In this document: positions 1 through 35,714 of the stretch, one piece after another
How the letters are laid out: every line of letters begins with the position of its first letter
How positions within the stretch are numbered: position 1 is the first letter of the stretch
Source of the DNA: an uncultured Candidatus Saccharibacteria bacterium
Lineage (GTDB): Bacteria; Patescibacteriota; Minisyncoccia; Sungbacterales; SURF-37
Direction: 5' to 3'
NCBI GenBank assembly: GCA_964373495.1
Contig: CAYJUW010000002.1
Coordinates: 1 to 35,714, forward strand
Length of the DNA stretch: 35,714 nt
Made by a program: the position numbers and the translations under genes
The notes under the pieces: model-generated
The model's database searches: none
The model's input: the letters and a program-made list of their open reading frames with translations, nothing else
What the model was told of the DNA's origin: nothing

Positions 1-70
1 CAATGGCCAAATCGTGCGCTTTTTTCAGCGCCTCCTGGGCTTTGATGGTGAAGTTGTTAAACGGAGTCAT
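1..70 (-). CDS. Clp/Hsp100-family ATPase, first 23 codons only (gene runs off left edge)
   Basis: Minus-strand ATG at 70-68 reads MTPFNNFTIKAQEALKKAHDLAI, a typical Clp_N opening (F-T-x-K-A-Q-x-A-L). Too short to name the paralogue. Confidence 0.4.
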   Translation of the reverse strand, partial: MTPFNNFTIKAQEALKKAHDLAI

Positions 71-115
71 AGGCGAAGGTTACAAAGGTGACAAAGGCCG
101 CAAAGGGGACAAAGG
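71..115. repeat. 5 x 9-bp phased tandem repeat (AGGCGAAGG TTACAAAGG TGACAAAGG CCGCAAAGG GGACAAAGG) abutting the clp start codon
   Basis: Read directly. The period is exactly 9 nt and the repeat ends at the ATG (70). It also creates the spurious GDKG-rich + ORF 3..218. Confidence 0.8.
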
Positions 116-214
116 AGTGTTGACGCATTCGTTGCTACCAACACACGCATTGCCCTGTTTCGCCTCCAGGGTAGCAAAAATTTTTCTAGGGATCAAGTCC
201 AAATTTTACCCGAA

Positions 215-248
215 CTAAAAAGAAAGCGGGGAGCACGAAGCTCCCCGC
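215..248 (-). terminator. Rho-independent terminator of the 261..638 gene
   Basis: GCGGGGAGC-ACGA-GCTCCCCGC hairpin (225-248). On the minus strand it is followed by TTTCTTTTT. Confidence 0.75.
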
Positions 249-260
249 GCAGCCCAGCGC

Positions 261-638
261 TCACTTGAGCGCCATCTTCAGGAGCACCTCCGAATCCACC
301 CAGTGCTTACCGGTGATGATGACCTCGCCCTCCGGCAGCTCTCCCGTCAGGAGGACAACCCGGATCTGGGGATACTGTTCGGCGACCTTATGCGCCTCCC
401 GGAGCATCCCGCGGGTGAGGTAGATGACCGTCCCGCGCCCGTCGAGCCAGCTGAGTGCCTCCTCGTTATTCGTCACGATCCGAACCTCGGCGGCTGGCTT
501 CTCTTGCTGGGTGTACCAGTCCTTATCCTTCGCCCGCGAGAGTAAGTCCTGGAAGCTCCGGGCAATATTGTCGTAGCTCCCCTTCTCGGCTGACAGGTCA
601 CCCCAACCGCCTGCATTGACGATCACTACCTTCCGCAT
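261..638 (-). CDS. Hypothetical protein (125 aa)
   Basis: Intact ORF with AAGGAGG 6 nt upstream of the ATG and a terminator downstream. No motif recognised. Confidence 0.6.
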   Translation of the reverse strand: MRKVVIVNAGGWGDLSAEKGSYDNIARSFQDLLSRAKDKDWYTQQEKPAAEVRIVTNNEEALSWLDGRGTVIYLTRGMLREAHKVAEQYPQIRVVLLTGELPEGEVIITGKHWVDSEVLLKMALK

Positions 639-737
639 CGTACTGCCTCCTTTTGTGCGATTCGGTTAGTGAATCAGTACCAAAGGAAAGAACGTATGTC
701 AAACAGCGTCGCCGAGATCCCTCGCCGCGCTCGGGAT

Positions 738-784
738 GAAGCATTGGTCGTTGCTCGCGCTCCGCGCTCGCAAACCAATGCTTC
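738..784 (-). terminator. 11-bp-stem hairpin overlapping the htrA stop codon (possible terminator, no T-run)
   Basis: GAAGCATTGGT (738-748) pairs with ACCAATGCTTC (774-784). Confidence 0.3.
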
Positions 785-2024
785 ACTTCCGCTCCTCCAG
801 GGTGACCGCGAGGGTGAGGGTTTCTCCTCCGCGCTGGACCTTCAGGGTCACGCGGTCGCCGACCTTCCGTTCGCCGATGAGCGCGGCCAGGGTTCTCGTC
901 ACCTCGATCCGCTCGCCGTTGAATTCCAGAATGATGTCCCCCTCGCGGAGCCCGGCTTTGTCCGCCGGGCTACCTTTGACCACGGCCGGCTCAGCCGGCC
1001 TTGAACGTGACGGAGGGTTCCCGACGACGTAGGCGCCGTACTCAACCGGGAGCTTGCGTTCGGTCGCGATCTCTCTGTTCACCAGCACGTAGCGGATGCC
1101 GAGGAAGGGGTAGATAATGCGGCCGACCGATTTCACGCTCTCAATATCGCGTTTGGCTTTGTTGATGGGGTAGGCGAACCCGACGTTCTCGGCCCCCTGG
1201 GCCATGGCGGTATTGATGCCGATAACCTCGCCCCGGAGGTCGAGAAGCGGCCCCCCGGAGTTGCCGGGATTGATGGCCGCGTCGGTCTGAATCAGCTCCT
1301 GGAGCGACTCCGGGCCGGTCTCAGCACCGGTGGCCACGATCGTCCGCTGCAGTCCCGAGATAACGCCGACCGATACCGTGTTCCGGAACTCGCCAAGCGT
1401 ATTGCCGATGGCGATGACCGTCTGGCCGACTTCCGCCTTCGCGGAGTCGCCGAGCGTGACCGTGGCCAGACCGCTCCGCTCCACCTTCAGCACCGCGAGG
1501 TCCTGCGCCGGATCGCGCGCGAGCACTTTAGCCGGCAGTTTCGCGCCGTCGTTGAGAAACACCGTGTACTCGGCCGCGGCATCGGCCACGACGTGCTTAT
1601 TGGTCAGTATCAACCCGTCGGGAGAAACAATGAATCCGCTGCCGGCGCCAACCTCCTGGCGCTGGGTGCCCCGAGAGCGGAACTGCGGAATACTAAACTC
1701 CCGGAAGAAGGGATCGCCCTCGAAGGGATTGATGAAAAACTGCTCCACCACCGGCACGTCCTTGGTGGCCACAATGGATACGACCGCCGGCGCGACGCGC
1801 TTGACCACGGCGACCACGAGCTCGTCGGAGGAGAGTACCCGCTCGGAGATTTCTCTTTCCGAGGGGCCGCCGGCCGGCGCGGCGCGCTCAACGATCCGCT
1901 CCGCGACCTGGCTCGGCTTTTCGCCGGTGAGGAGGCCGAAGGCCAGCACCGAGACGAGGAGCGCGGTAGCTGCCGAAGTCCCGATGACAACGAGGAGGAG
2001 TTGGCGAGGAGTTAGGTTGCCCAT
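783..2024 (-). CDS. htrA: HtrA/DegP-family serine protease with N-terminal TM anchor and C-terminal PDZ domain
   Basis: 413-aa ORF. Trypsin-like motifs (TNKHV, DLAVLKV, GNSGGPLLD) and a PDZ-like tail (GSPADKAGLREGDIILEFNG). Confidence 0.9.
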   Translation of the reverse strand: MGNLTPRQLLLVVIGTSAATALLVSVLAFGLLTGEKPSQVAERIVERAAPAGGPSEREISERVLSSDELVVAVVKRVAPAVVSIVATKDVPVVEQFFINPFEGDPFFREFSIPQFRSRGTQRQEVGAGSGFIVSPDGLILTNKHVVADAAAEYTVFLNDGAKLPAKVLARDPAQDLAVLKVERSGLATVTLGDSAKAEVGQTVIAIGNTLGEFRNTVSVGVISGLQRTIVATGAETGPESLQELIQTDAAINPGNSGGPLLDLRGEVIGINTAMAQGAENVGFAYPINKAKRDIESVKSVGRIIYPFLGIRYVLVNREIATERKLPVEYGAYVVGNPPSRSRPAEPAVVKGSPADKAGLREGDIILEFNGERIEVTRTLAALIGERKVGDRVTLKVQRGGETLTLAVTLEERK

Positions 2025-2028
2025 GAGA

Positions 2029-2200
2029 AAAATCCCAATTTCTAAATCCTAACAGAAACGAATCTCTAAATCCTAATCTCTAATCTCTAAATACGTTCAA
2101 AACCCAAATCTCAAAGTGTTTTGAATTTTTAAATTTGAGATTGTTTAGAGATTAGAAATTATTTGGCAGTTCGGATTTCGTGCTTTGGATTTATGCGCAG
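2029..2200. repeat. AT-rich intergenic module A: inverted arrays of degenerate heptads (CTAAATC/CTAATCT .. TTTAGAG/ATTAGAA)
   Basis: Arms TCTAATCTCTAAA / TTTAGAGATTAGA, CAAATCTCAAA / TTTGAGATT and TTCAAAAC / GTTTTGAA. Shares CTCTAAATCCTAATCTC (2064-2080) with 7101-7117, and TCGGATTTCGTGCTT (2171-2185) with modules E and F. Confidence 0.75.
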
Positions 2201-2264
2201 GTATTATGCATCGCCAAAATTACAAAGGCAACCTCCCGCTGTGCGCTCGCGGTCAGAACCCTAG

Positions 2265-2501
2265 CTAGGCCACGGCTTCCACGCTCTTGACGCCCGGCAC
2301 CTTCTCCCGTAACAGCTCCTCCACGCCGGCCTTGAGCGTGAGCTGGGAGAGCGGGCAGCCGCGGCACGTCCCGAGCATCCGGACTTTGACCACGCCCTCC
2401 TGAAAACCGACGAACTCAATGTTGCCGGCGTGGCGCGCCAGCATGGGACGAATTTCATCCAATGCCGCACTGATTTTTGCAAGTGACTCCTCTGCGGTCA
2501 T
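2265..2501 (-). CDS. Nfu/NifU C-terminal-domain Fe-S cluster carrier (78 aa)
   Basis: IRPMLARHAGNIEFVGFQEGVVKVRMLGTCRGCPLSQLTLK contains the CxxC Nfu signature. Start taken at MTAEES (2501). Confidence 0.85.
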   Translation of the reverse strand: MTAEESLAKISAALDEIRPMLARHAGNIEFVGFQEGVVKVRMLGTCRGCPLSQLTLKAGVEELLREKVPGVKSVEAVA

Positions 2502-2504
2502 GGT

Positions 2505-2600
2505 AAGTAATGGAAAATGTAAAATGAAAATATCAAAATGACAGATCAAAATTTAAAATTTTGCATTGCCATTTTGGATTTTGATATTTGAATTTTGAAT
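2505..2600. repeat. AT-rich intergenic module B (imperfect hairpin AAATATCAAAAT .. ATTTTGATATTT)
   Basis: Read directly. AT-rich spacer between two minus-strand genes. Confidence 0.6.
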
Positions 2601-2813
2601 TCATAAGATGAGGTGTCGGAACTTGGCGACCAGGAGCATCGCGATAATGCCCCACGCGATCGAAAAGAGCGTTACGATCCTCCCCTCTCGCTTGAGCTCG
2701 GGTTCGGAGCGCATGACCAGGCCGAGAATAAGCCCGGAGAACATCGGGTTCAAGATGGCGATGATCACTGACCAGAAAAAGAAACGATTTTTGCGAATGG
2801 TTGCTCTTTCCAT
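2601..2813 (-). CDS. Small two-TM membrane protein (70 aa), hypothetical
   Basis: ORF with two hydrophobic segments. Start taken at MERATI. Confidence 0.5.
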   Translation of the reverse strand: MERATIRKNRFFFWSVIIAILNPMFSGLILGLVMRSEPELKREGRIVTLFSIAWGIIAMLLVAKFRHLIL

Positions 2814-2839
2814 GCTATGCCGCAAAGTCCTAAGCGCGA

Positions 2840-2978
2840 ACTAATTTCCAATTTTCAATAACCAATTTTCAATCAATTTTCAATGCTTAAATTTTCAAAC
2901 CCGTTAATTGAAAATTGGTTAATTGGAGCTTGATTGATAATTGATAATTTTTGAAGTTTGTTTAGGGTTTAGGGTTTC
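2840..2978. repeat. AT-rich intergenic module C: phased ~12-nt CAATTTTCAAT repeats plus inverted arm, ending in TTTAGGGTTTAGGGTTTC
   Basis: CCAATTTTCAAT recurs four times with a period of about 12 nt. Inverted arm is TTAATTGAAAATTGG. The terminal 18-mer (2961-2978) overlaps the sod stop codon and is identical to 10673-10690. Confidence 0.75.
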
Positions 2979-3556
2979 ACAAAGCGGGATTCTACCATTC
3001 TCCAATCAATGGCTCGGAAGAACGCTTCGATGTAGTCGGCCTTCTTGATGCCGTAATCGAGCGTGTAGGCGTGCTCAAAGACATCGAGCACGAGGAGCGG
3101 AACCGCTCCGGCCAGGTGCCCTTGGTCGTGCTCGTTCACCCAGACGTTGAAAATCTGGTGACCAACCGGATCGTAATACAGGATCGCCCAACCGATGCCG
3201 CGCATCGCGCTGACCGCGCGAAAATCCTTTTCCCAGTTTTCGTGGGTGCCGTAGGCCTCTTTGAGGCGTACGCTAAGCGGCCCTTCGCCGATAGGTGGAG
3301 TGGCCGTCTTTGCCATATTACCGAAATAAAGCTCGTGCAACCGCATCCCGTTAAACTCCCACCCGAATCGCCGCGTGAGCTCGGCATATACGGGGGCCCC
3401 GGTCTTGCCGTCCCGGAGTAGCGCGTCGAGCTCCTCGTTCAGGGTATTGACGTTCTTCACGTAGCCCTGATAGAGCGTGAAGTGGTTCTTCAGCAATTGG
3501 TCGCTGAACCCGGGAGTTCCTAGAAGGTGTTCAAAGTTTTTGGGCTGATAAGACAT
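2969..3556 (-). CDS. sod: Fe/Mn superoxide dismutase
   Basis: HFTLYQGYV, WEFNGMRLHELYF, AWAILYYD and DVFEHAYTLDYG are classic Fe/Mn-SOD blocks. Start taken at MSYQPK. Confidence 0.9.
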   Translation of the reverse strand: MSYQPKNFEHLLGTPGFSDQLLKNHFTLYQGYVKNVNTLNEELDALLRDGKTGAPVYAELTRRFGWEFNGMRLHELYFGNMAKTATPPIGEGPLSVRLKEAYGTHENWEKDFRAVSAMRGIGWAILYYDPVGHQIFNVWVNEHDQGHLAGAVPLLVLDVFEHAYTLDYGIKKADYIEAFFRAIDWRMVESRFVKP

Positions 3557-3657
3557 AGTTTTTAATTTTCCAATTATCAACTTTCAATTTTCAATAAATT
3601 TTTAATGATTCAATTTTCAACCAATTTGAAAATTGAAAATTGGTCATTGAAAATTCT
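3557..3657. repeat. AT-rich intergenic module D (TTTCAATTTTCAAT arrays with inverted arm TTGAAAATTGAAAATTGG)
   Basis: Read directly. Uses the same word family as module C. Confidence 0.7.
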
Positions 3658-3981
3658 TTACGGGTATATTTGGTTCCCCTCCTCATCATAGACGATAATG
3701 GCTTGGGTTGGACAGCTCTTGGCCGCGAGGAGCAGCGTCTCATCGTCAATCACCTGATCCTCCAAGTCCTTGCGTTCAGTCGGATCAGAGGTGGGCGGCG
3801 GCTGTTTTCGACGGAGCACGGCCTTGTTTTCCGGATCCAACTCAAAGGTCGAGGGCGCCACGGCCACGCAGGAGGCCGCGCCAATGCAGAGGTTGCGGTC
3901 AACCATGATCTTCCCGATGCGGAGGGGCTTCTTTCGCTCCGCCGGGATGCCGTCAGACGAATGCGGTGTTTGACTCTCCAT
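3658..3981 (-). CDS. Ferredoxin (single-cluster 4Fe-4S type)
   Basis: VDRNLCIGAASCVAVAP .. AAKSCPTQAI matches the single-cluster ferredoxin pattern. Confidence 0.75.
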   Translation of the reverse strand: MESQTPHSSDGIPAERKKPLRIGKIMVDRNLCIGAASCVAVAPSTFELDPENKAVLRRKQPPPTSDPTERKDLEDQVIDDETLLLAAKSCPTQAIIVYDEEGNQIYP

Positions 3982-4036
3982 CGTAGGTAGGTTATACTCT
4001 TCCCGAAAAGCTCTCTAGCACTAAGGAGGTTTCTCG

Positions 4037-4435
4037 ATGAGCGCTTGGGTTACGATCGCCATCCTCGGAATCATCCTCCATCTCGCCATCATAGCCCTTA
4101 ACTGCGCGTTTGGCCTCTATACCCTCTTCGCTGAACCGAGAGCCGCGCCGGCGAACAGGAAGGAGCGCGTACTGGTCGCTCTCTTCGGCCTCCAGGGAAC
4201 GCTCATGCTGAAACTCGATGAATGGGCTAACCGGAGCATCCGGCGTATGCTCGTCATGACGGTTGTATTCTTCGGCGTACTAATCGGCCTCCTTGCCGTT
4301 GCCCTAGCCACCACCGCGCGTTACGGAAGCGAAGCGGGGCTCACGACGACGGTGATCTGCATGACACTGTTGGTCAGCGCTCTCGGGGGTATACTGATGG
4401 TGGGGTGGCAAAAGCGCCTCGTAAGGGAGCGGTGA
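4037..4435 (+). CDS. Hypothetical multi-TM membrane protein (132 aa)
   Basis: AAGGAGG 7 nt upstream of the ATG. Four hydrophobic helices. Confidence 0.6.
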   Translation: MSAWVTIAILGIILHLAIIALNCAFGLYTLFAEPRAAPANRKERVLVALFGLQGTLMLKLDEWANRSIRRMLVMTVVFFGVLIGLLAVALATTARYGSEAGLTTTVICMTLLVSALGGILMVGWQKRLVRER

Positions 4436-4460
4436 AAGATCCACCGCTCCATTTATATAT

Positions 4461-5264
4461 TTACCCGTAATATTTGTCTTTATAAAACCGAATCAGCTGC
4501 TCAACCTCGGTGATGATCTCCGGCGAGCCAATGCCGACCTTCAACTTCTGCTGCACGCTATCGAGATCCGTGGCCCCTTCCAGCACCGCCTCCTCAATGT
4601 CATGATCGGTGATATTCAACTTCGGATCAATGACCCGCGCCCCCTCCACGATGACCCGCCCGTGCTGGCCGGTGCGATGGAAATAGTCATTGGCCGCCTT
4701 GCGAAAGGCCTTATCCGCCAGCACCGAGCAATGGATCTTGCGGTTCGGCAGTCCGCCCAGGCGCTCCATGATGTGCTGCGGCCTGACCTGCAAGGCCTCG
4801 GCAATCGGCATCCCGTCGTTTTCGGTAACCATGACGGAAAAAATTGACGTTGCACTAATTGCGGACGCGCACCCGAACGTACGCCATTTCAATTCCTTGA
4901 TCCGCTCCGTCTCCGGCTCGATCTTCAGCCACATGACCATGAGGTCGCCGCACGCTGGGCTCCCGACCATACCCTTGGCGCTGTACGCGCCCTCGTCGGG
5001 ATCCTCCAGCATTAAATTCCGCGGATTGAAAAAGTGGTCCTTGACGATCGGCGAATAGTACCACTTCTCACCGGTGAACTGGTTGACGACGTCAATCGGC
5101 GCTGGCGGCTCACCAGCCCGCCCCGCCCCGTTAGAAATATCATTTCTAACGGGGCCCGCGCTAACCGAAGCCGCTGCCGAGGTTTGCTGCAGGGCGGACC
5201 GGTTGACGACGTCAACCGGCGATGGGGCAGCGTCCGATGGCTGGTTGTCGTGTTCTGCGCTCAT
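4461..5264 (-). CDS. nifU: NifU/IscU-type Fe-S scaffold with repeat-derived N-terminal extension and cysteine-less BFD-like C-terminal domain
   Basis: IscU core (VKDHFFNPRN, SPACGD, GCASAI, HCSVLA). About 75 aa precede the usual start. The tail ITDHDIEEAVLEGATDLDSVQQKLKVGIGSP resembles a BFD-like domain without its Cys ligands. Confidence 0.85.
   Translation of the reverse strand: MSAEHDNQPSDAAPSPVDVVNRSALQQTSAAASVSAGPVRNDISNGAGRAGEPPAPIDVVNQFTGEKWYYSPIVKDHFFNPRNLMLEDPDEGAYSAKGMVGSPACGDLMVMWLKIEPETERIKELKWRTFGCASAISATSIFSVMVTENDGMPIAEALQVRPQHIMERLGGLPNRKIHCSVLADKAFRKAANDYFHRTGQHGRVIVEGARVIDPKLNITDHDIEEAVLEGATDLDSVQQKLKVGIGSPEIITEVEQLIRFYKDKYYG
5081..5221. repeat. 21-nt direct repeats GGTTGACGACGTCAAYCGGCG (5081-5101, 5201-5221), 120 nt apart, bracketing the palindrome inside nifU
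   Basis: Read directly, one mismatch. They encode the duplicated peptide P-x-P-(V/I)-DVVN. Confidence 0.85.
5126..5154. repeat. Palindromic repeat copy 1: CCCCGTTAGAAAT-ATC-ATTTCTAACGGGG (inside nifU CDS)
   Basis: 13-bp perfect arms. Translated in frame as GPVRNDISNGAG. Confidence 0.9.
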
Positions 5265-5329
5265 GGTAGAATGGACTACAGAGTACGGAATGGAGCTAAG
5301 GCAACAACTCCGCCGCTGGGAGGTGTCCC

Positions 5330-5590
5330 GTGCCGCTCATATCAAGTGACCGCTCATTCTTCGATAAGGTCGTAGCCGGAAAAGGCCGCGCGCCGGGGGA
5401 TATCCATGCCGATGCCGCAGCCGAGTTCACCACCGGAGATGGAGAACGCGCCTACGCCGTCCTCTATCCCTTCGACCGCGGCGTGGTACGCCAGCTCCTC
5501 GCGAACACCCGAGGTATCGTCTGGCACTACGCCAGCGCCACGTTCCAAGGCCTCTTCCCGGAGTTCTTTCCCACCGCAGCAGTGGCCTAG
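5330..5590 (+). CDS. Hypothetical protein (86 aa, GTG start)
   Basis: GGGAGGTG 5 nt upstream of the GTG. G/C-dominated third positions on this strand. Its own terminator begins at the stop codon. Preferred over the same-phase antisense ORF 5354..5593. Confidence 0.5.
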   Translation: MPLISSDRSFFDKVVAGKGRAPGDIHADAAAEFTTGDGERAYAVLYPFDRGVVRQLLANTRGIVWHYASATFQGLFPEFFPTAAVA

Positions 5591-5616
5591 CACCGGCCCT
5601 GCTGCTTTTATTTGTT
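5576..5616 (+). terminator. Rho-independent terminator of 5330..5590
   Basis: GCAGCAG(T)GGCC-TAGCACC-GGCCCTGCTGC followed by TTTTATTTGTT. The stop codon lies in the loop. Confidence 0.7.
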
Positions 5617-5781
5617 CGTTTCCGACGTTGCGTCGGAGCTGCGAACAGATACCCCCTCTTTTCGCGCCGGATCAGGCGCATTGAATTTTCAAACCGGTTT
5701 TCCTTCTCTCCCCATTCCCGTTCATAGAGCGGCAGCGCAAAAGGTGGGGGTGAACAACCGCAAGCCGCAAGCGTGTGCGGC

Positions 5782-5806
5782 TACCGCACCGCTTGCGGTG
5801 CGGTTA
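5782..5806. repeat. Hairpin repeat family 2, copy 1: TACCGCACCGC-TT-GCGGTGCGGTTA
   Basis: Near-identical copy at 9525-9550. Sits between the convergent 5330..5590 and nifS genes. Confidence 0.8.
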
Positions 5807-5821
5807 TTCATTTCTCCTTGT

Positions 5822-7096
5822 CTATTTATACGAACGCCCGCCGACTTTCACTCTAGCGCCCTGGCCGGCAAACGCTTCCGGATGGGAAATGATCTTCTGC
5901 CCCACCTCCATCCGCACGGGCGAAATTTGCCTAAGCTTCTCAACGATGCCGGGCAGTACGGCCATCACGTAATCCAAATCCTCCTTTGCGGTCGAGCGCC
6001 CGAGCGTGAACCGAAGCGAGCTATGCGCGTACTCGTAGGGCTTGCCGAGGGCCAAGATCACGTGCGACGGGTCAAGCGTGATGGAGGTGCAGGCCGAGCC
6101 GGTGGAAATGGCAATGCCCTTGGCGTCAAGGTACAAAATCACGGCCTCGCCCTCGATATCTAGAATCGAGACATTGATGTTATTGGGTAGGCGCTTTGTC
6201 GGATGGCCATTGAGGACGGTCTTGGGAATTTCGGTGATGAGCCGCCTCATAAAATAATCGCGGAGTTCGGCGAGGCGCCCTGATTCCTGCTCGCGCTCCT
6301 GCTCGGCAATCTCCAGGGCCTTGGCAAAGCCCACGATGCCCGGCACGTTTTCGGTGCCGGAACGCAGATTTTTCTCCTGGCCGCCGCCCTGAAATATGGG
6401 CTTCAGCCGAACCCCGGAGCGGACCAAGAGGCAACCCGAGCCCTTGGGCCCGTAGATCTTCCCGCCGTTCAAGCTCATCAAGTCCACGCCGAGCTTGGCA
6501 ACGTCAAGCTCAAGGTACCCGGCGGCCTGTGAGGCATCGCAGTGGAAGTATAGAGGTAGCGGATTGCCCAATACACTTCTCTCTTTTCTTATTTCTCTTA
6601 TCTCTTTTCCTATCTCACCAATCGGCTGAATCGTCCCGATCTCGTTATTGGCATACATCACCGAGACCAGGAGCGTATCCGGCCGAATTGCACGGCGAAC
6701 CGTTTCGGGGTCAATGATGCCGTCTTCCCCAACCGGCAGGTACGTCACCCGCCACCCCTCGCGCTCGAGCGCCTCAAACGACCGCAGGCCGGCGTGGTGC
6801 TCGAAGGAAGTCGTCATGAGATGTTTCGCCGCGCCTTTACAAAGCGCCGCCGCGCCAAAAATCGCAATGTTGTCGGCTTCCGTGCTGCCGGCGGTGAACA
6901 CAATCTCATCAGGCCGGCAATGCAAAATCCGGGCCACGGTCTCGCGCGCCTGATCCACGGCATCCTTGGCCAAGCGCCCCTGGCGGTAAAGGGTCGATGG
7001 ATTGCCGTAGACCACATCCCCGTACGGCTCCATCGCCGCCTTCACGCGCGGGTCAAGGGGCGTAGTGGCCGCATGGTCAAGATAGATCTCTCTCAT
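5822..7096 (-). CDS. nifS: Cysteine desulfurase (NifS/IscS class V aminotransferase)
   Basis: YLDHAATTP, SGGTEA-like STEADN, NNEIGTIQP, HCDASQAAG, RSGTENVPGIVG and active-site loop STGSACTS. Confidence 0.93.
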   Translation of the reverse strand: MREIYLDHAATTPLDPRVKAAMEPYGDVVYGNPSTLYRQGRLAKDAVDQARETVARILHCRPDEIVFTAGSTEADNIAIFGAAALCKGAAKHLMTTSFEHHAGLRSFEALEREGWRVTYLPVGEDGIIDPETVRRAIRPDTLLVSVMYANNEIGTIQPIGEIGKEIREIRKERSVLGNPLPLYFHCDASQAAGYLELDVAKLGVDLMSLNGGKIYGPKGSGCLLVRSGVRLKPIFQGGGQEKNLRSGTENVPGIVGFAKALEIAEQEREQESGRLAELRDYFMRRLITEIPKTVLNGHPTKRLPNNINVSILDIEGEAVILYLDAKGIAISTGSACTSITLDPSHVILALGKPYEYAHSSLRFTLGRSTAKEDLDYVMAVLPGIVEKLRQISPVRMEVGQKIISHPEAFAGQGARVKVGGRSYK

Positions 7097-7240
7097 GAAA
7101 CTCTAAATCCTAATCTCGAAATCCTAAACAAATTCAAAACTCGAAATTCTAAAGCTCCAAACATGAGTTTTGAATTTATGATTTTGATCATTGAGGTTTG
7201 TTTCGAATTTCGTATTTCGTGCTTCGGATCCCGCGAAGCA
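7097..7240. repeat. AT-rich intergenic module E (shares 17-mer with module A; TTCAAAACTC .. GAGTTTTGAA hairpin; TTTCGAATTTCGTATTTCGTGCTTCGGAT array)
   Basis: CTCTAAATCCTAATCTC at 7101-7117. The array overlaps the last codons and stop of the Rrf2 gene (…RSTKYEIRNKPQ*). Confidence 0.75.
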
Positions 7241-7508
7241 CGGGGCAAAATTTATGAATGGGGCTGTAGAAATTGATGAGCGCCTGAACCGATACAGCGG
7301 CGCCATTCCCCTTGATGCGGTACCCGCCGCCCGGCCCCTTTCGCGCTTCGAGCCACCCGGCGTGTTTTAATTCCTGGGCCACCTTCTCAAGATAGGCCGC
7401 GGGCAGGCCGCGGGTTTTGGCAATCGCTCCGATAGCTGCGAAATCGCCGCCCTGCTCTTTGAGACAGCCGACGAGGGCAAGGGCATAGTCAAATCGCTTT
7501 TTGCCCAT
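7188..7508 (-). CDS. Rrf2-family transcriptional regulator (IscR-like position upstream of nifS)
   Basis: KRFDYALALVGCL, wHTH IAKTRGLPAAYLEKVAQELKHAGWLEARKGPGGGYRI. Start taken at MGKKRF. Confidence 0.85.
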   Translation of the reverse strand: MGKKRFDYALALVGCLKEQGGDFAAIGAIAKTRGLPAAYLEKVAQELKHAGWLEARKGPGGGYRIKGNGAAVSVQALINFYSPIHKFCPVLRGIRSTKYEIRNKPQ

Positions 7509-7567
7509 GTTATCGAAATTTTCGAGCCCCGCATGTAGCGAAGAAAATTTCGCCACAAAATGGAGCG

Positions 7568-7676
7568 CCCCCACTTTTAAGAGCGGTGCGGGGTCAATGG
7601 TGTAACTCTGCCTATAGTTTCTGCGGGATTCATATTGCTATGCGATTTGAGTTCCTACCGTCTCTAAAAGTGGGGG
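7568..7676. repeat. 15-16-nt inverted repeat CCCCCACTTTTAAGAG .. CTCTAAAAGTGGGGG enclosing ~78 nt upstream of the Rrf2 gene
   Basis: Read directly (one indel). Function unknown. Confidence 0.5.
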
Positions 7677-7789
7677 TAAAGGTTTGGCAGCTGCGATTTC
7701 CCCGCCTTTGGCTCGAAATCGCAGGCCAAATTCCTTAATTTCGGATAAATATAGTCCGATTATAGCCGCCCCAAGACCTTTGGCAAGTG

Positions 7790-9148
7790 TTACCGGCCTT
7801 GACGTTCGGAAAAGAAATGGGGCGCTGGTAAGGCACTTGGCTGGCGCAGACCCAAAGTCGTTCTCAAAAGCATGAACCCAATGGCCGCGGCGAGCGCGAG
7901 GCCTGCGCCATAGGAGAACGCCGCGTGGCTGCCGAAGCGCTGGCTCAAGTAGCCGAAGATAACGCTCGCCGGCAGGAGGGCCAAGCCGGTAAAGGCGTTA
8001 TAGATGCCAAAAGCCGTGGCGCGGACTTCGGGCGCGACAAGGCCGGCTACGATGGCGCGGCCCACGCCTTCAGTGAGGGCCGCGTAGATACCATAGGCGA
8101 TGAAAAGGAGCCAGATGCTTTTGGCCGATGCGCCATACGCAAGGCCCAAGTAGACCGCCGCAAACACGAGGAGCCCAACCGCAAAGGTGTTGCGCTTGCC
8201 TACGCGATCCGCGAGCGCGCCGAACGGCGCGGCGAGAATCGCAGCGGTGGTGTTGAACGCGAAGTAGAGGATGGGAAGAAGCGCAATGGCAATGCCGACA
8301 TCCCGGGCCTTCAAAATCAAAAAGGCCTCCGAGGCCTTGCCGAGCGAGGCCAGGGTGGCCACGCCGAGGAAGAGGAAAAAGGGAGCGCCGAGGGGCACGA
8401 AACGACTCAGCGCTCCTTCTCTCGAATCGGTTCCCGAATGAGCACGAATAGGCCCCCGAATGTCGGAGATGACGGGGCGCTCCGGTGTTACTCTATTTCC
8501 CTTATCTTCTATATTCTCTCTATCTGCCATCCTCTCGCCAGCCAGTACCTCGCGAACAAAGAAGATAAGGATCAGAACCGCAAAAAAGCTGGCGACGAAC
8601 GAGAGTAGAAAGAGTGTGCGCAGGTTGCCGCCGATGAAGGGCAAAATGGCAAAAGCCGCGAGCGGACCAATGGCCGCGCCGAGCGTATCCATACCGCGGT
8701 GAAAGCCAAAGGCCCGGCCAAAGACCTGCCGCTCGGTGGATAAGCTGATCAGGGCGTCGCGGGGCGCGTCGCGCGTGCCCTTGCCCACGCGATCCATGAA
8801 GCGCACGCCAAGCACGTGCCACGGCACGGCGGCGGCCGCGAGGAACGGCTTGGCCAGTGCGGAGAGCGAGTAGCCGATGACCACGAGGCGCTTTCGCTTC
8901 TGCCACTTGTCCGAGAGCCATCCGGAAAAAATTTTCAAAATGCTCGCCGTGGCCTCGGCCACGCCCTCCACGATCCCGACGAAGGTGAGCGAAGCCCCCA
9001 AAACCGAAGTCAAAAAAATCGGAATGAACGGAAAAATCATGTCCGAGGACAGGTCGTTCAGAAAGCTCACCACCCCCATCCAGACCACGTTTGGCGAGAG
9101 GCCGAGGAAGCCCCGCCGCGGAACCGCTGTTTCTTTTGCCGACTGCAT
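7790..9148 (-). CDS. MFS transporter (12-TM type) with charged central-loop insert
   Basis: 452 aa with many hydrophobic helices. MFS-like N-terminus FLNDLSSDMIFPFIPIFL and loop motif DRVGKRN. Confidence 0.85.
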   Translation of the reverse strand: MQSAKETAVPRRGFLGLSPNVVWMGVVSFLNDLSSDMIFPFIPIFLTSVLGASLTFVGIVEGVAEATASILKIFSGWLSDKWQKRKRLVVIGYSLSALAKPFLAAAAVPWHVLGVRFMDRVGKGTRDAPRDALISLSTERQVFGRAFGFHRGMDTLGAAIGPLAAFAILPFIGGNLRTLFLLSFVASFFAVLILIFFVREVLAGERMADRENIEDKGNRVTPERPVISDIRGPIRAHSGTDSREGALSRFVPLGAPFFLFLGVATLASLGKASEAFLILKARDVGIAIALLPILYFAFNTTAAILAAPFGALADRVGKRNTFAVGLLVFAAVYLGLAYGASAKSIWLLFIAYGIYAALTEGVGRAIVAGLVAPEVRATAFGIYNAFTGLALLPASVIFGYLSQRFGSHAAFSYGAGLALAAAIGFMLLRTTLGLRQPSALPAPHFFSERQGR

Positions 9149-9277
9149 GGTACCATTGTAGCAGAAGGATTGGCGTGGAACAGAAATTTATTGTTTGTCC
9201 GCCAGAATACCGCGCCGCTGGGCGGGCCAGACGCGAGGCGCTTTGCCGGAGGCAAACGCCCCGTCTCCGCGGATGAA

Positions 9278-9306
9278 CCCCGTTAGAAACTCCGTTTCTA
9301 ACGGGG
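9278..9306. repeat. Palindromic repeat copy 2: CCCCGTTAGAAAC-TCC-GTTTCTAACGGGG (intergenic)
   Basis: 13-bp perfect arms. The flank continues the symmetry (…GGGGTGAA). Confidence 0.9.
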
Positions 9307-9360
9307 TGAATGGCGGGAACAAATCACCGCACCATCCCGAACGAAGTGAGGTTAGGGTGC

Positions 9361-9470
9361 GCGATCCCGTACTTCCGCGAACCAGCGTCAGTGGCTCGCC
9401 GAGGCGTCAGTTCGGGCGGTACGGGATCCGCGTAACTTCAACGCTCCCTTTGGTCGCGGAAGTTACGGGA
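9361..9470 (+). other. Region of mutually exclusive helices built from three copies of CCCGTA(A)CTTCCGCGA
   Basis: GATCCCGTACTTCCGCGAAC (9363-9382) can pair with GTTCGGGCGGTACGGGATC (9412-9430) or with TCGCGGAAGTTACGGGA (9453-9469). CGTAACTTC (9432-9440) competes for GAAGTTACG (9458-9466). Confidence 0.35.
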
Positions 9471-9524
9471 CAATAATCCCGAGTCCCGCCGAAAGCGTGG
9501 CGAGGGATCTCGTTCAAAATCATA

Positions 9525-9550
9525 TACCGCACCGCTTTGCGGTGCGGTTA
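9525..9550. repeat. Hairpin repeat family 2, copy 2: TACCGCACCGC-TTT-GCGGTGCGGTTA
   Basis: Matches 5782-5806 apart from one loop T. Confidence 0.8.
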
Positions 9551-9583
9551 CCGAAGATCTCACACACGGGAAGGAGGGCTGGG

Positions 9584-9922
9584 ATGGCAGTACATGCGGA
9601 CGATGCCCTGCACATTACGACCACGCGGCTCAATCGAGCACCGATATACCGCCTGACCGTGAGCCACGGCGGCGTGACGCGACACACCGACCTTGACCTT
9701 GAAGCGGACGTGGCAAACTTCCGGGCGGGCGTTCATCTCGGTTTCACCGAGCGAGACCCCGATCTTCTCCGCCGCGCTGAGCTTGAACCGACCGACCAGT
9801 ACGATCAAATCCGCCGCGAAGGCATCCTCGTCGGGTTGATCGCGGCCGGCGTCGCCATCCCGCCCGTAACCCATCCGGAAGAAACGCCCCATTCGCTCTC
9901 CTGCGAAGACGTCGGGGATTAG
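9584..9922 (+). CDS. Hypothetical protein (112 aa)
   Basis: AAGGAGG 6 nt before the ATG. Strong G/C third-position bias on this strand and a bidirectional terminator downstream. No motif recognised. Confidence 0.5.
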   Translation: MAVHADDALHITTTRLNRAPIYRLTVSHGGVTRHTDLDLEADVANFRAGVHLGFTERDPDLLRRAELEPTDQYDQIRREGILVGLIAAGVAIPPVTHPEETPHSLSCEDVGD

Positions 9923-9929
9923 CCGGCAC

Positions 9930-9968
9930 AAAAACGGCTCGTACCACGAACGGAGCGAGCCGGTTTTT
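9930..9968. terminator. Bidirectional terminator between convergent genes
   Basis: AAAAA-CGGCTCG-(14 nt)-CGAGCCG-TTTTT. Confidence 0.65.
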
Positions 9969-9990
9969 AATACAGCCAGAGCAAGGCAAC

Positions 9991-10548
9991 CTAGATAGGG
10001 AAGCGAGCGATCGTCTCGTACACTGCCCCGCCCGGCTTCAGGTGCGACTCCATCACCGCAACCTCATGCACCTCGAATGAAAAATCAACTTCGCCGAGCA
10101 CGCGGGTTTTGGCTTCGAGCTCGCGGAGCTCGCCCGGCTCAAATCGCGCGAGCGTGACGTGAAGGTGCAGCGGCCGCGACTCAGATTTCAGCGGCGGGAG
10201 GTCGGGCTGCGATGCCCGCAGTTTTTCAAGTTTCTTTTTTAGCTTGGGCAATTCGGACGGCATCTCTCCTTCCAGCCAAATCATCCGCGCCGGCACGCCC
10301 GGCGGAGCCAGGAGCACCCGCGAGAAACGGAGCGCGAATGGCTCCCAGCAGCCGCGGCTCCGCCTAAGTGTCGTGATAAGCGTCTCGAGTATCGGGTCAT
10401 CAAGGTATACCGGCGGGACCAACGTAATATGCCAATTCTCCGGCGGGAGCCACCGGATGGGCAGGAAGCGCCACTGCGTGATGGCCTCGGCAACCTGCTG
10501 CTTCAGCGCGGGCGACAGATCAAGGGCAATGAATATGCGGCGCTTCAT
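9991..10548 (-). CDS. thpR: RNA 2',3'-cyclic phosphodiesterase (ThpR/LigT, 2H family)
   Basis: Two H-x-T-x motifs (WHITLVPP and HLHVTLARF) with the spacing typical of the family. Confidence 0.85.
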   Translation of the reverse strand: MKRRIFIALDLSPALKQQVAEAITQWRFLPIRWLPPENWHITLVPPVYLDDPILETLITTLRRSRGCWEPFALRFSRVLLAPPGVPARMIWLEGEMPSELPKLKKKLEKLRASQPDLPPLKSESRPLHLHVTLARFEPGELRELEAKTRVLGEVDFSFEVHEVAVMESHLKPGGAVYETIARFPI

Positions 10549-10690
10549 TCGCTAATCATACCGAAATCCGAAGCGCGAAGCACGAAATCCGAAACAAATC
10601 CCAATGACCAAAATTCAAAACGTGCTTGGAGTTTTGGCGTTCGGATTTTGAATTTTTGTTTCGGGTTTCGGATTTAGGGTTTAGGGTTTC
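10549..10690. repeat. AT-rich intergenic module F (CCGAAAT/CCGAAGC heptad array, AAAATTCAAAA .. TTTTGAATTTT hairpin, TTTCGGG/TTTCGGA/TTTAGGG array)
   Basis: GAAGCACGAAATCCGA (10578-10593) is the reverse complement of the 2171-2186 word. The terminal 18-mer TTTAGGGTTTAGGGTTTC (10673-10690) is identical to 2961-2978. Confidence 0.75.
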
Positions 10691-10694
10691 CGCG

Positions 10695-10853
10695 CTAGTG
10701 GTTGCGGTCTTCCCACTCCGGCACGGACTCGCCCACGCACCAGAAAAAATGGTAAACCCCGGTCGGGCCGATCCAAGACATTTCTAGTCCTGAGAATTTC
10801 AAGTTGAGCTTGTTTTTGGGGAGATAAAGTTTGTTCTTCGGGACCCATACGAT
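10695..10853 (-). pseudogene. Possible 3' remnant of a gene (…VWVPKNKLYLPKNKLNLKFSGLEMSWIGPTGVYHFFWCVGESVPEWEDRNH*)
   Basis: Open frame bounded by an upstream stop. Third positions are coding-like in the last ~28 codons. No plausible full-length start. Lies beside the IS30 element. Confidence 0.25.
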
Positions 10854-11125
10854 CCTAGACTTTTATGGATGATGCTGCCTTAACCCCTCTCGGTCGGGGT
10901 CACAAGATGCCTGCCGGGCCAGGTCTCCCACCTTCGCTTAAAGCTACGGACGGGCAGGCAAACCCAGATTTCCGCGTCTCCCGCACGAAACTCCCGTGGT
11001 CGGGTGTGTTTGGAACTGTGGATTGGAGGCAGATGGAAAGTGAGTTGTTCGCATCGAGTTTCTTACGAAAATAGAACCGCCCCCCATGCAGTTTCGTTGA
11101 ATTCGCAAGACGAGAAAGAGGCTGA

Positions 11126-12175
11126 AAATTCCCCTTTGAAATGCAACTGCCATAGTATGCAGTTGTATGAAGAAACGTGAGTGGTTTCGGCATTTGACGG
11201 ATAAGGATCGGGACCGTATCCAGGCGCTGCGCGATGACTGGCACTCCCAGCAGGCGATCGCCGAGGTGCTCGGGGTATCGAAGAGCGCCATCTCCCGCGA
11301 ACTGCGGCGCAATCCCACCCGAGTGGGACGCTACGTCGCGGATCGTGCCGCATGGGATGCCTGGGTCAAGCGCAGCCGGAGCAAGTACCCGGGCATGAAG
11401 ATTGAGGAGCACTCGGAGCTCCGGCGCTGCGTCATCCGAGCCTTACAAAGGCTCCGTGCTCCGGATGAGATCGCCGGGCATCTCAAACGCATCGGTGCCT
11501 CACCCCGTGTCGGCACAAACGCCATCTACAAATGGCTGTATGCTGAAGATGGCCACCCGTATTGCCGATACTTGTGCACTCGACGGACCCGCAGACGACG
11601 CCAAAGGGGTGTTTCAAAACGGGTTCTGATACCGGACAGAATACCGCTTCAGGAGCGACCCAATGAGCCTGGGCTCATCCATGCTGAACGCGATCTCTTC
11701 GTATCTCCCCGCCGGGCGCACTCCCGAGGTACGGGTCTCCTCATCGTCGTGCCGGAAACGAAACTCCTCGCAGGTTCGATCCTGCCGAATCGGGAGAGTG
11801 CGATCGTGATGCGATCGGCGAAAACACATTTCGATCGAATGCGCGTTGACACCTGCACCGCAGACAATGGCATCGAAAACGTCGCGCATGCGGCGAGTGG
11901 GGTTCCGACCTACTTCTGCGATCGCGGCGCGCCGTGGCAGAAACCCCATGTGGAGGGCGCGATCGGTCTCGTTCGCCGCTGGTTTCTTCCTAAGGGCACC
12001 GACCTCGCGCTGGTACCCGACCTCGTCTTCCAATCCCAGCTGCATCTTCTGAACGGGAAGTACCGCAAGTCGCTCGGCTATCGGAGCGCGTATGAAGCCG
12101 CACTCGAACGGGGTATCATCACCACAGTACCGCGATTATCCCTAACCCAGGCAGTTGCATTTCGCTAGGGAATTT
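11126..12175 (+). mobile_element. IS30-family insertion sequence (~1050 bp) with ~26-bp terminal inverted repeats
   Basis: IRL AAATTCCCCTTTGAAATGCAACTGCC (11126-11151) versus the reverse complement of IRR GGCAGTTGCATTTCGCTAGGGAATTT (12150-12175). The transposase stop lies inside IRR. No clear target duplication was seen. Confidence 0.8.
11167..12168 (+). CDS. IS30-family DDE transposase
   Basis: N-terminal HTH (QQAIAEVLGVSKSAISRELRRN). DDE blocks HAERDLF, CTADNGIEN and YFCDRGAPWQKPHVEGAIGLVRRWFLPKGTD. Confidence 0.85.
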   Translation: MKKREWFRHLTDKDRDRIQALRDDWHSQQAIAEVLGVSKSAISRELRRNPTRVGRYVADRAAWDAWVKRSRSKYPGMKIEEHSELRRCVIRALQRLRAPDEIAGHLKRIGASPRVGTNAIYKWLYAEDGHPYCRYLCTRRTRRRRQRGVSKRVLIPDRIPLQERPNEPGLIHAERDLFVSPRRAHSRGTGLLIVVPETKLLAGSILPNRESAIVMRSAKTHFDRMRVDTCTADNGIENVAHAASGVPTYFCDRGAPWQKPHVEGAIGLVRRWFLPKGTDLALVPDLVFQSQLHLLNGKYRKSLGYRSAYEAALERGIITTVPRLSLTQAVAFR

Positions 12176-12189
12176 ACCGGCCGAGGTAA

Positions 12190-12218
12190 TTGACTTCTAT
12201 GCCAGGGGTAACTATAAT
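12190..12218 (+). promoter_or_regulatory. Near-consensus sigma70-type promoter TTGACT-17-TATAAT
   Basis: -35 at 12190-12195 and -10 at 12213-12218. Lies 15 nt outside the IS30 right end and ~50 nt upstream of the next ATG. Confidence 0.65.
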
Positions 12219-12266
12219 TTTAGTTCGGAGTCCTTGACATCAAACGTTTTACTGGCGGGGGGAGAA

Positions 12267-12824
12267 ATGGGTGAATACATGATTCGTAGGCTGAAGCGGG
12301 GCGATCTAGAGATCGATCAGCGGATACGACGGCTGGTGGAGGTCCTCAACAGGGTGCCTGGAGTGTCTACCACCGAGAGTTGCGGCGGTCATCCAGAGCC
12401 CAGGACGTCTGGGGTGCCGGAGAATGAATTCTACGTCTGCTTTCAAATCTGGCACTCCCGTCTTGCCCGGCGTGCCCTAACATTCATCTCGGCGGCCGCC
12501 TTTCATGCCAAGCTGATGACGGAAGATCCCGGAGGGATTGCCGATGCCGAGGCCACAATCGAGGTAATAACGGCGTTCGATGATCTCGATACGATACCAC
12601 GGGTAGACTCGCTGGCATACAAGCTCAAAGGTAAGCATGTCCTGCCCGACCTCCTCGCAGAGTACATCGAACGGATCGCCAAAGAGGGCCGCCGTCTCTG
12701 CCCAGGCATCCTTGGCGCGGAACTTGGGGAGAAGTACTTCGGTTCAGAGGTTATTGACGCAAGACTTGAGCGCAGGTTCGGTGCGGAGTTCGTGGCAAAG
12801 TACCTTAAAAAGAGGGAAGGGTGA
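12267..12824 (+). CDS. Hypothetical protein (185 aa)
   Basis: Intact ORF with its own promoter and terminator. The only motif-like string is TTESCGGHPEP. Start could be 12267 or 12279. Confidence 0.55.
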   Translation: MGEYMIRRLKRGDLEIDQRIRRLVEVLNRVPGVSTTESCGGHPEPRTSGVPENEFYVCFQIWHSRLARRALTFISAAAFHAKLMTEDPGGIADAEATIEVITAFDDLDTIPRVDSLAYKLKGKHVLPDLLAEYIERIAKEGRRLCPGILGAELGEKYFGSEVIDARLERRFGAEFVAKYLKKREG

Positions 12825-12834
12825 GGAATACCCG

Positions 12835-12880
12835 GGCACATCATCGCGGCCAAACTGCCTGCGAGCGTGTGCCTTTTTTT
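12835..12880 (+). terminator. Terminator-like hairpin with T7 run
   Basis: GGCACA …GGC-CAAACT-GCC… TGTGCC followed by TTTTTTT. Confidence 0.55.
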
Positions 12881-12896
12881 CTGCTGCTATTTGTAG

Positions 12897-12969
12897 CTCC
12901 GGGGCCTGGATTCGAACCAGGATCTCGTGGTCCAGAGCCACGCGAGCATACCAGTTGCTCCACCCCGGA
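12897..12969 (-). tRNA. tRNA-Gln (anticodon CUG), no encoded CCA
   Basis: Manual cloverleaf: TCCGGGG TG GAGC AACTGGTAT GCTC G CGTGG CTCTGGA CCACG AGAT CCTGG TTCGAAT CCAGG CCCCGGA G. It has U1-A72 and G73. Confidence 0.85.
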
Positions 12970-12973
12970 ATAA

Positions 12974-13888
12974 TCAATATCTTCTAAATTTAACCTGTTT
13001 TGAAAATTTTTCAACCTCGCGCTTCTTTCTGAGTCTGGTCGAGGTAGTCCTAAACTCCGGATGGTACCCAAGTAACCGTAATCCTCGCCCTACGATCTGC
13101 AGTAAACTTACATTCCGATTTGAAAATTGCAGGTTATACGTGTACGTCGGCGGGTGTATCGAGAGCGAACCCTCCGCCTCGAAAAGCCCTCGCAACAGCC
13201 GAATGACATGGCGCTTGTTACCCCAAATCCATCTCGGTATCCCAATCGTCAGATCCCTCCGGCTCCCCGCGGGAACCCCGAGCCGTCCTGAAATGTCTGT
13301 CTGATATAACCTGATTCTGACGCAATTCTTTCCTGTAACGCGACTGACCGTTGGTTGTTTTCTGAATATCCTTCGCGTCAAGCGAGCATACCGGTTGATG
13401 AAGCCGGGATTATTTGAGTTCGCAGAGATCGTCATCCCCTCGGTTCTAGGGAATTTAGTTATGTTCCCATCGCCGAGCATAACGCCAATGAATTCTGCAA
13501 GATCGCCGTTCTTTGGAAGACGTTTTATGGCGTACACTGCGCACCGGCGCCCCAGACGAAAAAACCAGCCTCGGGCTTTAGCTTTTTCCCTCCAGACAGC
13601 GAAATTATCAATGTGCTTCTGCCGAAACGTTTCTGAAATCTTTGCTACGCCCGGATGCGTTTCTTTGGTGTACCCGGTATTCCACGGCGGCGGGCGCCGG
13701 CGCAAACTCAATCGCCACCGGCGGTAGCGGGGATCGGACTCCGAGAGCGTGCCGACATTGACCCCAAAACCGGTGATCTTTGTTTTAAAGCGACGGTTAT
13801 AGGCGGCGACTGAAGTCCGGTGTTCTCGACCGAGATGCGTATGGGTGATGACCGCGAACCGCTTGCCGCAAAACTGGCAGGCAATCAT
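12974..13888 (-). CDS. Free-standing double-motif LAGLIDADG homing endonuclease with N-terminal Cys2His2-like finger and NUMOD3-like motif
   Basis: LAEFIGVMLGDGNI and LLRGLFEAEGSL form the two LAGLIDADG motifs. N-terminus is CQFCGKRFAVITHTHLGREH, followed by WNTGYTKETHPGVAKISE. Confidence 0.85.
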   Translation of the reverse strand: MIACQFCGKRFAVITHTHLGREHRTSVAAYNRRFKTKITGFGVNVGTLSESDPRYRRWRLSLRRRPPPWNTGYTKETHPGVAKISETFRQKHIDNFAVWREKAKARGWFFRLGRRCAVYAIKRLPKNGDLAEFIGVMLGDGNITKFPRTEGMTISANSNNPGFINRYARLTRRIFRKQPTVSRVTGKNCVRIRLYQTDISGRLGVPAGSRRDLTIGIPRWIWGNKRHVIRLLRGLFEAEGSLSIHPPTYTYNLQFSNRNVSLLQIVGRGLRLLGYHPEFRTTSTRLRKKREVEKFSKQVKFRRY

Positions 13889-13955
13889 TGCCCCCAGTAT
13901 AGCATGAGGTGTAAAAATTACCTACCACTACACGATCCCCGAACGCGGACGTATC

Positions 13956-16445
13956 CTACGCCGGTGGCGGGTTGAGATCAACGGCCGGCGGCTGATCGGA
14001 GGGAACGGCAACGGCGATGGTCTCGCCTTTCCGGTATTTTCCGGCGAGGATGTCTTTGGCAATCTGGGCTTCTATCCGGTCCTGGATCACGCGCCTCAGC
14101 TCGCGGCCGCCGAAGACCGTGGCGTAGCCATGCTCGGCCAGCCAGTCCAGCGCCTCCGGAGACCAGGCGAGCGAGTAGCCCTGCGCCTCGATCCGCTTCT
14201 GCAAGCTTTTCAGCAGGAGCTCGGCCACTCGGCGAACGTCGGCCGGCGCCAGGAACTTATAGACCACCACGGCATCGAAGCGGTTCAAAAACTCCGGCCG
14301 GAAGGCCTGGGCCCGGAGCACGGCATCCACCAGTTGCCGCCGGAGCTCGTCGTAGGCAACGCCGGCCGCCAGCGACTCGCGGATGAACTCTGATCCGGCG
14401 TTGGAGGTGGCGATGATGATGGCATTGGTAAAATCAATGGGCTTGCCAAAGGCGTCGGTGGCCCGGCCTTCATCCAAAATCCGCAAAAAGAGATTCAGGA
14501 TATTGGGGTGGACCTTATCAATCTCATCCAAGAGGAGGAGCGAGAAGGGATGGGCCCGGACCTCGGTGGCCAGACGCCCCACGGCGTTCGCGGCCGGCGA
14601 TCCGATGAGCCGGTCAAGATCGCCCGGATTCTGGTACTCGGCCATGTCGAAGCGGAGCATCCGCTCCTCGGATCCGAAGTAGGCCTCGGCCAGGGCCTTG
14701 GCTGTCTCGGTCTTGCCCACGCCGGTGGGGCCCAAAAAGAGGAAAGTGCCGATGGGTTTCCCGCCAGCGGCCACGCCGGCGCGCTTGCGGCGCATGGCAT
14801 CGGCAATCGCGCTGATCGCTTCTTCCTGATCGACGACGCGCCGGTGGAGTTCGGCTTCGAGATTCACAAGCAGGGTCCGCTCCCGCGCCTCGACCGCGCC
14901 GAGCACGGCGCCGAACTTCCGCTCGAGAACGCGTAGAACGGCATCCGGACCGATGGCGTTGCCCGCGCCCTGGCCGCTCGCGAGGAACGTTTCCTCGAGG
15001 AGCGCTATGGCCTTCTCCGGGAAGGGGGTGCCGGCCAGGTAGTGGAGGCAGGATTCGAAAATTTTCTTCAGCGCCGGGTAGAGGATCAGCGCTCCGTGCT
15101 TCCGCTCGGCGGCGAGCGCGGCATCGGCCAGGATCAGCATGACCGTCTCCTCATCCGGCTCCTCCAAACGGATCTCGGCGAAGAGCGCGCCCACCGCCGG
15201 GTGCGCGGCCGCGGAGGAGGCGTAGCCCGCGGGCGTGGTCAGCCCGATGACCTTCACCCGCGGCGAGCGCAAAAAGGGCAGCATGGCCTCGGCCACCGCG
15301 CCCCCGGCTCCGGGCGCCAAGTAGAGCTCAATGTCCTCAATGACCAGGATGATGTTGCCGGCGGCTTCCACCTCTCCGAAGAGGCGTTCAAAGGCCGCGG
15401 CCATGCCCCCAGGCGTGGGCTCGCCGACGATCTCCTCCATGGCCAGGCGTCGGACCCGCCGGTAATTCAAAAGCGGCCGACTCCGCCCCTCGTAAACCCG
15501 GTCCGCGAACCCTTTGACCACGCTCATCTTGCCCACGCCCGGCTCGCCGATGACCATGGCGTTTGCGGCCTGCGATTTTGACAACGCCTCTTCGAGCTGG
15601 CCAATGGCCTTTTGGTGGGCAATGATGTGGAGCTCATCGTGGCTGGCGATCTGGATCGGCGCGCTCTTGCGGTCAAGGAAGGGCGTGTAGCCGTAGGCCC
15701 AGGTTTTGCCGATGCCGGAGCGCTCGGCCAGGCGCTCGGTGAAGGGCTGGGGCCGCGTATGCTCGGCGGCGATCGTGAACCAATGGGCCAGGTAGTCCAC
15801 ATCCGTGGGATTCAACCCGTGGGCCATGAGCAGCCGGGCCAAGGTTCGATCCAGGCCGGCGAGCGCGGCCAGGAAATCGGCGGAGAGAATGGCGCGGTGG
15901 CCGCGGCCGATGGCGGCGCGGACGGCGGCCCAAACAACGTCGGAGAAGCGGAACTCAGGCGGCCCCCCGGCCGGATAGGCCCGCTCCAGCTCGGCAAGAA
16001 AGGCCCGCCGGTCAATCGCGGTGCGGCGGAAGAAGAAATCGCCGAGCGGAGACGAGAGCAGCCGGTCGAGGAGCTCTTTCGGCGCCCCGAGCGCGTCAAA
16101 ATCACGGCTGGCCGAGAGCGTTGAGGCCGCCGAGAATTCGAGATACCACGGCCAATGCGCTTCGATCCCCGGGGGAATCGCATCGGGATTGGCCGGCAGC
16201 GGATTGATGCTCCGCCCCTGGTAGAACCGGATGAACCGCGCCAGGAGTGTTGATGCCCACCAGGCGCCAAAGCTGATCAGGGCCACACCGAAGAGGGTAT
16301 CGTCAGTGGTGATAAACGCTCCGGCGGCAAAGGCCGCGGCGGCAATGCCGGCGACCCAGCGCACGGCCCGGATGCGCTCGAGCGGGAACGAGCGCTCGAG
16401 CCGGGCGGCGGCAAAGAAGGGATGGTTCAAGAGCGCAAAGGTCAT
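13956..16445 (-). CDS. Membrane-anchored ClpA/ClpB-like double AAA+ ATPase (no Clp_N domain)
   Basis: Two N-terminal TM helices. NBD1 has GEPGVGKMS (Walker A Thr/Ser position is Met). NBD2 is canonical (GPTGVGKTETAKALA, LLLLDEIDKVHP, IIIATSNAG). The start ATG overlaps the upstream stop (ATGA at 16445-16442). Confidence 0.85.
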   Translation of the reverse strand: MTFALLNHPFFAAARLERSFPLERIRAVRWVAGIAAAAFAAGAFITTDDTLFGVALISFGAWWASTLLARFIRFYQGRSINPLPANPDAIPPGIEAHWPWYLEFSAASTLSASRDFDALGAPKELLDRLLSSPLGDFFFRRTAIDRRAFLAELERAYPAGGPPEFRFSDVVWAAVRAAIGRGHRAILSADFLAALAGLDRTLARLLMAHGLNPTDVDYLAHWFTIAAEHTRPQPFTERLAERSGIGKTWAYGYTPFLDRKSAPIQIASHDELHIIAHQKAIGQLEEALSKSQAANAMVIGEPGVGKMSVVKGFADRVYEGRSRPLLNYRRVRRLAMEEIVGEPTPGGMAAAFERLFGEVEAAGNIILVIEDIELYLAPGAGGAVAEAMLPFLRSPRVKVIGLTTPAGYASSAAAHPAVGALFAEIRLEEPDEETVMLILADAALAAERKHGALILYPALKKIFESCLHYLAGTPFPEKAIALLEETFLASGQGAGNAIGPDAVLRVLERKFGAVLGAVEARERTLLVNLEAELHRRVVDQEEAISAIADAMRRKRAGVAAGGKPIGTFLFLGPTGVGKTETAKALAEAYFGSEERMLRFDMAEYQNPGDLDRLIGSPAANAVGRLATEVRAHPFSLLLLDEIDKVHPNILNLFLRILDEGRATDAFGKPIDFTNAIIIATSNAGSEFIRESLAAGVAYDELRRQLVDAVLRAQAFRPEFLNRFDAVVVYKFLAPADVRRVAELLLKSLQKRIEAQGYSLAWSPEALDWLAEHGYATVFGGRELRRVIQDRIEAQIAKDILAGKYRKGETIAVAVPSDQPPAVDLNPPPA

Positions 16446-16807
16446 AGCAAAAATACGCCCCAAAGGAAGAGGAGCGGAATCAGGAGCGGGGCGATGAGCC
16501 AGGCGGCAACAAACCCAAACCCGGCGACGACCGCGCCCGCGCTCACGCAAAGGCCGACCGCAATCACCACGCTCCGGACCATCGCGCCCAAGACGCGGGA
16601 GATGAGGTTGCCGGCGAGAATGCCGAAAAAGCGGTTGGGGTCAAAGCCGCGGCCGTAGGCCTCGGCCACGCGGTGCCACGGCGAACACAGGGTTCGGGCC
16701 AGCCAGAGGATTGAAAAGTAATTGAAGAACCCGCTGAGCGCGCGTGCGGCGGCGCGGACCGCGCCGGAAAGCCCTTCGCCGTAGTGCCACGTAAGGTAGC
16801 TGAGCAT
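16442..16807 (-). CDS. Small membrane protein translationally coupled to the Clp-like ATPase
   Basis: Start taken at MLSYLTWHYGEG. Three hydrophobic helices. 4-nt ATGA overlap with the downstream gene. Confidence 0.55.
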   Translation of the reverse strand: MLSYLTWHYGEGLSGAVRAAARALSGFFNYFSILWLARTLCSPWHRVAEAYGRGFDPNRFFGILAGNLISRVLGAMVRSVVIAVGLCVSAGAVVAGFGFVAAWLIAPLLIPLLFLWGVFLL

Positions 16808-16857
16808 GTTGTGGGGAGATGTGTACTGAAAGTATATCAAAATCGCCCCCGGAAACG

Positions 16858-16891
16858 AACACCGGGCGCGCCTGCAGGCGCGCCCGGTGTT
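16858..16891. terminator. 34-nt perfect palindrome AACACCGGGCGCGCCTGCAGGCGCGCCCGGTGTT
   Basis: 17-bp arms with no loop, followed by TTTT on the + strand. Lies between tRNA-Met and the membrane-protein gene. Confidence 0.5.
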
Positions 16892-17133
16892 TTCGTGTCC
16901 GGATTTCCATCTGGCCTTTGGCTGCGGGTGGGGCAAACTCGTTTCAATAGAGTTTGCCGGAAGCAAAAACTCCCCGGACAATTGCGACGACAGTTTTTTG
17001 CCCGAGGCGTTGCCGAGGATAGAAGGAGTAATTGTGAACCACGTTTGAGTGTCACTTACCCGCCAACTTTTTGTGGCCGGGTGAGAACCGAACTTACGAC
17101 AACCGCTTTACTCGCTCGCCAAAATTTTGCAAT

Positions 17134-17206
17134 TGCCGGTGGCAGGAATTGAACCTGCGACCTAACGCTTATGAAGCGCTCGCTCTTACCACTGAGCTAC
17201 ACCGGC
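17134..17206 (-). tRNA. tRNA with CAU anticodon, elongator type (Met, or Ile2 if lysidine-modified), no encoded CCA
   Basis: GCCGGTG TA GCTC AGTGGTAA GAGC G AGCGC TTCATAA GCGTT AGGTC GCAGG TTCAATT CCTGC CACCGGC A. G1-C72 is paired. Confidence 0.85.
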
Positions 17207-17308
17207 AAGATTCTTTGATTTCCTAGAGCACCAACCCCCACCGCCAACGCAAAAACTATACCGTCATTACGACATTTCCGCAAGATCAGCGCTGTGGCGT
17301 TTTACGGC

Positions 17309-17851
17309 TTATCCAAGCGCCCGTACCAGTACCGACACTTCAAACTTGGGATTCGCCACCACCCAGCGGTAGATTGCCGGGCTTACCATGACCGCGAAGA
17401 TGACATTCCCGAGGAGGTGGAGAATGGTGAAAGGAATCTGCCCGACGAGCGCCTCTATAAAGGACTGCCCAAAGGCGATCGGACCCACGGTGAGGCCGGT
17501 CAGCGCATCGTAGGCAATGGTGCCGATGATGGCATAGCCGAGGAAGTTCGTTGTCGTGGCCTCGCGCCTCTGGAAAAATACTGCAGCGCCGATGCCGACG
17601 AACCCATAGGCCACCCCGGTGATCACGGTCCAAATACCGAGGAGACCGGTTACCGCATCGTAGATGACAATAGAGAGAAAGCCGAAGGCGAACGCCCCGA
17701 ACCAGCCGTAGCGCTTGGCAAATGGCATCAGTGTCGTCAATACCGGCTCGACGTTCGGCGGCCGGAACGGGATTAACCGCACCGCAAAAACAACGGCCCA
17801 CCCGATGATGAATTTCACCGTACCATCCAGCTTATGAGAGAACTGCCGCAT
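17309..17851 (-). CDS. Multi-TM membrane protein, candidate cobalamin/corrinoid uptake component (ECF S-component-like)
   Basis: Six or so hydrophobic helices, including an RLIPFRPPNVEPV segment. Lies immediately downstream of the cobalamin riboswitch terminator. Start taken at MRQFSHK. Confidence 0.7.
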   Translation of the reverse strand: MRQFSHKLDGTVKFIIGWAVVFAVRLIPFRPPNVEPVLTTLMPFAKRYGWFGAFAFGFLSIVIYDAVTGLLGIWTVITGVAYGFVGIGAAVFFQRREATTTNFLGYAIIGTIAYDALTGLTVGPIAFGQSFIEALVGQIPFTILHLLGNVIFAVMVSPAIYRWVVANPKFEVSVLVRALG

Positions 17852-17870
17852 ACATGTTGACGCCGTTACC

Positions 17871-18040
<170 letters not shown>

Positions 18041-18168
18041 ACAATATATACTTATACTCTTATCCTACCCGTGCCTCTGTACGGCGCAAGGCCGACTATA
18101 CACAGGTTACTATGAAAAAGGGCTTCAGTTGTACGACAACCGAAACCCGATGAGCGAAAGCGTGCGCC

Positions 18169-18840
18169 TTAGCGCGTCTCCACGATCTCAACCCGCGGTG
18201 GCTCGCGGAGAATCCGCGCCTCGCGATACCGGAATGGGTCGGCAAAGAGTTGGATAATCTCCCCCGCCACCCACACAGGATCGAGCATCGTGCTCGTGTC
18301 CTTGTCGGTGTACTGCCAGAACGGCGTCCGCATGCCGGCCGGTGCCGCAACGAGGGTCTTCCCGATACGACCATCGAGCGACAATGAATTCGCGAGCATA
18401 GCGAGACCGGCTTTAACCGCGGTATAGACCGGCTCGTACTTACGCGGCACCCATTGTGATGTAGACGTGATCGCGATGAACCCGGGTAGTTTACGATAAT
18501 ACATCAGGATCTCGCGGACGAAGAGCGCCGGCGCGCAGAGCCCCACATCCAGCATGGCATCAATCTTTCCGGGACTAAGATCGGTGATGCCTCCTTCTTG
18601 GTAGAACCCCGCCGCGTAGACGAAAAGGTTAACGCCGGAAAGCACGTTCACCACATCGCTGATCCGATGCTCGAGTGGCCTCACCCCTTGGGTATCAAAG
18701 GCCATGAATTCCCCCGGCACAGCTCTCGCCTTACGGCCTGTCGCGTAGACCATCCACCCGGCCTGCTCGAGAATCGTCCCGATCGCGAGTCCGAGGCCGG
18801 AGGTCCCCCCGACGATGAGCGCTCGGTTTGGCTCTGCCAT
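18169..18840 (-). CDS. Short-chain dehydrogenase/reductase (SDR)
   Basis: GGTSGLGLAIG Rossmann motif and YTAVKAGL (YxxxK). GAGGAGGG precedes the ATG at 18840. Confidence 0.85.
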   Translation of the reverse strand: MAEPNRALIVGGTSGLGLAIGTILEQAGWMVYATGRKARAVPGEFMAFDTQGVRPLEHRISDVVNVLSGVNLFVYAAGFYQEGGITDLSPGKIDAMLDVGLCAPALFVREILMYYRKLPGFIAITSTSQWVPRKYEPVYTAVKAGLAMLANSLSLDGRIGKTLVAAPAGMRTPFWQYTDKDTSTMLDPVWVAGEIIQLFADPFRYREARILREPPRVEIVETR

Positions 18841-18850
18841 ACGTCCCTCC

Positions 18851-19150
18851 TCACCTGACCGGCGACTGCACCGGCGGCGCGGGATTGGCGGAACGAGGAT
18901 CACGCCACACGCCATCCGGACCTTTCACGCCTTGCGGCACTTGAAAGAACTTCCCGATGGACTGGCCGGTATCCGCACGCTTCCACGTGCCGCCCGGACC
19001 CTCGACGGCAATACTCACGAACTCGCCGTCCCGGAAATACTTCGCTGTCCCGTCCGGCAAAACGAGGATCCCCGCGTCGGCAAGCGCGACGGGAACACCG
19101 GCCGCCACGAGGCACACCGCCAACAACAACGCCCCAAAGAACTGTTTCAT
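18851..19150 (-). CDS. Small secreted protein (99 aa), hypothetical
   Basis: Signal-peptide-like MKQFFGALLLAVCLVAAGVPVALA. GAGGAGG precedes the ATG. Confidence 0.55.
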   Translation of the reverse strand: MKQFFGALLLAVCLVAAGVPVALADAGILVLPDGTAKYFRDGEFVSIAVEGPGGTWKRADTGQSIGKFFQVPQGVKGPDGVWRDPRSANPAPPVQSPVR

Positions 19151-19295
19151 CGTCCCCTCCTCACGAAAAATTGAAGTGTAAAGAATTCGTAACAAAGCCC
19201 GGGGCCTCTGTCAGGAGTGTGTACGAGACGAGTGCATTCGGTAGCCCGCCTTCTCCCACTTACAGCGGGCTTCGGCGAGGCAAAGATTTTGTGCA

Positions 19296-19326
19296 CCAAA
19301 AATCGAACGCCGTTGAGCGTCCGATT
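19296..19326 (-). terminator. Rho-independent terminator after the initiator tRNA
   Basis: Minus strand reads AAAAATCGGACGC-TCAACG-GCGTTCGATTTTT. Confidence 0.65.
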
Positions 19327-19340
19327 TTTGAACAAAATCT

Positions 19341-19411
19341 TTGCGGGACCAGGATTTGCACCTGGGCCTCGAGGTTATGAGCCTCGCGACGTACTACTCG
19401 TCCATCCCGCG
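19341..19411 (-). tRNA. Initiator tRNA-fMet (CAU) with atypical D/T loops, no encoded CCA
   Basis: CGCGGGA TG GACG AGTAGTA CGTC G CGAGG CTCATAA CCTCG AGGC CCAGG TGCAAAT CCTGG TCCCGCA A. It has a C1·A72 mismatch and A73 as in bacterial initiators. The D loop lacks GG and the T loop reads TGC rather than TTC. Confidence 0.75.
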
Positions 19412-19551
19412 GCGCTATCCTAGCGCACCCCAAAAAGGAATGCAACCTTTATGCAATCCAATGGCCGCGAGCCATTGACAAGAGCGCCGAAAGGCGCTTT
19501 TGTTGTTGTAGCCAGAACTCCACAACGCAACGACCAAACAGGAGGTTCCCG

Positions 19552-19668
19552 ATGACAACGACTCTTGGATTCGAGCAAAAGCTCTGTGCATGTCCCTCAA
19601 CTATCACCACAGAAGAGAAGTGGGAGCTCGTTCCGTCGTTATTCCTTGGTAAGCTCACCTACTTCTGA
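19552..19668 (+). CDS. Possible micro-ORF (38 aa)
   Basis: AGGAGG 5 nt upstream of the ATG. Weak codon bias. Confidence 0.25.
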   Translation: MTTTLGFEQKLCACPSTITTEEKWELVPSLFLGKLTYF

Positions 19669-19689
19669 CGCCGCCACTGCGGCCGTCCG

Positions 19690-19830
19690 ATGCTTCGAGT
19701 CCGTCTTTTCACCCATCGAAGTTGCGAGAGGTGCGGAAAGTCGGATCGGTACAGAATCCGCAATAATCTCTCCTGGAACGGACCGTACGGGGAATGTGCT
19801 GACTGCAAGGAAAGAGTGCCAGCATCCTAA
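19690..19830 (+). CDS. Possible zinc-ribbon micro-protein (46 aa)
   Basis: CERC-x20-CADC pattern. No obvious SD. Confidence 0.3.
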   Translation: MLRVRLFTHRSCERCGKSDRYRIRNNLSWNGPYGECADCKERVPAS

Positions 19831-19849
19831 CCAAAGAAGGAGGAAGCGT

Positions 19850-20098
19850 ATGAACCGACACGCTGGCCTACGACTCATCGGATGGTTCTTCCTTGCCCAT
19901 ACGGCGTGGTCCACGCCCTTGGGAGGGGGTGGCAAGGTGTTTCTCGCGAGCCCCGACTTCACAAATAAGAAGGATTGTGAGGAAGCGGCGGGATGGGTTA
20001 AAAGAAAGGGCGGCGATCCTTCCGAGTGCTGGCACTCGGCAACGCCGCGAGACAACGCCGGAGGACTCCCGCAGGAAGTGGCGCCGAGCTCCCGCTAG
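19850..20098 (+). CDS. Small protein with N-terminal hydrophobic segment (82 aa), hypothetical
   Basis: AAGGAGGA 5 nt before the ATG. A strong terminator follows. Confidence 0.5.
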   Translation: MNRHAGLRLIGWFFLAHTAWSTPLGGGGKVFLASPDFTNKKDCEEAAGWVKRKGGDPSECWHSATPRDNAGGLPQEVAPSSR

Positions 20099-20117
20099 CG
20101 AGCAGGGCTCACCCATC

Positions 20118-20152
20118 GAGCTCCGGCCAACCGGCCGGGGCTCTTTCTTTTT
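20118..20152 (+). terminator. Rho-independent terminator
   Basis: GAGCTCCGGCC-AACC-GGCCGGGGCTC + TTTCTTTTT. Confidence 0.75.
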
Positions 20153-20181
20153 CGCGATCACCGCGGTATACTCCCTCTGCC

Positions 20182-20382
20182 GTGATCAAGAAAATCAAGG
20201 GTAAATATGTGGTTCTATCGGAGACCATGGCTAGGTCCCGACGAAAGTCGGGCCGCCACCCCGGCCGCAGAGGCGGCCTAGGGGCCGGGCGCCCGTTCGG
20301 AGCGTATCGTACCAGGGCTGAAGCGGAGAAACGGCTCCGGCAGATCGAGATGTTCAAACATCTGGCGAAACGGAAAAAATAA
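20182..20382 (+). CDS. Small basic protein (66 aa, GTG start), hypothetical
   Basis: Reads (M)IKKIKGKYVVLSE … YRTRAEAEKRLRQIEMFKHLAKRKK. TATACT lies 9 nt upstream of the GTG, so the mRNA may be near-leaderless. Confidence 0.4.
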   Translation: MIKKIKGKYVVLSETMARSRRKSGRHPGRRGGLGAGRPFGAYRTRAEAEKRLRQIEMFKHLAKRKK

Positions 20383-20386
20383 TTCT

Positions 20387-20461
20387 GGGCCCGCGGACCA
20401 GCCAGGAGTGGTCGCCTCCTTGTCACGGAGGAAATCGAGGGTTCGAATCCCTTCGGGCCCG
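20387..20461 (+). tRNA. tRNA-Asp (GUC), no encoded CCA
   Basis: GGGCCCG CG GACC AGCCAGGAGT GGTC G CCTCC TTGTCAC GGAGG AAATC GAGGG TTCGAAT CCCTT CGGGCCC G. Confidence 0.85.
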
Positions 20462-20468
20462 CTATAGC

Positions 20469-20502
20469 AAAATCTCCCGTGCTTTCATGGTACGGGAGAT
20501 TT
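20469..20502. terminator. Hairpin AAATCTCCCGT-(12 nt)-ACGGGAGATTT after tRNA-Asp
   Basis: 11-bp stem flanked by A and T runs. Confidence 0.55.
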
Positions 20503-20539
20503 CGCTATGAATAGGTTTTGAGAGGGATTCGAAGGGTAT

Positions 20540-20571
20540 CCCGAAAACGCAAACTGCTTTGCGTTTTCGGG
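20540..20571. repeat. 14-bp perfect-stem hairpin CCCGAAAACGCAAA-CTGC-TTTGCGTTTTCGGG
   Basis: Read directly. Lies inside the segment bounded by the tRNA-Asp 3'-end duplication. Confidence 0.6.
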
Positions 20572-20633
20572 AACCCGGGCTCTGGCGGAGGAGCGAGCTT
20601 CCGCCGCAGGCGGCGCGAGCGACGGAGGAAGAG

Positions 20634-20651
20634 GAATCCCTTCGGGCCCGC
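20634..20651 (+). repeat. 18-nt exact duplicate of the tRNA-Asp 3' end (GAATCCCTTCGGGCCCGC; original at 20445-20462)
   Basis: Read directly. Same orientation, 189 nt downstream of the original. Confidence 0.85.
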
Positions 20652-20666
20652 CGATAAATTTAATCT

Positions 20667-20699
20667 AAAAAAATCTGCCAACGGTTTTACAGTTGGCAG
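20667..20699 (-). terminator. Rho-independent terminator of 20720..20944
   Basis: Minus strand reads CTGCCAAC-TGTAAAACC-GTTGGCAG + ATTTTTTT. Confidence 0.7.
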
Positions 20700-20719
20700 G
20701 ACGCATCTCGACCGCTCGG

Positions 20720-20944
20720 TCATTCTCCCCCACGAGCGACAATCTTCCCCGCGTGAAGGTCTACCACGTGCCAGTACTTCGACCTCTCATCGCCTGCGGC
20801 AGTCCGCGCTGCCGCTGCCGCCTCCTCAGCAGAGTCGAAGGAACGAGCAGGCGAATCGTCTGTACCGTTGTCCTCCGTGAGAACATCCGCCCAGCCGCCT
20901 ACGGCCTCGTAGTACATTGCCACGAAAGCGACGTATCGCTTCAT
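20720..20944 (-). CDS. Hypothetical acidic small protein (74 aa)
   Basis: GGAGGTGA 6 nt upstream of the ATG (MKRYVAFVAMYYE…). A terminator follows. Confidence 0.5.
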   Translation of the reverse strand: MKRYVAFVAMYYEAVGGWADVLTEDNGTDDSPARSFDSAEEAAAAARTAAGDERSKYWHVVDLHAGKIVARGGE

Positions 20945-21367
20945 CACGCTATCACCTCCGTCCTCGTGGATTGTACTTTGAAGTGCAACATTTTTATAGC
21001 CACAATAGCTATAAAATTTGCACTCCCGCTTTATCAAAGAGCGGGGAAACTGTAGGTATTACCTACGCTTTCCTCACCCTTCGCCTTAGAAGCCCTGTCT
21101 TTATGCCGTAATTCAAGGTGTTGCACTTGAGGGGTCAAGGTGCCTCTTTCTCGCTAACTTTACATTAGCATAACTTATACTAGATGTCCAGGCCACCGCG
21201 TGGAGCGCTGGTTCACGCAGATGGACTAAATTCTGGAATCTAAATACACTCTGCTTGTCGCCGCAACACGGTTCTCCTTCGACACCGCTCAGGACAAGTA
21301 ACGTTATCCGCGACGTCCCGCCTTCGCTCGCTGTAGCGAGCTTTGGCGGGTGAAACCCGCACGTACC

Positions 21368-22117
21368 ATGTACTTCCGCCAAATCATCCACGAAGAAAAA
21401 TCCTGCCTCTCCTACCTCATCGGCTGCACCGAGTACGGCGTGGCGGCAGTCATTGATGCGCAGGGTGATCCGGCTCCGTACACGAACCTTGCCGCCCGGA
21501 ACGGCATGAACATCGCCGCCGTCTTTGAGACGCACACCCAGGCCGACCATTACGCCACCACGCAGGAACTCGCCCGGCTCACGGGAGCGCCCGTATACCT
21601 CGGCCCCGGCGCACAGGCGCGCTTCGCCCATGAAACGCTCGCCGATGGCCAGGAGATAAAAATAGGAAACCGCCGTTTCAAAGCATTCCACACGCCCGGC
21701 CATACGCCCGAGCACGTATGTATTCTCGTAAACGACTGGTTGCTCCTCACTGGCGATACCCTCTTCGTCGGCGACGTGGGGCGAATTGACCTGCCCTCAG
21801 AAGCTATCGGCGAGGACTACCGCCGCGCGAACGCCGCGAAGCTCTACGCGAGCCTCCAGCGGCTACTCGCGCTCCCAGAATGGACCGAAATCTACCCGGC
21901 GCACTACGGCGGTTCGGTCTGCGGCCGCGGCATTGACGGCAAACCAAGCTCGACGATCGGCCGCGAGCGCCGGAAGAACGAAGCACTCCAGCTCTCGAGA
22001 GATGACTTCGTTGCCTTCCAGCTCTCTAATCCCCCAGCCCGGCCGGAAGGATTTCTCGCCATTGTGAGTGCCAACCGCGGTGAGATGGTTCTGCCGGGAC
22101 CGCCGCGCGGCACATAA
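21368..22117 (+). CDS. MBL-fold metallo-hydrolase (glyoxalase II / persulfide-dioxygenase-like)
   Basis: MYFRQI…SYLIG opening, metal motif ETHTQADH, HTPGHTPEH, and GDTLFVGDVGR. Confidence 0.85.
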   Translation: MYFRQIIHEEKSCLSYLIGCTEYGVAAVIDAQGDPAPYTNLAARNGMNIAAVFETHTQADHYATTQELARLTGAPVYLGPGAQARFAHETLADGQEIKIGNRRFKAFHTPGHTPEHVCILVNDWLLLTGDTLFVGDVGRIDLPSEAIGEDYRRANAAKLYASLQRLLALPEWTEIYPAHYGGSVCGRGIDGKPSSTIGRERRKNEALQLSRDDFVAFQLSNPPARPEGFLAIVSANRGEMVLPGPPRGT

Positions 22118-22126
22118 CGCTCACCC

Positions 22127-23278
22127 ATGCCCCGCCAACACTTTGGGGTCATCGCCAAAGCTGCCCTCCGGCTCCACAAGAAATCTGGAGGGAAGTTTGC
22201 CATTGCCTCCAAAGTGCCGCTCCGCGGGCCGGCGGACCTAAAGCTCGTCTATACCCCGGGCGTCGGCGCGGTGAGCTCGTTTTTGGCAAAGCACCCCGAC
22301 GAGCTCCGCAGCTACACGATGAAGGGTAATAGCGTGGCCGTGGTTTCCGACGGCTCGGCGGTGCTGGGACTCGGGAACATTGGACCGGCGGGCGCCTTGC
22401 CGGTCATGGAGGGCAAGTGCCTGCTCTTCAAGAAGTTTGCTAATATTGATGCCGTCCCTATCGTGCTTGCCACGCAAAATGTCGGCGAAATCGTGCGGAC
22501 GGTAAAGGCGATCGCGCCCGCATTCGGCGGCGTGAACCTCGAGGATATTGCCGCGCCGCGTTGCTTTGAAGTTGAAGCGCGATTGAAACGGGAGCTTTCG
22601 ATTCCGGTCATGCACGACGACCAGCATGGCACGGCAATCATTGTCCTGGCCGGGCTCATGAATGCACTCAAGGTTGTGAAAAAGGAAATAAGAAACTCGA
22701 AAATAATCATTAACGGCGCGGGTGCGGCTGGCACTGCGACGGCAAAATTGATTCGTCTCGCCGGAGGCCGCAACATTGTTATGTGTGACCGGCAGGGCGC
22801 TATCTACCGCAGCCGACGCGGACTCAATAAATGGAAACGCGAGCTTGCCCGGATGACGAATCCAAAGAATGAGCGCGGCGACCTCGCGACCGTCATGCGC
22901 CACGCCGATGTTGTCATCGGCGTCTCCGGACCGAACCTTGTGAGCGAACCCATGGTGCGCTCGATGGAGAAAGATGCAGTCATCTTTGCGCTCGCCAACC
23001 CCATCCCGGAAATCATGCCCCCGCTCGCCCGCCGCGCCGGTGCGCTCGTCATCGCCACCGGCCGAAGCGATTTCCCGAACCAGTTGAATAATTCGCTCGT
23101 GTTCCCCGGCGTGTTCCGCGGCGCGCTCGATAACGGTGTACGCGCCATCACCGATGCAATGAAGCTGAAGGCGGCCTACGCCATTGCCGCGCTCGTCCCC
23201 CGCCCCACCTCAACGAGAATCACGCCCGGCATGTTCGACCGCCGGCTCGTCAAAGCCGTAGCCGCCGCAATCCGATAG
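22127..23278 (+). CDS. NAD(P)-dependent malic enzyme (short, MaeB-N-type)
   Basis: LKLVYTPGVG, VVSDGSAVLGLGNIG, PVMEGKCLLFK, GGVNLEDI, INGAGAAG. Confidence 0.9.
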   Translation: MPRQHFGVIAKAALRLHKKSGGKFAIASKVPLRGPADLKLVYTPGVGAVSSFLAKHPDELRSYTMKGNSVAVVSDGSAVLGLGNIGPAGALPVMEGKCLLFKKFANIDAVPIVLATQNVGEIVRTVKAIAPAFGGVNLEDIAAPRCFEVEARLKRELSIPVMHDDQHGTAIIVLAGLMNALKVVKKEIRNSKIIINGAGAAGTATAKLIRLAGGRNIVMCDRQGAIYRSRRGLNKWKRELARMTNPKNERGDLATVMRHADVVIGVSGPNLVSEPMVRSMEKDAVIFALANPIPEIMPPLARRAGALVIATGRSDFPNQLNNSLVFPGVFRGALDNGVRAITDAMKLKAAYAIAALVPRPTSTRITPGMFDRRLVKAVAAAIR

Positions 23279-23292
23279 ACCAGCCGCATCCC

Positions 23293-23336
23293 GGTGTTAA
23301 CTTCAATTGACCGATCGGTCAATTGAAGTTAACACC
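23293..23336. repeat. 44-nt perfect palindrome GGTGTTAACTTCAATTGACCGA|TCGGTCAATTGAAGTTAACACC
   Basis: 22-bp arms with no mismatch. AT-rich relative to its surroundings. Lies 15 nt after the malic-enzyme stop and 76 nt before the pheS ATG. Confidence 0.9.
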
Positions 23337-23411
23337 TGCGAGGCCTCAAGGATTACCGCGCAGGCGGTATTTTCAGTTGTGTTGGCGAGTGCTTTTCCAT
23401 ACAATCAGCGT

Positions 23412-24476
23412 ATGCTCGATGAGCTCAAGAAAATCGAGTCTGCGGCACACGCAGAGATAGGGGTACTCAGGACTCTCGCGGAGCTCGAGGAGCGCCGTAT
23501 TCAATTTTTGGGACGCGAGCGCGGGGCGCTGACCGTAATTCTCCGCCGGCTGAAGGACCTGCCGGCGAGTGAGCGGGCGGCCATCGGCGAGGAGGCCAAC
23601 CGCCTGCGAAAGCGCATCGAATCTCTCCTCGCCGAGCGCGAAGCAGAGCTCAAGCGAACGACCATCGAATCGGTGCTCAAACGCGAGCGCCTCGACGTCA
23701 CGAGGCCGGGCAAAAAGCCGGAGCGCGGCCATTTGCACCCTATTACCCAGATCCGGCGCAAACTCGAAGCAATCTTCGCCTCCATGGGGTTCAGCGTGGT
23801 CGAAGGACCGGAGGTAGAGCTCGAGTACTATAATTTCGATTCACTCAACCTCCCCGAGACGCACCCTGCTCGTGAGATGCAGGATACGTGGTGGCTCCGC
23901 CACCCACCGGTCACCTTCCGCAAGGGCGGCCGCACGATCCAGAGCCGACTACTCCTTAGAACCCAAGTGACCGCCATCCAAGTCCGCTACATGGAACGGT
24001 ACAATCCCCCGCTCCGCATCATTATGCCCGGCTACGTGTATCGGCGCGAGGCGACCGACGCGTCCCACGAGATGCAGTTCACCCAGATGGACGGCCTGAT
24101 GGTAGACCGCAAGGTTTCACTCTCAAACCTCAAGGGGATCATGACCATGGTCATGCGCGAGCTCTTCGGCAAGGATATCAAGCTCCGGCTCCGCGCCGGG
24201 TATTTCCCGTTCGTTGAGCCCGGCGTGGAAATGGACATGGAGTGCATGGCTTGCCGGCAGAAGGGCTGCTCCGTCTGCCAGCGTACCGGCTGGATCGAGG
24301 TGTTCCCCGGCGGGGTGGTCCATCCCAACGTCTTCCGCGCGGCCGGATTGAACCCGCGCGGGTGGCAAGGCATCGCCTTTGATTTGGGCCTCGATCGCCT
24401 GGCCATGATGAAATACAAAATCCCGGACATCCGGCTGTTCCATTCGGGCGATTTGCGATTTCTGAGGCAGTTCTAA
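23412..24476 (+). CDS. pheS: Phenylalanine--tRNA ligase alpha subunit
   Basis: HPITQIRRKLE, FDSLNLPETHPAREMQDT, LLRTQVT, GYVYRRE, FTQMDG and GIAFDLGLDRLAM. Confidence 0.92.
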   Translation: MLDELKKIESAAHAEIGVLRTLAELEERRIQFLGRERGALTVILRRLKDLPASERAAIGEEANRLRKRIESLLAEREAELKRTTIESVLKRERLDVTRPGKKPERGHLHPITQIRRKLEAIFASMGFSVVEGPEVELEYYNFDSLNLPETHPAREMQDTWWLRHPPVTFRKGGRTIQSRLLLRTQVTAIQVRYMERYNPPLRIIMPGYVYRREATDASHEMQFTQMDGLMVDRKVSLSNLKGIMTMVMRELFGKDIKLRLRAGYFPFVEPGVEMDMECMACRQKGCSVCQRTGWIEVFPGGVVHPNVFRAAGLNPRGWQGIAFDLGLDRLAMMKYKIPDIRLFHSGDLRFLRQF

Positions 24477-24480
24477 ACTC

Positions 24481-26613
24481 ATGCGCTTCTCGTACAACTG
24501 GCTCAAGGAGCTGGTGAAGTTCAAAGAATCACCCCAGGCGCTCGCGGAGCTCCTGACCCTCCGCTCCTTCGAAGTGGAGGTGGCGGGCAAGGTTGGGGGC
24601 GATTGGTCGCTCGAGGCGAAGATCCCCACCAATCGCATCTCGGACGCGGCGAGCCACTGGGGGCTGGCCGGGGAAATTGCTGCCATCAAATCCACGCCGC
24701 GGGCCACCCAAGAAAGCCACACACTGCCGAAGAGCACGCCGGCTCGCATCCCTGCGGTTAAAATCAAGGTCGCAGCGCCGGCCATCTGCTCACGCTACAC
24801 ATCGCAAGAACTCGAAATCGACGCGCTCGAGACATCTCCGAAGTGGATGAGAGATCGGCTTGCCACCTGCGGCTTCCGGTCCGTCAATAATGTGGTTGAC
24901 GTTACGAACTACGTGATGCTCGAAACCGGCCAGCCCCTGCACGCCTTTGACCTGGATAAAATCATCGGCCGCAGGATAACCATTCGGCTGTCCCGCGCTG
25001 GCGAAGAGCTCACCACCCTCGATGGAACGCGCCACCGCCTCCCGGCCGGTGTAGCCGTCATCCAGGATGCGGAACGCCTCATTGACCTCGCCGGAATCAT
25101 GGGCGGGGAGAATTCAGCCGTATCCGGGAAAACGCGCCGCATCCTCCTGCAGGCGGCGACCTTCGACCCCATCCGCACCTACCGCTCCATGCGCGCGCTC
25201 GGCTTCTCCTCCGAGGCCGCAAAGCTCTATGCGGCGGGCATTGACCCCAACCGGACCGCACCCGCGCTCGAGCGCGCGGTAGCACTCCTCCGCGAGATCG
25301 CCGGTGCAACGCCGTCAAGTCGGCCCATGGACCTCTACCCCCGCAGAGTTCGGCCGCGGAAGATCCGCTTCCGGCCGGATTACGCGAGCCAGATGATTGG
25401 CGAGCGCATCAGCCGCGCGTTCTACCAAACCCTCTGGCGGCGCCTGGGTTTCAAAGCACAGGAGCAAGGCGGCAGTTGGTTGCTCGAAATCCCCACTGAA
25501 CGCCGCGACATCCAAATCGAGGAGGATCTCATCGAGGAGGCCGCCCGGCTCTTTGGGTACGAACAGCTCCGCCAAGAACCGCCCCACGCTCCGCTCGCGC
25601 CCGGCGGGACCAACGAGGAGCGGGCGTGGGAGGAGCGCATCCGCGATACGCTCGTTGGCGCGGGGTTCACCGAAGCGCACACCTACACGTTCGTCGGGCC
25701 AGCGACCTTAGGGCACTTCGGCGCCTCTCCGACCGACCTGCTCGAGCTGGAAAACCCTATGGGTCCCGAAACCCGCTACCTCGGCGCCCATCCGGCCCAG
25801 CAGTATCTCAAGATTGCCGCCGAGAACCTCCGGCGCTTCGAGCGCGTCGCGATCTTCGGGATCGCCAAGGGCTTCAAGCGCGCGGCACGGCCGTCGCCGA
25901 AGAAGCCCGCCTTTGCGAAAGCTCCGGCGGACAAGCCGGCGGAGGAGCGGAAGTATCTGGTGATGGTGAAGGCAACCCGTTCGACAAGCTCAGGGCAGGC
26001 AAAGAGAGCAAAGGATACAAAGGCAAATGAAAGTGAAACGTTCTACGAGGTGAAGGGGACGCTCGATTCATTGTTTGAATCGCTCGGCATTGCGGACCAT
26101 TGGTATGATGATGCCCTGACGCCGGCCGAGCGGGAAAAAACCGTAGCGCTCCATCCCTACCGAACAGCAAAAGTGATGATCGGCGATGAGTTCCTCGGCG
26201 TGGTGGCCGAGCTCCATCCCGCGGTACAGCAACGACTCAAATCAAAAGCACGGCTGGTGTTTTCGCACATTGATTTTGAGAAACTCTGGAAGTTAGCGAG
26301 GGCCGAGGCCGAATTCAAGCCCATGGGCAAATACCCGGCGGTTATCCGCGACATCGCCGTGATCGTGCCGGAGGATACCAAGGCCGACGACGTGGAAGGC
26401 GTGATCCAGAACGCCGGCGGCGCGCTCCTTGCGGACTCCGATCTCTTTGATTACTTCCAGGACGAAGCCATGACCGAGCGCAGCGAAAAATCGCTGGCGT
26501 TCCATTTGGTGTTTCAATCGTCGGAGCGCACCCTTACTGACGGGGAGGTGAACCGAATCTATAAAAAGATCGTCTCGGCGGTGAAACGCGAGGATTGGGA
26601 GGTGCGGGAATAG
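24481..26613 (+). CDS. pheT: Phenylalanine--tRNA ligase beta subunit (with low-complexity K/A/P-rich insert)
   Basis: MRFSYNWLKELV opening, B3/4 block NNVVDVTNYVMLETGQPLHAFD, a B5 block and a C-terminal FDX-ACB-like tail. Confidence 0.92.
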   Translation: MRFSYNWLKELVKFKESPQALAELLTLRSFEVEVAGKVGGDWSLEAKIPTNRISDAASHWGLAGEIAAIKSTPRATQESHTLPKSTPARIPAVKIKVAAPAICSRYTSQELEIDALETSPKWMRDRLATCGFRSVNNVVDVTNYVMLETGQPLHAFDLDKIIGRRITIRLSRAGEELTTLDGTRHRLPAGVAVIQDAERLIDLAGIMGGENSAVSGKTRRILLQAATFDPIRTYRSMRALGFSSEAAKLYAAGIDPNRTAPALERAVALLREIAGATPSSRPMDLYPRRVRPRKIRFRPDYASQMIGERISRAFYQTLWRRLGFKAQEQGGSWLLEIPTERRDIQIEEDLIEEAARLFGYEQLRQEPPHAPLAPGGTNEERAWEERIRDTLVGAGFTEAHTYTFVGPATLGHFGASPTDLLELENPMGPETRYLGAHPAQQYLKIAAENLRRFERVAIFGIAKGFKRAARPSPKKPAFAKAPADKPAEERKYLVMVKATRSTSSGQAKRAKDTKANESETFYEVKGTLDSLFESLGIADHWYDDALTPAEREKTVALHPYRTAKVMIGDEFLGVVAELHPAVQQRLKSKARLVFSHIDFEKLWKLARAEAEFKPMGKYPAVIRDIAVIVPEDTKADDVEGVIQNAGGALLADSDLFDYFQDEAMTERSEKSLAFHLVFQSSERTLTDGEVNRIYKKIVSAVKREDWEVRE

Positions 26614-26624
26614 CTGAGATATAA

Positions 26625-26852
26625 ATGTCATACCAGTACACCTATCTCATCTGGAACGGGATCTTCCTCCTTATCTGGTTGATTCTCTATCTCTGGCGGA
26701 AAGATATCCGGCGAGAAATGTCGAGGGTGAGCATTTGGGAAAAATTTCCTTGCCGCGGGGCTGTAATTTTGCTACTATGGGAATGTCATGAGAGCCTCAA
26801 CCATCGTCAAAACCACGAAGGATTACCTGCTCCTCAAGGTGCCACTGCCTAG
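26625..26852 (+). pseudogene. Possible truncated membrane-protein gene (only the first ~33 codons look native)
   Basis: MSYQYTYLIWNGIFLLIWLILYLWRKDIRREM is TM-like. The remainder is low-quality sequence that overlaps the antitoxin ORF. Confidence 0.25.
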
Positions 26853-27003
26853 GGGCTCCCATTTTGCGGTGGGGCCGGTGCGGCAGAACGGACGATTGAC
26901 GCGGGCCGAAAAGTGGCTCTGGAAGATCATCCAGGAGGGTGAGCGGGAGTACCGAGAAGGGAAGCTGAAGCCGATCCGGTCGCTGCGCGAGCTTATGCGC
27001 TAG
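26788..27003 (+). CDS. Putative antitoxin (71 aa) of the adjacent RelE/ParE-type toxin
   Basis: Small ORF ending 8 nt before the toxin ATG, which is classic TA geometry. No family-level motif recognised. Confidence 0.45.
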   Translation: MRASTIVKTTKDYLLLKVPLPRGSHFAVGPVRQNGRLTRAEKWLWKIIQEGEREYREGKLKPIRSLRELMR

Positions 27004-27010
27004 CTTCCCC

Positions 27011-27360
27011 ATGTCCATTCGGACGATCTACCCGACCTCGCGGTTCAAAAAATCCTTCCGCCGTTTGCCCCGCGAGATCCAAGAACGGGCCGCCCGGCGT
27101 GAGGAGATATTCGTCGCCGACCCCTTTGATTCACCCCGTTACAACCGGGCGTCCCATGCTTCACCCCGTTAGATAGTTTATCTAACGGGGCAAGGGCCGG
27201 GTTGTAACGGGGTTCACGGCTGGATACCCACAAGACAAAAGGGAAACTGAAGGGGTTCTGGTCGTACTCCGTGGACTTCCCCTGTCGAGTCCTTTTTCGT
27301 TTTATAGATCAAGAAACGGTCATCTACTACGACGTCGGTGGTCATTCGATCTACCGCTGA
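27011..27360 (+). pseudogene. RelE/ParE-family toxin gene disrupted by an 83-nt palindromic insertion
   Basis: The N-part MSIRTIYPTSRFKKSFRRLPREIQERAARREEIFVADPFDS runs into a TAG inside the repeat. The C-part LDTHKTKGKLKGFWSYSVDFPCRVLFRFIDQETVIYYDVGGHSIYR* is in another frame. Deleting 27135-27217 fuses them into an 88-aa ORF. Confidence 0.75.
27135..27217. mobile_element. Nested palindromic repeat insertion (copies 3 and 4), MITE-like, flanked by TTCAC/TTCAC
   Basis: Outer arms are CCCCGTTACAACC (27134-27146) and GGTTGTAACGGGG (27200-27212). Inner palindrome is CCCCGTTAGATA-GTT-TATCTAACGGGG (27164-27190). TTCAC occurs at 27130-27134 and 27213-27217. Confidence 0.7.
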
Positions 27361-31143
<3,783 letters not shown>

Positions 31144-31145
31144 AA

Positions 31146-31171
31146 GCCATCCGCCGCATGCGGCGGATGGC
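31146..31171. terminator. 26-nt perfect palindrome GCCATCCGCCGCA|TGCGGCGGATGGC between convergent genes
   Basis: Starts 3 nt after the gyrB stop. No strong T-run. Confidence 0.5.
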
Positions 31172-31178
31172 AACCGGA

Positions 31179-31454
31179 TCAGCGCCTGCCCTGCCTGAGG
31201 AGCGTGGTGATGCACGCTATGGTGAAACACAGAAGGAGAATATCCACGCTCCCCAGCACCCGATTACCGTCCGCAAAGGCGGCCCCGCTGCCCATCCCGA
31301 ACGCGACCACCGCAATCAGGTGCACCACGCGGGTCAGCGGCGTACGCACCCCATGGAAGGTAATGGAAATCCAAAGCGCTATTCCGGCCAAAATTCCGGC
31401 GATGGTAAAGAGCCAAGGAACGAATGAGTGCATCCATACCCTCCTGGCGGGCAC
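31179..31454 (-). CDS. Small three-TM membrane protein, hypothetical (start 31454 or 31433)
   Basis: Hydrophobic helices FVPWLFTIAGILAGIALWI, VVHLIAVVAFGMG and ILLLCFTIACITTLL. Confidence 0.45.
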   Translation of the reverse strand: MPARRVWMHSFVPWLFTIAGILAGIALWISITFHGVRTPLTRVVHLIAVVAFGMGSGAAFADGNRVLGSVDILLLCFTIACITTLLRQGRR

Positions 31455-31456
31455 GC

Positions 31457-31485
31457 TTGACGCCCGTCATTGCCATGCCTATACT
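31457..31485 (+). promoter_or_regulatory. Near-consensus promoter TTGACG-17-TATACT upstream of secE
   Basis: -35 at 31457-31462 and -10 at 31480-31485. Lies 48 nt before the secE ATG. Confidence 0.6.
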
Positions 31486-31532
31486 ACCACGGAGATCACC
31501 AGAGGCCCACAGGCCTTTTAAAAAATCTCAGA

Positions 31533-31718
31533 ATGTTCTCCCGCATCATTGCGTTCTTCAAGGAAGCCCGCATAGAACTGAAGAAAGTCACCTGGCCGAC
31601 GCGGCGCGAAACTCTGCGCTACACGCTCGCGGTCGTCGTGATGAGTTTGGCCGTGGCCGCGTTTTTGGGCGGGCTCGATTTCGCATTCACGTTTCTCTTG
31701 AATACGTTTGTCCTGTAA
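31533..31718 (+). CDS. secE: Preprotein translocase subunit SecE (61 aa)
   Basis: FFKEARIELKKVTWPTRRE followed by a single TM. Conserved position before nusG. Confidence 0.85.
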   Translation: MFSRIIAFFKEARIELKKVTWPTRRETLRYTLAVVVMSLAVAAFLGGLDFAFTFLLNTFVL

Positions 31719-31808
31719 TGTGGCGCCCATTTTGCGAATTTAATGCCTATCCCTGTGGTGAGCTGCGCCGAACCATACAAATTGCGAATCGGATTCGCAT
31801 ATTCGCCA

Positions 31809-31840
31809 GATTGGCATAAGATTTGTAGATTGGCATCATA
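31809..31840 (+). repeat. 32-nt repeat GATTGGCATAAGATTTGTAGATTGGCATCATA, copy 1 (upstream of nusG)
   Basis: Identical to 32470-32501. Contains a possible -10 (TAAGAT), with TTCGCA 17 nt upstream. Confidence 0.85.
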
Positions 31841-31856
31841 GTGCGCGAAGCGCGAT

Positions 31857-32402
31857 ATGCCTAAGCAAACATCCGAATTTGGAAGAAATTGGTACGCCGT
31901 GCACACCTACTCCGGCTATGAGGACGCCGTGGCCCGGAATCTGCACCAGCGCATTGAGTCCATGGGCATGGAGGACAAAATTTTCAGCGTGCTGGTCGCG
32001 ACCGAGAAGAAAATCCGGATCAAAAACGGCAAGCGCCGGGTCGTGGAAGAAAAAATCTACCCCGGCTACGTGCTGGTGGAGATGATCGTGTCCGACGATT
32101 CCTGGTACGTGGTGCGCAACACCCCGCGGGTGACCGGCTTTGTCGGCTCCGGCACCACGCCCACGCCGCTCTCCCCGGAGGAGATAGCCGAGCTCCAGAA
32201 GCGCATGGGCGTGGCGGAACCGAAGTTCCAGATTGAGGTCTCCCCCGGCGATCCGGTGAAAATCATTGACGGCCCGTTCAAGGAGTTCGACGGCAAAGTC
32301 GCGGATATAGACGAGGAGAAGGGCAAGGTCAAGGTGCTGGTTTCGATGTTCGGCCGCTCAACCCCTGTGGAACTGGATTCGTTGCAGATTAAAAAGCTCT
32401 AA
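31857..32402 (+). CDS. nusG: Transcription termination/antitermination factor NusG
   Basis: WYAVHTYSGYEDAV, PGYVLVEM, and KOW block GDPVKIIDGPFKEFDGKV. Confidence 0.92.
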   Translation: MPKQTSEFGRNWYAVHTYSGYEDAVARNLHQRIESMGMEDKIFSVLVATEKKIRIKNGKRRVVEEKIYPGYVLVEMIVSDDSWYVVRNTPRVTGFVGSGTTPTPLSPEEIAELQKRMGVAEPKFQIEVSPGDPVKIIDGPFKEFDGKVADIDEEKGKVKVLVSMFGRSTPVELDSLQIKKL

Positions 32403-32444
32403 GCATATGATGCCAATCCGATGCGAATTGAATGCTAATCTACC

Positions 32445-32464
32445 AATTGCGAATATTCGCAATT
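32445..32464. repeat. 20-nt perfect palindrome AATTGCGAATATTCGCAATT at the centre of the nusG-rplK spacer
   Basis: Read directly. A related TGCGAATC-G-GATTCGCA occurs upstream of nusG (31783-31799). Confidence 0.8.
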
Positions 32465-32469
32465 CGCGT

Positions 32470-32501
32470 GATTGGCATAAGATTTGTAGATTGGCATCAT
32501 A
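32470..32501 (+). repeat. 32-nt repeat GATTGGCATAAGATTTGTAGATTGGCATCATA, copy 2 (ends 3 nt before the rplK ATG)
   Basis: Identical to 31809-31840. Its last 13 nt are the inverted partner of TATGATGCCAATC at 32406-32418. Confidence 0.85.
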
Positions 32502-32504
32502 CTG

Positions 32505-32933
32505 ATGGCAAAGCCCATCAAAACCATACTGAAGCTCCAGCTACCGGCCGGCTCGGCGACCCCGGCGCCTCCGGTGGGCACTGCGTTGGGGCCGCACGGA
32601 ATCAATATCGGCGATTTCGTCAAGCGCTACAACGAGGCCACGGGCAAGATGCAGGGCGACATCGTGCCGGTGGAGGTCACCATCTACGAGGATCGGAGTT
32701 TTGATTTTGTTTTGAAAACGCCGCCGGCCTCAGACCTATTGCGAAAAGCCGCGGGCATCGAGAAGGGTTCGGGCGAGCCGCATAAAACAAAGGTCGGCAC
32801 GGTGACCCGCGAGGATATTAAGAAAATCGCCGAAAAGAAAATGCCCGATCTGAACGCCGAATCAATCGAAGCCGCGGAAAAAATCATTGCCGGCACCGCC
32901 CGGAGTATGGGGATTGAGGTTGTGGAGCGCTAA
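32505..32933 (+). CDS. rplK: 50S ribosomal protein L11
   Basis: [26 protein letters not shown] and the rest are collinear with L11. Confidence 0.93.
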
Positions 32934-32947
32934 GCGCGCCAGCAGGT

Positions 32948-32987
32948 AAAAAGCCCGTCCTGCGTTATTCCGCAGGGCGGGCGTTTT
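32948..32987. terminator. Bidirectional rho-independent terminator between rplK and the dcd-like gene
   Basis: AAAAA-GCCCGTCCTGCG-TTATTC-CGCAGGGCGGGC-GTTTT. Confidence 0.75.
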
Positions 32988-32997
32988 CGGCTTCGGC

Positions 32998-33696
32998 TCA
33001 GCGCTGGCCGCTGAACTGCGCGCCGGGCTTCTTGAGGTACGGCCGCTCTGCCGGCGAGGAGAGTTGGATGAAGTGGACCGGCGCGAACTGAAGGCCGGGG
33101 TAGAGGTTGAAGGCAAAGAGGCCGTCGTTCTTCACCTCCAACGTCGGATGGCCGCACCAGCCGGGATGGAACACCGGCGAGGAGACGTGCACTGAAACCC
33201 CAGAACGCGCAATCTTGCTCCGGCCACCGATCTGCATCTGGAGGTCGTAGGGAACACAGACGAACTGCTTGGTATGGGCAAGAACCAGCATCCCCGGCTG
33301 GAGTTCGAACGCCTCCTCGTCTTTGAGAACAATCCGCTTGCGCGAGTCGTCCACAATGTCAACCGGCCGCACGCGCTCAAGACGCTTCGACTCACCGCTG
33401 TAGCGGAGGTCAATGGTGAAGCGGCGGATAACCGGCCGATCGTTCACCCGGACCAGCTCGAACGGCATGTCCGACGCTTCGATGACGTTCCCAAAGGCGA
33501 GGTCCATGGTGTCGGCGTCGAACCATTCGTCGGGCGGAATTTCGTTGATGACGATGGTGCCAGGCGTCGCCGCCAGCGCCTCCTCAAGCTCCTTGGGCGG
33601 TTCACGGCGCGCGACGCGCGCAAGAAGATCGTCCGGGAGCCCGAGCTCTGCGACGGTCTTGAGGCGTTTCCTGAGATCACGATCCGAAAGAATCAT
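32998..33696 (-). CDS. dcd: dCTP deaminase / dUTPase-superfamily protein with ~30-aa N-terminal insert
   Basis: MILSDRDLRKRL opening. GGRSKIARSGVSVHVSSPVFHPGWCGHPTLEVKNDG matches the Dcd core (GRSSLAR…H…G…TLE..N). GGGAGGAG precedes the ATG at 33696. Confidence 0.75.
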   Translation of the reverse strand: MILSDRDLRKRLKTVAELGLPDDLLARVARREPPKELEEALAATPGTIVINEIPPDEWFDADTMDLAFGNVIEASDMPFELVRVNDRPVIRRFTIDLRYSGESKRLERVRPVDIVDDSRKRIVLKDEEAFELQPGMLVLAHTKQFVCVPYDLQMQIGGRSKIARSGVSVHVSSPVFHPGWCGHPTLEVKNDGLFAFNLYPGLQFAPVHFIQLSSPAERPYLKKPGAQFSGQR

Positions 33697-33726
33697 GGCG
33701 CTCCTCCCTCGTGTGTTGGGTTTTCC

Positions 33727-33750
33727 TTGAAGGTACTGTTGAAGGTACTG
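33727..33750. repeat. Tandem 12-mer TTGAAGGTACTG x2 in the divergent promoter region
   Basis: Exact duplication, 31-54 nt upstream of the dcd-like ATG. Confidence 0.8.
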
Positions 33751-33800
33751 GCGGGACCTGCGTAGAACCACCGTAGCGAACACATTACTGAACGTCAAGG

Positions 33801-33828
33801 TTGACAGAGCGGCTGATCGCGCCATATT
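33801..33828 (+). promoter_or_regulatory. Promoter TTGACA-16-CATATT for the zinc-ribbon/thyA-like operon
   Basis: -35 at 33801-33806 and -10 at 33823-33828. Lies ~50 nt upstream of the ATG at 33879. Confidence 0.6.
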
Positions 33829-33878
33829 GTGGTAGGCACACCACTCTGGACGACAAGAAGGCGAGAAGGAGGTGCGGC

Positions 33879-34160
33879 ATGTCCTTTGACAACGATGGTT
33901 ATTCCACCACCAACACACCCGTACCGGCCGGGACTGTGGCCCCGGTCGAGAAGTCCTGTCCCGGGTGCGGCGGGCAGCTCATGATAAAGCACGTGGTCCG
34001 CAAACGCCAGGACTGCGTGTGGCCGAGCGGGTTCGTAAGCGGCAGTGGAAAAGTCAACCACGTCCTCGCCGAGTTCTGCCCGAACTGCGATCCGGAACCC
34101 GCCAGTGGCATCGAGGTTGATCCCAGTGGCTGGAAGAAACGGATGATCGGCCAGGACTAG
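33879..34160 (+). CDS. Zinc-ribbon protein (93 aa), hypothetical
   Basis: CPGCGG … CPNC pairs. GAAGGAGG precedes the ATG. Ends 27 nt before the next gene. Confidence 0.6.
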   Translation: MSFDNDGYSTTNTPVPAGTVAPVEKSCPGCGGQLMIKHVVRKRQDCVWPSGFVSGSGKVNHVLAEFCPNCDPEPASGIEVDPSGWKKRMIGQD

Positions 34161-34187
34161 TGAGGAGCACGAAAGGAGGGAGGCACG

Positions 34188-35654
34188 ATGCCCAAGTTCA
34201 GAACGTGGGAGGAGGAATGCCTCCCGCGTCTCCGAGTCATCAATGCAAATCGCCCCGTTGCGCTCTGCGTCCTCTGGAACCTCATCGAGAAGTTGCCCGA
34301 ATACGCTCCCGGAATCGAAGAGGCCGCGGGACTTGGCGTGATCGGTAACCTCCGTACGCCTATCGGTATCGGCTGGTTTCTCCGAGGACTCTGGAAGTTC
34401 CCCAACATCTCGCGCGTAGTTTTATGGGGAAGCGACCTTACCCATTCAGGACGAGCGCTTGCAACGCTCTGGGACAAAGGGCCCACTGCCGGTCATACCG
34501 TACCGGAATTCGGATGGAAACTCGATACCTCCATTCCGGATGAGGCCATCAACGTCCTCCGCCATACGGTAACCCTCATCGATCTCCGCCATGAACGACG
34601 CGCTGTCGCTCTGCTCCCCCATCTGTCCGAGAACCGGTGTGGCATCTTCACGAGAAGCGTAAGAGATTTCCTCCCGGTCCCCATCCCCGAGCGGCGCGTC
34701 CTACCAAACGAACCATCCTCGATCTTCATTCGCGGGCAAAATCCCGGCGATGCATGGCTCCGCATCCTCCACTATCTCCTGCAATACGGCCGGCCGCGCG
34801 ACACGAGAAAGAAAGAGAGTATCAGTCACTGCTTCGACATGCACGTGGTTTTCCCGGTACCAGCAGAGGACGATCCTGAAGGATGGTTCGGCATCAGCCG
34901 GACCGATACCGAACGCTACCTCGCCGAAGTTCTCCGCCCATCGCCGCCGACAGCCGTGGATAGCGGCGGCCGAGAAGTAAGCACGGTCGACTACCACTAC
35001 GGCCAGCGTATCCAGGACTGGCGCGGCCATAACCAGCTCGAAGAGGTCATCGCGCGCCTGAAGGAAAATTTTGAGACGAAACGCGCGAGTATCGCTATTC
35101 TCGAAGTACCCGACCTCGAAGAGCTGGAAGATGCACCCTGTTGGTCACTCATCACCTTTGCCCTGATTAATGGCGAGCTCCACGCCTCGAATGTTTTCCG
35201 TAGCCACGATATGTTCGGTGGCTGGCCCAACAATGCCCTCGCGGTGATGTACGTGCATCGTATGGTAGCGAACGCGCTCGGCGCCGGCTTGGGGAGCGTA
35301 GAGATCATCTCCCAGAACGCTCAGATTTATACGCGGCACACCGCAGCAGCCGAGGAATGGGTCAGACAGATGGGCTTCACGCTCGAACAGGCGAGTCACC
35401 ATATCGGCTTCCGAATCGATCCGGCCGGCAGCTTCACGTTCACCATCCTTACTGACAACAGGGTGCGCGCCCAACTCGTAAGCCCGGCGGGCGATGAGGT
35501 GCTCTGGGAAGCGGAGAGTGCCAACCCGAGCGTGCTCATCCGCTGGATTGTGGAATCCATGGTGCTCGACCCACAGCACGTCCGCTACCTCGGCGCCGAG
35601 GAGGAGAAACTCAATCGCTCTTTGAAGACCGGCAAACCCTACCACCAGGGCTAG
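34188..35654 (+). CDS. Three-domain fusion: MtrA-like N-domain + thymidylate-synthase-fold core + DUF4346-like C-domain
   Basis: The core aligns with ThyA: YGQRIQDW / YGKQWRAW, KRASIA / SRRIIV, APCW / APCH (catalytic Cys), RSHD / RSCD, WPNNALAV / PFNIASYA (Asn kept), QIYTRH / HLYSNH. The N-domain IGNLRTPIGIGWFLRGL…NISRVVLWGSDLTHSGRAL resembles MtrA. The tail DPAGSFTFTI…HVRYLGAEEEKL resembles DUF4346. AGGAGGGAGG precedes the ATG. Confidence 0.75.
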   Translation: MPKFRTWEEECLPRLRVINANRPVALCVLWNLIEKLPEYAPGIEEAAGLGVIGNLRTPIGIGWFLRGLWKFPNISRVVLWGSDLTHSGRALATLWDKGPTAGHTVPEFGWKLDTSIPDEAINVLRHTVTLIDLRHERRAVALLPHLSENRCGIFTRSVRDFLPVPIPERRVLPNEPSSIFIRGQNPGDAWLRILHYLLQYGRPRDTRKKESISHCFDMHVVFPVPAEDDPEGWFGISRTDTERYLAEVLRPSPPTAVDSGGREVSTVDYHYGQRIQDWRGHNQLEEVIARLKENFETKRASIAILEVPDLEELEDAPCWSLITFALINGELHASNVFRSHDMFGGWPNNALAVMYVHRMVANALGAGLGSVEIISQNAQIYTRHTAAAEEWVRQMGFTLEQASHHIGFRIDPAGSFTFTILTDNRVRAQLVSPAGDEVLWEAESANPSVLIRWIVESMVLDPQHVRYLGAEEEKLNRSLKTGKPYHQG

Positions 35655-35714
35655 TCACTCGCCCCCGGGACTAAAATCCCGCGGGGCGTTTTCTTTTACC
35701 CGGCCAATCTCTAT

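What the first reader, a model, noticed from the sequence alone, without database searches (positions are those of the whole stretch)
27011..27360. RelE/ParE toxin gene inactivated by an 83-nt nested palindromic insertion; excision restores an 88-aa ORF exactly
The toxin N-terminus (frame of the ATG at 27011) ends at a TAG inside the repeat. The C-terminal half (…KGKLKGFWSYSVDF…YYDVGGHSIYR*) is in a different frame. Removing 27135-27217 (83 nt, bounded by TTCAC at 27130-27134 and 27213-27217) joins GAT TCA C|GG CTG and gives …DPFDSRLDTHKTKGKLKG…, a normal RelE/ParE-length protein. This is direct evidence that the palindromic element inserts, possibly with a 4-5-bp target duplication. It also leaves an orphan antitoxin (26788-27003). 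One palindrome sits inside another, which implies two insertion events or a composite element.
Basis: partly seen in the sequence, partly recalled or inferred. Interest (0 to 1): 0.7.

Follow-up and report, generated by a model that had tools for sequence, protein, structure and literature searches.

The report
Mobile hairpin element splits toxin gene
An 83-base hairpin-forming mobile DNA element has inserted into, and broken, the toxin gene of a toxin-antitoxin pair in an uncultivated Sungbacteria-like bacterium; it belongs to a family of miniature hairpin elements, apparently undescribed, that occurs in many bacterial phyla and sometimes sits in frame inside essential genes.

Summary
Deleting 83 nt (27134-27216, or any of six equivalent windows, because TTCAC is repeated) joins the two halves into an 88-aa protein. 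This protein aligns without a gap to intact 88-aa homologues (up to 80% identity). Their family profile matches HigB/YafQ/RelE toxins. Two syntenic relatives (antitoxin, toxin, gyrB) have the uninterrupted site. An independent assembly carries the identical filled allele.

The insert is a 79-nt palindrome flanked by a 4-nt direct repeat (TTCA). A 27-nt hairpin of the same family is nested in its loop. The window holds three more copies, one of them a 105-nt in-frame insertion in the gyrB N-terminus.

The core hairpin (CCCCGTTAGAAA...TTTCTAACGGGG) occurs in more than 120 genome contigs from many phyla. Of 157 copies, 93 have an exactly 4-nt flanking duplication (consensus R|YWWR|Y). Nesting recurs in other genomes.

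The best reading is a MITE-like foldback element that makes a 4-bp target duplication and recently inactivated the toxin. No partner transposase was found. About 40% of copies lack matching flanks, and this is unexplained. No Rfam family or searchable paper covers the motif.

The gene disruption itself is ordinary. The element family is the interesting part.

The parts
26788..27003 (+). Antitoxin gene (71 aa), intact, now without a functional partner toxin
   Evidence: ORF. It is conserved and syntenic in L001 (86 aa) and L002 (70 aa). It has no Pfam, NCBIfam or PDB match. The antitoxin role is inferred from its position upstream of the toxin.
27011..27133 (+). Toxin gene, native codons 1-41 (M...DPFDS). 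Reading continues into the element and stops at the TAG at 27170-27172.
27130..27133 (.). Left copy of the 4-nt direct repeat TTCA (target-site duplication)
   Evidence: Family-wide 4-nt repeat.
27134..27212 (.). Outer hairpin element: a 79-nt palindrome, CCCCGTTACAACCGGGC...GCCGGGTTGTAACGGGG
   Evidence: It is absent from the orthologous sites in L001 and L002.
27164..27190 (.). Inner hairpin element (27 nt, CCCCGTTAGATA-GTT-TATCTAACGGGG), nested in the loop of the outer one. Its flanks are TTCA (27160-27163) and CAAG (27191-27194), which are not a duplication.
   Evidence: Nested arrangements in other genomes.
27213..27216 (.). Right copy of the 4-nt direct repeat TTCA
27217..27360 (+). Toxin gene, native codons 42-88 plus the stop (RLDTHKTKG...HSIYR*), in a different frame from the N-terminal part
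27434..27538 (+). Another copy of the family: TTCA plus a 101-nt palindrome, 105 nt = 35 codons, in frame in the N-terminal tail of gyrB (translated as VHPVRN...KVSNG)
   Evidence: The empty site in L002 reads GCCTCGG|CAAGCTACAC.
5126..5154 (.). 29-nt copy with CCCG/CCCG flanks, inside the N-terminal extension of the NifU-like ORF (read as GPVRNDISNG)
9278..9306 (.). 29-nt copy with TGAA/TGAA flanks, located outside the annotated genes, upstream of the MFS transporter gene (7790-9148, minus strand)

Best explanation
A non-autonomous, MITE-like foldback (hairpin) element inserted into codon 41/42 of a higB/yafQ-type RelE-superfamily toxin gene.

The element consists of 12-14-nt terminal inverted repeats beginning CCCCGTTAGAAA and a variable interior. 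It inserts at tetranucleotides of the form Y-W-W-R, which become duplicated on both sides. In this case the tetranucleotide is TTCA, in GAT|TCA|CGG.

The 83 added bases (a 79-nt palindrome plus one 4-nt repeat) shift the reading frame and bring a TAG into frame. Only a 53-aa fragment can then be made, and it lacks the conserved C-terminal half. The antitoxin gene upstream stays intact.

A second, smaller copy lies in the loop of the first. This is most simply a second insertion, because the same nesting recurs in other genomes.

The event is recent: the two halves carry no other lesion and show no excess of amino-acid changes.

Shown here: the insertion, its exact boundaries, the 4-nt duplication, the toxin family, and the family-wide target pattern.

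Inferred: a staggered 4-nt cut by a transposase supplied in trans. The candidate type is DDE, piggyBac/IS1380-like. No such enzyme was found.

The stated confidence applies to 'mobile hairpin element insertion that inactivated the toxin gene'. Confidence in the DDE-type mechanism specifically is about 0.5.
For: - Gapless restoration of an 88-aa protein with 80% identity to intact homologues.
- Empty sites in the syntenic relatives L001 and L002.
- HigB/YafQ/RelE profile matches.
- The identical filled allele in an independent assembly.
- Five copies in the 36-kb window, but none in 20 kb of L002 or in 12.9 kb (L212) and 5.7 kb (L213) of closer relatives, whose L11 proteins are 90-92% identical.
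- The same hairpin in more than 120 genome contigs.
- A flanking repeat of exactly 4 nt in 93 of 153-157 copies, against about 15 expected. These include rare tetranucleotides (CGAG, CCCG, TCAG, TATA), which only a true target duplication explains.
- Reconstructed target R|YWWR|Y, with 100% Y at position 1 and 100% R at position 4.
- Subfamilies with the same interior at different loci within one genome, for example the 40-nt type in MGQQ01.
- Nested copies with their own repeats in L107 and L066.
- Toxin dN/dS of 0.03-0.15, with no acceleration in the window lineage.
- piggyBac-superfamily features reported in the literature: a 4-bp duplication (TTAA, with TAAA, CTAA and TCAA variants), termini starting CCC, and IS1380 as the prokaryotic relative (PMC10813416; PMC5718144).
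Against: - No transposase with these ends was found in the window or in 0.85 Mb of hairpin-bearing loci.
- tblastn and phmmer with the ISEcp1 (IS1380) transposase found nothing there.
- About 40% of copies lack matching flanks. The inner copy and the gyrB copy of this window are among them. At gyrB the empty site in L002 has CAAG, but the filled site has TTCA on the left, so at least some insertions are not simple duplications.
- Elements of 27-29 nt seem too short to synapse two ends as duplex DNA.
- Both arms co-vary, which is more typical of elements recognised as hairpins.
- TTAA, the classic piggyBac target, is rare: 1 of 93.
Confidence: 0.75

Rival explanations
1. The insertion is the same, but the mechanism is different. 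The element moves as a single-stranded DNA hairpin through an HUH/Y1 transposase, like IS200/IS605 PATEs or REP elements with their RAYT. It carries one flanking tetranucleotide with it and lands next to a similar tetranucleotide, so the 'duplication' is really target plus element end.
For: - The hairpin is directly adjacent to a conserved-type tetranucleotide.
- The arms co-vary at positions 1 and 9-14.
- Elements can be as small as 27 nt.
- The gyrB site fits 'TTCA + hairpin inserted next to CAAG' exactly.
- Four of the five window copies share TTCA/TGAA on at least one side.
- The preference is asymmetric, TTTA followed by C in 21 of 26 cases, mimicking the left junction TTTA|C.
Against: - Identical flanks for rare tetranucleotides cannot arise from a fixed element end.
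- The 40-nt subfamily has the same interior but either TTTA or TTCA flanks, so no internal guide co-varies with the flank.
- No Y1 transposase or RAYT homologue was detected.
- No orientation bias relative to genes.
Confidence: 0.2
2. The toxin is switched off reversibly rather than permanently. Precise excision of the palindrome plus one repeat, as in piggyBac-type or IS200-type seamless excision, or deletion between the 5-nt TTCAC repeats, restores a functional toxin in a subpopulation. The locus would then behave as a phase-variable toxin-antitoxin module.
For: - Excision restores the ORF exactly.
- The toxin halves are otherwise intact and conserved.
- The antitoxin is retained.
- Palindromes flanked by direct repeats are known deletion hotspots (general knowledge).
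Against: - No intact allele more than 80% identical exists among 5.8 billion proteins.
- The only other assembly of this population is the filled allele.
- One unusual substitution (C in place of a near-invariant aromatic residue in DF-x-Y/F-RV) hints at relaxed constraint.
Confidence: 0.1
3. The gene is still expressed by programmed translational bypassing. The ribosome takes off at TCA (27131-27133) and lands on the identical TCA (27214-27216), skipping 83 nt, as in phage T4 gene 60 or the mitochondrial byp elements.
For: - The matching take-off and landing codons are each in frame with their own half.
- A strong hairpin starts at the take-off site.
- The gene is otherwise intact.
Against: - There is no stop codon or rare codon right after the take-off codon; the next codon is CCC.
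- The gap is 83 nt, against 50 nt in gene 60.
- The matched codons are an automatic by-product of any 4-nt duplication.
- The same element family lies mostly outside ORFs.
Confidence: 0.03
4. The palindrome is an assembly or amplification artefact, that is, chimeric fold-back DNA.
For: Palindromes break assemblies: the Logan contig ends inside the inner hairpin.
Against: - The junction sequence is identical in two assemblies.
- The same conserved motif, with 4-nt duplications, occurs in more than 120 contigs from many studies.
- In-frame copies lie inside gyrB and other genes.
Confidence: 0.02

Closest known systems
Bacterial MITEs and palindromic repeats that insert into genes (Neisseria Correia elements, Rickettsia palindromic elements; cited from general knowledge)
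   Same: The elements are small, non-coding and multi-copy, with terminal inverted repeats and a short target duplication. They can disrupt genes. When their length is a multiple of 3 they persist in frame as extra peptides, here PVRN...SNG or FTPLE...FLTG.
   Different: They are much smaller (27-130 nt). The same 12-nt termini occur across many phyla. The interiors are hypervariable and nesting is frequent. About 40% of copies lack matching flanks. No parent insertion sequence was found.
piggyBac superfamily / IS1380 family DDE transposons
   Same: They share a 4-bp target duplication of the T-W-W-A type. TAAA, CTAA and TCAA are recorded piggyBac variants (PMC10813416). Their termini begin CCC or CC; ISEcp1 ends in CCTAGA.../CCTAAA.... 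Seamless excision would restore the gene.
   Different: No transposase of this family was detected. TTAA itself is almost absent (1 of 93). The termini are similar only in the leading C's and, from my own recollection of the piggyBac end CCCTAGAAAG, in a TAGAAA core. This is a lead and was not tested.
REP elements with RAYT transposases, and IS200/IS605-derived PATEs
   Same: A short hairpin is directly preceded by a tetranucleotide. The stems co-vary. The elements are very small and often clustered or nested.
   Different: Those elements make no target duplication and use a fixed tetranucleotide. Here rare tetranucleotides are duplicated, and no Y1 transposase homologue was found.
HigB / YafQ / RelE type II toxin-antitoxin modules
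   Same: The repaired toxin is 88 aa. The family profile matches HigB structures and HigB-like, YafQ and ParE Pfam models. A small upstream partner gene lies 7 nt away, and the pair is conserved in relatives.
   Different: The antitoxin matches no known family. The toxin is split in this genome.
Programmed translational bypassing (T4 gene 60; mitochondrial byp elements; cited from general knowledge)
   Same: There is a non-coding hairpin-containing gap between matching take-off and landing codons (TCA/TCA).
   Different: There is no stop codon after the take-off codon, the gap is longer, and there is no evidence of expression.

Membership tests
RelE/ParE superfamily toxin (HigB/YafQ-like) | Sequence match to the family profiles over the whole domain | tested here: met
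Of 16 aligned family members, 15 hit HigB-like_toxin, best E = 3e-7. The family profile hits HigB structure 4mct_B at E = 9e-5.
RelE/ParE superfamily toxin (HigB/YafQ-like) | Small size (about 85-95 aa) and a two-gene operon with a small adjacent antitoxin gene | tested here: met
   The repaired protein is 88 aa. A 71-aa upstream ORF ends 7 nt before the toxin ATG. The same pair lies next to gyrB in L001 and L002.
RelE/ParE superfamily toxin (HigB/YafQ-like) | Catalytic residues and mRNA-cleaving activity | not testable with these tools
MITE (non-autonomous DDE transposon derivative) | Terminal inverted repeats, no coding capacity, multiple copies | tested here: met
   The perfect arms are 12-14 nt. 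Elements are 27-130 nt. There are five copies in the window and more than 150 in other genomes.
MITE (non-autonomous DDE transposon derivative) | Target-site duplication of fixed length | tested here: met
   The outer toxin copy has TTCA/TTCA. Family-wide the duplication is exactly 4 nt in 93 of 157 copies, against about 15 expected. It is not met for the inner copy or the gyrB copy (TTCA/CAAG).
MITE (non-autonomous DDE transposon derivative) | A related autonomous element with the same ends that encodes the transposase | tested here: not met
   No long element with these ends was found in the window or in 0.85 Mb of loci. The window's IS30-family element has unrelated inverted repeats. Whole genomes were not searchable.
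piggyBac / IS1380 superfamily | 4-bp duplication and termini beginning CC(C) | tested here: met
   The ISEcp1 ends were read.
piggyBac / IS1380 superfamily | A DDD/DDE transposase of this superfamily | tested here: not met
   tblastn and phmmer with the ISEcp1 transposase gave no hit in the window or the hairpin loci. The test has low power, because a trans-acting gene could lie anywhere in the genome.
IS200/IS605 PATE or REP-RAYT | No target duplication; insertion next to one fixed tetra- or pentanucleotide | tested here: not met
   There are 23 different duplicated tetranucleotides, including rare ones.
IS200/IS605 PATE or REP-RAYT | An associated Y1 (HUH) transposase | tested here: not met
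   tblastn and phmmer with E. coli RayT gave no credible hit. The best hit, E = 0.12, lies within a 340-aa ORF (L113 1785-2807) that resembles a glycosyltransferase by eye (no family search was run on it).
Programmed translational bypass (gene 60 type) | Matching take-off and landing codons, with a stop codon immediately after take-off | tested here: not met
   TCA/TCA match, but the next codon is CCC, and the first stop is 13 codons downstream of the take-off codon.
Known structured RNA family (Rfam) | A match at the gathering score | tested here: not met
   No match over the element in the window or in 17 loci. Only far-sub-threshold matches to generic hairpins (miRNA precursors) were found.

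The most novel reading that the evidence does not exclude
The hairpin belongs to an undescribed family of ultra-small (27-130 nt) foldback transposons that spans many phyla. Its features are CCCCGTTAGAAA termini, a strict 4-bp R|YWWR|Y target duplication, and self-nesting. Its insertions are often multiples of 3 and are tolerated in frame inside essential genes (gyrB here; a translation-GTPase gene, identified as infB by eye, and prepilin-like genes elsewhere). It may be mobilised by a piggyBac/IS1380-like enzyme that carries donor-site flanks to new sites, which would explain the recurrent TTCA...CAAG flanks. Such an enzyme excises seamlessly, so genes such as this toxin could be switched off and on.
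Probability: 0.3. Interest if true: 0.75.

Novelty: new variant of a known kind. Interest (0 to 1): 0.55.

Why it matters
For this locus, the result is a clean, datable case of a toxin-antitoxin module losing its toxin while keeping the antitoxin. Both the empty site and the filled site are in hand.

More broadly, the same 12-nt hairpin termini with 4-bp duplications appear in Patescibacteria, Omnitrophota, Planctomycetota, Nitrospirota, Desulfobacterota, Elusimicrobia and even a DPANN archaeal bin. This points to a very small mobile element that either crosses phylum boundaries or depends on a widely shared enzyme.

The elements insert into coding sequence and can add peptides to essential proteins. 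They also break metagenome assemblies at palindromes and cause split-gene annotation errors. Recognising them would improve gene calling in genomes of uncultivated organisms and would define a new substrate for transposase discovery.

Tried and rejected
- Rfam, at gathering score on the window and 17 loci and at E-value threshold on the region: nothing relevant.
- BLAST of a 49-nt family member against the plasmid and phage collections: no match. IMG/VR: only 3 contigs, so viruses are not obviously the carrier.
- JGI metagenome scan with the repaired toxin: no close relative (best 55%) and no polymorphic allele.
- Search for an autonomous element: unpaired ends, long-range end pairs, recurrent neighbouring protein families, and ORFs inside the best candidate (L123). 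All were negative.
- The window's IS30-family transposase as the mobiliser: rejected, because its inverted repeats are unrelated.
- Homology searches with the ISEcp1 transposase and with RayT: negative.
- Integron attC site: rejected by inspection. The conserved GTT...AAC cores are in the opposite order, and the CCCC/GGGG ends do not fit.
- Transcription terminator: rejected. There is no T-run and no orientation bias relative to genes.
- A 5-bp duplication with an asymmetric element: rejected. Of 93 copies, 21 have neither the G on the left nor the C on the right that this model requires.
- Longer duplications outside the TTCA...CAAG flanks (L061, L098, L022): suggestive but inconsistent in register, so left unexplained. 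The 'ORFs' through the L022 and L061 copies look non-coding.
- Literature: five searches failed for technical reasons. Later searches found no paper containing the motif or describing such elements in CPR bacteria.

Full report
**1. The observation**

- The ATG at 27011 opens a 53-aa ORF that ends at the TAG at 27170-27172. The conserved C-terminal part ends at 27360 in a different frame.
- The intervening DNA is a 79-nt palindrome (27134-27212; arms ACCCCGTTACAACCGGGC / GCCGGGTTGTAACGGGGT, 94% complementary).
- A perfect 27-nt hairpin (27164-27190) sits in its loop.
- TTCA(C) flanks the palindrome on both sides (27130-27134 and 27213-27217).
- Removing 83 nt gives an 88-aa ORF.
- CCCCGTTA occurs 10 times in the window against 1.0 expected.
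- As single-stranded DNA the insert folds into a nested hairpin (-32.5 kcal/mol, z = -7.7).

**2. The split gene is a RelE-superfamily toxin and the extra DNA is an insertion**

The repaired protein finds 30 homologues. Six of them are exactly 88 aa long, with 61-80% identity and 99-100% coverage. The alignment has no gap at the junction...NPFD(P/S)RLDTHK....

On its own the sequence is just under the curated cutoffs, but the matches run the full length of the models (ParE_toxin, HigB-like, YafQ, RelE_StbE). Of 16 aligned family members, 15 match HigB-like_toxin. The family profile hits solved HigB and RelK structures.

Contigs that encode the two best-documented homologues are syntenic with the window: pheS/pheT, small antitoxin, 88-aa toxin, gyrB, then SecE-NusG-L11. 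A DNA alignment shows an uninterrupted site in both.

An independent Logan assembly (ERR3478686) is identical to the window through the antitoxin, the toxin N-half and the insertion, and it breaks inside the inner hairpin. The insertion is therefore real and is not specific to one assembler.

No intact allele closer than 80% exists in the 5.8-billion-protein collection.

**3. Age and consequences**
- Synonymous sites between the window and its relatives are saturated. Non-synonymous divergence is low (dN 0.11-0.17; dN/dS 0.03-0.15), and the window lineage shows no acceleration.
- The repaired gene has no other lesion. The disruption is therefore recent relative to the divergence of these lineages.
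- One substitution replaces a near-invariant aromatic residue (DF-P-C-RV). It may be an early sign of relaxed constraint.
- The truncated product keeps 41 native residues and lacks the conserved C-terminal half (H46, R65, R69, Y78, Y87).
- The 71-aa upstream gene is intact and conserved, but it matches no known antitoxin family. Its role is inferred from its position.

**4. The element family in the window**

Besides the two nested copies there are three more.
- 5126-5154: 29 nt, CCCG/CCCG flanks, in the N-terminal extension of a NifU-like ORF.
- 9278-9306: 29 nt, TGAA/TGAA flanks, outside the annotated genes.
- 27438-27538: 101 nt, in the gyrB N-terminal tail.

In gyrB, relative L002 reads GCCTCGG|CAAGCTACAC where the window reads GCCTCGG-TTCA-[101-nt palindrome]-CAAGCTACAC. 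The net insertion is 105 nt, or 35 codons, translated as VHPVRN...KVSNG.

Relatives have no copies: L002 (20 kb), L212 (12.9 kb) and L213 (5.7 kb); the L11 proteins of L212 and L213 are 90-92% identical to the window's. The family therefore expanded specifically in this lineage. L11 homologues place the lineage among Candidatus Sungbacteria (Patescibacteria/CPR).

**5. The family elsewhere**

An exact-pattern scan of one genome per species found the hairpin CCCCGTTAGAWA-N(1-30)-TWTCTAACGGGG in more than 120 contigs. The contigs come from Omnitrophota, Patescibacteria, Planctomycetota, Nitrospirota, Desulfobacterota, Elusimicrobia, Saccharibacteria, Gammaproteobacteria, Clostridia and an Aenigmatarchaeota bin.

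Statistics on 153-158 copies:
- The perfect stem is 12-14 nt. The interior runs from 1 to about 130 nt and is highly variable, although subfamilies with a conserved interior recur, sometimes at different loci of one genome.
- The adjacent direct repeat is exactly 4 nt in 92-93 copies, against about 15 expected. Almost none are 5 nt or longer.
- The reconstructed target is R|Y-W-W-R|Y. Positions 1 and 4 are 100% Y and R. TTTA/TAAA make up half of the targets. Rare tetranucleotides are also duplicated.
- Nested left-left-right-right arrangements, and tandems that share a 4-nt spacer, recur.
- Copies are depleted inside long ORFs compared with random positions (34% against 78%). About a quarter (36) lie in long open frames, and 34 of those 36 have (palindrome + 4) divisible by 3. 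They read as NPVRN...SNGVK or FTPLE...FLTGFT. One example is an ORF that looks by eye like IF-2 (it clusters with translation GTPases); others lie at the GFTLIEL motif of prepilin-like proteins. Some of these open frames look non-coding on inspection.
- In copies not selected by the search pattern, the two arms co-vary at positions 1 and 9-14.

**6. Mechanism**

The sharp 4-nt duplication, which includes rare tetranucleotides, and the target consensus (near-symmetric when both orientations are pooled, though the TTTA class prefers a following C) argue for a staggered 4-nt cut in duplex DNA, followed by repair. This is the behaviour of a DDE-type cut-and-paste element. The small palindromes are its non-autonomous (MITE/foldback) derivatives.

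Among known superfamilies, a 4-bp duplication of the T-W-W-A kind together with termini beginning CCC is characteristic of piggyBac. Its prokaryotic relative is IS1380 (PMC10813416; PMC5718144). ISEcp1 indeed ends CCTAGA.../CCTAAA.... This is a resemblance and has not been tested as membership. No such transposase, and no Y1/RAYT-type enzyme, was detectable in the window or in 0.85 Mb of hairpin-bearing loci.

Three observations do not fit a simple model:
- About 40% of copies have non-matching flanks.
- The combination TTCA...CAAG recurs in seven copies (two in this window, five in five other sources).
- At gyrB the left flank is clearly not a copy of the target.

One speculative reconciliation is carry-over of 4-nt donor flanks, as in the piggyBac excision product. 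This would also explain why four of the five window copies bear TTCA/TGAA. The arm co-variation could reflect recognition of the element as a hairpin, or quasipalindrome correction during replication. The single-strand HUH model is kept as the main rival.

**7. Other readings of the toxin locus**
- Translational bypassing is formally possible, because the TCA take-off and landing codons are each in frame. But matched codons follow automatically from the duplication, and no stop codon follows the take-off site.
- A reversible switch by precise excision cannot be excluded without read-level data.
- An artefact is very unlikely.

**8. Comparison with what is known, and novelty**

A MITE-like insertion that inactivates a toxin gene is an ordinary kind of event.

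The element family is not covered by Rfam. It is absent from the plasmid and phage collections. Its motif appears in no searchable paper, and no paper on such elements in CPR bacteria was found. The literature tool covers only open-access text, so prior description elsewhere cannot be excluded.

I rate it a new variant of a known kind: a miniature foldback transposon with an unusual size range, phylogenetic spread and flank behaviour.

**9. Verdict**

Two refinements apply: the duplication is 4 bp, and the two-event origin of the nesting is plausible but unproven for this copy. Interest is moderate. It comes mainly from the element family rather than from the pseudogene.

Noticed in passing
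window 27434-27538: A 105-nt in-frame copy of the same hairpin family lies in the N-terminal tail of gyrB. It adds 35 residues (VHPVRN...KVSNG) compared with the orthologues in L001 and L002. Its flanks are TTCA/CAAG, not a duplication, although the empty site G|CAAG|C fits the target consensus exactly.
   Followed up: yes
window 29077-30660: gyrB carries a ~528-aa intein-like insertion inside the TDAD|(V)DGAHIRTL motif ([10 protein letters not shown]...GGFALHN). Orthologous GyrB proteins in relatives are 710 aa, against 1259 aa here.
   Followed up: partly
window 11126-12175: An IS30-family insertion sequence: a 333-aa transposase (NF033563, 96 bits, above its cutoff) with 26-nt inverted repeats at 11126-11151 and 12150-12175. 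It is unrelated to the hairpin family.
   Followed up: partly
window 12974-13888 (- strand): A free-standing 304-aa ORF with a LAGLIDADG_3 homing-endonuclease-like domain, next to a tRNA gene (12897-12969).
   Followed up: no
window 5078-5217: Two copies of a 23-nt motif, CGCCG(G/A)TTGACGTCGTCAACC(G/A)G, which is itself palindromic around GTTGACG/CGTCAAC. They flank the 5126-5154 hairpin upstream of the NifU-like domain. This could be an operator pair or a local duplication. The annotated N-terminal extension may not be translated.
   Followed up: no
window 23293-23336 and 16858-16891: Perfect palindromes of 44 nt (GGTGTTAACTTCAATTGACCGA/TCGGTCAATTGAAGTTAACACC, between the malic enzyme gene and pheS) and of 34 nt (AACACCGGGCGCGCCTG/CAGGCGCGCCCGGTGTT). 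Neither is related to the hairpin family.
   Followed up: no
window 2074-2161, 2848-2921, 3567-3655, 10563-10690: AT-rich, low-complexity inverted-repeat blocks (TAATCTCTAA..., TTTCAATTTTCAA..., GAAATCCGAAGC...) lie in intergenic regions of an otherwise 59% GC window.
   Followed up: no
L027 and L045 (Phycisphaerae MAGs); L021 (Jorgensenbacteria MAG): Hairpin copies are translated in frame inside the conserved GFTLIEL prepilin-type N-terminal motif (…GFTPLE…FLTGFTLIEL…) and inside an ORF that looks by eye like IF-2 (…EKINPVRNSSISNGVKIILKADN…). The preferred target TTTAC coincides with Phe-Thr codons.
   Followed up: partly
L066 2513-2720; L087 6124-6231: Tandem hairpin copies are separated by exactly one shared 4-nt spacer (CTCA-e-CTCA-e-CTCA; TCCG-e-TGAA-e-CAAA). 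L066, L057 and L075 carry a variant in which the terminal C-G pair is changed to T-A on both arms.
   Followed up: partly
L159 and L163 (JGI metagenome contigs Ga0209342): A weak IS1380-like transposase hit (23% identity over 291 aa to ISEcp1, E = 2e-4) lies next to a RelE-like toxin homologue. These contigs have no hairpin copies.
   Followed up: partly

What the first reader, a model, noticed from the sequence alone, without database searches (positions are those of the whole stretch)
32998..35654. Divergent non-canonical pyrimidine module: insert-bearing Dcd-like gene opposite a zinc-ribbon gene and an MtrA-like/ThyA-fold/DUF4346-like fusion
The 488-aa protein keeps the thymidylate-synthase catalytic Cys (APCW), the RSxD motif and the Asn that specifies dUMP in ThyA. 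It is flanked by a domain resembling the corrinoid-binding MtrA subunit of methanogen methyltransferase and by a tail resembling DUF4346, an architecture I associate with archaeal-type thymidylate synthases. It is co-oriented with a 93-aa CxxC…CxxC protein, behind a TTGACA-16-CATATT promoter. The divergent gene is a dCTP-deaminase-family protein with an extra ~30-aa segment after the MILSDRDLRKRL opening. Together they could form a dCTP to dU(T/M)P to dTMP route that uses a one-carbon carrier other than ordinary methylene-THF. Alternatively they could make a modified pyrimidine. The MtrA-like domain is notable because the genome also invests in a B12 riboswitch and transporter (17309-18040). 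The role of the fused domains and of the zinc-ribbon partner is, as far as I know, uncharacterised.
Basis: partly seen in the sequence, partly recalled or inferred. Interest (0 to 1): 0.7.

Follow-up and report, generated by a model that had tools for sequence, protein, structure and literature searches.

The report
Three-domain thymidylate synthase with dCTP deaminase partner
A candidate-phyla bacterium makes its DNA thymine building block with an archaeal-type thymidylate synthase flanked by two extra domains of unknown role, a form common in tiny symbiotic archaea and bacteria and not found described, though the literature tool was largely unavailable.

Summary
Window 34188-35654 (+) encodes a 488-aa protein with three domains: an MtrA-like N-domain, a methanogen-type ThyA core and a C-terminal DUF4346 domain. 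The ThyA core keeps Cys318, R338-S339-x-D341, Asn349 and Tyr381. A divergent 232-aa dCTP-deaminase homologue with two inserts and a 93-aa zinc-ribbon gene lie upstream.

The fusion is not a one-off. At least 58 loci from species-representative genomes carry it, mostly DPANN archaea (including Nanopusillus acidilobi) plus Patescibacteria. In 23 of 53 loci it sits within 4 kb of, often directly beside, dCTP deaminase, dCMP deaminase or thymidylate kinase. It is most likely a working dUMP-to-dTMP synthase.

The corrinoid idea is weakened. The cobalt-ligating His of MtrA falls in a two-residue deletion in the window's clade, and no His occupies that loop in the DPANN sequences inspected. DUF4346 has no structural relative in the PDB. 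It also ends DHPS-like pterin proteins (TIGR00284) and MtrA-like proteins (NF002128), which points to a pterin or one-carbon role.

The zinc-ribbon gene is conserved only in the closest relative. Two genomes carry a second genuine ThyA beside the fusion, so its exact chemistry stays open. Verdict: an uncharacterised variant of a known enzyme, of moderate interest.

The parts
32998..33696 (-). Long-form dCTP-deaminase homologue of 232 aa. It has a 32-aa insert after the N-terminal helix and a second insert of about 20 aa. It lacks about 10 C-terminal residues relative to E. coli Dcd.
   Evidence: Pfam DCD 1.6e-21; TIGR02274 92.5 bits against a cut-off of 92.8. The best PDB match is E. coli Dcd 1XS1 at 1e-20. 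The equivalents of Ser111, Arg115 and Glu138 (S160, R164, E187) are kept. A GGAGG sits 6 nt before the ATG (read). The clade P0036-P0048 is separated from ordinary Dcd by an E-value jump from 1e-65 to 1e-22.
33697..33878 (.). Divergent intergenic region. It carries a promoter-like site, TTGACA (33801-33806), 16 nt, CATATT (33823-33828), facing the + strand genes.
   Evidence: 10 of 12 matches; 2 sites found against 0.7 expected by shuffling. This is a consensus match only, not evidence of function.
33879..34160 (+). A 93-aa CxxC...CxxC zinc-ribbon-like protein, probably co-transcribed with the 488-aa gene across a 27-nt gap.
   Evidence: No family reaches its threshold. A homologue is found only in the closest locus, L007 (tblastn 9e-12; sequence). 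More distant members of the clade lack it.
34188..34703 (+). N-domain of the 488-aa protein (residues 1 to about 172). It is an MtrA-like Rossmann-type domain that lacks the cobalt-ligating His.
   Evidence: A profile of this domain hits MtrA structures 5LAA and 5L8X with E = 1e-5 to 1e-4. The His of CGSEVQGHI falls in a 2-residue deletion. NF002126 gives E = 6e-4. Six of 18 clade members hit Pfam MtrA. DPANN orthologues reach up to 58.6 bits. W30, G60, G81 and D83 are at least 90% conserved in 72 sequences. pLDDT is 80-97.
34725..35372 (+). Thymidylate synthase core of the methanogen type (residues about 180-395). The catalytic Cys318 codon is at 35139-35141.
   Evidence: Pfam PF00303 64.3 bits; TIGR03283 92 bits. 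hhalign against E. coli ThyA gives 97.5% probability. Foldseek gives TM about 0.6-0.66 on the target for ThyA structures. C318, R338, S339, D341, N349, Y381, Y271 and Q283 are all at least 99% conserved in 72 sequences.
35400..35654 (+). C-terminal DUF4346 domain (Pfam name PterinBD-DUF4346), residues about 405-488 plus the stop codon. It has three beta strands and two helices, with the motifs DPxGxF, HxxYLGxE and YxQ.
   Evidence: PF14251 28.7 bits and NF002128 positions 278-367. Most homologues carry a precomputed PF14251 hit. The domain-only model has pLDDT 87.8. Neither Foldseek (best E 0.026) nor a sequence profile finds a PDB relative. The same domain type matches the C-terminus of TIGR00284, a DHPS-like protein.

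Best explanation
The 488-aa protein is a thymidylate synthase that converts dUMP to dTMP. It uses ordinary ThyA chemistry, in which Cys318 attacks C6 of dUMP and a one-carbon unit is added at C5 from a methylene-pterin donor.

Its core is the short methanogen type, which lacks the C-terminal segment that closes over folate in bacterial ThyA. This core sits between the two halves of an MtrA-like plus DUF4346 module, which elsewhere exists as one contiguous unit.

I infer that this module is an accessory for handling the pterin or one-carbon carrier. It might bind, retain or deliver the carrier in organisms that cannot make it. I do not think it is a cobalamin-dependent methyl relay.

The divergent 232-aa gene is a catalytically intact dCTP deaminase of a lineage-specific long form, and it supplies dUTP or dUMP. 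The zinc-ribbon gene is a local, non-conserved passenger.

Shown: the domain homologies, the catalytic residues, the distribution and the gene linkage. Inferred: the substrate, the product, the donor, and the role of the N and C domains.
For: - ThyA homology and the full set of nucleotide-binding and catalytic residues are present. The uracil-specifying Asn349 is invariant in 72 bacterial and archaeal sequences.
- Twenty-three of 53 genome loci have dCTP deaminase or dUTPase-family genes, dCMP deaminase or thymidylate kinase within 4 kb. Many are adjacent or overlapping.
- L004 reads nrdD-nrdG-DCD-fusion-NDT-like-TK-pyrG. L020 has Tmk 4 nt upstream of the fusion.
- The long Dcd is the divergent neighbour in L001-L003, L005-L008, L010 and L011. 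It keeps the Ser/Arg/Glu catalytic triad.
- In the NF002128 model the MtrA-like region (positions about 106-272) and the DUF4346 region (about 285-370) are contiguous. DUF4346 also ends the DHPS-like pterin protein family TIGR00284.
- The MtrA cobalt ligand His is missing. It falls in a deletion against the profile of the window's clade, and no His occupies that loop in about 30 clade and DPANN sequences read by eye.
Against: - No enzymology exists for any member, as far as I could establish. The paper library returned no hits for DUF4346 or PterinBD and timed out on every other query.
- TIGR03283's equivalog cut-off is not reached (92 bits against 174.55).
- Two genomes carry another bona fide ThyA within a few kb of the fusion. 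L020 has a stand-alone TIGR03283 ThyA at 200 bits. L061 has a canonical ThyA at 340 bits followed by DHFR. The fusion may therefore not be simply redundant.
- Forms with a degenerate ThyA core but intact N and C domains exist (P0181, P0235). The flanking module may therefore have a function of its own.
- The loops that MtrA uses around its cofactor (G-x-x-x-T-x-x-x-G-I and G-S-D/E) are conserved, so some ligand probably binds there.
- The equivalent of E. coli Arg21 is not conserved in the DPANN clade, and His207 is Gln in the window's clade.
Confidence: 0.6

Rival explanations
1. Corrinoid-dependent thymidylate synthase. The MtrA-like domain would bind a cobamide that carries a methyl group. 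The Cys318-activated dUMP enolate would take that methyl directly, with no oxidation of the pterin and so no need for DHFR. DUF4346 or a partner protein would reload the cobalt from a methyl-pterin.
For: The N-domain is a genuine MtrA homologue, and the loop motifs around the MtrA cofactor site are conserved. DUF4346 is associated with pterin-binding proteins. An AdoCbl-riboswitch-like element in the window suggests that the organism imports corrinoids. No DHFR was seen next to fusion genes that lack a second TS. The chemistry is plausible by analogy with Cys-dependent m5U methyltransferases (my own knowledge).
Against: The His that ligates cobalt in MtrA is deleted in the window's clade and absent from that loop in the DPANN sequences inspected. 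DUF4346 is an 85-aa beta3-alpha2 domain, not a pterin-binding TIM barrel, and has no structural relative. No methyltransferase partner is linked. The riboswitch is sub-threshold and could serve other B12 enzymes. Stand-alone methanogen-type ThyA proteins work, presumably, without this domain.
Confidence: 0.1
2. The fusion is not the housekeeping TS. It would be a paralogue that makes a different C5-modified uracil nucleotide, such as 5-hydroxymethyl-dUMP. Alternatively it would work only with a special donor, while a second ThyA or ThyX makes dTMP.
For: A bona fide stand-alone ThyA lies 4 kb from the fusion in L020. A canonical ThyA-DHFR pair lies in the same co-directional cluster as the fusion in L061. 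His207 is Gln in the window's clade. TIGR03283's equivalog cut-off is not met.
Against: Co-occurrence was seen in only 2 of about 58 loci. In the other loci the fusion is the only TS-like gene in view, and it is coupled to Tmk, TK and dUMP-supplying enzymes. Complete small genomes such as Nanopusillus carry the fusion. Tyr94 and the other residues of the reductive half-reaction are kept. Having two TS genes is known in ordinary bacteria (my own knowledge).
Confidence: 0.12
3. The N and C domains have no role in chemistry. They would be a structural scaffold or a regulatory or partner-docking module, for oligomerisation or for assembly with the Dcd, Tmk or ribonucleotide reductase enzymes. They would have been inherited from an MtrA-DUF4346 protein into which a ThyA gene was inserted.
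For: The whole-protein pTM is only 0.54 although the domains are confident, so no fixed contact with the active site is predicted. Stand-alone ThyA forms exist without these domains. The long Dcd partner carries clade-specific inserts that could be docking surfaces. Forms with a degenerate ThyA core keep the N and C domains.
Against: Polar residues in both domains are strictly conserved across bacteria and archaea at about 25% overall identity: W30, G60, G81 and D83 in the N-domain, and D411, G414, H464, E471, Y485 and Q487 in the C-domain. This looks more like a ligand site than a scaffold. Both domain families otherwise occur in pterin or one-carbon enzymes.
Confidence: 0.18

Closest known systems
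Methanogen-type thymidylate synthase (NCBIfam TIGR03283; ThyA fold, Pfam PF00303)
   Same: The short ThyA core ends at the equivalent of E. coli residue 223. The catalytic Cys in a PC motif, the RSxD motif, Asn177, Tyr94 and Tyr209 are all present. The best NCBIfam hit covers model positions 2-197 of 201.
   Different: The score is about half the equivalog cut-off. The core is embedded between an MtrA-like domain of about 175 aa and an 85-aa DUF4346 domain. His207 is Gln and Arg126 is Lys in the window's clade.
MtrA, the corrinoid subunit of N5-methyl-H4MPT:coenzyme M methyltransferase (Pfam PF04208; PDB 5LAA, 5L8X, 8Q3V)
   Same: The N-domain is homologous by profile, with E = 1e-5 against PDB sequences. 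The strand and loop motifs are shared.
   Different: There is no cobalt-ligating His, which falls in a 2-residue deletion. There is no membrane anchor and no mtr operon. The domain is fused to a nucleotide enzyme.
MtrA-like/DUF4346 proteins (NCBIfam NF002128) and DHPS-like/DUF4346 proteins (NCBIfam TIGR00284)
   Same: The same DUF4346 domain lies at the C-terminus. In NF002128 it directly follows an MtrA-like region.
   Different: Here a ThyA core is inserted between the two. None of these families has an assigned function that I could retrieve.
Protozoan bifunctional DHFR-TS
   Same: An alpha/beta domain lies N-terminal to a TS domain in one chain. These were the top Foldseek hits over the full length.
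   Different: The rmsd is about 24 Å over the full alignment. There is no DHFR family hit for the N-domain. The resemblance is one of arrangement only.
dCTP deaminase (E. coli Dcd, 1XS1) and bifunctional dCTP deaminase-dUTPase (M. tuberculosis, 2QXX)
   Same: The fold is shared, and the Ser/Arg/Glu catalytic residues are conserved.
   Different: There is a 32-aa insert after helix 1 and a second insert of about 20 aa. The C-terminal lid is truncated. The protein belongs to a separate small clade that co-occurs with the fusion.

Membership tests
Thymidylate synthase ThyA (PF00303) | Profile match above the curated threshold | tested here: met
   64.3 bits against a cut-off of 24.3, residues 265-394.
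Thymidylate synthase ThyA (PF00303) | Catalytic Cys nucleophile (E. coli Cys146) in a Pro-Cys motif | tested here: met
   DAPC318W. P317 and C318 are 100% conserved in 72 sequences.
Thymidylate synthase ThyA (PF00303) | dUMP-binding residues R166, S167, D169, Y209 and the R126'/R127' pair, plus the uracil-specifying Asn177 | tested here: met
   R338, S339, D341, N349 and Y381 are 100% conserved. K298 and R299 stand in for R126 and R127.
Thymidylate synthase ThyA (PF00303) | dUMP to dTMP activity with a methylene-pterin donor | not testable with these tools
   Only indirect support is available, from linkage to DCD, dCMP deaminase, Tmk, TK and NrdDG.
Methanogen-type thymidylate synthase (TIGR03283 equivalog) | Score at or above the equivalog cut-off of 174.55 bits | tested here: not met
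   92 bits for the window protein and 144.6 bits for the Nanopusillus fusion. A stand-alone neighbour in L020 reaches 200 bits.
MtrA (PF04208) | Sequence homology to the MtrA fold | tested here: met
   The window protein alone gives no Pfam hit. The clade profile hits 5LAA and 5L8X at 1e-5. Six of 18 clade members hit PF04208. DPANN orthologues reach 30-58.6 bits against a cut-off of 25.
MtrA (PF04208) | His lower axial ligand to cobalt (the CGSEVQGH motif; the assignment of this His is from my own knowledge of the MtrA structures) | tested here: not met
   The His lies in an insertion relative to the profile of the window's clade. The loop there reads GSDLT(R/H)(S/T)G. No conserved His is seen in that loop in about 30 clade and DPANN sequences read by eye.
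MtrA (PF04208) | Membrane anchor and mtrA-H operon context | tested here: not met
   The domain is followed by ThyA, not by a transmembrane helix. The neighbours are nucleotide-metabolism and ribosomal genes.
DUF4346 (PF14251, PterinBD-DUF4346) | Profile match above the threshold of 29.6 bits | tested here: inconclusive
   The window protein scores 28.7 bits, E = 2.3e-6. Most homologues carry a precomputed PF14251 hit. Relatives score 34.7 and 65.5 bits. Membership is met at the family level and is marginal for this sequence.
dCTP deaminase (TIGR02274 / PF22769) | Profile match, and the catalytic residues Ser111, Arg115 and Glu138 | tested here: met
   PF22769 77.5 bits against a cut-off of 27. 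TIGR02274 92.5 bits against 92.8, just under. S160, R164 and E187 align to the E. coli residues.
dCTP deaminase (TIGR02274 / PF22769) | C-terminal segment that closes over the nucleotide | tested here: not met
   The protein ends at the equivalent of E. coli residue 183 of 193.
Bifunctional DHFR-TS | A DHFR domain N-terminal to the TS domain | tested here: not met
   No DHFR family hit for the N-domain. The Foldseek full-length alignments have an rmsd of about 24 Å.

The most novel reading that the evidence does not exclude
The MtrA-like plus DUF4346 module would make this a mechanistically new thymidylate synthase. One version holds a cobamide without a His ligand and methylates dUMP directly. 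The other keeps and recycles a bound pterin without free folate or DHFR. Either would explain how cofactor-auxotrophic DPANN and CPR symbionts make dTMP.
Probability: 0.15. Interest if true: 0.9.

Novelty: new variant of a known kind. Interest (0 to 1): 0.55.

Why it matters
Thymidylate synthesis is essential, and only two enzyme solutions are known, ThyA and ThyX. Here a third architecture appears to be the usual form in two large radiations of ultra-small, cofactor-dependent symbionts, the DPANN archaea and part of the Patescibacteria.

Suppose the extra domains bind or recycle the one-carbon carrier. That would show how these organisms run one-carbon chemistry without making folate or methanopterin. 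It would also give a first functional handle on DUF4346 and on MtrA homologues outside methanogenesis.

If the domains are only scaffolding, the finding is a tidy annotation correction. Public records call these proteins 'thymidylate synthase' or 'hypothetical protein'.

Tried and rejected
- **Literature.** Searches for DUF4346 and PterinBD returned 0 papers. Every other query or look-up timed out. Prior characterisation could therefore not be excluded from the literature.
- **Viral-contig scan with the DUF4346 alignment.** No stretch was conserved enough to search with.
- **DHFR-like reading of the N-domain.** DHFR-TS gave the top Foldseek hits, but I rejected this reading. The rmsd is about 24 Å, there is no DHFR profile hit, and MtrA homology is established.
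- **Asp to His in the Dcd IDPGW motif as a sign of altered chemistry.** Rejected, because ordinary dCTP deaminases also have His or Glu there (P0053 and P0113).
- **The conserved YxQ(G/D) C-terminus as a carboxylate lid like that of ThyA.** Rejected, because DPANN orthologues extend 2-16 residues beyond it.
- **Split genes.** Stand-alone archaeal ThyA loci have no separate N- or C-domain genes nearby.
- **Structural relatives of DUF4346.** None was found.


Full report
**What is there**

The region holds three genes, each with a GGAGG ribosome-binding site (read).
- 32998-33696 (-) encodes a 232-aa dCTP-deaminase homologue.
- 33879-34160 (+) encodes a 93-aa protein with two CxxC pairs.
- 34188-35654 (+), 27 nt further on, encodes a 488-aa protein.

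A TTGACA-16-CATATT site lies in the divergent intergenic region at 33801-33828. It matches 10 of 12 positions, and 2 sites were found against 0.7 expected. Upstream lie secE, nusG and rplK. The window ends 60 nt after the 488-aa gene.

**The 488-aa protein has three domains**

*The core.* Pfam places Thymidylat_synt on residues 265-394 at 64.3 bits. NCBIfam's best model is the methanogen-type TS, TIGR03283, over residues 180-384. It scores 92 bits, below the equivalog cut-off of 174.55.

A profile comparison with E. coli ThyA (sequence from memory) gives 97.5% probability. It aligns these residues:

| E. coli ThyA | Window protein |
|---|---|
| Tyr94 | Y271 |
| Arg126 / Arg127 | K298 / R299 |
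| Cys146 | C318 |
| Arg166-Ser167-x-Asp169 | R338-S339-H-D341 |
| Asn177 | N349 |
| His207 | Q379 |
| Tyr209 | Y381 |

The core ends at the equivalent of E. coli residue 223. The C-terminal segment that covers folate in bacterial ThyA is therefore absent, as in methanogen-type enzymes.

*The N-domain.* On its own, the window sequence gives only a weak MtrA signal (NF002126, E = 6e-4). A profile of the domain built from 18 homologues hits the solved MtrA structures 5LAA and 5L8X at E = 1e-5 to 1e-4. Archaeal orthologues hit Pfam MtrA above threshold, at up to 58.6 bits. The homology is therefore real.

In that alignment the MtrA loop CGSEVQGHI aligns to GSDLT--(R/H)(S/T)G, and the His falls in a two-residue deletion. 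From my own knowledge of the MtrA structures, this His is the lower ligand of cobalt. No His is conserved in this loop in the clade and DPANN sequences I read by eye.

*The C-domain.* It matches PF14251 (now named PterinBD-DUF4346) at 28.7 bits, just under the cut-off of 29.6. It also matches positions 278-367 of NF002128.

*Models.* AlphaFold2 on a 24-sequence alignment gives a mean pLDDT of 84 with confident domains. The pTM is only 0.54, so the mutual arrangement of the domains is not defined. Foldseek on the whole model returns only TS structures and DHFR-TS.

A model of the C-domain alone has pLDDT 88 and shows three strands followed by two helices. It has no significant PDB neighbour: the best Foldseek E-value is 0.026, and a sequence profile finds nothing.

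**Distribution**

A word-indexed search found 35 full-length clusters at 37-75% identity. The few that carry a source name are Patescibacteria, for example Sungbacteria.

A pattern scan of one genome per GTDB species found 103 relatives. Domain HMMs show the complete N-T-C architecture in about 58 of the fetched loci. Most are DPANN archaea: Woese-, Aenigm-, Iain-, Micr- and Nanoarchaeota. They include Nanopusillus acidilobi, Nanobsidianus stetteri and strain YN1. Several Patescibacteria lineages are also represented.

A further 25 loci hold stand-alone ThyA genes of about 220 aa. None of these has a separate N- or C-domain gene nearby.

An exhaustive phmmer search with the N-domain alone found 111 representative clusters at 50% identity, mostly 460-530 aa long.

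Across 72 bacterial and archaeal fusions, at about 25% overall identity, the residues conserved in at least 90% of sequences are:
- N-domain: W30, G60, G81, D83.
- Core: the ThyA catalytic set listed above.
- C-domain: D411, G414, H464, G469, E471, Y485, Q487.

**Context**

In the window's clade the long Dcd gene is the divergent neighbour in L001-L003, L005-L008, L010 and L011.

Across 53 genome loci, clustering of neighbours within 4 kb gave these counts:

| Neighbour family | Loci |
|---|---|
| DCD / dUTPase family | 15 |
| dCMP deaminase | 13 |
| Thymidylate kinase | 4 |
| At least one of these | 23 |

Many of these genes are adjacent to the fusion or overlap it. L004 reads nrdD-nrdG-DCD-fusion-NDT-like-TK-pyrG. 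This is the signature of a thymidylate pathway enzyme.

**The Dcd-like protein**

It belongs to a small clade of 229-235-aa proteins (P0036-P0048) that co-occurs with the fusion. E-values jump from 1e-65 within the clade to 1e-22 for ordinary dCTP deaminases. Its best solved relative is E. coli Dcd (1e-20).

The equivalents of Ser111, Arg115 and Glu138 are kept. The clade has a 32-aa insert after the first helix and a second insert of about 20 aa. It stops about 10 residues short of the E. coli C-terminus. His in place of Asp in the IDPGW motif is not diagnostic, because ordinary deaminases vary there too.

In the Sungbacteria locus a second, short DCD-family gene without the catalytic Glu follows the fusion. 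It may be the dUTPase. The window ends before that position.

**The zinc-ribbon gene**

A homologue exists only in the closest locus, L007, where the fusion is 73% identical. L002 and L003 have an unrelated Cys-rich ORF in the same slot. L005, L010 and L011 have no gene there. It is not part of a conserved module.

**What the flanking domains might do**

NCBIfam matches of relatives show three things.
- In the NF002128 model the MtrA-like region (positions about 106-272) and the DUF4346 region (about 285-370) are contiguous. The ThyA core therefore looks inserted into a pre-existing two-domain module.
- DUF4346 also matches the C-terminus (positions 412-497) of TIGR00284, a dihydropteroate-synthase-like pterin-binding protein family. 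This probably explains Pfam's name for the domain.
- All three settings of DUF4346 concern pterin-linked one-carbon chemistry.

Together with the missing cobalt ligand, this favours a role in handling the carrier over a cobalamin relay. This is inference only.

Two observations keep other readings alive.
- P0181 and P0235 keep the N and C domains around a degenerate ThyA core that lacks the Cys and RSxD motifs. This comes from my by-eye alignment of the sequences and the weak hits.
- Two genomes carry another genuine ThyA beside the fusion. L020 has a stand-alone TIGR03283 enzyme at 200 bits. L061 has a canonical ThyA at 340 bits followed by DHFR, in one cluster with dCMP deaminase, DCD, Adk and Tmk.

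**The B12 remark**

Rfam at gathering thresholds finds only four tRNAs. With a relaxed threshold, an AdoCbl aptamer match covers the full model at 17930-18057 (-). It scores 38.4 bits against a gathering score of 50, with E = 4e-5. It lies upstream of a 188-aa ORF that has no Pfam hit. This is a plausible riboswitch, but it says nothing specific about the fusion.

**Comparison with what is known, and novelty**

The protein works most like a methanogen-type ThyA. It passes the Pfam ThyA tests and fails the TIGR03283 equivalog cut-off. Its N-domain is homologous to MtrA but fails the defining cofactor-ligand test. Its C-domain is a DUF4346 member at the family level.

Public records name these proteins 'thymidylate synthase' or 'hypothetical protein'. 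I found no literature on DUF4346. The paper library was otherwise unavailable, so this negative is weak.

I rate it a new variant of a known kind. It is widespread, conserved, uncharacterised, and sits in a pathway where new architectures are rare. Interest: 0.55.

Noticed in passing
window 17930-18057 (-), with the ORF at 17309-17875 (-): An AdoCbl riboswitch-like element matches the full model at 38.4 bits, below the gathering score of 50, with E = 4e-5. It lies upstream of a 188-aa ORF with no Pfam hit, which may be a corrinoid transporter.
   Followed up: partly
window 27364-31143 (+): The GyrB gene encodes 1259 aa. It is interrupted by an intein with a LAGLIDADG homing-endonuclease domain (Intein_splicing, LAGLIDADG_3 and Hom_end hits).
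   Followed up: no
L020 1353-7407 (Woesearchaeota PCXZ01000018): A stand-alone methanogen-type ThyA (200 bits, above the cut-off), a CooC-like ATPase and an acetyl-CoA synthase beta subunit (CdhC/ACS, 735 aa) lie just upstream of a Tmk-fusion operon. This is an unexpected neighbour set for a DPANN archaeon.
   Followed up: partly
L061 1-6238 (Patescibacteria JBDRJA010000124): A single co-directional cluster reads fusion (cut by the contig end), dCMP deaminase, DCD, unknown 215 aa, canonical ThyA, DHFR, NDT-like, Adk, Tmk. Two thymidylate-synthase types sit side by side.
   Followed up: partly
P0181 (411 aa) and P0235 (435 aa): These relatives keep the MtrA-like and DUF4346 domains (PF14251 at 65.5 bits in P0181). 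Their middle ThyA-like region is degenerate and lacks the Pro-Cys and RSxD motifs. They may be pseudo-enzymes, or forms in which the flanking module acts alone.
   Followed up: partly
NCBIfam TIGR00284 positions 412-497 (matches): The DUF4346 domain of these relatives matches the C-terminus of the archaeal dihydropteroate-synthase-like protein family. This links DUF4346 to pterin-binding enzymes.
   Followed up: partly
L062, L063 and L072 (Woesearchaeota isolate ERP119705_co5_617, three contigs): One genome bin carries three separate stand-alone ThyA-like genes of about 220 aa.
   Followed up: no
L002 5086-5625 (+) and L001 9548-10087 (+): A second, short DCD-family gene of 179 aa follows the fusion in Sungbacteria. 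It lacks the deaminase Glu (LHPAIFN in place of LExxN), so it may be a dUTPase. The window ends before the equivalent position.
   Followed up: partly
P0217 (324 aa): An MtrA-like N-terminal segment is joined to a MoxR-type AAA_3 ATPase. It may be a chimeric gene call or a real fusion.
   Followed up: no
L001 5138-5524 and L002 687-1019: A 23S_rRNA_IVP family gene lies between nusG and rplK in the Sungbacteria loci. It is absent from the same position in the window.
   Followed up: no
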